Assembly (NCBI GenBank): GCA_035279405.1 | Contig: DATEHU010000034.1 | Location: 192,175-256,174 of the forward strand | Source of the DNA: Gammaproteobacteria bacterium | Lineage (GTDB): Bacteria; Pseudomonadota; Gammaproteobacteria; Natronospirales; REEB76 | DNA: 64,000 nucleotides | Reading direction: 5' to 3' | Shown here: positions 1 to 64,000 of the stretch, one piece after another | Numbering within the stretch: the stretch's first letter is position 1 | How the letters are laid out: each line of letters begins with the position of its first letter | Notes under the pieces: model-generated | Databases searched by the model: none | Told to the model about the DNA's origin: nothing | What the model saw: only the letters and a program-made list of their open reading frames with translations | Position numbers and translations under genes: made by a program

Positions 1-1
1 T

Positions 2-1300
<1,299 letters not shown>

Positions 1301-1335
1301 GAAAAACCCGCGGCGGGTAGCGAGGATAAGCGCAC

Positions 1336-1809
1336 ATGAACATCAACGTGTCCCTGATCGGCGAAGCCATCGTCTTCGGTTTGTTCATCTGGCTCACCAT
1401 GAAGTACATCTGGCCTTACATCACCAAGGCCATGGACGAGCGCGCCAGCAAAATCGCCGACGGCCTGGCCGCGGGCGAGCGCGGCCGCAAGGATCTGGAG
1501 AACGCCCAGGTCAAGGCCACCGAGCTGCTGCATTCGGCGCGCGATCGCGGCGCCGAAGTCGTGGAAGTAGCGAACCAGCAGGCGGCCCGTGTCCTCGAAG
1601 AGGCGCGCAAGGATGCGCAGGCCGAGCGCCAGCGTCAGGTGGACGCAGCCAAAGCGGAAATCCAGCAGGAACTCAACCGTGCCAAGCAAGCCTTGCGCGC
1701 GGAAGTGGCGAATATTGCCGTGACCGCCGCCGGCCGCATCCTCGAGCGCGAGATCGATCCGCGCGCGCACAAGGCGCTGCTGGATGAGCTGGCGCGACAG
1801 ATTCACTGA
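1336..1809 (+). CDS. atpF: F0F1 ATP synthase subunit b
   Basis: Single N-terminal TM followed by a long charged helical region, in the expected operon position. Confidence 0.9.
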
Positions 1810-1823
1810 GTCCCGGTGACGAC

Positions 1824-2369
1824 ATGGCTGAAACTCTGACCCTCGCGCGCCCCTACGCCAAAGCGGTGTTCGAGCTGGCGCGCACGCGCCACGCGGAGGA
1901 ACGCTGGAGCAAACTGCTCGCGTTGCTGGTCACGCTGGTCGGCAATCGCGAAGCCCGGGTGATGCTCGGCGATCCGCGCGTGCCGGCCGGAGTGCGTGCC
2001 GAAGTTTTGCTGGACTTGTGCGCCAAATCCGGCCACAAGCCGGACGCGCAGGAGCGCAATTTCGTGCGCCTGTTGGCGGATTACCGGCGTCTCGCGGTGT
2101 TGCCCGAGATTGCCGCCGAGTACCGCGCATTGCGCGAACAGGCGGAGAGCCTGGTGGAAGTTGAAATGCGCGCCGCCGTGCCGGTGAGCGAGGCGGAGCA
2201 AAGCACAATGCGCGCCGCGCTCGAGAAGAAGCTCGAGCGCAAGGTGAAACTCAGCTGCGTGACCGACAAGGCGCTGATCGGCGGCGCGGTGTTGCGCGCC
2301 GGCGATCTGGTGATTGACGGTTCGGTGCGCGGCAAGCTTGGACGCCTGGCCGCGGCCATCATTCAATAA
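1824..2369 (+). CDS. atpH: F0F1 ATP synthase subunit delta (OSCP)
   Basis: N-terminal LARPYAKAVFELA motif typical of delta/OSCP, in the expected operon position. Confidence 0.9.
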   Translation: MAETLTLARPYAKAVFELARTRHAEERWSKLLALLVTLVGNREARVMLGDPRVPAGVRAEVLLDLCAKSGHKPDAQERNFVRLLADYRRLAVLPEIAAEYRALREQAESLVEVEMRAAVPVSEAEQSTMRAALEKKLERKVKLSCVTDKALIGGAVLRAGDLVIDGSVRGKLGRLAAAIIQ

Positions 2370-2393
2370 ACGTATCTCCCAGGAAATTCGATC

Positions 2394-3935
<1,542 letters not shown>

Positions 3936-3956
3936 CGGTGGATTCGCGGCCGTCTT

Positions 3957-4077
3957 GTGGGAGCGGTGATATTCGCCGCGATTCCGTATGTATTGCGGTC
4001 GGGACGACCGCTCCCACCATATTTATGGTGAGAGCTTAACCCCCTCACTTTGGTCTCTCCCCCGGAAGGGGGCGAGA
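3957..4077. repeat. Composite palindromic (REP-like) element in the atpA-atpG spacer
   Basis: 11-bp inverted repeat GTGGGAGCGGT (3957-3967) / ACCGCTCCCAC (4007-4017), plus the hairpin TCTCCCCC-GGAA-GGGGGCGAGA (4056-4077). Confidence 0.55.
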
Positions 4078-4105
4078 AAACAGGGAAACAGAGACAGCCG
4101 AATAT

Positions 4106-6489
<2,384 letters not shown>

Positions 6490-6509
6490 GACGCGCACTG
6501 GGAAGCTTT

Positions 6510-6938
6510 ATGCCCATGACTTTTCATGTAGATGTGGTGAGCGCCGAGCAGGAGATTTTCTCCGGCAAGGCCGAGATGGTGTTTGCGCCTGCCGAAATGG
6601 GTGAGCTCGGCATCACGCCGCGGCACGCGCCGCTGTTGACCCGCCTCGAGCCCGGAACCGTGCGCGTCAAAACCGGGCCTGATGAAGATGCCATCTTCTA
6701 CGTGTCCGGCGGCATCCTTGAAATCCAGCCGCATCTGGTCACAGTGCTGTCCGACACTGCACTGCGCGCGCGTGACATAGACGAAGCTGCTGCGCTGGAG
6801 GCCAAGCGCCGCGCCGAGGAAGCCCTGGCCAACCAGACCGGTGAGGTGGACATCGTGCGCGCCCAGGCGGAACTCATGGAAGCGCTGGCGCGGCTGCGCA
6901 CGCTGGAGAAAATCCGCAAGCAGCTCGGCGGGCATTGA
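6510..6938 (+). CDS. atpC: F0F1 ATP synthase subunit epsilon
   Basis: 142 aa with epsilon-like N-terminal beta region (FHVDVVSAEQEIFSG) and C-terminal helices. The start may be ATG at 6516. Confidence 0.92.
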   Translation: MPMTFHVDVVSAEQEIFSGKAEMVFAPAEMGELGITPRHAPLLTRLEPGTVRVKTGPDEDAIFYVSGGILEIQPHLVTVLSDTALRARDIDEAAALEAKRRAEEALANQTGEVDIVRAQAELMEALARLRTLEKIRKQLGGH

Positions 6939-7004
6939 TGGCCCTGCGGCGCCTGGTTTTTCCCTTATCATAAGAATTCCCTGATTCCGGGTTACCGGGC
7001 CACC

Positions 7005-8366
7005 ATGCCATTCAGCGTCGTCATCCTGGCCGCGGGTCAGGGCAAGCGCATGCATTCCGACCTGCCCAAGGTATTGCAGCCTCTGGGCGGCCGCACGTTA
7101 TTGGAACACGTGGTAGCCACCGCAGCCTTGCTCAAGCCGGACGCGATGTATGTGGTGTACGGTCACGGCGGCGAGCAGGTCCAAGAAGCGCTCAAACATC
7201 TCGACGTGCGTTGGGTGAGCCAGGCAGAACAGCTCGGCACCGGACATGCCGTGCTGCAAGCGCTGCCGCAGATCCCCGACGAACACCGGGTGCTGGTGTT
7301 GTACGGCGACGTCCCACTGCTGCGTGTGACGACGCTGCAGAAGTTGCTCGCCGCCGCGACGCGCGGCGAGCTTGCGATTCTTACTGCGAACCTTTCCGAC
7401 CCGACCGGATATGGCCGGATCGTGCGCGACGCCGAAGGCCAGGTGGCACGGGTGGTGGAACAGAAAGACGCCAGCGCGGCGGAACTGCGCATCGCCGAAG
7501 TCAGCACCGGCCCGCTGGCGTGCCAGGCCGGGTCGCTGCGTCGCTGGCTGAAGAGTCTCGGCAACGACAACGCCCAGAAGGAATACTATCTGCCGGACGT
7601 GGTGCCGGCCGCCATGGGGGAGGGAGTTTTGGTGACAGCCATCACGGTAGCCGATGAATCCGAGGTCGCGGGCGTCAATGACCGCGCACAGCTCGCCGCC
7701 GCCGAACGCGCACTGCGTCGCGTGCGCGCCGCGGACCTCATGCAGCGCGGCGCAATTCTGCGCGACCCCGAGCGCATCGACGTGCGCGGTGAACTCGAGT
7801 GCGGTCGCGACGTGGTGATTGACATCAACTGCATATTCGAAGGCCGGGTGAAACTCGGCCACCGCGTGCGTATCGGCCCGAACGTGCTGGTCCGCGATTG
7901 CGAACTCGGCGACGATACCGAGGTGTACGCCAACAGCGTGCTGGAGGGCGCGAGCATCGGTGCACGTGTGCGCATCGGCCCGTTTGCACGCCTGCGGCCG
8001 GGCGCCGCGCTCGCCGAAGAAGTGCACATTGGCAATTTTGTCGAGGTCAAGAACAGCCAACTGGGTGCGGGCACCAAGGCTAATCATTTGGCGTATCTCG
8101 GCGACGCCGAAATCGGCCGGCAGGTGAACGTCGGCGCCGGCACCATCACCTGCAATTACGATGGAGTGAACAAACACCGCACGGTGATCGGTGACGACGC
8201 ATTCATCGGCTCCAATACCTCGCTGGTGGCGCCGGTGACTGTGGGTGCGGGCGCCACCATCGGCGCCGGCTCGGTGATTTCAAAGGAAGCGCCGGCAGGC
8301 GAGCTTACCCTGGAGCGCGCACAGCAGAAGACTGTGACGGGATGGAAACGGCCACAGAGGAAATGA
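7005..8366 (+). CDS. glmU: Bifunctional UDP-N-acetylglucosamine diphosphorylase / glucosamine-1-phosphate N-acetyltransferase
   Basis: N-terminal LAAGQGKRM nucleotidyltransferase motif and C-terminal left-handed beta-helix hexapeptide repeats, positioned after atpC. Confidence 0.95.
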   Translation: MPFSVVILAAGQGKRMHSDLPKVLQPLGGRTLLEHVVATAALLKPDAMYVVYGHGGEQVQEALKHLDVRWVSQAEQLGTGHAVLQALPQIPDEHRVLVLYGDVPLLRVTTLQKLLAAATRGELAILTANLSDPTGYGRIVRDAEGQVARVVEQKDASAAELRIAEVSTGPLACQAGSLRRWLKSLGNDNAQKEYYLPDVVPAAMGEGVLVTAITVADESEVAGVNDRAQLAAAERALRRVRAADLMQRGAILRDPERIDVRGELECGRDVVIDINCIFEGRVKLGHRVRIGPNVLVRDCELGDDTEVYANSVLEGASIGARVRIGPFARLRPGAALAEEVHIGNFVEVKNSQLGAGTKANHLAYLGDAEIGRQVNVGAGTITCNYDGVNKHRTVIGDDAFIGSNTSLVAPVTVGAGATIGAGSVISKEAPAGELTLERAQQKTVTGWKRPQRK

Positions 8367-8461
8367 GGCGTGAGGGGTGAGGCCGGGCGCTTCGCGCCCT
8401 GGTGAGGTGTCCAGTCCTCACTTCCTCACAGCGAACGTAGTGAGCGGCCTCACTCCTCACC
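8365..8461. repeat. GTGAGG/CCTCAC palindromic intergenic repeat, copy 2
   Basis: GTGAGG units, an internal GGGCGC-TTC-GCGCCC hairpin, and the same 3-prime module as 4970-5049. Confidence 0.6.
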
Positions 8462-8523
8462 AAACAGCGCGCGAAGCATGATGAGCGGGTAACCCAATAG
8501 GAAGTTTAAGGAGAAACCTTGGA

Positions 8524-10350
8524 ATGTGCGGAATCGTAGGAGCAGTCGCCGGGCGTGACGTGGTGCCGCTGCTGGTCGAGGGCCTGCAGCGGCTCGAATA
8601 CCGCGGCTACGACTCGGCGGGCGTGGCAGTGCTGAACGGCGGCATCCGGCGGATACGCACCGTGGGCCGGGTGGCGGAGCTGCGCGGCAAGGCCAAAACC
8701 GAACGCCTGCAGGGTTTCATCGGCATCGGCCATACGCGCTGGGCCACGCATGGTGGCGTCACCGAAGCCAACGCGCATCCGCACGTGTCGCGCGACGAGC
8801 TCGCGGTGGTGCACAACGGCATCATCGAGAATCACGAGCAGCAGCGTGCGCGTCTGCAGAAACTCGGCTATGAATTCGAATCCCAGACCGACACCGAAGT
8901 CATCGCCCACCTGATTCACTATCACTTTTCGCAGAGCCATGACCTGTTTGCCGCGCTGCAAAAGGCAGTGCATGAGCTGATCGGCGCGTATGCCATCGGC
9001 GCAGTCGCGCTCAAGGCTCCCGAAGTCATGGTGTGCGCGCGCATGGGTTGCCCGCTACTCATCGGCCTGGGCAAGGGCGAGAACTTCATCGCTTCGGATG
9101 TTTCCGCGGTGCTCGCCGCCACGCGCCGGGTGATTTATCTCGAAGACGGCGACGTCGCTGAGCTGCGCCGCGAGCGCGTCCGCATCGTAGACCGCGACGG
9201 CCGGGCGGTCGAGCGCAAGGTGCACGAAAGTGATGTATCGCTGGCCTCGATGGAACTCGGGCCTTATCAACATTTCATGCAGAAGGAAATCCACGAGCAG
9301 CCGCACGCGCTCACGGATACGCTGGAGAGCACGATTTCGGAAGGCTTCACGCCGGCGCTGTTCGGCAAACAGGCGGCGGCGGTGTTCAAGGATGTGGATG
9401 CGGTGCAAGTCCTCGCGGCCGGCACCAGCTATTATGCCGGCCTGACCGCCAAGTACTGGATTGAGAGCTTCGCCAAGCTGCCGGTCGGCGTGGAGATCGC
9501 CAGCGAATACCGCTACCGCGATTCCGTGGCCGACCCGCGTCAGTTGATCATCACCATTTCGCAGTCCGGGGAGACGCTCGATACGCTCGAAGCGCTCAAG
9601 CACGCGAAAAAGCTGGGCCAGGCCAAGACCCTGTCCATCTGCAACGTGCAGGAAAGCGCCATTCCGCGCGCCTCGGAACTGGTGTTCCATACCCGCGCCG
9701 GCGCGGAAATCGGCGTGGCTTCGACCAAGGCGTTCACCACGCAGCTCGCCGCGCTGTTCGTGCTCGCGGTGACGCTCGCCCGTGTGCGTGGCTTGTTGGA
9801 TGAGCAGAAACTCGCCGTCTACATGGAAAGCCTGCGGCATCTGCCCGGCAGCGTGCAGCATGCGCTCAATCTGGAGCCGCAAATTGCCGAATGGTCAAAG
9901 CGCTTCGCACCCAAACAGCACGCGCTGTTCCTGGGGCGCGGCATTCACTACCCGATCGCGCTCGAAGGCGCGCTCAAGCTCAAGGAAATCTCCTATATCC
10001 ACGCCGAAGCCTATCCCGCCGGCGAGCTGAAACATGGCCCGCTGGCGCTCGTGGACAAGGACATGCCGGTAGTGGTGATTGCGCCTAATGACGCGCTGCT
10101 GGAAAAACTGAAATCCAACATGCAGGAAGTGCGCGCCCGCGGCGGAGAGCTGTTCGTGTTTGCCGATGCGGACAGCCATTTCGCCGAGAGCAACTTGGTG
10201 CACGTGATCCGCACGCCGCGCCACGCCGGCATTCTCTCGCCCATCGTACACGCCATCCCGGTGCAACTCCTTGCCTACCACACCGCCCTCGCGCGTGGCA
10301 CGGATGTGGACAAACCGCGCAATCTGGCTAAATCTGTGACTGTTGAATAG
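8524..10350 (+). CDS. glmS: Glutamine--fructose-6-phosphate aminotransferase
   Basis: MCGIVG N-terminal nucleophile Cys, two SIS domains, and the C-terminus [12 protein letters not shown]. Confidence 0.98.
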
Positions 10351-10450
10351 TTTAATGTTATCGCCCGAGACGCGTTGCTATATGTACGACAACACGAATC
10401 TCTGGATGATTTCATTCAGCCTGTAGCTATTGGCCTTTAGAAATTCAGCA

Positions 10451-11014
10451 ATGAGTGAAAATGACAAAAAACCTCTCGAATTGACCGCGCTTTACAAGCG
10501 TCACTCCGGTCTCACACGCGCAATTAGTGACACCTTTTACGAAGCCGTATCAATTTGCCTCAGCCGGCACCACGTTTCTCCTGTTGATATGAGGATAGAA
10601 TGTGATAAAAGGGCGACTAAGAGGACGGCAGAATTTGCAACCCCGACCGTTAGAACACTCAATGCGTGGGCAAACAATATAGATACTACAGAAAGTGGCG
10701 CCTATGGTGTTTGTCTTGCTGCGATAGAAGTTGAGGAAGATATGATTGCCGTAAGGCGTGCAGAAACACTAACGGGTGCAGATTGGTATGTTGCTCCGAT
10801 GGGCACGCGAGCAGATGATTTGGAACGATGCCTGCGCTTGGAGGTATCAGGTGTTGACGGTGGAACTCAGTCTACATTGAAAACGCGTCTTAGACAGAAA
10901 GTCGAACAAACGAAGCGCGGTGTGAGCAACATTCCGGCAATTGCTAGCGTAGTGGGGTTCAAGGAAAAAACCATAATGATTCAGACTGTAGAAAGAAGCG
11001 ATGACATGGCTTGA
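10451..11014 (+). CDS. Hypothetical protein, islet ORF1 (possible PD-(D/E)xK-like fold)
   Basis: Long ORF in the low-GC islet. The first ATG is at 10451 (the ORF track uses TTG at 10430). Its stop overlaps the ORF2 start by 14 nt. I recognise no family; the motif pattern E..D(GADWYV)..E-V-S(LEVSG) is only suggestive. Confidence 0.7.
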   Translation: MSENDKKPLELTALYKRHSGLTRAISDTFYEAVSICLSRHHVSPVDMRIECDKRATKRTAEFATPTVRTLNAWANNIDTTESGAYGVCLAAIEVEEDMIAVRRAETLTGADWYVAPMGTRADDLERCLRLEVSGVDGGTQSTLKTRLRQKVEQTKRGVSNIPAIASVVGFKEKTIMIQTVERSDDMA

Positions 11015-12110
11015 TTATCATGCAGCCAGCGAAAAACTGGCGAGTGAGGCTCAGTCAGCCCAGCTAGAAAGAAATATCAAGCGGGCACGCGAGTTGTACC
11101 GTGCTGCTGCGCAGGCCGAACGTAGGGCGCTTGATGAAGTTGACGTATCGAAGGCAAGAACTAGGGGCGTAACCGCTGTAAGTGCCGTGGCCCTATGGTT
11201 TAAAGCATTCGAATTCGTTGAGGCTGAGCGCCTTGCGTATTCGCTCTTGGCCGATCCGGACATTCCTAATTTTGCGCGTGGCGAATTGAGAACCCTAGTG
11301 CAAGCTATATGGACAGAGGCTTCAAAACAAGAAGCCAATGTAGACTTTGTGCCGGGACAAGTGCTTGTTTCAGTTAAGGGTGGTGAAGTCATTACTGGTG
11401 GTGCACCGCTAGATTTGATCGTTGACAAAGTTCAGACGATTCAATCAATGTTCTATAGAACAATAGAGTTTCTTAATGGAGCGGCACACCGAAGGACGGG
11501 CCGTCCGACAAAAGAAATACAAGAAGCATGCAGGCCGTGGCTTTTCCAGTCAGCTCCTGGAAGTTATCAGTTTGCTGTAGCAATTCAGAAGCCGCTACAG
11601 TCTGACTTTTTCCGAGAAAACGTTCAACCTGAACAAATTGCCCGCCACTTCCTGGATATTGTTGACGCTTCTTCTCAACAGGACACAACGGAATTGAAAA
11701 GGCTTGTGGGAGATGACAGTTACAGGAGCACGTTCTTAAAACTTGCACGAAATCTTGCACCCACGGGCAGGTCATTTGAGAGGATTGAGCTGAAAATACC
11801 TGGGGATCCTCATCGAGTAAGTCTTGGAGCTGATTCTCGTGGGAATATTAACCAGCAATTACATCAAATGGTCGAGCCTCAGGTAAGCTCAAGCGAAGAA
11901 CTAACCGAGTTGCACGGTATTTTGCGTGCTGTACATTTGGACAAAGACTGGATCGAAATACATGTCGAAAGCGGGTTTATACATGTGGATAATCTTCGGG
12001 ACGCTGTCGACGATGTGATTGGGCCCATGGTGAATCGCTCCGTTGTGATTCAAGCGGTTCACACAGCAAGTAACAAGTATAAGTTTGTGGATATTGAATT
12101 AGCCGACTAG
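11001..12110 (+). CDS. Hypothetical protein, islet ORF2 (N-terminal helical repeat region, unknown C-terminal domain)
   Basis: 369-aa ORF whose ATG at 11001 overlaps the end of ORF1. I recognise no family. Confidence 0.75.
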   Translation: MTWLDYHAASEKLASEAQSAQLERNIKRARELYRAAAQAERRALDEVDVSKARTRGVTAVSAVALWFKAFEFVEAERLAYSLLADPDIPNFARGELRTLVQAIWTEASKQEANVDFVPGQVLVSVKGGEVITGGAPLDLIVDKVQTIQSMFYRTIEFLNGAAHRRTGRPTKEIQEACRPWLFQSAPGSYQFAVAIQKPLQSDFFRENVQPEQIARHFLDIVDASSQQDTTELKRLVGDDSYRSTFLKLARNLAPTGRSFERIELKIPGDPHRVSLGADSRGNINQQLHQMVEPQVSSSEELTELHGILRAVHLDKDWIEIHVESGFIHVDNLRDAVDDVIGPMVNRSVVIQAVHTASNKYKFVDIELAD

Positions 12111-12180
12111 GAATACTTCCACTCCACGCAGTCGGTGGATTTGTAAATCCTGTGCCGGGCTGTTGTGGATCTCAATAAAG

Positions 12181-12272
12181 AGCAACGCTGCACCACCTGT
12201 GCGCGGAGCTTTTCCACCAGTTCTGGATTGGCGAGGGTGGTGATCTCGTTTGCGTCACGGCCGCTGGAGAGC
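12181..12272 (-). pseudogene. Fragment homologous to the 3-prime end of acetyl-CoA synthetase
   Basis: Ungapped alignment to 20759-20846 at about 75% nt identity (hand count 66/88). The minus-strand translation LSSGRDANEITTLANPELVEKLRAQVVQR matches the intact Acs C-terminus LSAGRDPGDITTLANPEVVEKIRAQVAQH. The stop is lost and the rest of the gene is absent. Confidence 0.75.
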
Positions 12273-12429
12273 TAAGTGAATCGTGGCGCTCGCGCCGATC
12301 TGAAACTTGTCGATGTCATTTGACAATCATGACAGTGAACTCGAATTCAGCTCTCAATGCAGATTCAGGAATACTTACAGTTCGTGATGATATAACTGCG
12401 AGCGAGCTGCATGTGGTTTGGCGCAACCA

Positions 12430-12524
12430 ATGAAACTCTTGGCCTCATCGGCGGCATGAGTTGGGAGTCCACCGCCCATTACTACACGCGTATTAACCAG
12501 TTGGTGACGGAGCGCCGCCTTTAG
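12430..12524 (+). pseudogene. Frameshifted 5-prime fragment of an Asp/Glu racemase gene
   Basis: About 85% nt identity (hand count 74/87) to the start of the intact racemase gene at 19870. A 1-nt deletion after the ATG breaks the frame. The corrected frame reads TLGLIGGMSWESTAHYYTRINQLVTERRL then a stop. Confidence 0.78.
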
Positions 12525-12542
12525 AGCGCCGCGAGCATACGG

Positions 12543-14885
12543 TCAATAAGCCCTCATCGAATAAGGCCGGCTGGCAGGCGAGGTCGCCCAAGTTTTGTTC
12601 GGCGTCGCCTGCATTACAAAGCGCAGCACACCGCCTGACATGATTTCGTCCTCGCGGATATAGCTGCGGTTCAACGGTTTGCCGTTCATACTGACCGCGC
12701 CCACGTAGGGGTGCGCGTCGTCCAAGTTGTCGGCTATGACGGTAAATTGCCGACCGTTCGGCAGGTGCAGCGTGGCGCGCCGTACGAACGGCCGGCCGAT
12801 CACGTATTCGTTGCTGGCGGGTGCGACGGGATAGAAACCCAAGGCGGTGAAGATGTACCACGCCGACATCTGCCCCAAGTCGTCGTTGCCGACCAGGCCC
12901 GTCGGTGTCGGTGCGTACTGGCTGTTCATGATTTGCGCGAGACGCTGCTGGGTTTTCCACGGCTCGCCCGCGTAATCGTACAGGTACGCAATGTGATGGC
13001 TGGGTTCGTTGCCGTGCGCATACCAGCCGATGAGCCCGGTCACGTCCTCGAGTTTGGCAAAGACCTTGGGATTGATTTTGGCGTCGAACACCTGATCCAG
13101 CTTGGAGACCAGTCCGGCGTCACCACCGAGTTCATGAATCAGACCGCCGATATCCTGCGGTTCGTACCACGAGTACTGCCACGAATTACCTTCAGTGAAA
13201 CCGCTGCCCGCACCGGCGGCGGCGGGATCGAAGGGTTCGCGGAATTTCCCATTCGCAAGCCGGGGCTGCGCGAAGCCGGTCTTCGGATTGAACACGTTGC
13301 GCCAGTTTTCGGCGCGCTTGAAAAACTTCGCCGCTATTTTCTTGTGGCCCATGGCTTGCGCCATCCGCGCCAGTGTCCAGTCGTCGAAGGCGTATTCCAG
13401 TGTCTTGGAAACCGACTCGGGTTCGCGGTCGCTGGGCACGTAACCGAATTTCATGTAGTCGCCGAGATCGCCGTACGGCGCATAGGTGGCGCTCGCGATC
13501 ATTGCCTGCAACGCGGCATTCGCGTCGAAGCCGCGGAAACCCTGCATGTAGAAGTTGGCGATCACCGGTACCGCGTGGTAGCCGATCATGCACCAGGTTT
13601 CCAGGCCCTCGTAGGCCCACACCGGCAGGATGCCGAACGGGCTTTCCTGTTGTGCCGCGATCAGCGAGTCCGCAAAATCGTTGATGCGCTGTGGCGGCTG
13701 CAGGAACGCCATTAAAGGCATTTCCGCGCGATACACATCCCACAGCGACCAGCTCGAATAGAAGGTAAATCCTTTGGCGGTATGCACCGCGTGATCTGGG
13801 CCCCGGTATTCGCCGTTCACGTCCATCGAGACATTGGGCGAGATCAGCGCGTGGTACATCGCGGTGTAGAAACTCTTCTCGATGTCCGGCGGCGCCTCCA
13901 CGTCAATCGCCGAAAGCGCCTTTATCCATGCCGCCCGCGCCTCGGCGCGGCGTGCGTCGAAGTCCCAGCCTTGGCCGTCGGCATCGAGGTTCGCGATCGC
14001 GTTGGCTGCGCTGACGGTGGAAATCGCCACCTTTACCAGCAGCGGACTCGTGAGTTTGCCGAACTCGAACGCGCCTTCGAGCTGTTTGCCTGCAATCGCA
14101 TCCACACCCGTCGGGTCGGGCGCCGGCCCTTTGAAACCCTGGTACACGATATTTTGTTCGCGATTCACCAGTTCGTGGGACTTGAGCGGTTGTGAGAAGC
14201 GGATCGCAAAATACAATTGCCGCCCCGGCGCCCAGCCACGCGTTTCGCGGTAGCCGGTGACGGTGCCATCGGCGCGCACCCGCAGCCGCGCCCACAGCAC
14301 CTTGCCGGGGTAATCGTAGATACTCGGGCGCAGGTCCAGCAGTACGTGTGCGGTTTGGTCTTTCGGGAAGGTGTAACGATGCCAGCCGACGCGCCGGCCG
14401 GCGGTAAGTTCCACGCGTACGCCGCTGGTCGCGAGCGTCACCGCGTAGTAACCGGGTTGCGCGGTCTCGGTCCTGTGGCTGAAATCCGCACGGTAGCCGC
14501 TGCCCGGCTTGTCCGGGTTACCCGGGTCCCATTCAATCTTGCCCACGCCCGGCATCAACAGCACGTCACCGAGATCGGAATGGCCGCTGCCGGAAAAATG
14601 CGTTTCGGAAAAACCGAGGATGCTGTGATCGCCGTATTGATAACCTGCCGCCCATGCATAAGCGTGCTTGAAATCGGGCATCGCGGTATCGGGACTCAAC
14701 TGGATCATCCCGAAGGGCACCGTGGCGCCGGGGAAGGTGTGGCCGCCGCCACCAGTGCCGATGAATGGATTTACGGAATCATAGGCCTGGCTGGCAGCGG
14801 ACGCGGCGTAGGCCGGGAGCGTGACGGCGGCCAGCAGGATCACGACTCCGAAGCATGAAGTGGCGTGAAAAATGCGCGTGCGCAT
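12543..14885 (-). CDS. GH92 family alpha-mannosidase (secreted)
   Basis: NPFIGTGGGGHTFPGATVPFGMIQLSPDT signature, signal peptide MRTRIFHATSCFGVVILLAAVTLPAYA, and GAAGAGGA upstream of the ATG at 14885. The ORF-track extension to 15095 is rejected. Confidence 0.92.
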   Translation of the reverse strand: MRTRIFHATSCFGVVILLAAVTLPAYAASAASQAYDSVNPFIGTGGGGHTFPGATVPFGMIQLSPDTAMPDFKHAYAWAAGYQYGDHSILGFSETHFSGSGHSDLGDVLLMPGVGKIEWDPGNPDKPGSGYRADFSHRTETAQPGYYAVTLATSGVRVELTAGRRVGWHRYTFPKDQTAHVLLDLRPSIYDYPGKVLWARLRVRADGTVTGYRETRGWAPGRQLYFAIRFSQPLKSHELVNREQNIVYQGFKGPAPDPTGVDAIAGKQLEGAFEFGKLTSPLLVKVAISTVSAANAIANLDADGQGWDFDARRAEARAAWIKALSAIDVEAPPDIEKSFYTAMYHALISPNVSMDVNGEYRGPDHAVHTAKGFTFYSSWSLWDVYRAEMPLMAFLQPPQRINDFADSLIAAQQESPFGILPVWAYEGLETWCMIGYHAVPVIANFYMQGFRGFDANAALQAMIASATYAPYGDLGDYMKFGYVPSDREPESVSKTLEYAFDDWTLARMAQAMGHKKIAAKFFKRAENWRNVFNPKTGFAQPRLANGKFREPFDPAAAGAGSGFTEGNSWQYSWYEPQDIGGLIHELGGDAGLVSKLDQVFDAKINPKVFAKLEDVTGLIGWYAHGNEPSHHIAYLYDYAGEPWKTQQRLAQIMNSQYAPTPTGLVGNDDLGQMSAWYIFTALGFYPVAPASNEYVIGRPFVRRATLHLPNGRQFTVIADNLDDAHPYVGAVSMNGKPLNRSYIREDEIMSGGVLRFVMQATPNKTWATSPASRPYSMRAY

Positions 14886-15002
14886 GTTGTGATTCCTCTT
14901 CAGATTCCGCATCCCGGCGAGGGTTTGAAACACGGGGCAATCATAATATAGTGCTGCCCGCCCTTCTGGCCCATTCGGGCGGCTCAGCGGAATCACTGCC
15001 AT

Positions 15003-16286
15003 ATGAACAAAAACCGCCTGGCATTCGGCGTAGTGACCGCCGTGTTCTTCATGTGGGGCTTCATCACAGTACTCAACGATGTGCTGGTGCCACACCTGAA
15101 ATCGGTGTTCGCGCTCGATTACACCCAGATCATGCTGATCCAGTTCACATTCTTCGGTGCTTACTTTCTCATGTCGCTGCCCGCCGGCAAGGTCGTCGCG
15201 GTATGTGGTTACAAGAACAGCATCATCGTCGGCCTGTGCGTGGCGGGATTGGGCGCACTGCTGTTCTATCCGGCGGCGGCGATGCCTTCCTACGGCATGT
15301 TCCTTGGCGCGCTGTTCGTGCTGGCCAGCGGCATTACCTTATTGCAAGTGGCGGCCAACCCGTATGTGAGCCTGCTGGGTGCGCCGCGCGGTGCACCCAG
15401 CAGGCTCAACCTGTCGCAGGCATTTAATTCATTGGGTACGGCCCTGGCGCCCAAGTTTGGAGGCTTGCTGTTGTTGTCCGGCGCGGTGTTGAGCAGCGCG
15501 GCGCTTGCCAAACTCAGTGCTCCGCAGCAGCTGGCTTATCAATTACAGCAGGCGCGTGCGGTCCAGGGTCCGTACATCGGCATCGCCGTGGCTTTGTTCG
15601 TGCTCGCGCTGATTGTGTATCTGTTTCACCTGCCGGCGGTGGGTATCGCGGAAAATCGCAGTGCCGAGCCTGAACATCCATTCCGCGCCGCCTTGCGTCA
15701 CCGGCATCTGCTGTTTGGTGTGCCGGCGATCTTCCTGTACGTCGGGGCGGAAGTTTCCATCGGCAGCTTCATGATCAATTACATTTCATTACCCGGCATC
15801 GGCAATATGCCGGAGGTCAGGGCGGCGGGTTTCGTTTCGCTCTACTGGGGCGGCGCGATGATCGGGCGATTCATCGGTTCGGCGCTGTTGCAACGCATTG
15901 ACGCGCGCAAACTGCTGGGCATCTATGCTTGCATTGCCGCACTCCTGGTGGTTGCCAGCATGTTGAGTCATGACATGACGGCGGTATGGAGCATCGTCGG
16001 CATCGGCCTGTTCAATTCCATCATGTTTCCGAATATCTTCACGCTCAGCATCGAGGGTCTCGGCCCTCTGACCAGCCGCGGCTCGAGCTTGTTGATCATG
16101 GCCATCGTGGGCGGCGCGGTCATCCCGGAACTGCAGGGTGTTCTGGCTGACCATATCGGTGTGCATCATGCTTTCCTGCTCCCGCTGTTGTGTTATCTCT
16201 ACATAGTGTTCTACGGCTTCCGGGGCTCGAAGCCTGATCTAAAGACATCGCTGGCCACACCGGCGGAGCCGCCTGCCCATGCCTAG
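15003..16286 (+). CDS. MFS sugar transporter, FucP/GluP (glucose/galactose/mannose) type
   Basis: FFMWGFITVLNDVLVPHLKSVF...MLIQFTFFGAYFLMSLPAG is typical of the GluP/FucP subfamily, with 12 predicted TM. Confidence 0.9.
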   Translation: MNKNRLAFGVVTAVFFMWGFITVLNDVLVPHLKSVFALDYTQIMLIQFTFFGAYFLMSLPAGKVVAVCGYKNSIIVGLCVAGLGALLFYPAAAMPSYGMFLGALFVLASGITLLQVAANPYVSLLGAPRGAPSRLNLSQAFNSLGTALAPKFGGLLLLSGAVLSSAALAKLSAPQQLAYQLQQARAVQGPYIGIAVALFVLALIVYLFHLPAVGIAENRSAEPEHPFRAALRHRHLLFGVPAIFLYVGAEVSIGSFMINYISLPGIGNMPEVRAAGFVSLYWGGAMIGRFIGSALLQRIDARKLLGIYACIAALLVVASMLSHDMTAVWSIVGIGLFNSIMFPNIFTLSIEGLGPLTSRGSSLLIMAIVGGAVIPELQGVLADHIGVHHAFLLPLLCYLYIVFYGFRGSKPDLKTSLATPAEPPAHA

Positions 16287-17259
16287 CGTGGTGTGTTTTG
16301 GCGAAGCCCTGGTGGATTTGCTCGCCGAACCTTCCATGGAATCGGGCGCACCGCAGCGCTTCGTGCGCTACGCGGGCGGTGCGCCCGCTAATGTTGCGGT
16401 GGCGGTGGCCAGACTCGGTACACCGGCGGCCTTTGTGGGCATGTTGGCCGAAGATTCGTTCGGGGATTTCCTGCTGGAAAGTCTGCGGGCAGCGGGCGTA
16501 TCCACCGAGCATGTGGTACGCACGCGCGCGGCCCATACCGCCCTGGCGTTCGTGTCGCTGGATGCGAAGGGCGAACGCCAGTTCAGCTTTTACCGACCAC
16601 CGGCGGCGGACCTGTTGTTCCGCTCACACCATTTCCATGGCGCCTGTTTTGCCGAAGCTGCCGTATTTCACGCCTGCTCCAACAGCCTGACGGAAGCGGC
16701 GATTGCTGATGTCACCCTCGAGGGCATGCGGCGCGCACAAACGGCCGGGGCGTTGGTGAGCTTCGATATGAACCTGCGCCTGAACCTGTGGCCCGAAAGC
16801 ACCGACCCGCGTCCGCGCATCTGGCAGGCCTTGCACGCTGCCGAACTGGTGAAACTGAGTGCCGCAGAGCTGGCATTCCTGGCTGAACCGCTGGGGGGCG
16901 AAGCCGCGGTGTTCGATAAACTGTGGCGCGGGCGCACTCAATGGGTGTGGGTCACCAACGCAGCGGCGCCGATAAGGCATTTCACGCGCTCCGGCAGCAT
17001 CACTCTGCCGGCATTTGCCGTGCAGACCGTAAACGCCACAGCCGCGGGTGATGCGTTTGTAGGCGGAATGCTGAGCTGGCTGGTGCGAGATAAGGTGAGC
17101 GCCGCCGGGTTGACGGACTGGCTCGCGGGTGCGACGCGCATGCAAAACGCACTGCGTTTTGCCGCCGCCTGCGGCGCGCTTGCAGTCACGCGTCATGGAG
17201 CCTTTGAATCCATGCCGACGTTGGCCGAAGTGCAGCAATTCCTCGCGGAACATTCATGA
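16279..17259 (+). CDS. PfkB-family carbohydrate kinase (fructokinase-like)
   Basis: N-terminal CFGEALVDLL, GGAPANVAVAVARLG and the AAGDAFVGG motif. Start overlaps the MFS stop. Confidence 0.87.
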   Translation: MPSVVCFGEALVDLLAEPSMESGAPQRFVRYAGGAPANVAVAVARLGTPAAFVGMLAEDSFGDFLLESLRAAGVSTEHVVRTRAAHTALAFVSLDAKGERQFSFYRPPAADLLFRSHHFHGACFAEAAVFHACSNSLTEAAIADVTLEGMRRAQTAGALVSFDMNLRLNLWPESTDPRPRIWQALHAAELVKLSAAELAFLAEPLGGEAAVFDKLWRGRTQWVWVTNAAAPIRHFTRSGSITLPAFAVQTVNATAAGDAFVGGMLSWLVRDKVSAAGLTDWLAGATRMQNALRFAAACGALAVTRHGAFESMPTLAEVQQFLAEHS

Positions 17260-18443
17260 GTATGCAGCCGGATTTCCATTCACCCGATTTTCTGCGCACA
17301 CACATCGCCAGCATCATGGCCTTCTATCATCCCCGCGCCATAGATCCCGCCGGCGGATTTTTCCATTACTTCAAGGATGACGGCAGCGTGTATGACACGC
17401 ATCATCGGCATCTGGTGAGCAGCACACGCTTTGTCTTCAACTATGCCATGGCGTACCGCGAATTCGGCAATCCGGCTTACCTCGATGCGGCAATCCATGG
17501 CGTGCGTTATCTGCGCGAGGTGCACCGCGACGCACGCACGGGCGGTTATGCCTGGACGCTCAGCGATGGCCGCGCGGAAGATCGCACCAATCATTGCTAT
17601 GGGCTTGCTTTCGTGTTGCTGGCTTACGCCTGCGCGTTCAGGGTGGATATGCCGCAGTCCCACGGCTGGATGGAGGAAACCTGGAAGCTGCTGGAGAAAT
17701 ATTTCTGGGACGCTCAGGCCGGGCTGTACCGCGATGAAGCCGATGCAGACTGGAATTTCAGCAATTACCGCGGCCAGAATGCCAACATGCACATGTGTGA
17801 AGCGATGCTCGCAGCTTTCGAGGCCAGCTCGGAAGCGCGCTACCTGGAGCGTGCCTGCACGCTGGCCGACCACATGACACGCCGCCAGGCGCGCAAAGCC
17901 GGGGGGTTGGTGTGGGAGCACCATGATGAAAACTGGAACCCTGACTGGGAATACAACCGCGACAACCCCAAGCACCTGTTTCGCCCCTGGGGTTTTCAGC
18001 CTGGCCATCAGACGGAGTGGGCCAAGTTGCTGTTGATCCTGGAACGGCACCGGCCGGAGCCGTGGCTGCTGCCGCGCGCGCGTGAACTCTTCGATGTGGC
18101 CCTGAGCCGTTCCTGGGATCATGAATTCGAGGGCATGTACTACGGATTTGACCCCGAGGGCAAACCCTGCGACACCGACAAATACTTCTGGGTGCAAGCC
18201 GAAACTCTCACGGCGGCGGCGCTGCTTGCGGCGCGCACTGGCGAGGCGCAATACTGGAGCTGGTATGGCCGGATCTGGTCGTACGCGTGGCGCCATTTCG
18301 TGGATCATGAATACGGCGGCTGGTACCGAATCCTGGACCGCGAGAACCACAAATACAGCGATGAGAAAAGTCCCGCCGGCAAATGCGATTACCACACCAT
18401 GGGCGCGTGCTATGAGGTGCTCAGGGTGTTGCGCAAGCTCTGA
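17256..18443 (+). CDS. AGE-family epimerase/isomerase (N-acylglucosamine 2-epimerase / mannose isomerase family)
   Basis: (alpha/alpha)6-barrel family motifs RGQNANMH and GHQTEW, with YihS-like length. ATGA overlap with the kinase stop. Confidence 0.85.
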   Translation: MSMQPDFHSPDFLRTHIASIMAFYHPRAIDPAGGFFHYFKDDGSVYDTHHRHLVSSTRFVFNYAMAYREFGNPAYLDAAIHGVRYLREVHRDARTGGYAWTLSDGRAEDRTNHCYGLAFVLLAYACAFRVDMPQSHGWMEETWKLLEKYFWDAQAGLYRDEADADWNFSNYRGQNANMHMCEAMLAAFEASSEARYLERACTLADHMTRRQARKAGGLVWEHHDENWNPDWEYNRDNPKHLFRPWGFQPGHQTEWAKLLLILERHRPEPWLLPRARELFDVALSRSWDHEFEGMYYGFDPEGKPCDTDKYFWVQAETLTAAALLAARTGEAQYWSWYGRIWSYAWRHFVDHEYGGWYRILDRENHKYSDEKSPAGKCDYHTMGACYEVLRVLRKL

Positions 18444-18475
18444 GCAATCAGCTTGTGGTTAACGGGGGTTTTGTT

Positions 18476-19873
18476 ATGCGCCTTTCTGTGAAAATTTTGC
18501 TCCCGATCATCGCGCTACTGCTGCACTGTGCAGGCGTCGCGCAGACGCCGCCCGCCACGACCATGAGCAACGCAGAAGCGCGGCGCATGGCAGCGCGCGT
18601 TAAGGCGGAGTTTCTGCACGCCTGGTACGGCTACAAGCGTTATGCCTGGGGACATGATGCACTGCGGCCCTTGAGCAAGCGGCCGTTCGACTGGTATGGG
18701 CCCGGGCAGTCATTGCTGATGACACCAGTGGATGCGCTGGACACGCTGGTGCTCATGGGCCTGAAAAAGCAGGCCGCCGAGGATCGCGCGTTGATTGATA
18801 CCAAACTAGATTTCAACAAGGACATCTACGTCAAGGTGTTTGAAGTCAACATCCGCCTGCTGGGCGGGCTGCTGTCGGGCTACGAGCTGACCGGGGACCG
18901 GCGATTGCTGGCGTTGGCGGACGACCTCGGCACCCACCTGCTGCCGGCGTTCAATTCGCCGACCGGACTGCCGTACCGCTACGTGAACCTGCGCACCGGC
19001 GCGGTGCGCGGCGTGGACTCCAATCCCGCGGAAACCGGCACGCTGCTCCTGGAATTCGGCACGCTCAGCAAACTCACCGGTAATCCGGTGTTCTATGCCA
19101 AAGCCAAGCGCGCACTGGTGGAAACCTTCAAGCGCCGCTCGCCCATCGGGCTGGTGGGCGACGGCATCAACGTGGAAACCGGCCAGTGGACCGATGACGA
19201 TTCGCACATCAGCGGCGGCATTGATTCGTATTACGAATACCAGCTCAAATGCTGGAAGCTGTTTGGCGATGAAGACTGTCAGCGCATGTGGCTGACCAGC
19301 ATCGCCGCCGTGGACAAGTACCTGGCCGACGAACGCGACAGCGAGCTATGGTACGGCCATGCAAACATGTACACCGGCAAGCGCACCGCCACGGAATACG
19401 GCGCGCTGGATGCCTATTTCCCCGCGGAACTGGTGCTGTCAGGCGATCTTGTTCAAGCCCGGCGCTTGCAAGCTTCGTCTTTCAGGATGTGGAACCTCTA
19501 CAGCATCGAGCCCGATACACTGAATTACCGCACCATGCAAATCGTGGATCCGGAATATCCACTGCGCCCGGAAATCGTCGAATCCACCTATTATCTGTAC
19601 CACTACACCCGCGATCCTTATTACCGCCTCATGGGTAAACGCATGTTCGACGAGTTCGTGAAATACTGCCGCACGAATGACGGCTATGCCGCGCTCGCCA
19701 GCGTCATCACCAAGCAGAAAACCGACGCCATGGAAAGCTATGTATTCGCGGAGACTTTCAAGTATTTCTACCTGCTGTTTGCGCCGCCGCAAACGCTGGA
19801 TTTCAACCGCGTGATTTTCAATACCGAAGGCCACTCGCTGCGGCGCGATCCGCAACCCGTGCCTCAATCATGA
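18476..19873 (+). CDS. GH47 family class I alpha-1,2-mannosidase (secreted)
   Basis: AWGHDALRPLS and VFEVNIRLLGGLLSGYELTGD motifs, with signal peptide MRLSVKILLPIIALLLHCAGVAQ. The ORF track starts at GTG 18455. Confidence 0.87.
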   Translation: MRLSVKILLPIIALLLHCAGVAQTPPATTMSNAEARRMAARVKAEFLHAWYGYKRYAWGHDALRPLSKRPFDWYGPGQSLLMTPVDALDTLVLMGLKKQAAEDRALIDTKLDFNKDIYVKVFEVNIRLLGGLLSGYELTGDRRLLALADDLGTHLLPAFNSPTGLPYRYVNLRTGAVRGVDSNPAETGTLLLEFGTLSKLTGNPVFYAKAKRALVETFKRRSPIGLVGDGINVETGQWTDDDSHISGGIDSYYEYQLKCWKLFGDEDCQRMWLTSIAAVDKYLADERDSELWYGHANMYTGKRTATEYGALDAYFPAELVLSGDLVQARRLQASSFRMWNLYSIEPDTLNYRTMQIVDPEYPLRPEIVESTYYLYHYTRDPYYRLMGKRMFDEFVKYCRTNDGYAALASVITKQKTDAMESYVFAETFKYFYLLFAPPQTLDFNRVIFNTEGHSLRRDPQPVPQS

Positions 19874-20562
19874 AGACGCTCGCCCTCATCGGCGGCATGA
19901 GCTGGGAATCCACAGCGCATTACTACGCGCGCATCAACCAGTTGGTGGCGGAGCGCCTGGGTGGATTGCATTCAGCGCGGCTGCTGCTCTACAGCCTCGA
20001 TTTCGACGTATTGCAGCGCCTGCAGCATGCCGATGACTGGGCCGGCGCGGCCCGTCTGCTGGTGGATGCAGCCAAACGCCTGGAGCGCGCCGGCGCCGAA
20101 GGGTTGGTAATCTGCGCCAACACCATGCATCTCGTGGCGCCCGAGATCGAAACCGTTGTGAAATTGCCGCTCATTCACGTAGCCGATGGCACGGCCAAGG
20201 CGGTCAAGGATCGGGGCATCCGCACCGTAGCTTTACTCGGCACCCGTTTCACCATGGAGAAGGATTTTTACCAGCTGCGCCTGGAGCAGCACGGCTTGCG
20301 TGTGCTGATTCCGGATACCGATGACCGCGAGGTGCTGCATCGCATGATTTACGCGGAGCTGTGCAAGGGCGTGGTACGGAAGGAATCGCGCCAGGCGTTC
20401 TTCGGCGTAATCCGCCGTCTTGCGGCGGCGGGCGCCGAAGGCGCCATTCTCGGCTGTACCGAGTTCACGCTGTTCGGCGGTTCGCCCGGCGCAGGCATCC
20501 CGCTGTTCGATACCACCGAGATTCACGCGCGCGCGGCGGTGGACTGGGCTTTGAGTGCTTGA
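19870..20562 (+). CDS. Aspartate/glutamate racemase family protein
   Basis: The N-terminus MKTLALIGGMSWESTAHYY and the later ILGCTEF motif are typical of the family. ATGA overlap with the GH47 stop. Confidence 0.88.
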   Translation: MKTLALIGGMSWESTAHYYARINQLVAERLGGLHSARLLLYSLDFDVLQRLQHADDWAGAARLLVDAAKRLERAGAEGLVICANTMHLVAPEIETVVKLPLIHVADGTAKAVKDRGIRTVALLGTRFTMEKDFYQLRLEQHGLRVLIPDTDDREVLHRMIYAELCKGVVRKESRQAFFGVIRRLAAAGAEGAILGCTEFTLFGGSPGAGIPLFDTTEIHARAAVDWALSA

Positions 20563-20665
20563 GGTTTGACGGCTAGCTCGGCGAAAACGCAATTATTCTG
20601 CTTGTCTGTGAGCGTGTAACAAAATATGTAGTGATAACTTACTCGGCATACCTGAATTCCCCCCT

Positions 20666-20689
20666 CACCCCCCTTTGCAAAGGGGGGTG
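20666..20689. repeat. Perfect 24-nt palindrome (PPLxKGG-type element / bidirectional hairpin) between convergent genes
   Basis: CACCCCCCTTTG|CAAAGGGGGGTG lies between the racemase (+) and acs (-) 3-prime ends. Confidence 0.6.
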
Positions 20690-20755
20690 CGTTTGGCGCG
20701 GGGGGATTTATCGCTGGTGTACATCTTGTTGGGAGCCCTAAGCAACTGATTAACG

Positions 20756-22792
20756 TCAGTGCTGTGCCACTTGAGCGCGGATTTTCTCCACCACTTCCGG
20801 ATTGGCGAGCGTGGTGATGTCGCCGGGGTCGCGGCCCGCCGAGAGCGCGGCGAGTACCCGGCGCATGATTTTTCCGGAACGCGTCTTGGGCATGTCGGGC
20901 ACAATCCACACGCGCCGCGGCCGGGCGATGGACCCGATTTCGGTCTCGATGGCTTTTGACACACGCTGCGCCATCGCATCGTTCGCGGCCGCGCCAGGTC
21001 TAAGTGACACATAGATTTCCGGTACACGACCTTTGACTTCGTCCGGCACCGGCACCACGGCGGCTTCGGCAACTTCCGCCACGGTCATGGCGGCGGATTC
21101 GATTTCCTTGGTGCCCAGGCGATGGCCGGCGACGTTGATCACGTCGTCAATGCGACCGAGCACCCGGTAATAACCGTCCGCGGCCTGGACTGCACCATCG
21201 CCCGGGAAATACGGCCAGTCCTCCCAGTTCTTGCTTTTCTTGTTTTTGCAGTAGCGCTCGAAATAGGTCTTCACGTAGCGATCCGGATCGCCCCAGATGG
21301 TCTGCATCAATCCCGGCCAGGGATTGCGGATGCAGAGATTGCCGGCGCGGCCGGTGCCCGGCGGAATCTCCGCGCCGTTGTCGTCGTAAATCACCGGATG
21401 CACGCCGGGCAGCGCGGGGCCGGCGCTACCGGCTTTCATGGCGCCAAGCGCGGGCAATGTCGAGATCAAATGCCCTCCGGTTTCGGTCTGCCACCAGGTG
21501 TCCACCACTGCCGCCTTGCCCTTGCCGACGACGTTGTAATACCAGCGCCAGCTTTCCGGCTCGATGGGCTCGCCCACGGTGCACATGAGTTTGAAATGGT
21601 GATTGTATTTCTTCGGTTCGTCCGGGCCCTCGCGACGCAGTGCGCGCACCGCGGTGGGCGAGGTGTGAAAGATATTGACGCCCAGTTGTTCAGCGATGCG
21701 CCACGGCCGGCCGGCGTCCGGGTAATTGGGCACGCCTTCGTACATGACCGACGAGGCGCCAAGCGCCAGCGGTCCGTACACGATGTAGGAATGGCCGGTG
21801 ATCCAGCCGATGTCGGCCATGCACCAGTACACGTCCTCGGGTTTCACATCCAGCACGTCCTTCGCGGTGCCGGTGCACCAGGCGAGATAGCCGCCGATCG
21901 CGTGCAGACAGCCCTTGGGCTTGCCGGTGGTGCCGCTCGAATACATGATGAACAGGCCGTCGGTGGCAGCGAGGCGCTCGGGCGCGACGCGCTGGCGCCG
22001 GTACTTCACCAGCACTTCGTTGACCGCGTGGTCACGGCCCGCGACCATCGGCGTCGCGGCCGAGTGTTTGCCGGGGTGGCGCTGCCACACCAGCACCTGG
22101 TCCACCTTCTGGCCTTGCTTCTGCGCGTCGCTGACCGCGATGTCGGCCTTCTCCTTGTGGTCCAGCAGCTTGCCGGCACGGTAATAGGCATCCATGGTGA
22201 TGAGCACGCGGCTCTGGGAATCCACGATGCGGTCGGCGCAGGCTTTGCCGGAAAAGCCGCTGAATACCTGCGAGTGGATCACGCCCAGACGCGCGCAGGC
22301 GAGCATGGTGATCACGGCTTCCACCGCCATTGGCATGTGCAACGTGACACGGTCGCCGCGCTTCAAATGGGAGAAATCGCGCAGCAGCGCGGCGAATTCG
22401 TTCACCCGCACCCACAGGTCCTGGTAGGTGATTGCGGCGATCGGTTCGCCCTCGGCGTCCGGCACGAAATACAGCGCCGCCTTGTTGCGGCGTTTCGCGA
22501 GGTGCCGGTCCACGCAGTTGTAGCAGGCGTTGAGTTCCCCGCCCACGAACCATTTCCAGAACGGCGCCTGCGAGCCGTCGAAGGTATGCGTCCAGTAACG
22601 GTCCCAGGAAAGCAGATCGGCGTAAGCACGGTAGCATTCGGGAAAGTTCTTCAGCGCCATGCGCTCGAACACTACCGGATCGGTCATGTTGGCCTGGCCG
22701 ATGAATTCCACCGGCGGCGGAATCAGCGGTTCCTCGCGCCAGTGGACCGCGATTTCGGCCTCGGAGAATTCGGTTTTCACATTGACAGCCAT
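20756..22792 (-). CDS. acs: Acetate--CoA ligase (AMP-forming acetyl-CoA synthetase family)
   Basis: YSSGTTGKPKG AMP-binding motif, WWQTETGG, and a C-terminal SGKIMRR motif. Start taken at MAVNVKTEF (the ORF track starts 6 codons upstream). Confidence 0.92.
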   Translation of the reverse strand: MAVNVKTEFSEAEIAVHWREEPLIPPPVEFIGQANMTDPVVFERMALKNFPECYRAYADLLSWDRYWTHTFDGSQAPFWKWFVGGELNACYNCVDRHLAKRRNKAALYFVPDAEGEPIAAITYQDLWVRVNEFAALLRDFSHLKRGDRVTLHMPMAVEAVITMLACARLGVIHSQVFSGFSGKACADRIVDSQSRVLITMDAYYRAGKLLDHKEKADIAVSDAQKQGQKVDQVLVWQRHPGKHSAATPMVAGRDHAVNEVLVKYRRQRVAPERLAATDGLFIMYSSGTTGKPKGCLHAIGGYLAWCTGTAKDVLDVKPEDVYWCMADIGWITGHSYIVYGPLALGASSVMYEGVPNYPDAGRPWRIAEQLGVNIFHTSPTAVRALRREGPDEPKKYNHHFKLMCTVGEPIEPESWRWYYNVVGKGKAAVVDTWWQTETGGHLISTLPALGAMKAGSAGPALPGVHPVIYDDNGAEIPPGTGRAGNLCIRNPWPGLMQTIWGDPDRYVKTYFERYCKNKKSKNWEDWPYFPGDGAVQAADGYYRVLGRIDDVINVAGHRLGTKEIESAAMTVAEVAEAAVVPVPDEVKGRVPEIYVSLRPGAAANDAMAQRVSKAIETEIGSIARPRRVWIVPDMPKTRSGKIMRRVLAALSAGRDPGDITTLANPEVVEKIRAQVAQH

Positions 22793-22863
22793 GACTGCAA
22801 CCTCCTGCATCCCAGGAATTTCTGCAATTATCTACGCGACTCGCGCGGCCTGCCACGCTGCCG

Positions 22864-22897
22864 CTGAAAAACAGCGGGGGCCGTTTACAGCCCCCGC
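22864..22897 (-). terminator. Rho-independent terminator-like hairpin after satP
   Basis: GCGGGGGC (22874-22881) pairs with GCCCCCGC (22890-22897) in an 8-bp stem, followed on the minus strand by TGTTTTT. Confidence 0.55.
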
Positions 22898-22914
22898 ACT
22901 TTTGCTTTGGTGTA

Positions 22915-23499
22915 TCAGCCGCCTATCGGTCCAAGCGGCAGCACCGTGCGCTTGAAGGTGCTGTTGGTGACGATCGCGAAACTCGTGTACATCGCGATGA
23001 CACCGCAGATCACGCCCAGCCAGCCGCCCGCGAGGCCCAACGTCTTGCTGCCGGTCAGCCCGCCGATGCCCAACAGGAAGTAGGTAACCCACAGGGTGAG
23101 GAATATCCACCACAGGGCCCAGTTCAGCTTGAAGGTTCCAACCCACATGTACAGAGTGAAAAAGCCCCACAGGATCAGCGCAACGTTGATCCCGTTGCCG
23201 ACACCGGACAAATCCAGTGACTTCATGCCGCCGAGCCAGAGCAGCAACGCGAACCATACCCAGAACGCACCGTACGAAATAAACGCGGTCATGCCAAACG
23301 TGTTGCCGGTTTTAGCTTCGAGCACCCCGGCCACGATTTGCATGAGGCCGCCATAGATGAAGGCCAGCGGCAGCACGACCGCCAAGCTACCGCTCGGTAC
23401 CATGCCGGCGTTGACCAGGCTCAACATGACGGTAGTGAGTCCGAAACATATCAGCCCCAATGCCGCCGGATTGGCCTGGGGATTAGCTTGTTCTGCCAT
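22915..23499 (-). CDS. satP: Acetate/succinate uptake transporter, GPR1/FUN34/YaaH (SatP) family
   Basis: NPAALGLICFGLTT and NTFGMTAFISYGAFW family motifs, 6 TM, located upstream of acs. Confidence 0.9.
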   Translation of the reverse strand: MAEQANPQANPAALGLICFGLTTVMLSLVNAGMVPSGSLAVVLPLAFIYGGLMQIVAGVLEAKTGNTFGMTAFISYGAFWVWFALLLWLGGMKSLDLSGVGNGINVALILWGFFTLYMWVGTFKLNWALWWIFLTLWVTYFLLGIGGLTGSKTLGLAGGWLGVICGVIAMYTSFAIVTNSTFKRTVLPLGPIGG

Positions 23500-23839
23500 T
23501 GAGATCTCCTCCCATAGTTATCGAGCGCCAAAGGTTATATGCCTAAGTACTGTGCTCCGCAAGAGCCTGAATCAGCCCCGGGACGACAACCGAAGCCGGA
23601 GAGGCCGCGCGCAAATCGCCGCATGTGATGAATCGCCGCTATTTGCTCAATTTAAATAACCACTTAGCGTTGCCAGTTGCGTAGTCAACTGAGTTGTTAT
23701 ATGTGGATTGCAGTTGCCCAGTGCGTGGATGGTGCTTGACAGGAAGGAGCAGCCAAGAGTAAAACCTTGCGTATCTCAAGGCCTTGACCGGCCCATTCGA
23801 ACACTCAATCCGTTTGTGATTTCCCAGGGGAGAATCGCC

Positions 23840-25069
23840 ATGAGCAAGAACAGCATCAAGACAGGCGTAATCTTCGGTTTGATAGCTTCTCTGTTTTTTG
23901 CCACCGCAGTATTTGCGGATCCACCCGCGAGTTCCGGTCCCACCATCAGCTTCCACGGTTTTGTCAGCACCAGCTTCTTCTGGCAAAACCAGGACTTCAC
24001 TTTCGGCAACGGCCAGAACGCGGAATGGCCGGTGACCAATGCCGGCTCGAACCATAATCTCTCGGGCTTCGATGTGCGCAATACGCGTGCCTGGATAGAC
24101 ATTTCCGGGGTCAGCCTCTCGAATGGCTGGACGGTGAGCGGGCATCTGGAAGGCGATTTCTTCGGCGGCTTCAACGGCGCTGGGGCGTACAGTTCGCAGC
24201 AGCAGACGCCGCGATTGCGGCAGGCGTTCATGAAGGTTTCAAACGCCGACAGTGGCAGCAGCTTCACCATCGGCCAGCAATGGGATCTGCTGTTTCCCAT
24301 AGATGCGATTCCCGAATCCCTCGCACATATCGCTTTTCCGCTGGGCTTCGGGAGCGGCATGATCGGCTGGCGGTTCCCGGGCGTGGTGTACTCGCAGGCT
24401 CTGGGTCAGTCGTCGTCGGATTCCATGGCATGGCGGCTGGATCTGGGGGCGTTTTCGGGTTCCTGGAATGGCCCCGGCTCCAACACCAATTTCGATACCG
24501 CCGCGAATGTAGACTTCCGTCCGCAGATCGAGGCGCGCCTGCATGCACAGGAGGGCGACTGGCACGGATTCGTGGTTGGTCATTACAGCAGTGAGGATTT
24601 GAGCGGTGTGACCGGCACTTCGCCCACGCCGATCACCGGCACGATCACTTCTTCGGCCCTGGAAATCGGCACCGGCTGGCATCCCGGTCCGTGGTCAGTG
24701 GTGGCCACCGCCTACACCGGCAAGGGCTTGGGCCAGGTTTTCGGGGCGCTTGCCCAGTTCGGCAACATCAGTGAGCACGGTATTTACGCACAGGGTGGCT
24801 ACAAGTTCACACCCAGTTGGGGCCTGTATGTGTCCTATGCCACCGCGCAACCCAATGAAAGCGATGTGATCACCTGGATCGGAAATGGCGCCAGCGGCCT
24901 GCTGAAATCCCGGCAATACGCCGCAGACCTGATTTTCGGCGATGGTCCGTTCGGATTCGGTGTGGAGTGGATGCATGCCAGCCTGGACAGCACCACGGCC
25001 GCGACGGCGCCCGCAGTGACTACCACCAGCGGCAATCAGATCTCGCTCAGCGCCATTTATAAATTCTAG
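23840..25069 (+). CDS. Outer-membrane porin-like beta-barrel protein
   Basis: Signal peptide MSKNSIKTGVIFGLIASLFFATAVFA, alternating beta-strand pattern, and C-terminal ...SLSAIYKF. GGGGAG lies upstream of the ATG at 23840. Confidence 0.7.
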   Translation: MSKNSIKTGVIFGLIASLFFATAVFADPPASSGPTISFHGFVSTSFFWQNQDFTFGNGQNAEWPVTNAGSNHNLSGFDVRNTRAWIDISGVSLSNGWTVSGHLEGDFFGGFNGAGAYSSQQQTPRLRQAFMKVSNADSGSSFTIGQQWDLLFPIDAIPESLAHIAFPLGFGSGMIGWRFPGVVYSQALGQSSSDSMAWRLDLGAFSGSWNGPGSNTNFDTAANVDFRPQIEARLHAQEGDWHGFVVGHYSSEDLSGVTGTSPTPITGTITSSALEIGTGWHPGPWSVVATAYTGKGLGQVFGALAQFGNISEHGIYAQGGYKFTPSWGLYVSYATAQPNESDVITWIGNGASGLLKSRQYAADLIFGDGPFGFGVEWMHASLDSTTAATAPAVTTTSGNQISLSAIYKF

Positions 25070-25092
25070 CTTGGTAGTTTTCCGGCTCGATC

Positions 25093-25118
25093 GCGGGTGC
25101 CCTTAAAGGGGCACCCGC
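25093..25118 (+). terminator. Stem-loop after the porin gene (no U-tract)
   Basis: GCGGGTGCCC (25093-25102) pairs with GGGCACCCGC (25109-25118) in a 10-bp stem. Confidence 0.4.
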
Positions 25119-25185
25119 ACGGCCGCTGCTCAGGACGGTCACCGGGGCGGCTCTGTCGCAGTTTATCCAGTCGAGGAGGTTAGCC

Positions 25186-26598
25186 ATGAAAAGATACTTG
25201 TCGCAATGTAGTGTCACGCTTGCAGCGCTGCTGCTGTCAGCGTCCGTAATGGCGGCGGTTCCCCAGCCCGCGCCCGTGCATTTCCCCTCGAAGTTCGGCT
25301 CCATGAACTTCCCGGCCAAATTCCCGACGGGTACCACGCTCACTATTACCCAATGGAGCCATTTCGTGCCGCGCTACGACAAGTGGTTCGACCCCTACGC
25401 GCAGGAGTGGGGCAAACAGAACAATGTCAAGGTCACCGTGCAGCACATCAATCTGGGTGATCTGGTGCCGACACTGGCCGCCGCGGTGGCCGCCGGCAAA
25501 GGTGCGACGCTGTTCGAGATGATATCGCCGCCGGCGTCATTCATTCAGGGATTGCAGAACCTCGATGCCGTAAACCATGCAGCGGAGCAGGCGTTCGGCA
25601 AGCAAGAGGCGGTTTGCACCAGCCAGACCTATCTGCCGATCAAGCACGAATGGTATGGCTATTGTCACGGCTGGGTACCGGACCCGGGCGATTACCGCGT
25701 GTCGCTGTGGAAAGACGCTGGCTATCCCACCGGCCCGCACACCTACGCGGATCTGTATGACGGCGGCGTGAAGATCTTCAAGAAGACCGGCATCCCGGTG
25801 GGTGTGGGCATGTCGCCGGAACTCGATTCCGAGTTCTACACACGTTCGCTGATCTGGTCCTACGGTGGCGAGGTGTTCGACAAGTGCGGTGACGTGGCGC
25901 TGGACTCGCCGCAAGTGGTGGCGGCGGTGGCATACCAGGCCAAGCTGTTCAAGGATGCGGAGACTCCGGAGGTGTTTGCCTGGAACCCAGCCTCCAACAA
26001 CCAGGGATTCGTCTCCGGTCAGCTTTCCTATATCCAGAACTCCATCTCGTTCTACCGCACTGCGCAGGCATCCGCTCCCGCGAACGCCGAGGACACGGGC
26101 TTCAGCCCCGGCCTCAAGGGCCCCGGCGGTCAGGTGCACCAGACCTCGCACGTGTGGTTCATCTACGTGATGCCCAAGTACGTCACAAATCCAGAGCAGA
26201 AGCGGGCGGCCGAGAAATTCCTGCTTGACCTCACCGCCAATTACAGCTGGGCGACCTACGAGAGCGAACTGTACAATTTCCCGGCTTTCCCCAAGTCCGT
26301 GCCGCAGTTGTTCGAGAAGGGCGGCTGGCTGGCGCACGATCCCTGGGGCTCGAAACCCGCTGACAAACTCGAAGTGCTGCGCAATGCCGCCACCTGGACT
26401 GCATGGCCAGGCTATCCGGGTTTCGCCAATCCGGCGGTGAGCGAGGTGTACAACACACACCTGCTCAGCACCATGATGGCGCAGACCGCACGCGGGGAAA
26501 AAACTCCGGCGCAGGCGGTCAAGGACACGGCCGCGCAGATTGCCAGCATCGTCGCCAAGTGGAAAAAGCTGGGCTTCGTCGGTTGTCCAGCCAAGTGA
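25186..26598 (+). CDS. ABC transporter substrate-binding protein (sugar type, family 1)
   Basis: Signal peptide, 470 aa, GAGGAGG RBS, followed by the ATPase and two permeases. Confidence 0.88.
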   Translation: MKRYLSQCSVTLAALLLSASVMAAVPQPAPVHFPSKFGSMNFPAKFPTGTTLTITQWSHFVPRYDKWFDPYAQEWGKQNNVKVTVQHINLGDLVPTLAAAVAAGKGATLFEMISPPASFIQGLQNLDAVNHAAEQAFGKQEAVCTSQTYLPIKHEWYGYCHGWVPDPGDYRVSLWKDAGYPTGPHTYADLYDGGVKIFKKTGIPVGVGMSPELDSEFYTRSLIWSYGGEVFDKCGDVALDSPQVVAAVAYQAKLFKDAETPEVFAWNPASNNQGFVSGQLSYIQNSISFYRTAQASAPANAEDTGFSPGLKGPGGQVHQTSHVWFIYVMPKYVTNPEQKRAAEKFLLDLTANYSWATYESELYNFPAFPKSVPQLFEKGGWLAHDPWGSKPADKLEVLRNAATWTAWPGYPGFANPAVSEVYNTHLLSTMMAQTARGEKTPAQAVKDTAAQIASIVAKWKKLGFVGCPAK

Positions 26599-26624
26599 GG
26601 TATTGCGGAGTGCGAGTCTGATGC

Positions 26625-27656
26625 ATGGCGACGCTTGAACTGCGGGGCATAAAAAAACACTACGGCAACATCCACGCAGTAGATGGCGTTGACTTGGCGA
26701 TTGCCGAGGGCGAGTTCTTGGCGATCCTCGGGCCGTCGGGATGCGGCAAAAGCACCCTGATGCGCATGATTGCCGGACTCGAGATGCCAAGCGCCGGCGA
26801 GGTGCTGATCGGCGGGCAGCCGGTCACGCACCTGCCGCCGCGTGCGCGCAACGTGTCCATGGTGTTCCAGAGCTACGCGTTGTATCCGCACATGGTGGTG
26901 GCGGAGAACATTGCGTTTCCGCTCAAGGCGCGGCGCGTGCCGCGCGCCGAGCGCGAGGCCAAGGTCAAATGGGCCTCGGCGCTGCTCGGCATCGAGCCGC
27001 TGCTCAAGCGCCGGCCGGCGCGACTCTCCGGCGGCGAAAAACAGAAAGTCGCGCTGGCGCGTGCGCTGGTGCGTGATCCCACGCTGTTCATCTTCGACGA
27101 GCCGCTGAGTTCGCTCGACGCCCAGGTGCGCGCCATGGCGCGCAGCGAGTTGCGCCAGTTGCACGAGCGCACCGGCATCACCACGGTGTACGTCACGCAT
27201 GACCAGCTCGAAGCGCTCAGCATGGGCGATCGCATCGCCATCATGAAAAGCGGCCGGGTGCGTCAGGTAGGCACGCCGCAGCAGTTGTACGATCAGCCGG
27301 CCGACACTTTCGTGGCGGCGTTTCTCGGCACCCCGCCGATGAACCTGCTGGAACGCGACGGCCGCATCGTGGGTTTCCGACCGGAATACCTGCGGCCCGT
27401 GTTGTCGGCTGCGCCAGGCGCGGACGCGCTGCGCCTGGCCGTGCATATCATCGAACTCGAATTCCTGGGAGCGGAATGGCAGGTGTACGGCCAGCTCGAG
27501 AACGGTGCGAAGCCGCAGAAGCTGATCGCCAAGGCAGCACCGGCGGTGGCCGCCGGCCTACGCGTTGGCGAAACGCGCGAGTTCGCGGTGGAGCGTACGC
27601 ATCTGCGGCTTTTCGATCCGGCCACCGGCCTGCGGGTCAACAATGGCACGCGCTGA
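26625..27656 (+). CDS. ABC transporter ATP-binding protein (MalK/UgpC-like)
   Basis: Walker A GPSGCGKST, signature LSGGEKQKVALARA, Walker B LFIFDEPLS, and a C-terminal regulatory domain. Confidence 0.95.
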   Translation: MATLELRGIKKHYGNIHAVDGVDLAIAEGEFLAILGPSGCGKSTLMRMIAGLEMPSAGEVLIGGQPVTHLPPRARNVSMVFQSYALYPHMVVAENIAFPLKARRVPRAEREAKVKWASALLGIEPLLKRRPARLSGGEKQKVALARALVRDPTLFIFDEPLSSLDAQVRAMARSELRQLHERTGITTVYVTHDQLEALSMGDRIAIMKSGRVRQVGTPQQLYDQPADTFVAAFLGTPPMNLLERDGRIVGFRPEYLRPVLSAAPGADALRLAVHIIELEFLGAEWQVYGQLENGAKPQKLIAKAAPAVAAGLRVGETREFAVERTHLRLFDPATGLRVNNGTR

Positions 27657-28578
27657 AGCCGCGGCGCGTATCGGGGTGGGTGACCGCGAGGGCCTGCTGG
27701 GCACGCTGATGCTGGCACCGGCGCTGGTGTACATCGCCGCGCTCGTGGGGTTGCCGTTCTGCCTGGCCATCGCACTCAGCCTGTCGAGTGCCACCATTGG
27801 CAACCCCGGCATCCATCACTTCGTGGGCTTGGCGAATTTCATCAGTGCGGTACACGAATCGGCGTTTCCCCTGGCGCTGCGCAACAGCGTGATCGTCACG
27901 GCCGCCACCCTGATCATCACACTGGTGCTGGCGACCGCGGAATCGGAGCTGCTGGCGCACGATTTCCGCGGCAAATGGTTCTGGCAAATATTGATAATTC
28001 TGCCCTGGGCCATGCCGGTGTCGTTGGCGGCGGTGAACTGGTTGTGGTTGCTTGACTCGGAATTCAGCCCGGTGGACTGGATCCTGCGCCAGATCCACCT
28101 GTTGGGTCCCGGTACGATCTTCGGTCCCGCCAATCACCTGTATTACTATGGCCGCGAGTGGCTGGGACTGGCCTCGATCGTGACCATCAACGTGTGGCGG
28201 CTGCTGCCGCTGGCCACCATCATCGTGCTCGCCGGGCGCACCTCGATCCCGCGTGATATCTTCGAGCAAGCGCAGGTGGACGGCGCGCGGTTTTTCCGCG
28301 TGCTGTTCCAGATCACGATACCGGCGCTGCTGCCGATCCTGGTGGTCGCGGCGATGTTCACCGCGCTCTTGGTGTTCGGCGACATGACGGTGGTGGCCAT
28401 CACCACCCGCGGCGGGCCGGGTTATGCGACCCAACTGCTGCCGTACTGGGCCTATCTCAAGGGTATCGAGGGTGGCGCCCTCAGCGAGGGTGCGGCGATC
28501 GCGTTGTTCATGTTCCCGATCCTGCTGGCGGTCGCCATTTTGGCGCTGCGCATGGCATACCGCGCGGAAGAGCGCTAG
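27643..28578 (+). CDS. ABC transporter permease (MalF/UgpA-like)
   Basis: 6-TM permease with an EAA-like loop (IFEQAQVDGARFFRVLFQITIP). ATG at 27643 overlaps the ATPase stop by 14 nt. The ORF-track start at 27565 is rejected. Confidence 0.9.
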   Translation: MARAEAAARIGVGDREGLLGTLMLAPALVYIAALVGLPFCLAIALSLSSATIGNPGIHHFVGLANFISAVHESAFPLALRNSVIVTAATLIITLVLATAESELLAHDFRGKWFWQILIILPWAMPVSLAAVNWLWLLDSEFSPVDWILRQIHLLGPGTIFGPANHLYYYGREWLGLASIVTINVWRLLPLATIIVLAGRTSIPRDIFEQAQVDGARFFRVLFQITIPALLPILVVAAMFTALLVFGDMTVVAITTRGGPGYATQLLPYWAYLKGIEGGALSEGAAIALFMFPILLAVAILALRMAYRAEER

Positions 28579-28590
28579 CGGGAGGGCACG

Positions 28591-29436
28591 ATGATGCGGT
28601 GGTTACGCAAACTGGGGTTCTGGGCGGGGCTGGGGTTGTTTGCCATTTTCGCGATTTTCCCCGCGGCCTGGATGGTCATTTCCTCATTCAAGCAGGACCA
28701 GGACCTCTACAACGTCGCCAACGACCCTTTCAAATACAATCTGGCCCCGACGTTCAAGAACATCACCTTGCTGTTCACCGGTACGAATTACCCGATTTTC
28801 CTGTGGAACTCGTTCTACATCGGCGTGATCGTGGTCATCATCACGCTGCTGCTGTCGCTGCCGGCGGCCTACAGCCTGTCGCGGCTCGCGGGACGCTGGG
28901 GCGAGCGCTCCGGCATCGCAATTTTCCTCGTGTACCTGATTCCACCGACACTGCTGTTCATCCCGCTGTATCGGATCGTCACCTTCCTGCAAACGGCCAA
29001 TACCGTATGGTCCTTGGTGCTGGTGTACCCCACGATCACCGTACCGTTTTGCACCTGGCTGCTGCTGGGATTCTTCAAGTCCATGCCGCGTGAGGTGGAA
29101 GAAGCGGCGCTGATTGACGGCTGCAGCCGCTGGCAGGCGTTCCTGCGCGTGGCGTTGCCGCTTGCCGGACCCGGGATCGCCACCTGCGTGGTGTTTGCCT
29201 TTGCGCTGTCGCTCAGTGATTACATTTACGCGGCGGTGTTCGTCAGCTCCACCGCCAGCCGCACGGTGAGCGCCGGTGTGCCCACCGAGCTGATCCGCGG
29301 TGACATCTACTACTGGCAGTCGCTGATGGCGGCCGCCGCCATTGTCGCAATCCCGCTGGCGGTGGCCTACGGTTTGTTGTTCGATCGCCTGGTGAAGGGC
29401 TTCCAGAGTGAGCCAGCCGGCGAGAAGGGCGGCTAA
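28591..29436 (+). CDS. ABC transporter permease (MalG/UgpE-like)
   Basis: 6-TM permease with the EAA loop EVEEAALIDGCSRWQAFLRVALPLAGPG. Confidence 0.9.
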   Translation: MMRWLRKLGFWAGLGLFAIFAIFPAAWMVISSFKQDQDLYNVANDPFKYNLAPTFKNITLLFTGTNYPIFLWNSFYIGVIVVIITLLLSLPAAYSLSRLAGRWGERSGIAIFLVYLIPPTLLFIPLYRIVTFLQTANTVWSLVLVYPTITVPFCTWLLLGFFKSMPREVEEAALIDGCSRWQAFLRVALPLAGPGIATCVVFAFALSLSDYIYAAVFVSSTASRTVSAGVPTELIRGDIYYWQSLMAAAAIVAIPLAVAYGLLFDRLVKGFQSEPAGEKGG

Positions 29437-30962
29437 GCCGGCAGACTGAAATCCGGCCCTGCGGCTCCGGCTTCCGGCCAGCGCGCGCTCACGGTTTTCA
29501 AGCGAGTGTAGAAGCGCACGCCGTCTTGGCCATGCACGTGCAACGGGCCAAACAGCGAACGCTTCCAGCCGCCGAAACTGTGGAACGCCATGGGCACGGG
29601 GATCGGCACATTGATGCCCACCATGCCGGCGTGTACTGCGTGGCTGAAGCGGCGCGCGGCGGCGCCGTCCCGGGTGAAAAGGCTCGCCGCATTGCCGTAT
29701 TCGTGTCGATTGATGAGTCCGATGGCTTCATCCAGATCGCGCACGCGCAGCACCACCAGCACCGGCCCGAATATTTCCTCGCGGTAGATGCGCATCGCGG
29801 GCGTGACCCGGTCAAACAGACAGGGACCGAGAAAAAATCCCGCATCATGACCGGTCACGCACAGTCCACGGCCGTCCACCACCAGCTCGGCGCCTTCGGC
29901 GACACCCGCTTCCACGTAAGCAAGCACGCGTGCACGATGCGCGGCGGTCACCAGCGGTCCCATCTCCGAGGCGGCTTGGCTGCCCGGTCCGACGTGCAAC
30001 TTGCGGGCGCGCTCGGCGAGCGCGTCCACCAGCGGTTCGGCGGACGCGCCTACCGCTACCGCCACGGACACCGACATGCAACGCTCACCGGCTGAACCAT
30101 AAGCCGAGCCGATAAGCGCGTCGGCCGCTTGCCGGGTATCCGCGTCCGGCATCACCACCAAGTGATTCTTGGCGCCGCCGAGTGCCTGCACGCGCTTGCC
30201 GTGACGGCTGGCCTCGGCGTAGATGCGTTCGGCGACCGGCGTGGAGCCCACGAAACTCACCGCCGCCGTGCGGGGCTCGGCGAGGAGCACGTCCACGGTC
30301 TGGCGGTCCCCGTTTATCACATTGAATACGCCCGGCGGCAGGCCGGCCGCGGTGAACAGCTCCGCCAGCCGCAGTGGGCAGGAGGGGTCTTTCTCCGAGG
30401 GTTTGAGCACGAAGCTGTTGCCGCAGGCGATGGCAATCGGAAACATCCACAACGGCACCATGGCGGGGAAATTGAACGGCGTGATGCCGACGCACACACC
30501 GAGCGGCTGGCGCAGCGACCAGCTGTCAATGCCGGAGGAAACGCTGTCGGAAAACTCGCCCTTGAGAAGATGCGGAATGCCGCAGGCGAACTCCACGACC
30601 TCGATACCGCGGCGCAACTCGCCGCGCGCATCGTCGAGCGTCTTGCCGTGTTCGCGCGTAATCAGCAGGGCGAGGGCGTCGCTCTCACGCAGCAACAGGT
30701 CGCGGTAGCGGAACAATATCTGTGCACGGCGGGCCGGCGGTACGGCGGCCCAGCGGGGAAATGCTGCGGCCGCGGCGTTTATCGCCGCAGCGACTTCCGC
30801 TTCACCGGCGTACAGCAGTTCTGCAGCAGGTGTGCCGCTCGCCGGTTCGTATACTGGTCCGCAACGCCCTGCATTGCTGCCTACCGGCCCGCCATTGATG
30901 TAATGGCCCAGCCGGCGCGTCGCCGGCTGTTTGCCACCATCGGCTTGCCGTTGGGTATGCAT
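29433..30962 (-). CDS. mmsA: CoA-acylating methylmalonate-semialdehyde dehydrogenase
   Basis: ALDH superfamily with FNFPAMVPLWMFPIAIACGNSFVLKPSEKDP, typical of MMSDH. Start taken at MHTQRQ; the true start could be slightly downstream. Confidence 0.88.
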   Translation of the reverse strand: MHTQRQADGGKQPATRRLGHYINGGPVGSNAGRCGPVYEPASGTPAAELLYAGEAEVAAAINAAAAAFPRWAAVPPARRAQILFRYRDLLLRESDALALLITREHGKTLDDARGELRRGIEVVEFACGIPHLLKGEFSDSVSSGIDSWSLRQPLGVCVGITPFNFPAMVPLWMFPIAIACGNSFVLKPSEKDPSCPLRLAELFTAAGLPPGVFNVINGDRQTVDVLLAEPRTAAVSFVGSTPVAERIYAEASRHGKRVQALGGAKNHLVVMPDADTRQAADALIGSAYGSAGERCMSVSVAVAVGASAEPLVDALAERARKLHVGPGSQAASEMGPLVTAAHRARVLAYVEAGVAEGAELVVDGRGLCVTGHDAGFFLGPCLFDRVTPAMRIYREEIFGPVLVVLRVRDLDEAIGLINRHEYGNAASLFTRDGAAARRFSHAVHAGMVGINVPIPVPMAFHSFGGWKRSLFGPLHVHGQDGVRFYTRLKTVSARWPEAGAAGPDFSLPA

Positions 30963-31015
30963 GCCATTTCCTCGCTGCGGCAAAGTGTACGCCGTCACTT
31001 GGACGGCGTGCAGGT

Positions 31016-31786
31016 TCAGGGACCACTGAGTTCGGCGGTGACCGGCGTGTGGTCCGAAGGCCGCTCCCAACTGCGCGGCTCGCGGTCAATAACGGTAGCG
31101 GCGGAGCGCTCGGCCAGGGCCGGCGACAGCAGGATGTGGTCAATGCGCATACCCTGGTTGCGGCGGAACGCGGCCGCACGGTAATCCCACCAGCTGTAAT
31201 GCCCGCCGCCATCGGTGTGCAGCCGGAAACTGTCGCGCAGACCGTGGTCGAGCAGCCGCCGGAACGCGTTGCGTTCCGGATCGCTGACCAGCACCTGGCC
31301 TTGCCAAGCCGCCGGGTCATGGACGTCGCGGTCCTCGGGAGCGATGTTGAAATCACCCAACATCACGAGCTGCGGATGGTCGCGCAGCAGTTGTGCCGTC
31401 CAGAGATCGAGTTGTGCCAGCCAGTCGAGCTTGTAGCGGTACTTGTCGGAGTCCACGCTCTGGCCGTTCGGCACATACAAATCCAGCACCGCCAGCTCGC
31501 CGTACCTGGCCAGCAGCACCCGCTTTTGCACATCTTCGAAATCGGGCAGAGCGGTGGCGATGACTTCCGGCGGTTCACGGCTCAGGAGCGCGACGCCATT
31601 GTAGGTGGGCTGTCCGGCGAACACCGCATGGTAACCCGCACGCTCGAATTCACCGACCGGAAAGTCGCGGTCCTCGGTCTTGGTTTCTTGCAGCGCAAGC
31701 ACGTCCGGCTGGTGGGTTTCCAGCCAGCGCAACACGTGCGGCAAACGCACGCGGAGGCTGTTGATATTCCAAGTCGCTATTTTCAT
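31016..31786 (-). CDS. xthA: Exodeoxyribonuclease III
   Basis: [15 protein letters not shown]...LALQETK N-terminus, 256 aa, and a C-terminal SDHTPV motif. Confidence 0.93.
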
Positions 31787-31814
31787 GGATGCATCCGGCT
31801 CACGGCACCATCCT

Positions 31815-31974
31815 TGGCAGGTTGGCCAGCCCGGCCCGCAACGCTCCGCGTCCTGCTGCGCTCGCGGTCCAGGGCGTACATCCTTGTACGCCCGCTCGAA
31901 GCCACGCTTCTCGCCCTTGGCCGGGCGCTCGCGGCGCGAAGCAGTGCTTCGCGTAAATTCGCCGACTCGCCCAA
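31815..31974. repeat. REP-like intergenic repeat, long copy
   Basis: GGTTGGCCAGCCC ... GGGCGTACA-TCCT-TGTACGCCC hairpin ... GCGAAGCAGTGCTTCGCGTAAATTCGCCGACTCGCCCAAG. Related to 32017-32101. Confidence 0.6.
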
Positions 31975-32016
31975 GTGGCGATTCTCATGTTTCAACGGGA
32001 TTCATCGAGCCGTCCG

Positions 32017-32101
32017 TGGCGGGTTGGCCAGCCCATACATCCATGTATGGGCGTTCGCCGGCGCGAAGCGGTGTGTCGCATAAATTCGCCGGCTCGCCCA
32101 G
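32017..32101. repeat. REP-like intergenic repeat, short copy
   Basis: GGTTGGCCAGCC-CATACATCCATGTATGGG ... GCGAAGCGGTGTGTCGCATAAATTCGCCGGCTCGCCCAGG. Has the same ends as the long copy with an internal deletion. Confidence 0.6.
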
Positions 32102-32131
32102 GCTGCTATCATCATTTTGATACTGCAAATA

Positions 32132-34174
32132 TCACGCGGCGATGCCGTTCAACCGCAGGAAGGGACCGAGCACCGGTGCGCGGCCGCGGAATTCGGTGAA
32201 CAGCTCCATGGCCTCGCGGCTGCCACCTTGGGCGAGGATGGTATCCATGAAACGTTTGCCGGTGACGCGGTCGAACACGCCGGCCTCTTCGAACGCGCTG
32301 TAGGCGTCCGCGGCCAGAACTTCCGCCCACAGATAGCTGTAATAGCCTGCCGCGTAACCGCCGGCGAAGATGTGCGAGAAGCTGTGGGCGAAGCGGTTCC
32401 ACTCGGGCACCGGTGTCACGCTGACTTCGCGGCGCACCGCCGCAAGTGTTGCGCCGATGAAGTTCTCGTCCGGATGTTCGTTTGCCTGCATGTGCAGGCG
32501 GAAATCCAGCAGGCCGAATTCCAGCTGGCGCAGCATGAACAGCGCGCTCTGGAAATGACGCGCGGCCAGCATTCTCTGGAACAGCGCGTCGGGCAACGGC
32601 TCGCCGGTCTGATAATGGCCTGACACCAGCGCCAGGCCTTCACGCGTCCAAGCGAAGTTTTCATGAAACTGGCTCGGTAATTCCACTGCGTCCCACGCCA
32701 CGCCGTTAATCCCGGCGACCGAAGGGTAATCCACCTGCGTCAGAAGATGATGCAGACAGTGGCCGAATTCATGAAACAGCGTAACCACCTCATCGTGCGT
32801 CAGCAATGACGGCATGCCGTCCAAGGGCGGCGCGAAGTTGCAGGTGAGATACGCTGCGGGAATCTGTATGCCGTGCGCGGTTTTGCGCCGGCTCAGGCAA
32901 TCGTCCATCCACGCGCCGCTGCGCTTGCCGGGACGGGTGTACAAATCCAGATACAAGCGCCCGCGCAAGCGGCCGGTGTCGTCTTCTATGGCATACAGGG
33001 CCACATCCGGGTGCCATACGTCGGCGCCCGCCACTTCGCGCAGGCTGATGCCGTAGAGCCGGCGCACCACGGAAAACAGGCCGTCGCGCACGCGCGTCAC
33101 CGGGAAATACGGCTTCAGCATTTCGTCCGAGATGGCAAAGCGCCGTTCGCGCAATTTCTCCGAGTAATAACCCAGATCCCAGGCTGCGAGCTCTGCGAGG
33201 CGGTCGCGGTTACAGGCGTATTCCTGGAGTTCCGCGTATTCGCGCTGGCCGGCCGGACGGCAGCGGTGCACCAGGTCCGTGAGGAAACCCAGCACTTCTT
33301 CCTGTGTGTGCAGCATTTTGCTGGCGAGTGAGTAGTCGGCGTAGGACTTGAAACCCGTAAGCCGCGCGGCTTGGGTTCTCAGGCCCAGGATTTCGCGCAT
33401 GTTTTGGCTGTTGTCCCAGCGTTCGGCATCGGGACCCTGATCGGAGGAGCGCGTGACATAGGCGCGGTACATTTCCTCGCGCAAGCTGCGATCATCGGCA
33501 TAGGTGATGACCGCGGCGTAGCTCGGGTAGTCCAGCGTGAATACCCAACCCTCGAGCTTGCGGGTTTCCGCCTCGTGGCGCGCCCGTGTTACCGCGGTGG
33601 CCGGAAGGCCGGCAAGCTGAGCTGCATTTGTGACCTGCTTGACCCAGCCCTGGGTCGCGTCCAGCAGATTTTCCTCGAACTTCGTTTCCAGCTTTGACAA
33701 GCGTTGCATGATGTCCCGAAAGCGGTTTTTCTTTTCCGCCGGCAAGTCCACGCCCGCGAGGCGGAAATCGCGCAGCGCGTCGTCAATGAGTTTGCGCTGC
33801 GCGGCTGTGTAAGCCTGCCAGGCCGCACCGTTTTTGAGCGTAGCGTATTGTTTCTGCAGCACGCCGTTCTGACCGAGTTCGGTGTCGTAGTCGCTGATCT
33901 TGGGCAGGCAGGCGTTGTAGGCCGCGCGAATTGCGGGTGTGTTCATCACCGCGTTCAAGTGCGCTGCCGGCGACCAGGCGCGGTGCAACCGGTCGCCCAG
34001 AGTTTCCAGCGGCTCAATGAAATCGTCCCAGTCGGGAGCGCCGCCGGCTTCCAATTGCGTGATGCGTGCCCGGTTCTCGGCAAGCACGGTGTCCACCGCC
34101 GGTTCAATGTGCTCGGCGCGGATTTCGGAAAAACGGGGCAGCCCGTCCGGTGCGAGCAGCGGGTTGTCGTTCAT
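32132..34174 (-). CDS. prlC: Oligopeptidase A (M3 metallopeptidase)
   Basis: HEFGHCLHH zinc motif, about 680 aa, and PrlC-like N-terminus MNDNPLL. The ORF track starts 12 codons upstream. Confidence 0.92.
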   Translation of the reverse strand: MNDNPLLAPDGLPRFSEIRAEHIEPAVDTVLAENRARITQLEAGGAPDWDDFIEPLETLGDRLHRAWSPAAHLNAVMNTPAIRAAYNACLPKISDYDTELGQNGVLQKQYATLKNGAAWQAYTAAQRKLIDDALRDFRLAGVDLPAEKKNRFRDIMQRLSKLETKFEENLLDATQGWVKQVTNAAQLAGLPATAVTRARHEAETRKLEGWVFTLDYPSYAAVITYADDRSLREEMYRAYVTRSSDQGPDAERWDNSQNMREILGLRTQAARLTGFKSYADYSLASKMLHTQEEVLGFLTDLVHRCRPAGQREYAELQEYACNRDRLAELAAWDLGYYSEKLRERRFAISDEMLKPYFPVTRVRDGLFSVVRRLYGISLREVAGADVWHPDVALYAIEDDTGRLRGRLYLDLYTRPGKRSGAWMDDCLSRRKTAHGIQIPAAYLTCNFAPPLDGMPSLLTHDEVVTLFHEFGHCLHHLLTQVDYPSVAGINGVAWDAVELPSQFHENFAWTREGLALVSGHYQTGEPLPDALFQRMLAARHFQSALFMLRQLEFGLLDFRLHMQANEHPDENFIGATLAAVRREVSVTPVPEWNRFAHSFSHIFAGGYAAGYYSYLWAEVLAADAYSAFEEAGVFDRVTGKRFMDTILAQGGSREAMELFTEFRGRAPVLGPFLRLNGIAA

Positions 34175-34261
34175 GTGCGGTGCGGGAGTCTGATGAGGGT
34201 CGCGGCGCATGGTAGCACGCCGGATTCAGACCATCAGGCTGCGCAACTCCAGTAGCGGAAA

Positions 34262-35206
34262 TCAGGGTTGTGCGCTCGGGACCACGTAGGTCGCAGTGGA
34301 TGCCTGGTGGTGCAGCGTAATCCTGTAGCCGGCAGCAACGCCGGCAATTACAAACAGCAGCAGGCAGCCCGCGGCTGCGATCTGGAAACGCCGGACCACC
34401 TGCTTTTCCGGGCGCGTGGAAATGATGAAGCGCCGCCCGTCTTCCGGTTTCGCCAGCACGTTCATGGGCGGGCGCTGCATGGCCTGGCGTTCCTGAGCCA
34501 GCACTTGCTCGCGCGCGGCTTGGCGCGCAACTTCCCATTCCTGGTCGTTCAACTGGCCGTCGTGATCTTTGTCGAAGCGTCGCAGCAGATCCGCCTGATC
34601 CTGTTTCCAGTCATGCAGCAACTGGGCGACGTCCTGATTGAGGGCCAGGGCGTCGGCGCTGGCATTCTGCGTGCGGAAGAATCCCAGCGCAAAAATGAAG
34701 TCCTGGGGAGCAATGAGCTCTTCGACATAGCGATACGGCGAAGTCAGACCAAATCCCCCGATGGGTGGTCCGCGTTGTGGCTGTGGCTGGTCCCCGTACC
34801 AGACAGTCCGGGTCGTCGTGATCACCTCGGCATGCTCGGGATCTATTACGCACTGGCCGGTAGAGTCACGGAGCAAAAACAAATCGTCGCTGGTGCCATG
34901 CTCGATGGCTTGCCAACCCTGATTCCGGCCGGATCGTGCGCGCTCTTCCACTTTGTAGGACCACCAGGTACAGCGGCTTTGGGTCAGCGGCGAAATGATC
35001 GGCGCACCCGGCATCAGGTCCGCGTGTCCCTCAAGTTTCACGTAGCCTTGAGCCGCGGAGCGCACGAGCGAGACTGGCGTCTCCTCGACCGCCCAGGCGC
35101 GCAGCAGGAACATGAAGCCCGCGACCAGCGCGCCCGCTGCCACCACGCACAGCACTATCGTCCACAACCAGAAATTGCCGGGATCCGCAGCGTGCACAGC
35201 AGGCAC
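34262..35206 (-). CDS. GIDE-domain membrane protein with an EF-hand-like loop
   Basis: N-terminal TM, then AAQGYVKLEG...SPLTQSRCTWW, typical of bacterial GIDE (E3-ligase-like) domain proteins that pair with LemA. Has a DKDHDGQLNDQE loop and a C-terminal TM. Confidence 0.7.
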   Translation of the reverse strand: MPAVHAADPGNFWLWTIVLCVVAAGALVAGFMFLLRAWAVEETPVSLVRSAAQGYVKLEGHADLMPGAPIISPLTQSRCTWWSYKVEERARSGRNQGWQAIEHGTSDDLFLLRDSTGQCVIDPEHAEVITTTRTVWYGDQPQPQRGPPIGGFGLTSPYRYVEELIAPQDFIFALGFFRTQNASADALALNQDVAQLLHDWKQDQADLLRRFDKDHDGQLNDQEWEVARQAAREQVLAQERQAMQRPPMNVLAKPEDGRRFIISTRPEKQVVRRFQIAAAGCLLLFVIAGVAAGYRITLHHQASTATYVVPSAQP

Positions 35207-35245
35207 CTAATTGGCCACAGAGAGTACAGGCGACCTGCGCCCGGA

Positions 35246-35818
35246 TCAGCTGAACAGCGCCTTCATGTTCACGTCTTGCTTGTCGCCCGCAGCGATCTCC
35301 AGACGGCTGGCTTCCTTGAAGCCGAAATTGCGCGCGATCAGCACTGCTGGGAATTGCTCGAGGCGCGTGTTGAAGGTGTTTACGGAATCGTTGTAGAACT
35401 CGCGCCGGTCCGCGATGCTGCTTTCCAGTCCGGTAATGCGGCTTTGCAGCTGCTGGAAGGACTCATTAGCCTTGAGATCGGGATAGGCCTCGGCAACGGC
35501 GAACAGGTTGCCGATGGTGGCGCGCAATTGGGATTCGGCCGGGCCGAGTGCAGCCACGTTGCCGCTGGTGCGTGCCTGTTGCACGCCTTCGCGGGCCTGC
35601 ATGACTTTCACCAGGGTCTGCTGTTCATAGCCCATGTACTGCTTGCAGGTCTCGACCAGTTTCGGTAATTCATCGTGGCGCTGCTTGAGCAGCACGTCGA
35701 TGTTCGACCAGGCGGTGGCGACATTGTTCTTCAGCACTACGAGGTTGTTGTAGAGTACGAATGCGTAAATGATGAGAATGACAATAATTGCCAGGATGAT
35801 GTAACCGGTGACGCCCAT
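35246..35818 (-). CDS. lemA: LemA family protein
   Basis: N-terminal TM plus LemA-like helical region (NIDVLLKQRHDELPKLVE...). Confidence 0.9.
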   Translation of the reverse strand: MGVTGYIILAIIVILIIYAFVLYNNLVVLKNNVATAWSNIDVLLKQRHDELPKLVETCKQYMGYEQQTLVKVMQAREGVQQARTSGNVAALGPAESQLRATIGNLFAVAEAYPDLKANESFQQLQSRITGLESSIADRREFYNDSVNTFNTRLEQFPAVLIARNFGFKEASRLEIAAGDKQDVNMKALFS

Positions 35819-35964
35819 GATGTTCTCCCCAAACGTCCGGATTGCGGCCGGACTTTATCATGCGCACGACATGGGGGTCACCACGCGGGTTTCAAGCGCC
35901 GGGCTGCGCCGCGCAGCACGCGGCCGGGCCCGTCTCGCGGCTGCGTGCCAGGGCGGGTGACGGC

Positions 35965-36516
35965 GTGCCGTTGCGGAGGTTTCAGTCGCAGACGCCAGCC
36001 CTCGGGCAGCGTGTATATGTGGATGGCACCGCGCTGGTCATTGGCCAGGTGGTACTGGCCGACGACGTGTCGCTATGGCCATACGCGGTGGTGCGCGGCG
36101 ACGTAAACGCCATTCGCATCGGGGCGCGCAGCAACATCCAGGATCTGAGCGTTTTGCACGTGACTCACGATGGGCCGTATTCACCCGCTGGTTTTGCACT
36201 GGCGGTCGGGGAAGACGTGACCGTCGGGCACAGGTGCGTGCTGCACGCCTGCACGATCGGCGACCGCTGTCTTGTAGGGATGGGCAGCATCGTGATGGAC
36301 GGTGCGGTGATCGAAGACGAGGTACTGCTCGCGGCGGGGAGCCTGGTCGGCCCCGGCAAGCGCGTCGAGTCCGGATACCTGTATCGCGGCAGCCCGGCAC
36401 GCAAGCTGCGCCCGCTGGCTGCGCAGGAGCGCGATATGCTGCGTTATTCCGCAGCCCATTATGTGGGTCTGAAAGACCGCTATTTGAGTGCTGCCGGGAT
36501 CTCCGACCGGAAGTGA
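35965..36516 (+). CDS. Gamma carbonic anhydrase-like hexapeptide-repeat protein (YrdA/PaaY family)
   Basis: LRRFQSQTPALGQRVYVD...VVRGDVNAIRIGARSNIQDLSVLHV matches the family. The in-frame GTG at 35965 fits the usual N-terminus. The ORF-track start at 35842 is probably too far upstream. Confidence 0.82.
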   Translation: MPLRRFQSQTPALGQRVYVDGTALVIGQVVLADDVSLWPYAVVRGDVNAIRIGARSNIQDLSVLHVTHDGPYSPAGFALAVGEDVTVGHRCVLHACTIGDRCLVGMGSIVMDGAVIEDEVLLAAGSLVGPGKRVESGYLYRGSPARKLRPLAAQERDMLRYSAAHYVGLKDRYLSAAGISDRK

Positions 36517-36649
36517 TTTTCCAGTCCAGTCTCCCAATTGGTGGATTTCTAGGCACGCGATTTGCTTGCCTGCCAGATTTTGGTTTGTTTAAATAATGAC
36601 TATGCCAGAACTCTGCAAATTCGCAGTAATTACCGGCATGATTCAAGAA

Positions 36650-36812
36650 GTTTCGTGGCTGTCACGTCCGGTCTCTGGCAATTCGCAGTGCATGGTCTAT
36701 ACCTACTGCCGACGGTCGGACCACCGTTTTTATGGGTCCGCAGCGCCTTTTCCGCCTTCCTTCGGCGCCGTTCGGTAATTCTCTATCGGTCTCAAGCTTG
36801 GAGGTTGATTCC
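36650..36812 (+). promoter_or_regulatory. Conserved 5-prime leader of YaaH-like paralog 1 (contains possible uORF ending ATGA on the start codon)
   Basis: About 75% identical to the leader of paralog 2. Has a strong GGAGG at 36800-36804. The track ORF 36562-36816 ends at a TGA overlapping the ATG at 36813. Confidence 0.5.
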
Positions 36813-37379
36813 ATGAATAACAGACTGGTCATTTCATCCACCATTGGGTTTATGTGTATCGGCTTGACGCTTTGGATGGGGGGACTATCCCCGACACACT
36901 GGGTCGCCGGTCCCAACATGCACGCCATGATCATGACGTTCACGCTCGGCAGCGTGGTATTGGGCGTCATGGCAATCCTGAGTTTCTTCCACGGCCGCAC
37001 CCTGGATGCCATCATCTTTTTTGGCTTCGCCGGGTTGCTTATGACCTTGGGTCACGAGGGCATGGGCCAAATGGCAACCACCGGCGACTCATCCGGTACC
37101 ATGGGCTGGTTCAGTCTGGTATGGGCAATATTCTTCTTCTATGTATGGATCGGCTCATTCAAGTCCGGCTGGGCGCGCTCGCTGTTCTTGTTGGCAGCGT
37201 GGCTTACTGGATTGGCCTATGCGTTACATGGCTGGCTGGGGATGGGTGTGTTCGAATACATCGGTGGCTATCTCGAGTTGTTCTCTGGCTTGGTGGCGGC
37301 CTACATTTCTGCCGCAACAATTATCAATCACGGCTGTGGCAAGAACTGCTTGAATACCGGCAGCACGGACGCACCCTGA
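36813..37379 (+). CDS. Divergent GPR1/FUN34/YaaH-like membrane protein, paralog 1
   Basis: 188 aa with about 6 TM, colinear with SatP at 22915-23499 (YVWIGSFKSGWA vs YMWVGTFKLNWA; LVAAYISAATIIN vs VIAMYTSFAIVTN). GGAGG sits 8 nt upstream of the ATG. Confidence 0.75.
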   Translation: MNNRLVISSTIGFMCIGLTLWMGGLSPTHWVAGPNMHAMIMTFTLGSVVLGVMAILSFFHGRTLDAIIFFGFAGLLMTLGHEGMGQMATTGDSSGTMGWFSLVWAIFFFYVWIGSFKSGWARSLFLLAAWLTGLAYALHGWLGMGVFEYIGGYLELFSGLVAAYISAATIINHGCGKNCLNTGSTDAP

Positions 37380-37407
37380 ACGTCTGGATTCCATCCAGGG
37401 ATTGCAA

Positions 37408-37436
37408 ACAGGGCGGGGTAACCCGCCCTGTTTTTG
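37408..37436 (+). terminator. Rho-independent terminator
   Basis: ACAGGGCGGG-GTAA-CCCGCCCTGT followed by TTTTT. Confidence 0.88.
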
Positions 37437-37467
37437 ACTCCTGCAAATGGCGACAAGACTGACGATG

Positions 37468-37630
37468 ATGTACAGATGGCTTGAAAGTCAGCTGGACAAT
37501 CTGCGGCCATGGGCTGTACCTAGTGCCGCCGTCCGGGTCGCCGTTTTGGGGGTTCTTGGCGTCCTTCTCGGCTTTTCTTTGGCGCGGTTCGATATTTATC
37601 TCGGTCTACACAAGCTTGGAGGTTGATTCC
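37468..37630 (+). promoter_or_regulatory. Conserved 5-prime leader of YaaH-like paralog 2
   Basis: Homologous to 36650-36812. Here the leader frame is fused in-frame to the CDS (track ORF 37481-38197 with a TTG start). Confidence 0.5.
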
Positions 37631-38197
37631 ATGAATAACAGACTGGTCATTTCATCCACCATTGGGTTTATGTGTATCGGGTTGACCGTGTGGATGAGCA
37701 ATTTGCTCACCACCCATTGGGTAGCCGGGCCCAACATGCACGCCACAGTTATGGCCTTCACCCTCGGCACGGTGGTGCTCGGGGTCATGGCAATCCTGAG
37801 CTTCTTCCATGGGCGCACGCTCGATGCCATCATCTTCTTCGGCGCGGCGGGTTACTTCTTCACCGCTTCCCATGGGATGGGCCACATGAGTGCGCCGGGT
37901 GGAGACTCCTCCGGCACGATCGGATGGTTTTATTTGGTTTGGGCGATCTTCATTTTTTACGTGTGGCTGGGATCGTTCAAAGCCGGCTGGGCGCGTTCCC
38001 TGTTCCTGTTGGCCGCGTGGATTTCGGTGCTGTTCTATTGCCTTTTGGGCTGGCTCGGTCTGGATGTATTCAACTACATCGCGGGCTACGTCGGCTTGTT
38101 TGCCGGTTTGGTGGCGGCTTATATCTCCGCCGCCGAGATCGTCAATCATGGTTGTGGCAAGCAGATCTTGAACATCGGCTCCTCGGACGCTTCCTGA
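37631..38197 (+). CDS. Divergent GPR1/FUN34/YaaH-like membrane protein, paralog 2
   Basis: 188 aa, about 75% identical to paralog 1, with an identical RBS and first 16 codons. Confidence 0.75.
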   Translation: MNNRLVISSTIGFMCIGLTVWMSNLLTTHWVAGPNMHATVMAFTLGTVVLGVMAILSFFHGRTLDAIIFFGAAGYFFTASHGMGHMSAPGGDSSGTIGWFYLVWAIFIFYVWLGSFKAGWARSLFLLAAWISVLFYCLLGWLGLDVFNYIAGYVGLFAGLVAAYISAAEIVNHGCGKQILNIGSSDAS

Positions 38198-38220
38198 TCG
38201 GCAAAGACGGAGTCCGTGAA

Positions 38221-38249
38221 ACAGGGCGGGGCAACCCGCCCTGTTTTTT
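38221..38249 (+). terminator. Rho-independent terminator
   Basis: ACAGGGCGGG-GCAA-CCCGCCCTGT followed by TTTTTT. Confidence 0.88.
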
Positions 38250-38267
38250 GGTGTCTGAGGCATTGGC

Positions 38268-38816
38268 ATGGACAAGTCGCATCCCGTACTGTGGACCATC
38301 GGCCATTCGACGCGCACGTTGGGTGAATTGATCGCCTTGCTGCGCGAGCATGGCGTCACGCGGCTGGTTGACGTGCGCACGGTGCCGCGCTCGGCTCACA
38401 ATCCTCAGTTCAACACCGAAACCCTGCCGGCAAGTCTCAGTGCGCAGGGTATTGCCTACACGCACCTGGCGGCACTCGGCGGTTTGCGGCATGCGCGCAA
38501 GGACTCGGTGAACACCGGCTGGAGAAATGCCAGTTTCCGCGGCTACGCGGATTACATGCAGACGGCGGATTTCGCCCGCGGCCTGGACGAATTGATGGCG
38601 CTGGGCGGCAAGGAAACCGTGGCCATCGTGTGTGCCGAAGCGGTGCCGTGGCGTTGTCATCGCTCATTGATCGCCGATGCGCTCACGGTTCACGGCATCG
38701 AAGTGCGCCACATCATGGGGCCGGGCAAATGGCATGCGCATAAGCTCACACCTTTTGCGCGGGTGGATGGCGTGCGTATTACCTATCCGCCCATATCGAC
38801 AACTGCCGAGGATTGA
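38268..38816 (+). CDS. DUF488 family protein
   Basis: LWTIGHSTRTLGELIALLREHGVTRLVDVRTVPRS ... VAIVCAEAVPWRCHRSLIAD matches the DUF488 pattern. Confidence 0.85.
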   Translation: MDKSHPVLWTIGHSTRTLGELIALLREHGVTRLVDVRTVPRSAHNPQFNTETLPASLSAQGIAYTHLAALGGLRHARKDSVNTGWRNASFRGYADYMQTADFARGLDELMALGGKETVAIVCAEAVPWRCHRSLIADALTVHGIEVRHIMGPGKWHAHKLTPFARVDGVRITYPPISTTAED

Positions 38817-39073
38817 TGGTGCAAGGCGCTGCGCATTGCAGAGCCTTTGTGGTCTCCACGTTTGCGGGATTTGAGGCGCAACATCGGCCTCGCGTTATCG
38901 TGCGTGGGAGTAACATGGCCGTGGCATGCGGATGCTGGCTACAGTTGTGTGCTGACTTGCCCGGGCATGGCTGCGGCCGCGCGGCTTGCGCCCTGTACTG
39001 GCCGGCCGGATAATCCGCGCCATCGCCGCCACGACAATTTCGGTGCGTCGCGCGCCGTCACGGATCCGGATGC

Positions 39074-39631
39074 ATGCCAGCCAATCGCAGTCATGAAATC
39101 GAGGGCCGCCCAATCCGCGTTTTCGACGGCCTCATCGCCCAGCCGGACATTTACCGCCTGACCGCGGCCATGGAAAGCGGCGCGTTCAAGCGTGACGAAG
39201 TCGCGCGCCCGGAAACCGCCGGTTTCCGGCATTGGGCGCTGAACATCCCGCTGGAAACCGCACCGCGGCTGCCCGTGTATCAGCCCACGCTCGATGCGGT
39301 GCGTGAATTTGACGGCGGCGAACGCTATCGCATTTACCGCTGTTACTGCAATCACGCGGGCTACGGCGACATGCTGTTCACGCACACCGATGCCGCTCCC
39401 GGCCAGCCAGGGTTGACGGCACTGTGGTACGTGGCGCCGGAATGGAATGTCGAGTGGGGCGGCGAGACTTTGTTTTTCAATTCACAGATGGATGCGGAAG
39501 TGGCGGTCAGTCCGCGACCCGGACGCCTGGTGGTGTTCGATGGCGCCATCACCCACGTTGGCCGTCCGCCGAACCGCATCTGTTATGCGCCGCGTTACAC
39601 GCTGGCATTCAAATTGAAGCCCGAGAACTGA
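39074..39631 (+). CDS. 2OG-Fe(II) oxygenase superfamily protein
   Basis: HxD...H...R pattern: FTHTDAAP, AITHVGRPP, RYTLAFK. Confidence 0.68.
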   Translation: MPANRSHEIEGRPIRVFDGLIAQPDIYRLTAAMESGAFKRDEVARPETAGFRHWALNIPLETAPRLPVYQPTLDAVREFDGGERYRIYRCYCNHAGYGDMLFTHTDAAPGQPGLTALWYVAPEWNVEWGGETLFFNSQMDAEVAVSPRPGRLVVFDGAITHVGRPPNRICYAPRYTLAFKLKPEN

Positions 39632-39690
39632 CGCGACTTCGGGTCCGTTAAGGGTCAGTATTACCGCTCGTTGATACCGGCAGCGGTGGC

Positions 39691-41241
39691 TTAATCTTCC
39701 TCGGTGGCCAGCGTACGCGGTTTGACCGTGGGGCTTTTTGTCGGCGACTGGGTGTGGTGTCGGGCATCCAGCTTGCGCATCAGCGGCAGCACGGCCAGCG
39801 CGATCAGCGTGCAGACAATCCCGGCCACCCCCAGCCAGTTGAACAGGCGGGTGTAGAGCGGCATCATTTCCACCGGGTTGGTTATGGTGCTGGGCACGCT
39901 CGCAATGGTGGCGACCATGCCGCCGAAATACATGGACAGGCCGACGGCCACGTAATAGGCGCCCATCATGAAGCCACCCATGCGCGCGGGCACGTAGCGC
40001 GCGATCATCGCCAGACCCAGACCGCTGGTGAGCAACTCACCCAGGGAACCGAAGGCGTAGCCCCACACCATCAGCCAGGACGTGGTCTTGCCCGGGCCGG
40101 TCAGGAAATGGCCGGCCGCGCCGTAGATGAAGAACCCGATCGCCACCATGGCGAAGCCCATGGCGAATTTTGCCGCCACCGACAAGTCCTTGCCGCGCTT
40201 GCCGAAATGCGTGTAGATGAACGCGAGGATGGGCGACAGGATCATGATCCAGATGGGATTGAACGCCTGGAACTGCGCCGGCTTCCAGTCCCAAAGATGC
40301 AGGCCGAAAATGCCGAAACTCCAGTCCACGTTGCGCAGCGCAAACAGATTCAGCGACGTTGACATCTGCTGGTAAAAGATGAAGAAGAACACGGTCTGGA
40401 TGGTGAGGATCAGCGCGGCGATTAGGCCCGGACGTTCGCTGGGCCGGCCGTTGCGGATCAGCCAGGCGAAAATCCCCAGCACCACCACGCCTGCCGCGTA
40501 CACGAAAATTTTTGCCACCAACTGGTAGTTGAGGATCACAGCTGCGACGAACAGCGCGATGACCGCAAGACCCAGCACCGTCGCCAGCTTGCGCGGGTTG
40601 AGTGCGTGATGATCCGGCTCCGAGCCGATAAGTGTCAGGGTATGGCGCATGACCAGATAATTGACCAATCCCACCAGCAACCCGAGCGAGCACACCGCGA
40701 ACGCCGCGTGCCAGCCGAAGTTCTGCCCATAGGTATCGTTGATGTAGTCCTTGATCCACGGTGTGAGCAGCATGGAAACCGTTGAGCCGATATTCACGGC
40801 CATGTAATAGATGGTGAAGGCGCTGTCGATGCGGGAGTCGTCGCCTTCATAGATCTTGCGTACCAGGTTGCCGGCGTTGGCTTTGAACAGGCCGTTGCCC
40901 ACGACGATGACACCGAGTGCGCAGAACAGAAGCGAGGTGCTTGAGCCGGGCACCGCCATGAGCGCATAGCCGATGGCAAGCACAATGGCCCCGGTGAGCA
41001 TAGTGTGGCGGCTGCCGAGGATCTTGTCGCCGATCCAGCCGCCGATAGCCGGAGCGACGTAGATCAATGCGGCCGCCGCCCCCCAGGTGAGGTTAGCGCG
41101 GGTGTCCGCAAAGCCCAGGCGCTCGACCAGGTAATACACGATTAGCACCTGCATGCCGTAGAAGCCGAAGCGCTCCCACATCTCGATGAGGAAAACCGTG
41201 GAGAACGAGCGGGTTTTGGAGACCGGGGCGGTTGATTGCAT
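39691..41241 (-). CDS. Proton-dependent oligopeptide transporter (POT/PTR2, DtpA/DtpB-like)
   Basis: ExxERFxYYG-type motif IEMWERFGFYGMQ, with 14 TM and 516 aa. Confidence 0.93.
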   Translation of the reverse strand: MQSTAPVSKTRSFSTVFLIEMWERFGFYGMQVLIVYYLVERLGFADTRANLTWGAAAALIYVAPAIGGWIGDKILGSRHTMLTGAIVLAIGYALMAVPGSSTSLLFCALGVIVVGNGLFKANAGNLVRKIYEGDDSRIDSAFTIYYMAVNIGSTVSMLLTPWIKDYINDTYGQNFGWHAAFAVCSLGLLVGLVNYLVMRHTLTLIGSEPDHHALNPRKLATVLGLAVIALFVAAVILNYQLVAKIFVYAAGVVVLGIFAWLIRNGRPSERPGLIAALILTIQTVFFFIFYQQMSTSLNLFALRNVDWSFGIFGLHLWDWKPAQFQAFNPIWIMILSPILAFIYTHFGKRGKDLSVAAKFAMGFAMVAIGFFIYGAAGHFLTGPGKTTSWLMVWGYAFGSLGELLTSGLGLAMIARYVPARMGGFMMGAYYVAVGLSMYFGGMVATIASVPSTITNPVEMMPLYTRLFNWLGVAGIVCTLIALAVLPLMRKLDARHHTQSPTKSPTVKPRTLATEED

Positions 41242-41486
41242 GGGGGATTCCTGATGGGGCGAAGGTGCCGTTTCGGTCCGTCGAATTTCCCCAAATAAAT
41301 GGGGGGCGGCGCCAGTTGTACCTGATTTGCGCGCGGCTGTGAAGGCAAGTTCAGGGTGCAGCAGCGAGCGGCGAACCCGGCCATGAGCCGGGGTGCCGGC
41401 GACAGCAGGCTTTGCCAGCGAACGGGCGCGGCACGCACGGTCGCAGCTGACTATACTATGTGGGTCGCTACACCCGGGAAATCCTC

Positions 41487-41888
41487 ATGTCGGTCAAGCC
41501 AGGCCACGAACGGCGCCGTTTCCAGCGCTTCCGTTTCTCCTCGGTCATCCGCGTCCGGCTGGGTGATACGGTGCAGGAGTGCGAAATGCTGGACATGTCC
41601 TTCCGCGGCTTTTTGGCGCGTTGCCCGTCCGACTGGCAACCGGCTGACGGTGACCGGTTGCGGGTGGAGTGGCGCCTCGCGGATCTCATCAAACTGGAAC
41701 TGGATGCGCTGGTCGTGCATGTGCACGGCGGTCAAATAGGCTGCACCTGGGAAGCGCGCGATGCAGAAAGCTTCGCGCACCTCAAGCGCCTGGTGGAAAT
41801 CAATCTGCTGGATTCCAAGTTGGTGGCGCGCGAGCTTGAGGCACTCAAAGTGGAAACCGGAGTCAGGCACCACGACGCCGTGCACTAG
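41487..41888 (+). CDS. PilZ domain protein
   Basis: RRxxxR (ERRRFQR) and D/NxSxxG (DMSFRGF) c-di-GMP-binding motifs. The ORF-track GTG at 41460 is an alternative start. Confidence 0.75.
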   Translation: MSVKPGHERRRFQRFRFSSVIRVRLGDTVQECEMLDMSFRGFLARCPSDWQPADGDRLRVEWRLADLIKLELDALVVHVHGGQIGCTWEARDAESFAHLKRLVEINLLDSKLVARELEALKVETGVRHHDAVH

Positions 41889-42976
41889 CTTTCGGTCTGA
41901 AGATCCAGGTTCAGTTGTGCCTGGTCCGGCGGCGGACGGAAGTGCGCGCTGCTCAAGTGCAAGCGGCGCATGTTTTGCAACCGGAACTTTTTGCAGGCCA
42001 CCACAAAGCGCCGGGCAATAAGCTCGGCATATTCACCCGTGCCGCGCATGCGCGTGCCGAATTCTGCCTGGTAATCCTGGCCGCCGCGCATCTGGCGGAT
42101 GATGCTCATGACGTGGGCGGCGCGCTCCGGCAGGTGCGTATTCAGCCATTCGCGGAACAGATCTTTCACTTCGTGCGGCAACCGCAGCAACACATAGCCC
42201 GCGCCACAGGCTCCGGCTTGCGCCGCCAACTCCAGAATGTGCTCGATTTCATGGTCGTTTACCACCGGGATAATGGGTGCGTTCAGCACGCCCACCGGCA
42301 CGCCCGCGAGCGCAAGTGCGTGCACGCAGCGCAACCGTGCCCGGGGACCGGCCGCGCGTGGCTCCAGGCTGCGTTTCAGATTTTCATCGAGTGTAGTGAT
42401 GCTCACCATGACGTTTGCCAGATCCTGTTGCGCCATGTCGCTGAGGATGTCGAGGTCGCGTGTCACCAGTGTGCTTTTGGTGATGATGCTCACCGGATGA
42501 TGAAAGCGCTGCAGCACCTGCAGAATCGAGCGTGTGACTTTGAGCTTGCGCTCGATGGGCTGGTAGGGGTCGGTGTTGGCGCCCAGCGTGATGGGCGCGG
42601 GGCGATAGCCCGGCTTGCGCAGTTCGCTATCCAGCAGCTCCGCCGCGTTTTGTTTGTAGAACAGCCGGGTTTCGAAATCCAGCCCGGGTGAAAGATTCAG
42701 ATAGGCATGGCTCGGCCGGGCAAAGCAGTAGATGCACCCATGCTCGCAGCCGCGGTAAGGATTGATGGATTGCGTGAAGGGAATGTCCGGCGATTGATTG
42801 CGGCTGATGATGGAGCGCGCCGTTTCCGGCGTAACTACGGTTTCCAGCGGCGGCAACGGCGGCTCTTCGATATCCCAGCCGTCGTCGAAGTTCCCGCGTC
42901 GACGGGTTTCAAACCGGCCTTGCGGATTGGAAACCGCGCCGCGGCCTTTGATGGGAACACGAGGTGAAACCGGCAT
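41885..42976 (-). CDS. Radical SAM protein (PA0069-like family)
   Basis: CEHGCIYC (CxxxCxxC) cluster motif, 363 aa. Confidence 0.88.
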   Translation of the reverse strand: MPVSPRVPIKGRGAVSNPQGRFETRRRGNFDDGWDIEEPPLPPLETVVTPETARSIISRNQSPDIPFTQSINPYRGCEHGCIYCFARPSHAYLNLSPGLDFETRLFYKQNAAELLDSELRKPGYRPAPITLGANTDPYQPIERKLKVTRSILQVLQRFHHPVSIITKSTLVTRDLDILSDMAQQDLANVMVSITTLDENLKRSLEPRAAGPRARLRCVHALALAGVPVGVLNAPIIPVVNDHEIEHILELAAQAGACGAGYVLLRLPHEVKDLFREWLNTHLPERAAHVMSIIRQMRGGQDYQAEFGTRMRGTGEYAELIARRFVVACKKFRLQNMRRLHLSSAHFRPPPDQAQLNLDLQTES

Positions 42977-43119
42977 GGCTGATCACTGTATACGCAAACA
43001 GTATTACTGGCTACAGCCCGCGACCTGAAAGGGCCGCATTTGGGCGCGCGCCGGGTGCGTGGTAAGGTAGCGCCCTCGCTCTTTTCCGTGATTTCAGCCG
43101 CTTTGCGGGTCAAATAACC

Positions 43120-43884
43120 ATGTTCAAAGCTTCGGTATGTCTGTTGGGGGTGCTGGCAATCGCCGGCTGTGCGACGCTTCCACCTCCCAAGCCAGCCACA
43201 CCGCTGCCGACACCGCCCCCGCGACCGGTTTTGATCGGCACGCCCACCAGCGAACCGTTGACGCCGCAGATGCAGGCCCTGCAGGGCGACGCCGCGGATC
43301 AGCAGGTTCTGGCGCGCTTCATCGTGTCCCCGGACGGAAGCGTGCAGCATGCGCATGCCATCTTCACGTTGTTGTCACCCGCGGACACTGCGACGGTGCT
43401 GAATGCGCTGGGCCAATGGCGTTTCAAACCGGCGATGCACGGGACTGAGGCGGTGGCCGGCGAGTTCATGTATCCGTTGTTCTTTGGTCCGGACAGTGCC
43501 CAGGCGCGCACGCGGTTTTTCTGCCGCAATCAGCCGTTGATGTACAAACCGGAAAGCGGTTGTGAAATTGTGGACTTTGGTCCTTGGCGGATTTTTCGCA
43601 TGGACCCGGTATATCCCGCCAACCTTCTGGATCAGCATCTGGCCGGGAGTGTGACGCTGAGTTTCGATGTGGATGCGCGCGGTCGCGTGCAGGATCCCAA
43701 AGTCGTTAGCGCCACACCCCCGGGCGTATTTGACGCCACCGCGGTCGCGGCCGTGCGGCAGTGGTATTTCGAGCCGCTGCAGGAACAGAAAGATCCCGCC
43801 GAGCAGCACGTCACCGTGACGGTCAAGTTCACCCCGCCGGGCAACGGGGCCGGCGCCAACACTCATTCTCCGCCGCCGCGTTGA
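43120..43884 (+). CDS. Lipoprotein with two TonB C-terminal-like domains
   Basis: Lipobox LAIAGC, a Pro-rich linker, and the second half PVYPANLLDQHLAGSVTLSFDVDARGRVQDPKVV...FDATAVAAVRQWYFEP, which is typical of TonB_C. Confidence 0.65.
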   Translation: MFKASVCLLGVLAIAGCATLPPPKPATPLPTPPPRPVLIGTPTSEPLTPQMQALQGDAADQQVLARFIVSPDGSVQHAHAIFTLLSPADTATVLNALGQWRFKPAMHGTEAVAGEFMYPLFFGPDSAQARTRFFCRNQPLMYKPESGCEIVDFGPWRIFRMDPVYPANLLDQHLAGSVTLSFDVDARGRVQDPKVVSATPPGVFDATAVAAVRQWYFEPLQEQKDPAEQHVTVTVKFTPPGNGAGANTHSPPPR

Positions 43885-43970
43885 CCTGCGGCGCGCATTT
43901 GGAGGGGATTGGCGAAAAACGCCCGTCTATGATTGAAACCGCCATATTGCTGCATGCCAGGGTGCAATCC

Positions 43971-46181
43971 ATGAAAACAATCACACGCCTGACGGGCGGT
44001 GTGTTGCTGGCCTGCGCTGCATTTGCGGTGTGCGCTGCAGAGCCGGCGCCGCCTGCACCGGGTTACACGATTGCCCAGATCTTTGCCGAGCCGGGATTGA
44101 CCGGCTACCACCCTGAACAGCTTGAATGGAGTCCCGACGGCCGCTCTCTGACCTATCTGCTGCGCAGCGGCGCCGACGGTCTGGCCGATCTGTACATTGT
44201 GGATGTAGCCAGCGGCAAGCGTGCATTGTTGCTGTCAGCCGCACAGCTTGCCGGCGCCGCGGCACCGCCCTCCAGTATCAAGAACCAGAGGGAGCAGGAG
44301 CGCATCACCCGCTACGGCGTGGCTGGCTATCATTGGTCACCGAAAGCCGATGCAATCTTCTATCTGAGCAACGAGCAGATTTATCTATACAAGCTGGCGA
44401 CCCGTCAAACCACCCAGATTACGCATGCGCCGGGTGCGAAGCGCAATCCCCAGATGTCGCCGGACGAACAGTGGGTGAGCTATGTGACGGACGGCGACGT
44501 GCACTACGTTGCCATACAGGGAGGTCCGGTGCACAGCGTCGCGCCGCACCAGGCCGAGGTGCTGAATGGCGAGCTCAATTGGGTTTATACCGAAGAGCTG
44601 GATCTGCGCTCGGCTTACACTTGGTCGCCGGACAGCCGTTACATCGCTTTCCTGCAATCCGACGAGCGCCCGGTACACAGCTTTCCGCTCATCAATTACG
44701 TGGATCAGCAGCCCAGCGTGTATGAGCAAAAATATCCCGTCGCCGGCATGCCCAATCCCATCGTGCGTCTGGGTGTGCGTGATGTGCAAACCGGCAAGAC
44801 CGTGTGGATGGCGATGGCCGGCACGCCAGACACGTATCTGCCGCGTTTCGGCTGGCTGCCGCAGGCCGACCGCTTATTCGGCGAGGTGCTGAATCGCGAC
44901 CAGACCAAGCTGCAGCTCCTGAGCGCCGATCCCCAATCGGGTCAGGCGCGGGTGCTGGTGACGCAGACCGATCCCGACTGGATTGACGTGCGCGACGCTC
45001 CTCATTTCCTCAAGAGCGGCGGCTTCGTATGGAGCAGCCAGCAGGACGGCTGGCGTCACCTGTACCTGTACAGCGACGACGGCCGTCAGGCGCGCCTGCG
45101 GACGCCCGGCGATTACAACGTACTCAAGCTTGAGGGTGTGGACGAGGCGCGCGGCGAACTGTATTTCACGCGTTACACCCACGGGCCGCTGAATACGGAG
45201 CTGTACCGCGCGGCGCTGCGCGGCGGCGAGCCGCGCGCTGTCACCACCGAACCCGGCACGCACGACATTAACATGGCGCCGGATGCGCATCACTATCTCG
45301 ACAGCTATTCCAATGTGCTGACGCCGCCGTCACTCACGCTGGTGAGCCTCGAAAACAGCCGGCGCACGCTCATTCAGGCATCTGCCAAGTTGCCTTATCG
45401 CTTTCAGAAGCCCCGTTTCTTCACGATTACGGCGGCCGACGGACGCACGCCGGTATACGCGCGCCTTACGCTGCCTCCGGATTTCGACGCGGGCAAAAAA
45501 TATCCGGTGATCGTGTATCAGTACGGCGGACCGGACGTCGGCCCGATCGTGCGCGACGCCTGGGGCGGAACCAATTTCCTGTTTGACCAGTTGCTGGCGA
45601 ATCAGGGATTTGTTCTGTTCGCCACCGACAATCGCGCGGCCACCTATTTCAGTCACCGCGATCAGGCGCTGGTGAAACTCCATCTCGGCAAGCTGGCGCT
45701 CGCCGATCAGCTGGCGGCGGTGAACTGGCTCAAGTCCCAGTCCTATGTGGATGCGTCGCGCATCGGCATCTGGGGCTGGAGCTACGGCGGCTACATGACC
45801 GCTTACGCGCTTACTCACGCGCCCGGCGTGTGGCGTGCGGGCATCGCGGTGGCGCCCGTGACCCAGTGGCAGGATTACGACACAATCTACACTGAACGTT
45901 ACATGAGTACGCCGCAGGCAAACCCCGAAGGTTATGCCGAAAGCTCGGACGTGGCCGCCGCCAAGAATCTCGCCGATCCGCTATTGCTGGTAGCGGGTAC
46001 CGGCGATGACAACGTGCACTGGCAGAACACCATGCAGTTCATCCAGGCACTGATTGATGCCAACAAGCCTTATCAACTGCTGATTTATCCCAACAAGACG
46101 CATGGCATCTCCGGCCCCGCCGCGCGCACGCATCTGTTTACCGCCATGCAGGATTTCTGGCAACGGGAGCTGTTGCGCTAA
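43971..46181 (+). CDS. Dipeptidyl-peptidase IV family (S9B) serine peptidase
   Basis: Signal peptide after MKTITRL, beta-propeller region, catalytic GWSYGGYM motif, and a C-terminal D/H region. The ORF-track start at 43761 overlaps the upstream gene and is rejected. Confidence 0.9.
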   Translation: MKTITRLTGGVLLACAAFAVCAAEPAPPAPGYTIAQIFAEPGLTGYHPEQLEWSPDGRSLTYLLRSGADGLADLYIVDVASGKRALLLSAAQLAGAAAPPSSIKNQREQERITRYGVAGYHWSPKADAIFYLSNEQIYLYKLATRQTTQITHAPGAKRNPQMSPDEQWVSYVTDGDVHYVAIQGGPVHSVAPHQAEVLNGELNWVYTEELDLRSAYTWSPDSRYIAFLQSDERPVHSFPLINYVDQQPSVYEQKYPVAGMPNPIVRLGVRDVQTGKTVWMAMAGTPDTYLPRFGWLPQADRLFGEVLNRDQTKLQLLSADPQSGQARVLVTQTDPDWIDVRDAPHFLKSGGFVWSSQQDGWRHLYLYSDDGRQARLRTPGDYNVLKLEGVDEARGELYFTRYTHGPLNTELYRAALRGGEPRAVTTEPGTHDINMAPDAHHYLDSYSNVLTPPSLTLVSLENSRRTLIQASAKLPYRFQKPRFFTITAADGRTPVYARLTLPPDFDAGKKYPVIVYQYGGPDVGPIVRDAWGGTNFLFDQLLANQGFVLFATDNRAATYFSHRDQALVKLHLGKLALADQLAAVNWLKSQSYVDASRIGIWGWSYGGYMTAYALTHAPGVWRAGIAVAPVTQWQDYDTIYTERYMSTPQANPEGYAESSDVAAAKNLADPLLLVAGTGDDNVHWQNTMQFIQALIDANKPYQLLIYPNKTHGISGPAARTHLFTAMQDFWQRELLR

Positions 46182-46185
46182 GGTC

Positions 46186-46677
46186 ATGTACAAAGATTCG
46201 ATTTGGGCTGTCATTGCTTTGACAGCCATCACCGGGACGGCTGCGGCAGCCGGCGTGTCCATGGCGTCGGGCAGCGGCCAGCATTTTGCCTTCGGTCATC
46301 CTGGCCCAGGCGCAGGGCCGGTGCAGGTGATTCATGTGCGCGTGCTCGACACCCTGCGTTTCCAGCCCGCGCGCATTGTCGTGACCCGCGGCGAAACCGT
46401 GAAATTCGTGGTTGACAACGTGGGCAAGCTGATGCACGAATTCGTGATCGGCGATGCCGCGGTGCAGGCCGAGCACGAAAAGGAAATGCACGCCATGCCC
46501 GGCATGACCATGGAGCATGACGTGAACGGCGTCACGCTGCCGCCGGGAAAGACCCGCGATCTTCTATGGACCTTCACCCGCGACGGCGTGGTGGAATACG
46601 CCTGTCACGAGCCGGGCCATTTCGCCGCCGGGATGGTCGGAAAAATCTACATCGAACCGCCCGGCCGTCACGGTTGA
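46186..46677 (+). CDS. Cupredoxin-like copper-binding protein
   Basis: Signal peptide, type-1 copper ligand pattern H(MHEF)...C-HEPG-H-FAAG-M, and a Met/His-rich loop MHAMPGMTMEHD. Confidence 0.8.
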   Translation: MYKDSIWAVIALTAITGTAAAAGVSMASGSGQHFAFGHPGPGAGPVQVIHVRVLDTLRFQPARIVVTRGETVKFVVDNVGKLMHEFVIGDAAVQAEHEKEMHAMPGMTMEHDVNGVTLPPGKTRDLLWTFTRDGVVEYACHEPGHFAAGMVGKIYIEPPGRHG

Positions 46678-46706
46678 TCTATCTTCAACCTTAGCCTGCG
46701 GGCAAT

Positions 46707-47144
46707 TTAACGGAACAAATTCTTCACTTTACTGAGGAACGAACCGGAACGCATGCGCGTCAAGGTTCTGGCCCACTGGTCTTCCGCGAGCACCTTTCTC
46801 TCATAGTCCTTTTCTTCTTGTTTCATCAATTCCAGCACACGCGTATCTTCGTCCTCATCCAGCCAGTAGCCATGCTGGTTTGTGCAAACTTCCATTTCCA
46901 GTTCGTAGAACCGGTATTGGAATCGTTTGAGGGGCGCGCTGCACTCCGGGCATTTCGCGGTGGTGGGCGTGGTACTGAGGAACAGGGTGCCTTTGGCATC
47001 ATCTCCAAAATCGAAGGCTTCATCTTCCAGTTGGTTGAGTTCCTGGCGTTCCAGCCACATCCCTTTGCAGGATTGACAGTAATTGACCTTGAGCTTGTGC
47101 CGGGTGGTTGGCGTCAGGTCCGAATTGCATTTAGGACATTTCAA
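46707..47144 (-). CDS. Zinc-ribbon (zf-TFIIB-like) protein
   Basis: Two CxxC...CxxC-type ribbons (CPKCNS...CQSC; CPECSA...). The gene has lower GC than its surroundings. Confidence 0.72.
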   Translation of the reverse strand: MKCPKCNSDLTPTTRHKLKVNYCQSCKGMWLERQELNQLEDEAFDFGDDAKGTLFLSTTPTTAKCPECSAPLKRFQYRFYELEMEVCTNQHGYWLDEDEDTRVLELMKQEEKDYERKVLAEDQWARTLTRMRSGSFLSKVKNLFR

Positions 47145-47178
47145 GCATGTCTCCGTTGTCGCCCGCGTCTATTTGTAG

Positions 47179-48291
47179 TTAAGAGCTTATCACTTTGACT
47201 GGGGCACTGCCGGCATGATCATCCGGTTGGCGCGCAGGTTGCGCAGTTGGTTTCGCTGCGGCTGGAACTGCAAGCTGCGACATTTGCATGGGCACGGACG
47301 TGCCCGGCAGCCTGCGCATTTCGGAAGGCGGCATGCCGTGCAGCAGCACCGAGGCCGCGCCGATGACCGCCAGACCCAGCAGGCTCTCGGCCAGCACCGC
47401 GCGCGCGCAACTGCGCACGCGCGCGGCAATTCCCGACGCGGCAGGTTTGGCGCCGATGAAACCGCCGAGCAGTTTTCCGAACAAGGAGCGCGGCACCGGC
47501 TTGCCCGCGGCGCGGAGCAGCCGCGGCAACTTCACGTAACGGTTGTGGGCGCCGAAAATGATCATCAGGATTACGATGCCGAGCTTCACGTCGAGCGTCA
47601 CACCGTAGCTAGTGGTCCACAGCGCGCGGAAACTTCCGAGTTCGCCGATTGCGGTGTAAATGCCGCTCGCCAGGATCACGGCGAGCGCGCCGCCCGAAAG
47701 CGTAGACAGGCGCTGGAAAACCACCGCGCTGCGTTCGCCGTCCGTGTTGCTGGCGCGCAGCAGCCCGGGAAAGATCGCGAGCGACATGCCAAACAGGCTG
47801 CCGACCCACACCGCGGCCGACATCAGGTGCACCCAGTCCACCCACACCGCAAAAGTGAAGTCGCCGTGGTCGGCGGGATGGCCGGTCTCACTGCGGGTGA
47901 GCGCGATGCCGGCCGCGCTGATCACCATGAGCCACGCCGCCCAGCGGTGGTGGCGGTGGCGCAGGCACCAGCCCCAGGCGAGCCACAACAGGAGCAGCGC
48001 CGGAATGCGCCACACCCACACATGGCCGTAATGCGTGACCTTGAGCGCGAGCGGTATGTCCGCGAACAGCTGGCTGAAGGATCCGCCGTTCAGCTCGAGC
48101 GTGCGCGACACCAGGATGCCGAAGCTGCCGAGCGTGAGCAGCGCCACGGCCACGCCCAGCACGCGTAGCACCGAGGTTTCGAGCGCGCCGCCCTCCTCGC
48201 GCGGCAGCACGGCGAGCCAGCAGGCCAGCAGGCCGATGACGGTAATCAGCATGCACACATCGAACGCGGTCAAAGCGATGTTGATGGGCAT
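47179..48291 (-). CDS. copD: Copper resistance protein CopD
   Basis: Multi-TM CopD family, starting MPINIALTAF at 48291. The upstream 144 aa of the track ORF is read-through across copC in another frame. Confidence 0.87.
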   Translation of the reverse strand: MPINIALTAFDVCMLITVIGLLACWLAVLPREEGGALETSVLRVLGVAVALLTLGSFGILVSRTLELNGGSFSQLFADIPLALKVTHYGHVWVWRIPALLLLWLAWGWCLRHRHHRWAAWLMVISAAGIALTRSETGHPADHGDFTFAVWVDWVHLMSAAVWVGSLFGMSLAIFPGLLRASNTDGERSAVVFQRLSTLSGGALAVILASGIYTAIGELGSFRALWTTSYGVTLDVKLGIVILMIIFGAHNRYVKLPRLLRAAGKPVPRSLFGKLLGGFIGAKPAASGIAARVRSCARAVLAESLLGLAVIGAASVLLHGMPPSEMRRLPGTSVPMQMSQLAVPAAAKPTAQPARQPDDHAGSAPVKVISS

Positions 48292-48305
48292 GGCGGGCCT
48301 CGCGA

Positions 48306-48683
48306 TTATTGGATGGTGAAAGGGAAACGGCCGGCGGTGTGATGGCCATCGCGCGCGATCACGCTCCAGTACACCCAGTACTGGCCGGGAGGCAGCGGCA
48401 CGGGGAGCGTGGTTTCGAGCAAGGTGTTGTCGCTGGATGAGACTTGGCCATTGCCTTGGCTCACCTGTGCGCCGGCGGCGTTTTTCACGATCAACGTGGA
48501 AAACACCGGTTCGATCTCGCCGTCGAACCAGATTTGTACCAGCTTGGGCGAAGGGCTGACGGTTGCACCGACGTGCGGCGAGGAATTGTCCGGGAAGGCA
48601 TGGGCCCAGGCGCCCGGAGCCGGGCCGAGCGTCAGCAGCAAAAGTGCGGCGCAAACGGTGGTACGCATGTTGGCCGCCCTCAT
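48306..48683 (-). CDS. copC: Copper resistance protein CopC (periplasmic)
   Basis: Signal peptide, then HAFPDNSSP...WSVIARDGHHTAGRFPFTI, typical of the CopC/YobA domain. Confidence 0.87.
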   Translation of the reverse strand: MRAANMRTTVCAALLLLTLGPAPGAWAHAFPDNSSPHVGATVSPSPKLVQIWFDGEIEPVFSTLIVKNAAGAQVSQGNGQVSSSDNTLLETTLPVPLPPGQYWVYWSVIARDGHHTAGRFPFTIQ

Positions 48684-49561
48684 TGCCAGACCGGTGCGCC
48701 GACGGTGTGCGGCGCGAGGTCATCCAGGTAGAAATCGAAGCCCAGCAGGATCCCGACCGAATTGCCGGTTCGATGATTGATGGGAATCTGCAATTCCACG
48801 CCCCACTGGAAATAGTGTCCCAGCCAGATCACGCCGGGATTGATGTAGCCGGTGGTCTGGCCACGGCAGCCGTTGTCGAGACAGGTCTGCATCGGGAACT
48901 CGATGATCGGGATCAGGTTGTTGAACGGTGCCTTGATGCCGACGTACTTCACGAAGTTCTGCAGATAGGGAATGCTGTACTGCAGCGAGAAACCCCAGTT
49001 GAGCATGCGCGGTACATTACCGGCAGTGGGAAAATCCACGGATACGGCACCCGTGACCGCCAACGGTTTCAACCAGTTGGCCGAGACGTTGCCCAAGCCC
49101 TGGCCGAAAGCGAACTCCGGCGACCAAGTGGAGTATTCGGAGCCAATCGCCTGGCTGCCGGTGTGAGCGACGGAATCGGCCAGCGAAAACATGCCGATGG
49201 ATTCGGAATTGTCGTTCTCGTACACCTGCCAGGCGCCGGCCACTCTTAAATTGTCCCAGCCGTGGACCGCCGGTATGCCGCCCGGCACCAGGCTCTGGTA
49301 ATCGGTGCTCATCACCAGCGAGAACCCGGGCGTGATCGGCTTGGTGAAGGCCGCGGCCAGCACGTTTTGCTCGGTGCCGTCGGCGTAGATGTGGCTGAAC
49401 ACCAGCGGCAGTTCCGCGCCGATGCCCGGATCATCGAAACTCAGGGTCGCTGGGAACAGCCGCATGCCGGCGATGGCGTGGGCGTATACCGGTGTCGGGC
49501 CCAGCGCCAGCAGCGCAACCAGCAGCGGCCCGCTCCGGAGGTTGTGGTGCAAAACTCGCAT
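48680..49561 (-). CDS. Secreted / outer-membrane-like protein of unknown function, co-operonic with copCD
   Basis: Signal peptide LLVALLALGPTPVYAHA, beta-rich and aromatic-rich sequence, and a 4-nt overlap with the copC start. I am not confident of any family. Confidence 0.6.
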   Translation of the reverse strand: MRVLHHNLRSGPLLVALLALGPTPVYAHAIAGMRLFPATLSFDDPGIGAELPLVFSHIYADGTEQNVLAAAFTKPITPGFSLVMSTDYQSLVPGGIPAVHGWDNLRVAGAWQVYENDNSESIGMFSLADSVAHTGSQAIGSEYSTWSPEFAFGQGLGNVSANWLKPLAVTGAVSVDFPTAGNVPRMLNWGFSLQYSIPYLQNFVKYVGIKAPFNNLIPIIEFPMQTCLDNGCRGQTTGYINPGVIWLGHYFQWGVELQIPINHRTGNSVGILLGFDFYLDDLAPHTVGAPVWQ

Positions 49562-49721
49562 GATTCGTCTCGCTCTCGTTGTGCCGCCGCCGCACGGCGA
49601 CAGGATGGTTGTCAGCGGGAAACGCGGACCGCGGTGTCATCACGCCCGCCATGACGCGGAGTACAGGCTTTGCGAGCTGGGCGCCGTTGGCGCAACGGAT
49701 TCTGCGGTGTCGCAGAGAGAG

Positions 49722-50066
49722 TCAGACGAGGGGTGGGGCGCGAGAGCGGTGCGTGACGTGGAAGACGCGTTCCGGCACCGGCGTCAGGTGTGGAACGAAG
49801 GCCAGGAACCGCGCCCGCACAGCGGGCGGTTGCGGCTGGAACGTGGGGGAGAACACATCCAGCGCACCGTGCGCCATCACCTGGCAGATGGGGCAGTGCA
49901 ATTCGGCGGTCAGGGTTTCGTGATGATGGGCGAATTCCAGGGTGTAGAGGCCCACGGTGCACAGCACCGCCACGAGTAGCATTCCACTGAACCAGCGCGT
50001 GCGGCGTAGCCGCGTCAGCCGGATGGTGGAATGGTTTGAAGTTCGCTGCGAATTCATGCGGGTCAT
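49722..50066 (-). CDS. Small membrane-anchored protein, DUF2946-like (HCPxC motif)
   Basis: One TM (WFSGMLLVAVLCTVGLY), then a His cluster and HCPICQ, heading the cop-like gene string. The family assignment is from memory of the motif only. Confidence 0.45.
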   Translation of the reverse strand: MTRMNSQRTSNHSTIRLTRLRRTRWFSGMLLVAVLCTVGLYTLEFAHHHETLTAELHCPICQVMAHGALDVFSPTFQPQPPAVRARFLAFVPHLTPVPERVFHVTHRSRAPPLV

Positions 50067-50185
50067 ATCATGTTATGCGCACAGGGTACTGCAATCCCGG
50101 AGTTTTTGCAGGCGCGCCAAACGTGCCCAACTCATTGTGGGGCGGAGCGAACTGTTTCGAAACACAGACTGTCGAGGCAAGCGCT

Positions 50186-51709
50186 TCACTCGGCTGTGCC
50201 GTAAAAGCGGGCGAGATCCGCCTTGTATTGTGCGAGCGCCGGCACGTTGAGGTAGATCATGTGGCCGGACTGGTAGTAGCCGTAGCTGATGTTTTTCATC
50301 AGTGACGGGTCCAGGCCCATGTGATCCAGATCGTATTCGGTCTCGAAGAACGGCGTGGCGAAATCGAAATAGCCGTTGGCCGAGAACACCTTGAGGTGCG
50401 GATTCTCGGTCATGGCCGCGCGCAGGTTTTCCTCCACGTCCATGAGCGGATAGCTCTGGCCGCCAATGCGCTGGCCGTTGTCCCAGTCCTTGTTGACTTC
50501 ACCGTAGTTTTCCACTTTGTAGGCTAGATCAGTTTTGTACTTGAGATCGTTTTCCAGATACCAGTGGAACGCGGCGGTGAATGCCGGGCCGATGGCCGAA
50601 CCGGCCGGATCGTAGGATGGATTCTCGCCGGCGGCGTCGGCATCAATGCCTTCGAAGCGCGAGTCCAGGCGTCCGACGGTACGGTCCTGGCCACGCAGCA
50701 GTTCCTTCTCGAAACGGAAGGGATCAATGCGCAACTTGGCGTTCAGGATGTACTGCACCGACAGGCCGGTGTAGTCATGAAGCTTCTCGGCAATCGCCTG
50801 GGTGTCGGCGGCGCTCAGCTTGACGCCTTGGGCCAGCGCATGGGCGTAATCGCCGAGCGCGAAGCTGCGTACCTGCTGCAGGAACGCGGGCAGATCGGCG
50901 GGTTTGTTCGGCAGCTTGTCGTGATACCAGGCGGTGGCCGTCATGGTCGGCAAATACAGCTCATACGGCAGGTCCAGGCTGAAAGGCGGGCCGGGGAAAT
51001 CCACGAAACCGTTGAGCCACGACGATTGCAGCACCAAGCCGTTGAGCCCAATGCCGTTGCGTTGCAGCCAGTCGGACAGGCCCGCGGCACGCGTGGTGCC
51101 GTAGCTCTCGCCGAGCAGGAACTTGGGCGAGTTCCAGCGGTTGTTGAGCGTGACGTAGCGCCGGATGAATTTGCCGAAAGAGGCGATGTCCGGATCGGTG
51201 CCGTAGAAATCCTTGCCTGTGCCCGTGCCCACGATGCGCGAGTAGCCGGTGCCGATGGCGTCTATGAACACCAGATCGCTTTTGTCGAGCAGCGAATATT
51301 GATTCTGAACCAGATCGTAAGGTGGAGGCGGCGTGGGTTTGGCGTCGCTGGTGACTACGCGCACCGGGCCGAAGCTCCCCATGTGCAGCCAGATGGACGA
51401 TGAACCCGGCCCGCCGTTGAACAGGAAGGTGAGTGGCCGACGGTTCGCGTCCGCGCCGTCCCTGGTGTAGGCGACATAGAAGAAGCTGCCGATGGGTTTG
51501 CCCTGATCGCTGTCCACCAGCAAAGTGCCGGCCGTGGCGGTGTACTTGATGGTCTGGCCGTCAATCGTCAGGCTGTGGTGGGTGACCGAGCTGGTTTCTT
51601 TTGGCACCGGCAGCGCCGCTGCGGCCGTTGGGGACGGCGCATCGGCGGCAAACGCTGGCAGGGTCAAAATGCAGAGCAGCAGAGGCAACAGAACGATGGC
51701 TCTTTTCAT
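50186..51709 (-). CDS. S10 family serine carboxypeptidase (secreted), paralog 1
   Basis: NGGPGSSS and GESYG motifs, signal peptide after MKRAIVLL, and AGGAAA upstream of the ATG at 51709. Confidence 0.9.
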   Translation of the reverse strand: MKRAIVLLPLLLCILTLPAFAADAPSPTAAAALPVPKETSSVTHHSLTIDGQTIKYTATAGTLLVDSDQGKPIGSFFYVAYTRDGADANRRPLTFLFNGGPGSSSIWLHMGSFGPVRVVTSDAKPTPPPPYDLVQNQYSLLDKSDLVFIDAIGTGYSRIVGTGTGKDFYGTDPDIASFGKFIRRYVTLNNRWNSPKFLLGESYGTTRAAGLSDWLQRNGIGLNGLVLQSSWLNGFVDFPGPPFSLDLPYELYLPTMTATAWYHDKLPNKPADLPAFLQQVRSFALGDYAHALAQGVKLSAADTQAIAEKLHDYTGLSVQYILNAKLRIDPFRFEKELLRGQDRTVGRLDSRFEGIDADAAGENPSYDPAGSAIGPAFTAAFHWYLENDLKYKTDLAYKVENYGEVNKDWDNGQRIGGQSYPLMDVEENLRAAMTENPHLKVFSANGYFDFATPFFETEYDLDHMGLDPSLMKNISYGYYQSGHMIYLNVPALAQYKADLARFYGTAE

Positions 51710-51725
51710 GGCAGTTTCCTGTTGA

Positions 51726-51753
51726 TACAAAAACACCCGCGTGGCCGCGGGTG
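51726..51753 (-). terminator. Rho-independent terminator between the two S10 genes
   Basis: CACCCGCG (51734-51741) pairs with CGCGGGTG (51746-51753) around a 4-nt loop, with T-runs on both strands. Confidence 0.75.
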
Positions 51754-51770
51754 TTTTGTTTTATGGGGAG

Positions 51771-53309
51771 TTAATGGCTGTCGGTCTCGTCGTACCACTT
51801 GGCGAGATCGGCTTTGTACTTTGCCAGCGTCGGCACATGCAGATAAAGCATGTGTCCCGAAGGATAGTAATAGAACTGGATGTTCTTGTAGATGGCCGGC
51901 GGCAAGTCCAGCTGATCCAGATCGAACTCGGTCTTGAAGAACGGCGTCGCCAGATCGTAGTAGCCATTGGCCGAGAACACTTTCAGGTGCGGGTTCTTGC
52001 GCATCGCATCGCCCAGATTCGCGGCTACATCCGGCAACGGCGGAGTAAAGAACGACCTGCGGCCCGGCAGCGGGTGCTTCCAGTCCCAGGGCCCGATGAT
52101 GCTGTAGCCGGTCATGCGATAGGTTTCATTGGTTTCATATTTGAGTCTGTTCTTCACGTACCAATTCCACGCGGCCGTGTAGGCCGGGCCGATGCCCGTG
52201 TCGGAAGGATCGTATTCCGGGAAGGCCTGGTCGTTGTCGGAGTTGATGCCTTCGTAGCGCGCGTCGTAGCGGCCCAGGGTACGGTCGTCGTCGCGCAGCA
52301 ACTCCGCGCGGAATTGCGTGGCCGAGACCTTGAGGTTGGCGTTTTTCAGGAACTGCGCGCTCAGCCCGGTGTATTGCACGAGCTTCGCGAGCACGTCGTT
52401 GTACTCCGACTGCGGCAGCTTCGAGCCCTGGAACAGCGCATCGGCGTACTCGCCGCGCGCGAAGGCCCGCACCTGCTCAAGGAACGGCGCCAACTCGGCC
52501 GGCTTGTTCGGCAGCTTGTTGTGATACCAAGCAATGGCCGCGTAGGACGGCAGATAGGTGATGTACTCGAGGTCGGTGCCCGGCATGGTGTCGCCGTAAT
52601 TCAGGATGGTGGATTGCAGCACCACGCCGTTCAGCGCCACGCCGTTCTCTTGCAGCCAGTCGGCGAGATTCGCCGAGCGCGTGGTGCCGTAGGATTCGCC
52701 CAGCAGGTATTTCGGTGAATTCCAGCGGTTGTTCGCGCTGATATAGCGCTGGATGAACTGGCCGAAGCTCGCTACGTCCTGGTCCACGCCCCAGAAGTCC
52801 TTGCCTTCACCCTTGCCGACCAGGCGGCTGTAGCCGCTGCCGACCATGTCAATGAATACGAGATCGCTTTTGTCGAGCAACGAGTACTGGTTCGGCACGA
52901 TGCCGTAAGGCGGCGGCGGCGTGGCTTGTGCGTCGCTCACCTCGACGCGCACCGGCCCGAAAGAACCCATTTCCAGCCAGACTGAAGAGGAGCCCGGTCC
53001 ACCGTTGTACACGAAGGTTAATGGACGCGTTTTGGCCTCGGCGCCGTCCTTGGTGTAGGCCACGTAAAACATGCTCGCCGTCGGCTGGTTCTTTTCGTCA
53101 TGCAGAATTATGGTGCCGGCGGTCGCCGTGTATTTGACCGTCTGGCCGTTGATTACGACGCTGCCCTGCGTGACTGACTTGGTTTCCTTGGGTACGGGAG
53201 CCGTGGTCGCCGGAGCTTTAGCCGTCGCCGCACCCGGCGCATCGGCGGCGAAAGCGGGGATGGCGAGCAGCACGGTCAGCAGAGGCAGGCTGGCGAAGAT
53301 CTTGTTCAT
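51771..53309 (-). CDS. S10 family serine carboxypeptidase (secreted), paralog 2
   Basis: NGGPGSSS and GESYG motifs, signal peptide MNKIFASLPLLTVLLAIPAFA, colinear with paralog 1. Confidence 0.9.
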   Translation of the reverse strand: MNKIFASLPLLTVLLAIPAFAADAPGAATAKAPATTAPVPKETKSVTQGSVVINGQTVKYTATAGTIILHDEKNQPTASMFYVAYTKDGAEAKTRPLTFVYNGGPGSSSVWLEMGSFGPVRVEVSDAQATPPPPYGIVPNQYSLLDKSDLVFIDMVGSGYSRLVGKGEGKDFWGVDQDVASFGQFIQRYISANNRWNSPKYLLGESYGTTRSANLADWLQENGVALNGVVLQSTILNYGDTMPGTDLEYITYLPSYAAIAWYHNKLPNKPAELAPFLEQVRAFARGEYADALFQGSKLPQSEYNDVLAKLVQYTGLSAQFLKNANLKVSATQFRAELLRDDDRTLGRYDARYEGINSDNDQAFPEYDPSDTGIGPAYTAAWNWYVKNRLKYETNETYRMTGYSIIGPWDWKHPLPGRRSFFTPPLPDVAANLGDAMRKNPHLKVFSANGYYDLATPFFKTEFDLDQLDLPPAIYKNIQFYYYPSGHMLYLHVPTLAKYKADLAKWYDETDSH

Positions 53310-53447
53310 CGTCTTTCTCCAGTGGCAGGCAGCTTGGGCGTATGACCGCGAACGGCACGTCGGGTTCCGTGCGCCCGGGTCGGGGGTGGGAAGGCGGCGA
53401 TATTACCCGATAGCCTGCGTTCGAAGCGGAAATTGCATAGCCGGGTT

Positions 53448-53466
53448 TGTAACGAAGTGTAACGAA
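53448..53466. promoter_or_regulatory. Tandem direct repeat TGTAACGAA x2 (10-bp period) upstream of S10 paralog 2
   Basis: Perfect 9-mers at 53448-53456 and 53458-53466, about 140-155 nt upstream of the start at 53309. A possible operator. Confidence 0.3.
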
Positions 53467-53620
53467 TTGTCATGCGCAGCTGGGCAAGCATCTGAAAACC
53501 AAGGGAAAGCGCCTCAGGCCAAGATTAACGGAAGTATGTATTTAGCGAAAGCAGACCAGAGCTTACAGCACCCCCTCGTCCTTCCTTCCCCCTTGCTGAC
53601 GAGAGAGAAGGAGCGGTGTG

Positions 53621-55009
53621 TCACATCGTTTTGAACGCGTCGCGGGTCAGATTCTCGGGACCCGCGACGCGCGCCACGACGTTGTCTTCGATGCGGATGC
53701 CACCGTATTTGCGGAATTCGTTCACCTTCGGCCAGTTCACGTGCCGGCTGTGGTCGCCGGCTTTGAGCTGGTCCAACAATGAGGGAATGAAATACAGGCC
53801 GGGCTCGATGGTGGTGACAAAGTTTTGCTTGAGCACCCGGGTATTGCGCAGATACGGATGACCTTCGGGTTTGGGGATGACATCGCCGCGCGGGCTTGCC
53901 ATGAAGCCGCCGACGTCGTGTACTTGCAATCCCAACAAGTGGCCCAAGCCGTGGGGTAGAAATGTACTGCTGATGCCGTTGGCCGCGATTTCCCCGGGCG
54001 ACAAGCGCACGAAATCGAAATCATGCAGTAATCGTGCGATGGCTTGATGGGCTTCGAGATGCAGCGCCTTGAAATCGGTTTCCGGCCGGACTTTTTTGCA
54101 CAGCATCTGCTGCTCTTTGTCGAGCGCATCAATCAGCGCCTGAAACTCATCGGGCTCAGCTGAATATGTGCGGGTCACGTCCGCGGCGTAGCCGTTTACC
54201 TGGGCGGCGGCGTCAATCAGGAATGAATGCCGGCGCGCAGGTTTCTCGCGCTCCCGGTATTGGTAGTGCAGCGTGGCGGCGTGTTCGTTGAGCGCAATGA
54301 TGGCGTGGTAAGGCAGCTCGTCGTCGGTCTGGCCGCAGGCGGCACAAAAAGCCGTGTGAGTCTCGAATTCGCTGGCGCCTGCGCGAAACGCGTGCTCAGC
54401 CGCGCGATGGCCTTTGACGCTGATGGCATTCGCCTGACGCATGCATTCGAGTTCATAGTCGGTCTTGGCCGCGCGCGCATAGTGCAGCGGATTGAGCAGC
54501 GCTTCCGGATTCACGCCGGCAAAGCCCCAGCTCTTGAAGCGCTTCTGCCACTCGCCCAGGAACACGCAGCGGCGTGCCACCGGCAGCGCACGGGGCGCAT
54601 CGTCGGGCCGCTTGATGACGCGGATGTCGAAGTGCTCCACCCAGAAACCCGACGGCGGCGCCGGTGGCAGGTACCAGTAATCCTCGGGCTGGTAGTACAC
54701 CAGCACCGGTTTCTGTCCGGGCACATACACCACGAATGAGTCCGGCGCGTGCAGAAGCGGCAGCCAGTTCTTGAAATGTGGGTTGATCTGGAAGGGGTAA
54801 TCCTGGTCATCCAGGAACCAACCGTGCGGACTTCCGGCAAATACCGCTACCGCATCGAAGCCGGCCGCCTCGAGCGTCTGGCTGAAGCGTTGTTTAACGG
54901 TTTCGAGATGCGCCGGGTACAGATCGGCGAGCGCGGACTTTCCCTCGCTGTCCGCGACCTGGCGTGGGCTGGGATGACTCTGGCGGCTCACGGTTGCGCA
55001 CTCTATCAC
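53621..55009 (-). CDS. pepQ: Xaa-Pro dipeptidase (prolidase, M24B)
   Basis: PepQ-like N-terminus (LADLYPAHLETVKQRF), the HGLGHLLGLQVHD metal-site motif, and a C-terminal GGIRIEDNV motif. The true start may be downstream of 55009. Confidence 0.87.
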   Translation of the reverse strand: MIECATVSRQSHPSPRQVADSEGKSALADLYPAHLETVKQRFSQTLEAAGFDAVAVFAGSPHGWFLDDQDYPFQINPHFKNWLPLLHAPDSFVVYVPGQKPVLVYYQPEDYWYLPPAPPSGFWVEHFDIRVIKRPDDAPRALPVARRCVFLGEWQKRFKSWGFAGVNPEALLNPLHYARAAKTDYELECMRQANAISVKGHRAAEHAFRAGASEFETHTAFCAACGQTDDELPYHAIIALNEHAATLHYQYREREKPARRHSFLIDAAAQVNGYAADVTRTYSAEPDEFQALIDALDKEQQMLCKKVRPETDFKALHLEAHQAIARLLHDFDFVRLSPGEIAANGISSTFLPHGLGHLLGLQVHDVGGFMASPRGDVIPKPEGHPYLRNTRVLKQNFVTTIEPGLYFIPSLLDQLKAGDHSRHVNWPKVNEFRKYGGIRIEDNVVARVAGPENLTRDAFKTM

Positions 55010-55105
55010 TGCACCCGCCGTGGCGCCGCCCTGTGCGCTGCCGGGATTTGACTACGGCCAATTGACGCCGTATAGTAGCTGCTCGAACAGCTACTAATAA
55101 TTTCC

Positions 55106-55945
55106 ATGGCGGATGTAGCACCATTGCTGCGGGACCTTGGGTTTGGCGAGTACGAAGCGCGCGCGTACGCGAGCCTTGTCTCTGCTGGCACCGCCAATGG
55201 CTACGAAATAGCCAAAGCCTCAGGTATGCCGCGTGCCAACGTGTATGCGGTTCTCGAAAAACTCGTGCAGCGCGGCGCGGCCCGCCGCATCAAGCAGCGC
55301 ACCGGTGTGCGTTACGCCGCGATTCCACCCCGCGACCTGCTGCGGCATCTGGAGAGCGAGCATGCGCGCACGCTGGCCGCTGCGGGCCGGGCGCTCGAAG
55401 CCCTGGCACGCAGCCCGGAAGTTACCCCGGTATTCAATCTGAAAGATGAATCCGAGTTGCACGCCCAGGTAGGCGCGCTGATTGGCGGCACACGCCGCAG
55501 CCTGTTGGCCGCCATCCGGCCGCCTGAGGCCGCGAAGTTTGCGTCCCAGCTGCGCGATGCGCGGTCGCGGGGCGTCGCCATCACCACCTTGTGCATGGAT
55601 GCCTGCGCCGAACCCTGCGGCGGCTGCCAGGGGGATCTCTACCGTTACTGCGTCCATCCAGACCAGCGTGGCCGCTGGCTGCTGCTGGTGGCGGATGAGG
55701 CGCGCATGGTCGCAGCCGAAATCGATGCGCAGGCGATGCGTGCGATTGCGACCGAGCAATTCCTGGTGGTGTCACTGGCGTCTGCCTACATCCGCCAGAG
55801 CATTGCGCTCGCCACCCTGGCGGGTGAACTCGGCGAGAAATTTCACGGGCTGCTTTCCGAGCATGCCCGGCAGGTTCTGGATGCCCTGCATCCCGAAGGC
55901 GGCTTCTTCGAGCATCTTAAAGAGATGACGGGAACGGTCGTTTGA
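55106..55945 (+). CDS. TrmB family transcriptional regulator
   Basis: N-terminal wHTH LGFGEYEARAYASLVSAGTANGYEIAKASGMPRANVYAVLEKLVQRG. Confidence 0.85.
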   Translation: MADVAPLLRDLGFGEYEARAYASLVSAGTANGYEIAKASGMPRANVYAVLEKLVQRGAARRIKQRTGVRYAAIPPRDLLRHLESEHARTLAAAGRALEALARSPEVTPVFNLKDESELHAQVGALIGGTRRSLLAAIRPPEAAKFASQLRDARSRGVAITTLCMDACAEPCGGCQGDLYRYCVHPDQRGRWLLLVADEARMVAAEIDAQAMRAIATEQFLVVSLASAYIRQSIALATLAGELGEKFHGLLSEHARQVLDALHPEGGFFEHLKEMTGTVV

Positions 55946-55988
55946 GGTCCGCGAGAGCGGTCGTGTTTGTTTGAGTTGAGGAGGTCTT

Positions 55989-56633
55989 ATGTACAAGCAT
56001 CTATATAAATTGGCGGTACTGGGCACCGCCATCGCGCTGTTTTCCGGCGCGGCATTCGCCCAGAATCACGGTTCCGATCCTGCGCCGGCGGCGCAGGCCG
56101 GTTCCGGCACCAACATGTTCGGCGGCCCGATTTACAGCGGTGCTCCGGCCCTGAACGTCACGGCGGCACTGGTCAAAGCCGGCGGCGGCGCCGAGAATTT
56201 CGAGTTCTCGAAGGCCCTGGTGTCCATGCTCGGCGAGAAGACCGTGAACGCGGAAGTCGCCAAGCTCACCAAGCAGTACGGCAAGGATGAAGTCAACACC
56301 TTCATCACTGGCATGACTTATGCCGTCAAGGACGGCCTGAAGCGCGCCACCGAAGCCGGCGTCAAGCTGCCGGCTGCGCCCGCTGATCTGCATGGCGTGG
56401 CGCTGGCCCGCACGCTGGTCACCGCCGGCACCACGTCGGATGGCGTGTGGTGGTCCGGTTATCTGTTCGACCACGCACTCTCCCATGACTTGCATAACCA
56501 GGTGATGGAAGACATCAACACCAACGTCAGCACCCAGGCGGATCTGACCACGCACAAGATCCTCAACCAGGCGATGTTCGACGTGGCGCATGCGCTCGGT
56601 CACAAGCACGTGAAGCTTGCAACCCTGCATTGA
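55989..56633 (+). CDS. Secreted hypothetical protein
   Basis: Signal peptide LAVLGTAIALFSGAAFAQ, GAGGAGG upstream, and a strong terminator downstream. I recognise no family. Confidence 0.65.
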   Translation: MYKHLYKLAVLGTAIALFSGAAFAQNHGSDPAPAAQAGSGTNMFGGPIYSGAPALNVTAALVKAGGGAENFEFSKALVSMLGEKTVNAEVAKLTKQYGKDEVNTFITGMTYAVKDGLKRATEAGVKLPAAPADLHGVALARTLVTAGTTSDGVWWSGYLFDHALSHDLHNQVMEDINTNVSTQADLTTHKILNQAMFDVAHALGHKHVKLATLH

Positions 56634-56656
56634 TTGCGAGGCCGTTTGGAAGACTG

Positions 56657-56687
56657 AAACGGGGCGGGCGACCGCCCCGTTTTTTTA
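56657..56687 (+). terminator. Rho-independent terminator
   Basis: ACGGGGCGG-GCGA-CCGCCCCGT followed by TTTTTTT. Confidence 0.88.
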
Positions 56688-56739
56688 TGGGTGGATTGCA
56701 GGCGGTAAGATATCCAGCCTTTGTTGCGGAGACTTGCTC

Positions 56740-57714
56740 ATGGAATACCGGCGGCTTGGAAAATCCGGCCTCAAGCTGAGTGCCTTGTCCTTTGGTTCCT
56801 GGGTAACGTTCAAGAACCAGGTGGATCTCAGGCTTGCCGAGCAGTGCCTGAAGCTCGCCTACGATGCGGGCGTAAACTTCTTCGATAACGCCGAAACCTA
56901 CGCCAACGGCCATTCCGAACTCATCATGGGCCGGGCCCTGAAGAACCTCGGTTTCGAGCGCGATTCTTATTGTGTCTCCAGCAAGGTATTCTTCGGCTGT
57001 CGTGACCGGCCGCGCCCGACGCAGCAGGGCCTGTCGCGCAAACACGTGACCGAGGCTTGCCACCAGGCACTCGCGCGCCTGCAAGTGGATTACCTGGATC
57101 TGTACTTCTGCCACCGCCCGGATCCGGAAACGCCGGTCGAGGAAACCGTGCATGCCATGCACGACCTGATCCAGCAGGGCAAGGTGTTGTACTGGGGCAC
57201 CTCCGAATGGCCGGCCGAGACCATCGTCGCGGCACACCAGATTGCGCGCGAGCGCAACTGGACGCCGCCCAGCATGGAGCAGCCGCAATACAACCTGTTT
57301 CATCGCGAAAGGGTGGAACAGGAATACGCGCCGCTCTACCGGGATTACGGCATGGGCACTACCATCTGGTCGCCTCTGGCCTCGGGCGTACTGACCGGCA
57401 AGTACGCCAACGGCATTCCCAGGGAATCGCGCCTGAACCTGCCGGGTTACGAATGGTTGCGCGACAAATATCAGAATGACGAAGGACGCCGCCGTCTGCG
57501 CGCGGTCGAAAAACTGGCGGTCACCGCCCGCGAGCTTGGCATGAGTGCGAGCCAGCTGGCGATTGCCTGGTGCCTGAAGAACCCCAATGTCAGTACCGTG
57601 ATCCTGGGAGCCTCGCGCCTGGAACAGTTGCGGGAGAATCTGGGCGCACTCGCGCAGGCGTCCAGACTCCTGCCCGATGTCGTAGCGCGCATCGAAGCGG
57701 CTGCCAGCGCATGA
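56740..57714 (+). CDS. Aldo/keto reductase (Kv-beta / Tas-like)
   Basis: MEYRRLGKSGLKLSALSFGSWVTF...FFDNAETYANGHSE is typical of this AKR subfamily. The ORF-track start at 56617 is rejected. Confidence 0.92.
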   Translation: MEYRRLGKSGLKLSALSFGSWVTFKNQVDLRLAEQCLKLAYDAGVNFFDNAETYANGHSELIMGRALKNLGFERDSYCVSSKVFFGCRDRPRPTQQGLSRKHVTEACHQALARLQVDYLDLYFCHRPDPETPVEETVHAMHDLIQQGKVLYWGTSEWPAETIVAAHQIARERNWTPPSMEQPQYNLFHRERVEQEYAPLYRDYGMGTTIWSPLASGVLTGKYANGIPRESRLNLPGYEWLRDKYQNDEGRRRLRAVEKLAVTARELGMSASQLAIAWCLKNPNVSTVILGASRLEQLRENLGALAQASRLLPDVVARIEAAASA

Positions 57715-59333
57715 GTCCGGCGCTTTCGCAATCCCAAGTTGCGGAAATCCATCGCCGCATGCGCGAGGCGGCGGAAGCCTACAATCGCGCCGATATTGCC
57801 ACCGCGGTGCAAGACTGCCAGCAGGTTCTGGGTCTGCATGCGGAGTTCACGCAGGCCTGGCATTTGCTGGGGCTGTGCCGCTGGCAGCAAGGCCAACTGG
57901 CTGAGGCCGCCGACGCCTTGGAGCGTGCGGCCGGACCCGAGCCACGCGACGCGCAGGTCATGCACGATCTCGGCAACGTGTATTCGGATCAGAGCGCGTG
58001 GGCACCGGCCGTGCACGCCTATCTCAAGGCCATCGAATTGCACCCCCAGCAGGTCGAGAGTTTCCTCAACATGGGCGCGGCCTATGAGAACCTCGGGGAG
58101 CACGATCAGGCCGAGCGCGCCTATCAGCGTGCGCTGGCGCTGAACCCGCAGCTCGCGAGTGCAGCCGCGAGCCTTGCGTCACTCGCCGAAAGCGCCAATC
58201 GCCTGGACGATGCGGCGCGCCTGGTTGGGCGCGCGCTGGCGCTGGATGCCTCCGATCCGGTGGCCAATCTCACACGCGCGCAACTGGATTTTCGCAATGG
58301 CGATTTGGACGCGGCAGCCGCGCGGCTCGAAACCTTGGTGCGCGGACCGCTGCGGCCGCGCAACCGCTCGCTGGCATTTGCGCGTCTGAGCGCCATCCAT
58401 GAGCAACGCGGCAACTATGAGCGTGCCTTCGCCTCAGCCCAGGAATCAAAGCAGGCGCTGAACGCCGGGGATGCGGCGCCCGGTCCGGGCGTGTACACCC
58501 TGGCCACTGTCGAGCGGGTTGCGCGGCATTTGGACAATCTGGTCGCGGGCTCCGCTAGCGGCTCGACGCCGACCGGCGAAATTCCGGCATTCCTAGTGGG
58601 TTTCCCGCGCTCCGGGACCACGCTCCTAGACCAGATTCTGTCCTCACATCCGCAGCTCGTAGTGCTGGAGGAAAAGGAGAATCTGCAGGATTTGTTGCGG
58701 GATTTTGTCACTCGCGACGCGGGATTGGAGCAGCTTGCGAGCATGGATTCCGCGGCGCTCGAAGCTTATCGGCGCAGGTACTGGACGCGGGTAGCGGAAG
58801 CTCTGCCGCGGCGCGATCCAAAAAAAATCTTCGTCGACAAACTGCCGCTCAACACGCTGTTCATGCCGCTGATCACGCGGCTGTTTCCGGCGGCCCGGTT
58901 CGTGTTTGCCGTGCGCGATCCCCGCGACGTGGTGCTCTCCTGCTACATGCGCGCCTTCGGGCTGAACGAAGCCATGCGCAATTTCCTCACGCTCGCGGGA
59001 ACCGCGGAGCTGTACGCCGGGGTCATGCAGATCGGCATCCGCTGCCGTGAACGGCTTGGCGGCCAGGTGCACCTGATACGCTACGAATCCCTGGTGGATG
59101 ATCTGGAAGGCGCCGCCCGGGGTCTGTGTACGTTCCTCGGGCTTGACTGGGATCCGGCGATGTTGCGGTTTCAGGAAACCGCGAAAAAAAGGCGTATCAA
59201 CACGCCCAGTTATCATCAGGTGGTGCAGCCGGTGTACGCCTCGGCGCGCGCGCGCTGGCGGCATTACCGGAAATTTCTCGAGCCGGTGTTGCCGCAACTG
59301 CAACCCTTCTTGGATTTTTTCGGCTACAGCTGA
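57711..59333 (+). CDS. TPR-repeat sulfotransferase family protein
   Basis: N-terminal TPR repeats and a C-terminal sulfotransferase with the PAPS 5-prime-phosphosulfate loop GFPRSGTTLL and RDPRD. ATGA overlap with the AKR stop. Confidence 0.85.
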   Translation: MSPALSQSQVAEIHRRMREAAEAYNRADIATAVQDCQQVLGLHAEFTQAWHLLGLCRWQQGQLAEAADALERAAGPEPRDAQVMHDLGNVYSDQSAWAPAVHAYLKAIELHPQQVESFLNMGAAYENLGEHDQAERAYQRALALNPQLASAAASLASLAESANRLDDAARLVGRALALDASDPVANLTRAQLDFRNGDLDAAAARLETLVRGPLRPRNRSLAFARLSAIHEQRGNYERAFASAQESKQALNAGDAAPGPGVYTLATVERVARHLDNLVAGSASGSTPTGEIPAFLVGFPRSGTTLLDQILSSHPQLVVLEEKENLQDLLRDFVTRDAGLEQLASMDSAALEAYRRRYWTRVAEALPRRDPKKIFVDKLPLNTLFMPLITRLFPAARFVFAVRDPRDVVLSCYMRAFGLNEAMRNFLTLAGTAELYAGVMQIGIRCRERLGGQVHLIRYESLVDDLEGAARGLCTFLGLDWDPAMLRFQETAKKRRINTPSYHQVVQPVYASARARWRHYRKFLEPVLPQLQPFLDFFGYS

Positions 59334-59337
59334 GGGC

Positions 59338-59370
59338 AAAAAAATCCCGCGGCCCTTGCGGACCGCGGGA
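59338..59370 (-). terminator. Rho-independent terminator of the TonB-dependent receptor gene
   Basis: TCCCGCGG (59345-59352) pairs with CCGCGGGA (59363-59370). The minus strand reads the stem followed by TTTTTTT. Confidence 0.75.
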
Positions 59371-59393
59371 TGGGTTACGGACGCGAGCCGATC

Positions 59394-62300
59394 TCAGTAC
59401 CGGAACCCGATGCGCGCGTAGAAGAAGCGCCCAGGCACGTCGTACAAGGTCGGGTCGAAGCTGTTCAACTGTTGCCGTGTCGAGGACGGCGGTTCCTTGT
59501 TGAACAGATTTCGGATGCCGACGGTGAAGATCAGCTTTGCGGGATCGAAGTTGTAGCTCACCTGCGCATCGTGATAGATGGTCTGTCCCAGGTGGTTGGT
59601 GGACAGGCTGTTGTTGGTTTTATTGGGATTGGAGCACAGTCCCAAGTTGGTGAAGCTCAAGGGCGTATTGTCAAAGGAATCGGAGCACGACTCGGTCAGC
59701 GCACTGATGTAGCGCATGTCCCATTCCGCACGCCAATTGCCCAGAGTCCACTGCAGCGAGGTCCGCGCCTTCCAGTGGGGCACCCCGAACGGAAATACCG
59801 TACCGCCGCGTTCCACACCCGCCAGCTGAGTGACCAAAGCGGGACCGGTCGGATTCGGCTCGATCAGTTCGAAGCCGCGGATGTACGTGGCGTCCACGGA
59901 AGCCCGGAACTCGCCGACCGCGCCCGCCTGGAAGTCGTAGCTGGCGCCCAGATCGAATCCATCGGTGCGGGTGACTCCCGCATTGGCGACGGCGTCATTC
60001 AATACCTTGATAGCGCCGATGCCGCCGCGGACAATGCGGGAACAGTCAGCCAGGTTACCCGAGACATAGCAGCCGTCCATGATGGCCTGACCGCTGATCG
60101 GCTGGATGGTGTTGTTCACGTCGATCTTGTAGTAATCCAGATTGAAATTCAGGCCGGCGGCCCAATCCGGGCTGTACACGAAACCCACCGTGCGCGAGAT
60201 CGAGGTTTCCGGCTTCAGGTTCGGGTTGCCGCTTTCCAACGTGTTGATCTGGACGTTCGTCTGGGCGTAAGCCGGCGAAACCGGCGAAACCCCGCCGATG
60301 CCGTTGGCACAACGCGTTTGCACCACGGCGGAAACGCCGCTGGTGGTGTAGTTGCTGCAGGGATCGTTGACGGTCGAGGACAACAGCGTCGGGCCGGCAA
60401 ACAGGTCGTCAATGGTGGGCGCGCGGAACCCTTGCGACCAGGTACCGCGGAACAGCAAGGTGTCATTTACCTGCCATTTGAGACCGGCACGGCTGGTGGT
60501 GTTGCCGCCGAAGGTGGTGTAGTTGGTATGCCGCGAGGCCACGTCCAGATCGAGCAGTTTGACTGCCGGGATATTGGCGAGCAGCGGTATGTCGAATTCC
60601 GCATACACCGAATTTTCCCGGATACGGCCGGAAGTCGGCGGCACGGCCACTTTCGGGTTGAAGCTGTCATAGCCGTTCTGCGCCACGGAATCGGGGATGA
60701 AATACCCATCGTGTTCCAGGTATTGATAGCCGGCGGCAAAACCCAGCGGACCGGCCGGCAAATTGGCCAGATCGCTGTTGCTGATATCGGCATTGTAGAT
60801 GCGCTGGTTATTCTGGAACTGGTTTTGCTGGGTATAAGCGCTGTAGGCCAACTGTTGCGAGGTGATCGGCGAAGTCTGGCCGCCGAAAAAGTTGATTGGT
60901 ATGCAACTGGTGGTGGCCGCACAGGTGGCTGGGTCGCCCATCGCAGTGCGCAGATTCTGCACGTTGAACGAACCGTAGTTGGTGTCCAGCTCGGAGTCAT
61001 TGGAGAAGATATAGCCCGCATCCCAATCCCATTCCGAGCCGCCGGCGTTGAAAAAGCCGCTGAAACCGCCGCTGAAACGGAAGGTGTTTTCATTCTCGGT
61101 GTAGATGCGCGGGCCGCCTTCCACCATGCGGCGACCCAGCAATCCGAGATAACCGGGTCCGGGTGCAACATTGGTGTTCAAATCAAATCCGAAGGGGTTG
61201 TATTGCTGATTGGCAGGAACGTCCGTCACGATGCTGGTGGAAGCGAAGAACAGCGGTGTGGGTGCCGCCTGCTGCCTCGAATTGCGCTTGCTGTACAGCA
61301 TGTCGGCGCTGAACGTCAGGTTGTCCATCAGATCGGTGTGCCCGGCCACGTAGCCGCTGTAACGCTCCTGCGGCGTGAGCACGTAGTTGTAGGGCGCGTA
61401 GTTGAAGCGGTCTACCTGCTGGAACGGCGCAAACTGATTAGGCGCCGTGCCCGGTTGGCCAGGAATCAGCGTGAGATCGCAAAACGGCTCGTAGTTGGGA
61501 GCCGCAGCCGTACCGAAATTGGTGGTGGGGCACTGAGTCGAGGTCAGCCCGGTTGAGGCCGCCGGTCCATTGTTTGGATCAGTAGGAACGCTGTTGGTCG
61601 GGGGTACGAACACGAACCGGCCCTGAGGCGTCGCGGAACTGCCGCGGGTCTGCCCGGTACCCATGGTCGGTTCCTTGGAAATCGTGCGGTTGGCCGCCGA
61701 GATGCCGTTCTGGTTCATATACGACACGCTGAACACCAGATTGCTGTGGTCGTTACCGGTGCCGGAGGTGAAATCGTAGCTCTGGGTCTTGCCGTCCCAG
61801 CCGCCGCCAGCGCCGTGGCCGTCATACACGCCCATGTAGGCGTTAGCTTCGGTGCCGGTGAAGTTGCGGATGGTGATGATGTTGACCACGCCGGAAATGG
61901 CGTCGGAGCCGTACACCGCGGACGCGCCGTCCTGCAGTATTTCGATGTGATCGATGACGGCGGTGGGGATGGTGTTGAGATCCACCGTGCCGTCCAGACC
62001 CGTGACCCAACGTTTGCCGTTCACCAGCACCAGCACGCGGCTCGCGCCCAAATTGCGCAAGTCCACATTGGTCTGGCCGCCGCCGGTGTAGGTGAAATTG
62101 CCGCCGTCATTGGCCAGGGTGTTGAGCGCGCCGCCAGTGGATGTCAGGCGCTGCAGAATGTCGCCAATGGTGCTCAAGCCCGTGGCCTTGATCTGCTGCT
62201 GCGTAATGACCACGATGGGTTGCGCCTGTTCGATGCTGGTGCGCTTGATGCGCGTGCCGGTGACTTCCACCTTGCCGAGCTGAGCGGTAGCGGCGTTGGT

Positions 62301-62417
62301 GTTCTGGTTCTGATTCTGGTCCTGCGCGAGTGCAGCGGGACCGGCAATCAGGGAAGTCGCTACGCCGCACGCGAGTGCGGCCTGCACGGCTTGTTTGAGT
62401 AAGTTGCTGTTCGACAT
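59394..62417 (-). CDS. TonB-dependent outer-membrane receptor (large, about 1007 aa)
   Basis: Signal peptide, a TonB-box-like LGKVEVTGTRI, plug-domain motifs (DILQRL, NVDLRNLG, VLVLVNGKR), and a C-terminal ...YARIGFRY. Confidence 0.93.
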   Translation of the reverse strand: MSNSNLLKQAVQAALACGVATSLIAGPAALAQDQNQNQNTNAATAQLGKVEVTGTRIKRTSIEQAQPIVVITQQQIKATGLSTIGDILQRLTSTGGALNTLANDGGNFTYTGGGQTNVDLRNLGASRVLVLVNGKRWVTGLDGTVDLNTIPTAVIDHIEILQDGASAVYGSDAISGVVNIITIRNFTGTEANAYMGVYDGHGAGGGWDGKTQSYDFTSGTGNDHSNLVFSVSYMNQNGISAANRTISKEPTMGTGQTRGSSATPQGRFVFVPPTNSVPTDPNNGPAASTGLTSTQCPTTNFGTAAAPNYEPFCDLTLIPGQPGTAPNQFAPFQQVDRFNYAPYNYVLTPQERYSGYVAGHTDLMDNLTFSADMLYSKRNSRQQAAPTPLFFASTSIVTDVPANQQYNPFGFDLNTNVAPGPGYLGLLGRRMVEGGPRIYTENENTFRFSGGFSGFFNAGGSEWDWDAGYIFSNDSELDTNYGSFNVQNLRTAMGDPATCAATTSCIPINFFGGQTSPITSQQLAYSAYTQQNQFQNNQRIYNADISNSDLANLPAGPLGFAAGYQYLEHDGYFIPDSVAQNGYDSFNPKVAVPPTSGRIRENSVYAEFDIPLLANIPAVKLLDLDVASRHTNYTTFGGNTTSRAGLKWQVNDTLLFRGTWSQGFRAPTIDDLFAGPTLLSSTVNDPCSNYTTSGVSAVVQTRCANGIGGVSPVSPAYAQTNVQINTLESGNPNLKPETSISRTVGFVYSPDWAAGLNFNLDYYKIDVNNTIQPISGQAIMDGCYVSGNLADCSRIVRGGIGAIKVLNDAVANAGVTRTDGFDLGASYDFQAGAVGEFRASVDATYIRGFELIEPNPTGPALVTQLAGVERGGTVFPFGVPHWKARTSLQWTLGNWRAEWDMRYISALTESCSDSFDNTPLSFTNLGLCSNPNKTNNSLSTNHLGQTIYHDAQVSYNFDPAKLIFTVGIRNLFNKEPPSSTRQQLNSFDPTLYDVPGRFFYARIGFRY

Positions 62418-62724
62418 TGCTGTTTACTCCGTGAGAGTAGGATGTGACGACGCAATCAGGGGTCGGCTGCAGGGTGCATGCCGGTTTGTTGCTGATAAGT
62501 TACACCAATGCAACGAATTATGGGCCTTGCAAAATCATATATTTCAGGTTGTCTGTAATCATAGCGTAAGATTTCGACCCTGGGTGTTGCGGATCAGCAA
62601 CGCGACCGGGCTCAAGATAAACATGGGGATATGATGGCAAGTCTCTGATGAAAACGGCATTTCCACCACGGGCTCGACCAATCCTGGAGCGCGCGCCCCC
62701 GTCCCCGGTCTGGGTGGCTGAGCC

Positions 62725-64000
62725 ATGCCATCTGATCAGCAAGTGCTGATGCAGGAGGCGGTCGCCGCTCACCAGCGCGGCGACTTCACCGGTGCCGAAG
62801 CGCGCTATCGCCGGGTATTGCGCGAAAACCCGGCGCATGCCGATGCGACTCATTTCCTGGGATTGCTGGCGCATCAGACCGGTCATGATGACGCGGCGCT
62901 CGAACTGCTTGAGCGTGCCATCGAGCTCGGACCCGGGAGCCCTCTCTACCGCAACAATCTTGCGGGCGTTCTGCAAGCGCTCGGCCGGCATGCCGAAGCC
63001 GAACGCCGTTACCGGGAGGCGCTGAACCTCAAGCCGGACTATGTCGAAGCCGTAATCGGGTTGGCAAAAACCTGCGAAGCACAGGGAAGGTCGGCCGAAG
63101 CCTTGATGCTTTATGACCGCGCGTTGCAACTGGCGCCGCGCAATCTCGATGCGTGGCTGGGTCGCGGAGCAGTGTTGGCCGTGCGCGCGCAATACAAGCA
63201 GGCGCTGGACTGTTATCGGCAGGCACGCGCGCTTGCTGAGCATGACAGTCAGCAATTGCAGCGTGTGGGTCTGGCTTTCCACGGCGTGGATGCGCACGTC
63301 GAAGCGCGCGGCTGTTTTGTAGCCGCCCTGGCTTTGCAGGCGGATTCAGTCGAGGCCCACAACAGCCTGGGTATTACACTCGGTGATATGGGAGATTTAC
63401 AGCCTGCGGAAGCCGAGTACCGCGAAGCCTTGCGGCTCAAGCCGGATCATGTGGGCGCTATTTACAACCTCACCAGCCTGGTCCGGTTTCTACCCACGGA
63501 TCCGCTGTGGCCACCGCTCATGTCCATGGAGCAAAAACTGACGGAGCGACCGGTGGACGAACAGGTACTTCTGCATTTTGCGCTCGGCAAGATCCGTGAA
63601 GACGACCGCGACTATGACCTTGCCTTTGAACACTTCCTGAGCGGTAACCGCCTGCATCGCGCGCGCTCGAATTACGACGAGGCGCGCCAGGCGGAGTTTT
63701 ATCGCGACTGCATGCGTTACTTCGATGCCGGTTTCATGGCCGCGCGCAGCGGCGTGGGAACCGCAGACTCATCGCCGATCTTCATCGTCGGCATGTCGCG
63801 CTCCGGCACCACGCTGGTGGAGCAGATTCTGGCGAGTCATCCGCAGGTGCATGGCGCCGGCGAAATGCGCCTGTTGCAACGCTGCGCCAGTCTGGAGATG
63901 GAGCCCTTGACCAACGAGGCAGAAATGCCCCGGCGGCTTGCACAACTGGAAAGCGCAGCCCTCACGCGCATCGGCGACCGCTACAACGCGGCGCTGAAGG
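62725..64000 (+). CDS. TPR-repeat sulfotransferase family protein (3-prime partial, runs off window)
   Basis: Not in the ORF track because no stop is reached. My translation from the ATG at 62725 gives MPSDQQVLMQEAVAAHQRGDFTGAEARYRRVLRENPAHADATHFLGLL... (TPRs), then IFIVGMSRSGTTLVEQILASHPQVHGAGE (PAPS loop). Paralogous to 57711-59333. Confidence 0.8.
   Translation, partial: MPSDQQVLMQEAVAAHQRGDFTGAEARYRRVLRENPAHADATHFLGLLAHQTGHDDAALELLERAIELGPGSPLYRNNLAGVLQALGRHAEAERRYREALNLKPDYVEAVIGLAKTCEAQGRSAEALMLYDRALQLAPRNLDAWLGRGAVLAVRAQYKQALDCYRQARALAEHDSQQLQRVGLAFHGVDAHVEARGCFVAALALQADSVEAHNSLGITLGDMGDLQPAEAEYREALRLKPDHVGAIYNLTSLVRFLPTDPLWPPLMSMEQKLTERPVDEQVLLHFALGKIREDDRDYDLAFEHFLSGNRLHRARSNYDEARQAEFYRDCMRYFDAGFMAARSGVGTADSSPIFIVGMSRSGTTLVEQILASHPQVHGAGEMRLLQRCASLEMEPLTNEAEMPRRLAQLESAALTRIGDRYNAALK

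Follow-up and report, generated by a model that had tools for sequence, protein, structure and literature searches.

Locus organization and base composition

The window, by which we mean the whole 64,000-nt stretch of DNA analyzed here, carries two short genes, ORF1 and ORF2, between glmS and a GH92 gene (Table 1). Our ORF calls reproduced the coordinates of both genes and their overlap as they had been given in the original prediction, and this overlap suggests that the two are translationally coupled. The low-GC islet described at the same time was evident in a scan with 300-nt windows, which gave a G+C of 0.45-0.51 across positions 10350-12150 vs. 0.60-0.69 in glmU, glmS, and GH92, with intermediate values (0.51-0.53) at 12150-12600. 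Overall, the G+C of the cassette is 0.477 vs. 0.617 for the remainder of the window.

Table 1. Features of the glmS-GH92 interval, with positions in the window.
Feature	Position	Strand	Description
glmS	8524..10350	+	Intact host gene; ORF of 608 aa containing GATase and SIS domains; 3′ end delimits the insertion hotspot on the left
Leader	10351..10450	+	100 nt separating the glmS stop codon from the start of ORF1
ORF1	10451..11014	+	187 aa; alternative TTG start at 10430
ORF1/ORF2 overlap	11001..11014	+	14 nt; ORF2 ATG at 11001, ORF1 TGA at 11012-11014
ORF2	11001..12110	+	369 aa
Copy of acs 3′ end	12187..12262		79% identical to 20761-20836; read as a target-duplication scar
Copy of Asp/Glu racemase 5′ end	12430..12516	+	86% identical to 19870-19957; read as a target-duplication scar
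GH92 gene	from 12543	minus	

No consensus sigma-70-like promoter and no terminator were found in the leader, so that read-through transcription from glmS is possible. The leader sequence was not conserved in any of the homologous cassettes compared. Searches around the window cassette for promoters, terminators, and terminal repeats gave nothing above chance level, no Rfam families were found there, a tRNA scan of positions 1-30000 was negative, and no transposase or integrase genes occur within 10 kb. These results agree with the earlier observation that tns genes, an integrase, tRNAs, and transposon ends are absent from the vicinity of the cassette.

Distribution and conservation of the gene pair

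No convincing match to either protein was returned by Pfam, NCBIfam, PADLOC, or PHROGs, just as neither could be assigned to a family when the sequence was first read. At E ≤ 1, no family in PADLOC-DB v2.0.0, including the HEC, PDC, and PD-T4/T7/lambda sets, was matched by either protein, and searching the full set of PDB sequences with profiles of the two families gave no hit. A tblastn search of ORF2 against 72,556 plasmids and 50,697 phage genomes produced no match, and a literature search using public accessions of the family found no paper. The family is nevertheless sizeable. More than 2,005 homologues of ORF2 were found, with 1,949 cluster representatives at 50% identity, all of ~370 aa; none has a precomputed Pfam annotation, and no Pfam-annotated relatives of the most divergent ORF2 branch were found. 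The 827 homologues of ORF1 are likewise all without annotation.

ORF1 and ORF2 invariably occur together. In 77 of 81 loci, ORF1 is the gene immediately preceding ORF2, and the two share a 4-nt overlap of the ATGA type in 39 of 53. Across the loci compared, conservation is limited to ORF1 and ORF2. Values of dN/dS were ~0.1-0.2 in unsaturated pairs, 0.08-0.09 for the window against locus L083, and 0.09-0.2 for ORF1; both are real genes under purifying selection. Approximately 10% of loci have a frameshifted or truncated ORF1 and/or ORF2, indicating that loss of the pair is tolerated. A 605-aa ORF1-ORF2 fusion (P0419) was considered as Rosetta-stone evidence and set aside, as it looks like a frameshift product.

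The family reaches 12 or more phyla with a patchy distribution at 45-68% identity. Culturable carriers include Acidithiobacillus ferrivorans (WP_051984636 and WP_035190157), Polaromonas eurypsychrophila CGMCC 1.15322, Paraburkholderia bryophila LMG 23644, Uliginosibacterium gangwonense DSM 18521, and Burkholderia pseudomallei or close relatives. In 39 of 53 loci, the G+C of the cassette was below that of its flanks, and no cassette exceeded its flanks by more than 0.03; the positions of the pair were never syntenic outside close relatives. The consistent pairing and foreign composition bear out the original prediction of a foreign, co-translated, undescribed pair resembling accessory cargo.

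Predicted structures of ORF1 and ORF2

The AlphaFold2 model of ORF1 (pLDDT 89.5) has an alpha-beta-beta-beta-alpha-beta core (H76-96, E98-103, E112-116, E128-135, H140-156, E163-169), which is the core fold expected of the PD-(D/E)xK nuclease superfamily. Foldseek matches of ORF1 were almost exclusively PD-(D/E)xK nucleases, all of them weak (E ≥ 0.03); the best PDB match had E = 0.03, and no sequence or structure match to any member of the superfamily was significant. Across 43 divergent homologues, residues H18, H41, N75, E93, R103, D111, E131, S133, and Q153 are invariant and K150 is nearly so. E93, D111, and E131 occupy the positions expected for the catalytic residues of helix 1, strand 2, and strand 3, respectively. 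In place of the canonical (D/E)xK lysine, ORF1 has the invariant serine S133, and the role of the lysine may be taken over by K150 and Q153 of the next helix. Based on the model and this pattern of residues, ORF1 is predicted to be a PD-(D/E)xK-like (restriction-endonuclease-fold) protein and a putative nuclease effector. Kinship of ORF1 to the C-terminal endonuclease domain of Res or to the N-terminal domain of the UvrD-like protein, both encoded by frequent neighbors of the pair, was also considered and rejected, as profile-profile comparison revealed no similarity.

The model of ORF2 (pLDDT 76.6) comprises a TPR-like helical N-terminal domain (~1-112), a middle alpha/beta domain (~113-299), and a C-terminal barrel resembling an OB-fold (~300-367). 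Its Foldseek matches in the PDB were TPR proteins and OB-folds (CusF, CcmE, Ten1, RPA, and CspA), with a probability of ~1 and E-values of 0.05-0.2. A significant match was obtained in BFVD to a 370-aa DUF6575 protein of a viral contig (E = 6e-7, probability 1.0), with 287 aligned columns, 12% identity, and a TM score of only 0.30; a second significant BFVD match (E = 1e-5) was to an uncharacterized protein. Since ORF2 does not match the Pfam DUF6575 model at E ≤ 1, the two are alike in predicted structure and unlike in sequence, and the link is one of structural similarity only. DUF6575 has been reported in one validated anti-phage system of E. coli (Vassallo et al., 2022; PMC9519451). ORF2 lacks P-loop and helicase motifs, and no DNA-binding domain was recognized in it. 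Taken from its modeled domains, ORF2 is a putative sensor or regulator partner of ORF1.

The OB-fold of ORF2 and the nuclease-like fold of ORF1, which recall resolvase or RecB-type enzymes, could also suit a role outside of conflict, e.g., a nuclease of DNA repair or recombination whose partner binds single strands, with the pair having spread through ordinary gene transfer. Many neighbors of the pair are housekeeping genes, as would be expected of such a function. However, the patchy spread of the family, its foreign G+C in most loci, the lack of synteny outside close relatives, and frequent pseudogenization all argue against a repair role, as does the presence of the pair in a defense cargo slot and in mobile-element contexts (see below). 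We therefore regard this explanation as very unlikely.

Occurrence of the pair in the Type III Res-Mod-UvrD frame

The pair was found embedded between Mod and UvrD at nine distinct loci in widely differing taxa, where it is closely spaced to, or overlaps, UvrD. PADLOC classifies the Mod of this frame as Type III, and the UvrD-like protein of the frame has matches to the NERD+UvrD and GajB models alone; no Hma-named model is listed among the PADLOC matches of the frame. Recurrence of the same position after Mod and before UvrD in unrelated hosts might indicate that the pair is an integral part of a five-gene Type III Res-Mod-ORF1-ORF2-UvrD system, in which case the window copy would be a remnant. 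When a further 63 frames were sampled solely through their UvrD protein, however, the junction was empty in 20 of them (with Mod and UvrD 6-21 nt apart), held other cargo in 42, and held the pair in one. The other cargo includes HEC-01, AriA-like, IetS, NsnB, HamA, GmrSD, and PDC-M07/M25/M38. In addition, ~85% of pair-bearing loci have no Res-Mod-UvrD frame, the pair at one embedded locus (L008) arrived as an insertion, and the window pair and an 80%-identical relative are both intact with no restriction-modification (RM) gene nearby. An integral five-gene system was rejected on the basis of the UvrD-based sampling, and we give it hardly any credence. Instead, the pair is autonomous cargo and one of many interchangeable occupants of a single Type III Res-Mod-UvrD junction. 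With states that range from vacant to occupied by known systems or by unknown cassettes, this junction constitutes a clean natural assay for cargo exchange.

Most copies of the pair are solo and lie outside any frame, and the neighbors in the majority of loci are ordinary housekeeping genes. Genes within two positions of the pair include those for Type III MTase, ResIII, UvrD/NERD-like helicase, DRT UG5, and TmtA, as well as mad2, PbeA, Type IV REase, DarT, and Fic. The pair does often adjoin defense operons or sit inside them.

The pair resembles the embedded candidates described by Payne et al. (2024; bioRxiv 10.1101/2024.01.29.577857), of which seven of nine tested proved to be defense systems. 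It is co-directional, lies inside a multi-gene defense system, also occurs in non-embedded form, and belongs to neither the mobility nor the housekeeping genes. HEC and PDC candidates are similarly co-directional cassettes nested in operons of the helicase/methylase/ATPase type that are also common outside of them, and HEC-01, PDC-M07, PDC-M25, and PDC-M38 share the Mod-UvrD slot with the pair. In contrast to these candidates, neither of our proteins is matched by any HEC or PDC model of PADLOC-DB v2.0.0. [quoted passage not shown] Hachiman offers a further parallel, as HamA-HamB consists of a small PD-(D/E)xK-like protein followed by a larger partner (the fold of our pair being model-based) and HamA cassettes use the same Mod-UvrD slot. 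However, ORF1 has no HamA/DUF1837 match, ORF2 lacks the helicase motifs, and the Foldseek match of ORF2 to HamB (8vxy_B) was non-significant (E = 0.13).

Insertion scars and mobility

At L008, the 1,755-nt insert lies between two copies of a 91-nt repeat of the Mod 3′ end, which is single-copy in three uninserted loci (L120, L130, and L100). Bracketing repeats of 103, 116, and 263 nt were found at L032, L080, and L025, respectively, and target duplications at the glmS hotspot and other loci span 76-263 nt. Entry of the cassette into loci is accompanied by long target duplications, and it carries no recombinase. Furuta, Abe and Kobayashi (2010; PMC2853133) described RM gene complexes by an insert of under 20 kb, a direct repeat of over 30 bp that is single-copy in the uninserted locus, and the absence of any other mobile element; the L008 insertion has each of these features in one before/after comparison. 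Such complexes resemble the cassette in being small, low in G+C, nuclease-encoding (a prediction in our case), and without mobility genes, and in being bracketed by direct repeats, tens to hundreds of nt long, which often overlap the 3′ end of the upstream gene. The unit comprises only the two ORFs, and since no methyltransferase match was found in either, the cassette does not constitute an RM system. Further contexts of the pair are a prophage integrase-proximal slot, an integrase/TrfA island, and, in Burkholderia pseudomallei, a Tn7-like element, where it lies beside TniQ/TniB with defense-type helicases. Scars in the Mod-UvrD frame are also compatible with recombination through conserved flanks.

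The glmS 3′ hotspot and the window cassette

The original prediction placed the cassette in an insertion hotspot at the 3′ end of glmS. The hotspot is real, because a related lineage (L082) holds a BrnT toxin-antitoxin pair at this site, bracketed by two copies of the final 148 nt of glmS. On the other side of the cassette, what had been described as a graveyard of gene fragments turned out to be two short copies of the ends of nearby intact genes, acs and the racemase, and not decayed genes. The acs copy is missing from the related lineage L082-L087, with which homology resumes at 12433. The racemase copy gives a weak Asp_Glu_race match, and we read it and its counterpart, which bracket a 7.4-kb GH92-to-GH47 cluster, as a target-duplication scar. 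A direct repeat bracketing the window copy itself was not seen.

Location immediately 3′ of glmS led to the original proposal that the cassette is orphaned cargo of a Tn7-like/CAST element at attTn7, from which the tns genes and ends were later lost. The TniQ/TniB neighbors, which were seen beside the family in B. pseudomallei only, make Tn7-type carriage plausible for the family in general. At this locus, however, the proposal did not hold up. No tns, tniQ, or integrase genes are present within 10 kb in the Pfam-annotated gene list, and positions 10200-12700 contain only short inverted and direct repeats at chance level, although degenerate ends would escape such detection. Only in the lineage of the window itself (L082-L087, L091-L093) does the pair adjoin glmS; none of the pair-selected loci outside it shows this arrangement. 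Tn7 makes a 5-bp target duplication, unlike the scars of 76-148 nt at this locus and of up to 263 nt elsewhere. Moreover, the cassette was already present at the split of the window and L082 lineages. We thus consider an orphaned Tn7-like cargo improbable.

The age of the insertion was judged from comparison with the L082 lineage, where nucleotide identity is 76% in the cassette vs. 84-91% in the flanks. The fraction of identical codons is 0.52-0.55 in the cassette vs. 0.59 in GH92, and dS is 1.5-1.8 vs. 1.06 in the comparison, near saturation. Independent acquisition by the two lineages was dropped because the identical-codon fractions, and with them the similarity at synonymous sites, are comparable despite the lower nucleotide identity of the cassette. 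To judge from sequence, the cassette was already in place when the two lineages split.

Possible function of the pair

A defense or toxin role was originally suggested from context, and we likewise infer it from context, which has now become stronger and more specific. We lean toward the view that the pair is an autonomous, promoter-poor, horizontally mobile cassette of the conflict/defense type, in which the putative nuclease ORF1 would be controlled by ORF2. ORF1 would be a small metal-dependent nuclease of the PD-(D/E)xK type that uses E93, D111, E131, and K150/Q153 of the helix. ORF2 would bind ORF1 in a fixed stoichiometry and, by way of its TPR-like and OB-fold domains, hold it inactive or direct it. 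Upon sensing a protein or nucleic acid of a phage or plasmid, ORF2 would release or activate ORF1, with cleavage of invader or host nucleic acid as the outcome. The window cassette is an old insertion at the glmS 3′ hotspot that remains intact in no fewer than two related lineages and is probably transcribed by read-through from glmS.

The pair is a good candidate for a new anti-phage system. If it is a defense system, it represents a compact 1.7-kb family in 12 or more phyla with both protein families currently unannotated. More tentatively, and with less confidence than in the view above, it is conceivable that the pair is an undescribed, widespread anti-phage/anti-plasmid system made up of a new PD-(D/E)xK branch and a DUF6575-like TPR/OB sensor, and that its own nuclease perhaps promotes insertion of the promoterless cassette at the 3′ ends of genes (glmS, Type III Mod) with long target duplication. 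Such an element would be a recombinase-free selfish defense cassette. The 91-nt before/after insertion and the nested duplications of the glmS hotspot provide material on the movement of small defense cassettes without a recombinase of their own.

Another theory is that the pair is a selfish, toxin-antitoxin-like addiction module, in which a toxic nuclease and its neutralizer, together with any element that carries them, would be stabilized by post-segregational killing, without an anti-phage role. The small, overlapping genes with conserved coupling, the nuclease-like fold of ORF1, and the solo copies among housekeeping genes are in keeping with this theory, as is the BrnT toxin-antitoxin pair in the same glmS hotspot. 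RM systems, which are themselves addiction-module-like, are known to insert with long target duplication (PMC2853133), and PD-T4-10, which like our pair consists of two overlapping ORFs without predicted function, is a toxin-antitoxin system (Vassallo et al., 2022; PMC9519451). On the other hand, neither protein matches a known toxin or antitoxin family, and ORF2, with its large size, three domains, and no recognized DNA-binding domain, is atypical for an antitoxin. The damaged copies in ~10% of loci also weigh against addiction, and we find a purely selfish module unlikely. Toxin-antitoxin and defense roles are nonetheless compatible, as PD-T4-10 is both.

Locus organization and composition

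In the window, the cassette sits between glmS and GH92 in the order atp operon, glmU, glmS, cassette, GH92, MFS, PfkB, epimerase, GH47, Asp/Glu racemase and acs. Both co-directional ORFs were confirmed at the coordinates of the original prediction, as was their overlap, with 14 nt from the ATG of ORF2 to the end of the ORF1 stop codon. The predicted change in composition was recovered by a sliding scan in 300-nt windows, which gave a G+C of 0.45-0.51 across both ORFs vs. 0.60-0.69 in the flanking genes; overall, the cassette has 0.477 and the remainder of the window 0.617. Searches of the cassette region for a tRNA, an Rfam family, a consensus promoter and a consensus terminator found none. 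Since the gap between glmS and ORF1 lacks a terminator, expression of the cassette by read-through from glmS is plausible. The window's ORF1 ends in SDDMA, and its 14-nt overlap (11001-11014) gives a frame relation unlike the 4-nt ATGA of most homologues; in the closest relative, ORF1 has 181 aa and is followed by a 4-nt gap before ORF2.

Features of the glmS-cassette region in the window
Feature	Position	Original	Remarks
glmU	7005-8366		upstream of glmS
glmS	8524-10350		directly upstream of cassette
ORF1	10451-11014		187 aa
ORF2	11001-12110		369 aa
acs 3'-end copy	12187-12262	20761-20836	76 nt, 79% identity
racemase 5'-end copy	12430-12516	19870-19957	88 nt, 86% identity
GH92	from 12543		strand opposite to cassette

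A widespread, unannotated gene pair

Scans of Pfam, PADLOC-DB v2.0.0, NCBIfam and PHROGs gave no credible match for either ORF, nor did a profile search of PDB sequences. The pair is in no described family by any membership test run, in line with the original failure to assign either protein to a family. There are more than 2,005 homologues of ORF2 (a lower bound) and 827 of ORF1, all of matching length and every one annotated as hypothetical. An exhaustive profile search retrieved 1,949 representatives of ORF2 clusters built at 50% identity, of which 303 have E ≤ 1e-30; among those listed, full-length representatives have ~370 aa, and an extra fused domain was seen in none of 150. A scan of one genome per species yielded 79 loci that, judging from record titles, span Alpha-, Beta- and Gammaproteobacteria, Nitrospirota, Nitrospinota, Acidobacteriota, Actinomycetota, Chloroflexota, Spirochaetota, Thermotogota, Verrucomicrobiota, Myxococcota, Desulfobacterota-type lineages and Binatia.

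When co-occurrence was checked, ORF1 directly preceded ORF2 in 77 of 81 loci, the remainder being contig ends or truncated copies, and the ORF1 stop and ORF2 start share a 4-nt ATGA overlap in 39 of 53. All-against-all clustering of neighbours left ORF1 and ORF2 as the only genes common to most loci. In unsaturated comparisons, dN/dS is ~0.1-0.2 for both genes alike, and 0.08-0.09 between the window and its closest relative. At the sequence level, ORF1 and ORF2 are real, conserved and strictly paired genes. Frameshifted or truncated copies occur in about one-tenth of loci, and split or truncated apparent pseudogenes in some of these (L031, L035, L037, L075, L077, L078, L080, and L081) indicate that loss of the cassette is tolerated in some hosts. 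An apparent ORF1-ORF2 fusion of 605 aa (P0419) was found on an 85-kb JGI metagenome contig. Its residues 69-241 are ORF1-like (E = 4e-31), but similarity fades at the C-terminus of this part, making a frameshift or assembly error likelier than a true fusion.

Predicted structures

In the high-confidence ORF1 model (pLDDT 89.5), an alpha-beta-beta-beta-alpha-beta core comes after an N-terminal helix and hairpin. Foldseek found no significant match to it in the PDB (best E = 0.03), although nearly all of the top, non-significant matches were restriction-endonuclease-fold enzymes, including CinB, tRNA-splicing endonucleases, the SPARDA nuclease domain, MGME1, Cas4 SSO0001, Hjc and DpnI. Across 43 divergent homologues, H18, H41, N75, E93, R103, D111, E131, S133 and Q153 are the invariant polar residues, and R17, H40, D78, R129, R146 and K150 are nearly invariant. 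E93 lies at the end of the core helix, D111 before strand 2, and E131-V-S133 within strand 3. This placement resembles the E...D...(D/E)xK layout of PD-(D/E)xK enzymes, with serine in place of lysine; K150 or Q153 on the next helix could possibly substitute for it. Membership in PD-(D/E)xK was not borne out by significant similarity, and the fold and residue layout suggest that ORF1 may be a divergent nuclease of this type, acting on DNA or RNA.

ORF2 (pLDDT 76.6, pTM 0.55) is predicted to comprise a helical, TPR-like N-domain, an alpha/beta middle domain with very conserved loops modeled at low confidence, and a C-terminal OB-fold-like barrel. Against predicted viral structures, it gave two significant matches, to a DUF6575 protein of 370 aa (E = 6e-7 over 287 columns) and to an uncharacterised protein of 270 aa (E = 1e-5). 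DUF6575 occurs in 1 of 21 validated E. coli anti-phage systems (Vassallo et al., 2022; PMC9519451). The Pfam DUF6575 model matches neither ORF2 nor any recorded homologue, and the predicted structural likeness is best taken as a lead rather than as family membership.

Embedding in a Type III restriction-modification operon

The strongest functional context of the pair is its embedding in a defence operon. In nine distinct loci and four partial ones, a conserved Type III Res-Mod-UvrD operon (hereafter, the frame) carries the pair at the junction of its Mod and UvrD-like genes. The frame encodes a ResIII helicase (~1,020 aa), a Type III methyltransferase (~930 aa; PADLOC MTase_III, E = 0) and a UvrD-like protein (~690 aa). 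Carriers include Nitrospira, Nitrospinota, Dokdonella, Burkholderiales, a Deltaproteobacteria MAG and several metagenomic contigs, and the pair can share the slot with a reverse transcriptase (L096), a 594-aa protein and SMC-like ATPase (L098) or a DRT UG5-nitrilase (L002). Whether the pair is a system part or cargo was addressed with 80 metagenomic loci (L100-L179) chosen solely by the frame's UvrD protein. Among 63 measurable Mod-to-UvrD junctions, 20 were empty (6-21 nt), one held an 88-nt spacer, 41 contained other co-directional genes (0.4-5 kb), and one carried the pair. Among the other cargo are HEC-01 (E = 3e-199), AriA-like ATPases, IetS subtilases accompanied by AAA partners, Menshen NsnB, mad3, HamA accompanied by helicases, GmrSD, HipA-like kinases, Fic and PDC-M07/M25/M38. 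These counts and cargo types show that the frame is autonomous, that its junction is a hotspot for known and candidate defence systems, and that ORF1-ORF2 is one alternative cargo. Some recurrent cargos seem uncharacterised, among them a cassette of ~255 + 182 + 140 aa (L100, L103, L120, and L130; L115 and L008 have similar ORFs), for whose first protein neither PADLOC nor Pfam gave a match in L100, and a single ~202-aa gene in a ~610-nt gap (L119, L126, L136, L177, and L178).

Guilt-by-embedding has been productive, with 7 of 9 tested embedded candidates protecting against phage, and the HEC and PDC candidates of that study have entered PADLOC (Payne et al., 2024; bioRxiv 10.1101/2024.01.29.577857). 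The pair's situation is alike, as cargo inside a defence operon, yet no HEC or PDC model matches it. Outside the frame, genes within two positions of the pair include other RM types, DarT, Fic, TmtA, mad2, PbeA and Type IV restriction enzymes, and also many housekeeping genes. The main rival reading is that of a purely selfish, toxin-antitoxin-like module. With this context, the scales tip modestly toward a mobile two-gene conflict or defence cassette, in which a divergent PD-(D/E)xK-like effector would act with a TPR/OB, DUF6575-like partner. Context gives good support to the original proposal that the pair is foreign and coupled and forms an undescribed accessory module with a defence- or toxin-type role. 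Candidate defence pairs are now numerous; ORF1-ORF2 is widespread and wholly unannotated, its record of embedding and mobility is unusually clean, and several culturable carriers exist.

Mobility and the glmS hotspot

In L008, a frame with the pair, a 91-nt segment of the Mod 3' end lies 72 nt upstream of ORF1 and is repeated 27 nt after ORF2. The segment is single-copy in the pair-free frames L120, L130 and L100 and aligns to both copies, indicating that L008 corresponds to an L120-type locus that gained 1,755 nt, with a 91-nt target duplication flanking the insert. Similar repeats bracket the pair in L032 (103 nt, 98% identical, from the upstream gene's 3' end), L080 (116 nt, downstream gene's 5' end) and L025 (263 nt). 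In frames, ORF1 begins 12-60 nt from the Mod stop and UvrD starts -4 to +70 nt from the ORF2 stop; the inserted unit is essentially the two ORFs, and no conserved leader precedes them. Short mosaics of UvrD-5' and Mod-3' sequence separate successive cargos and look like scars of recombination at the Mod-UvrD junction; they were seen at 9111-9243 in L096, at 9111-9175 in L098, and directly after ORF2 in L002 and L006. In Acidithiobacillus, the pair is followed by a 78-aa ORF that represents a truncated 5' piece of UvrD. The pattern fits insertion with long target duplication, a mode known for Type I-IV RM gene complexes, which share low G+C and a lack of mobility genes with the cassette (Furuta et al., 2010; PMC2853133). 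The cassette's own putative nuclease might contribute, or recombination through conserved flanks might suffice.

In the closest relatives of the window locus (L082-L087; 80% amino-acid identity), the cassette has the same neighbours on both sides; its identical-codon fraction is 0.52-0.55 vs. 0.59 for GH92, i.e., similar synonymous divergence. This is most simply read as an old insertion that has stayed intact in both lineages. In L082 (1-751), a BrnT-family toxin-antitoxin pair (90 and 79 aa) has been inserted directly after the glmS stop; behind it, the final 148 nt (44 codons) of glmS are repeated before ORF1-ORF2 begins. The glmS 3' end is therefore a true hotspot, which has taken up another module with a long target duplication. 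The right flank, originally taken for a graveyard of gene fragments, in fact holds copies of the acs 3' end and racemase 5' end, with the originals intact 7-8 kb downstream. The inner repeat pair brackets a 7.4-kb GH92-MFS-PfkB-epimerase-GH47 glycan cluster; the arrangement agrees with nested insertions that produced long target duplications, and suggests that both this cluster and the racemase gene entered the locus in that way. No bracketing repeat surrounds the window cassette itself. The absence of tns genes, tRNA and transposon ends near the cassette was noted correctly, but the inferred route as orphaned Tn7 cargo is unsupported at this locus, as neither tns genes within 10 kb of the cassette nor recognisable transposon ends turned up in the window and adjacency to glmS does not characterise the pair family.

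In 39 of 53 loci, the cassette is lower in G+C than its flanks, and nowhere does it exceed them by more than 0.03. The pair was not found in 72,556 plasmids or 50,697 phage genomes and is rare in IMG/VR (three loci), where it lies in one case between a tail gene and an integrase and in another beside a CI-like repressor and nuclease; it also occurs within one integrase/TrfA/resolvase/ParB island. This genomic record marks the cassette as foreign, mobile cargo. Many Burkholderia pseudomallei assemblies have the pair next to TniQ and TniB, with ResIII, UvrD and DEAD+MZB helicases close by, and the presence of its protein in 63 blocks of the collection indicates that it is common in that species. 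In L180-L183, this divergent pair (31% identity) has the Tn7-like genes TniQ and TniB and a 518-aa protein without a Pfam match on one side, and ResIII/DEAD, UvrD and 2,140-aa DEAD+MZB helicases on the other.
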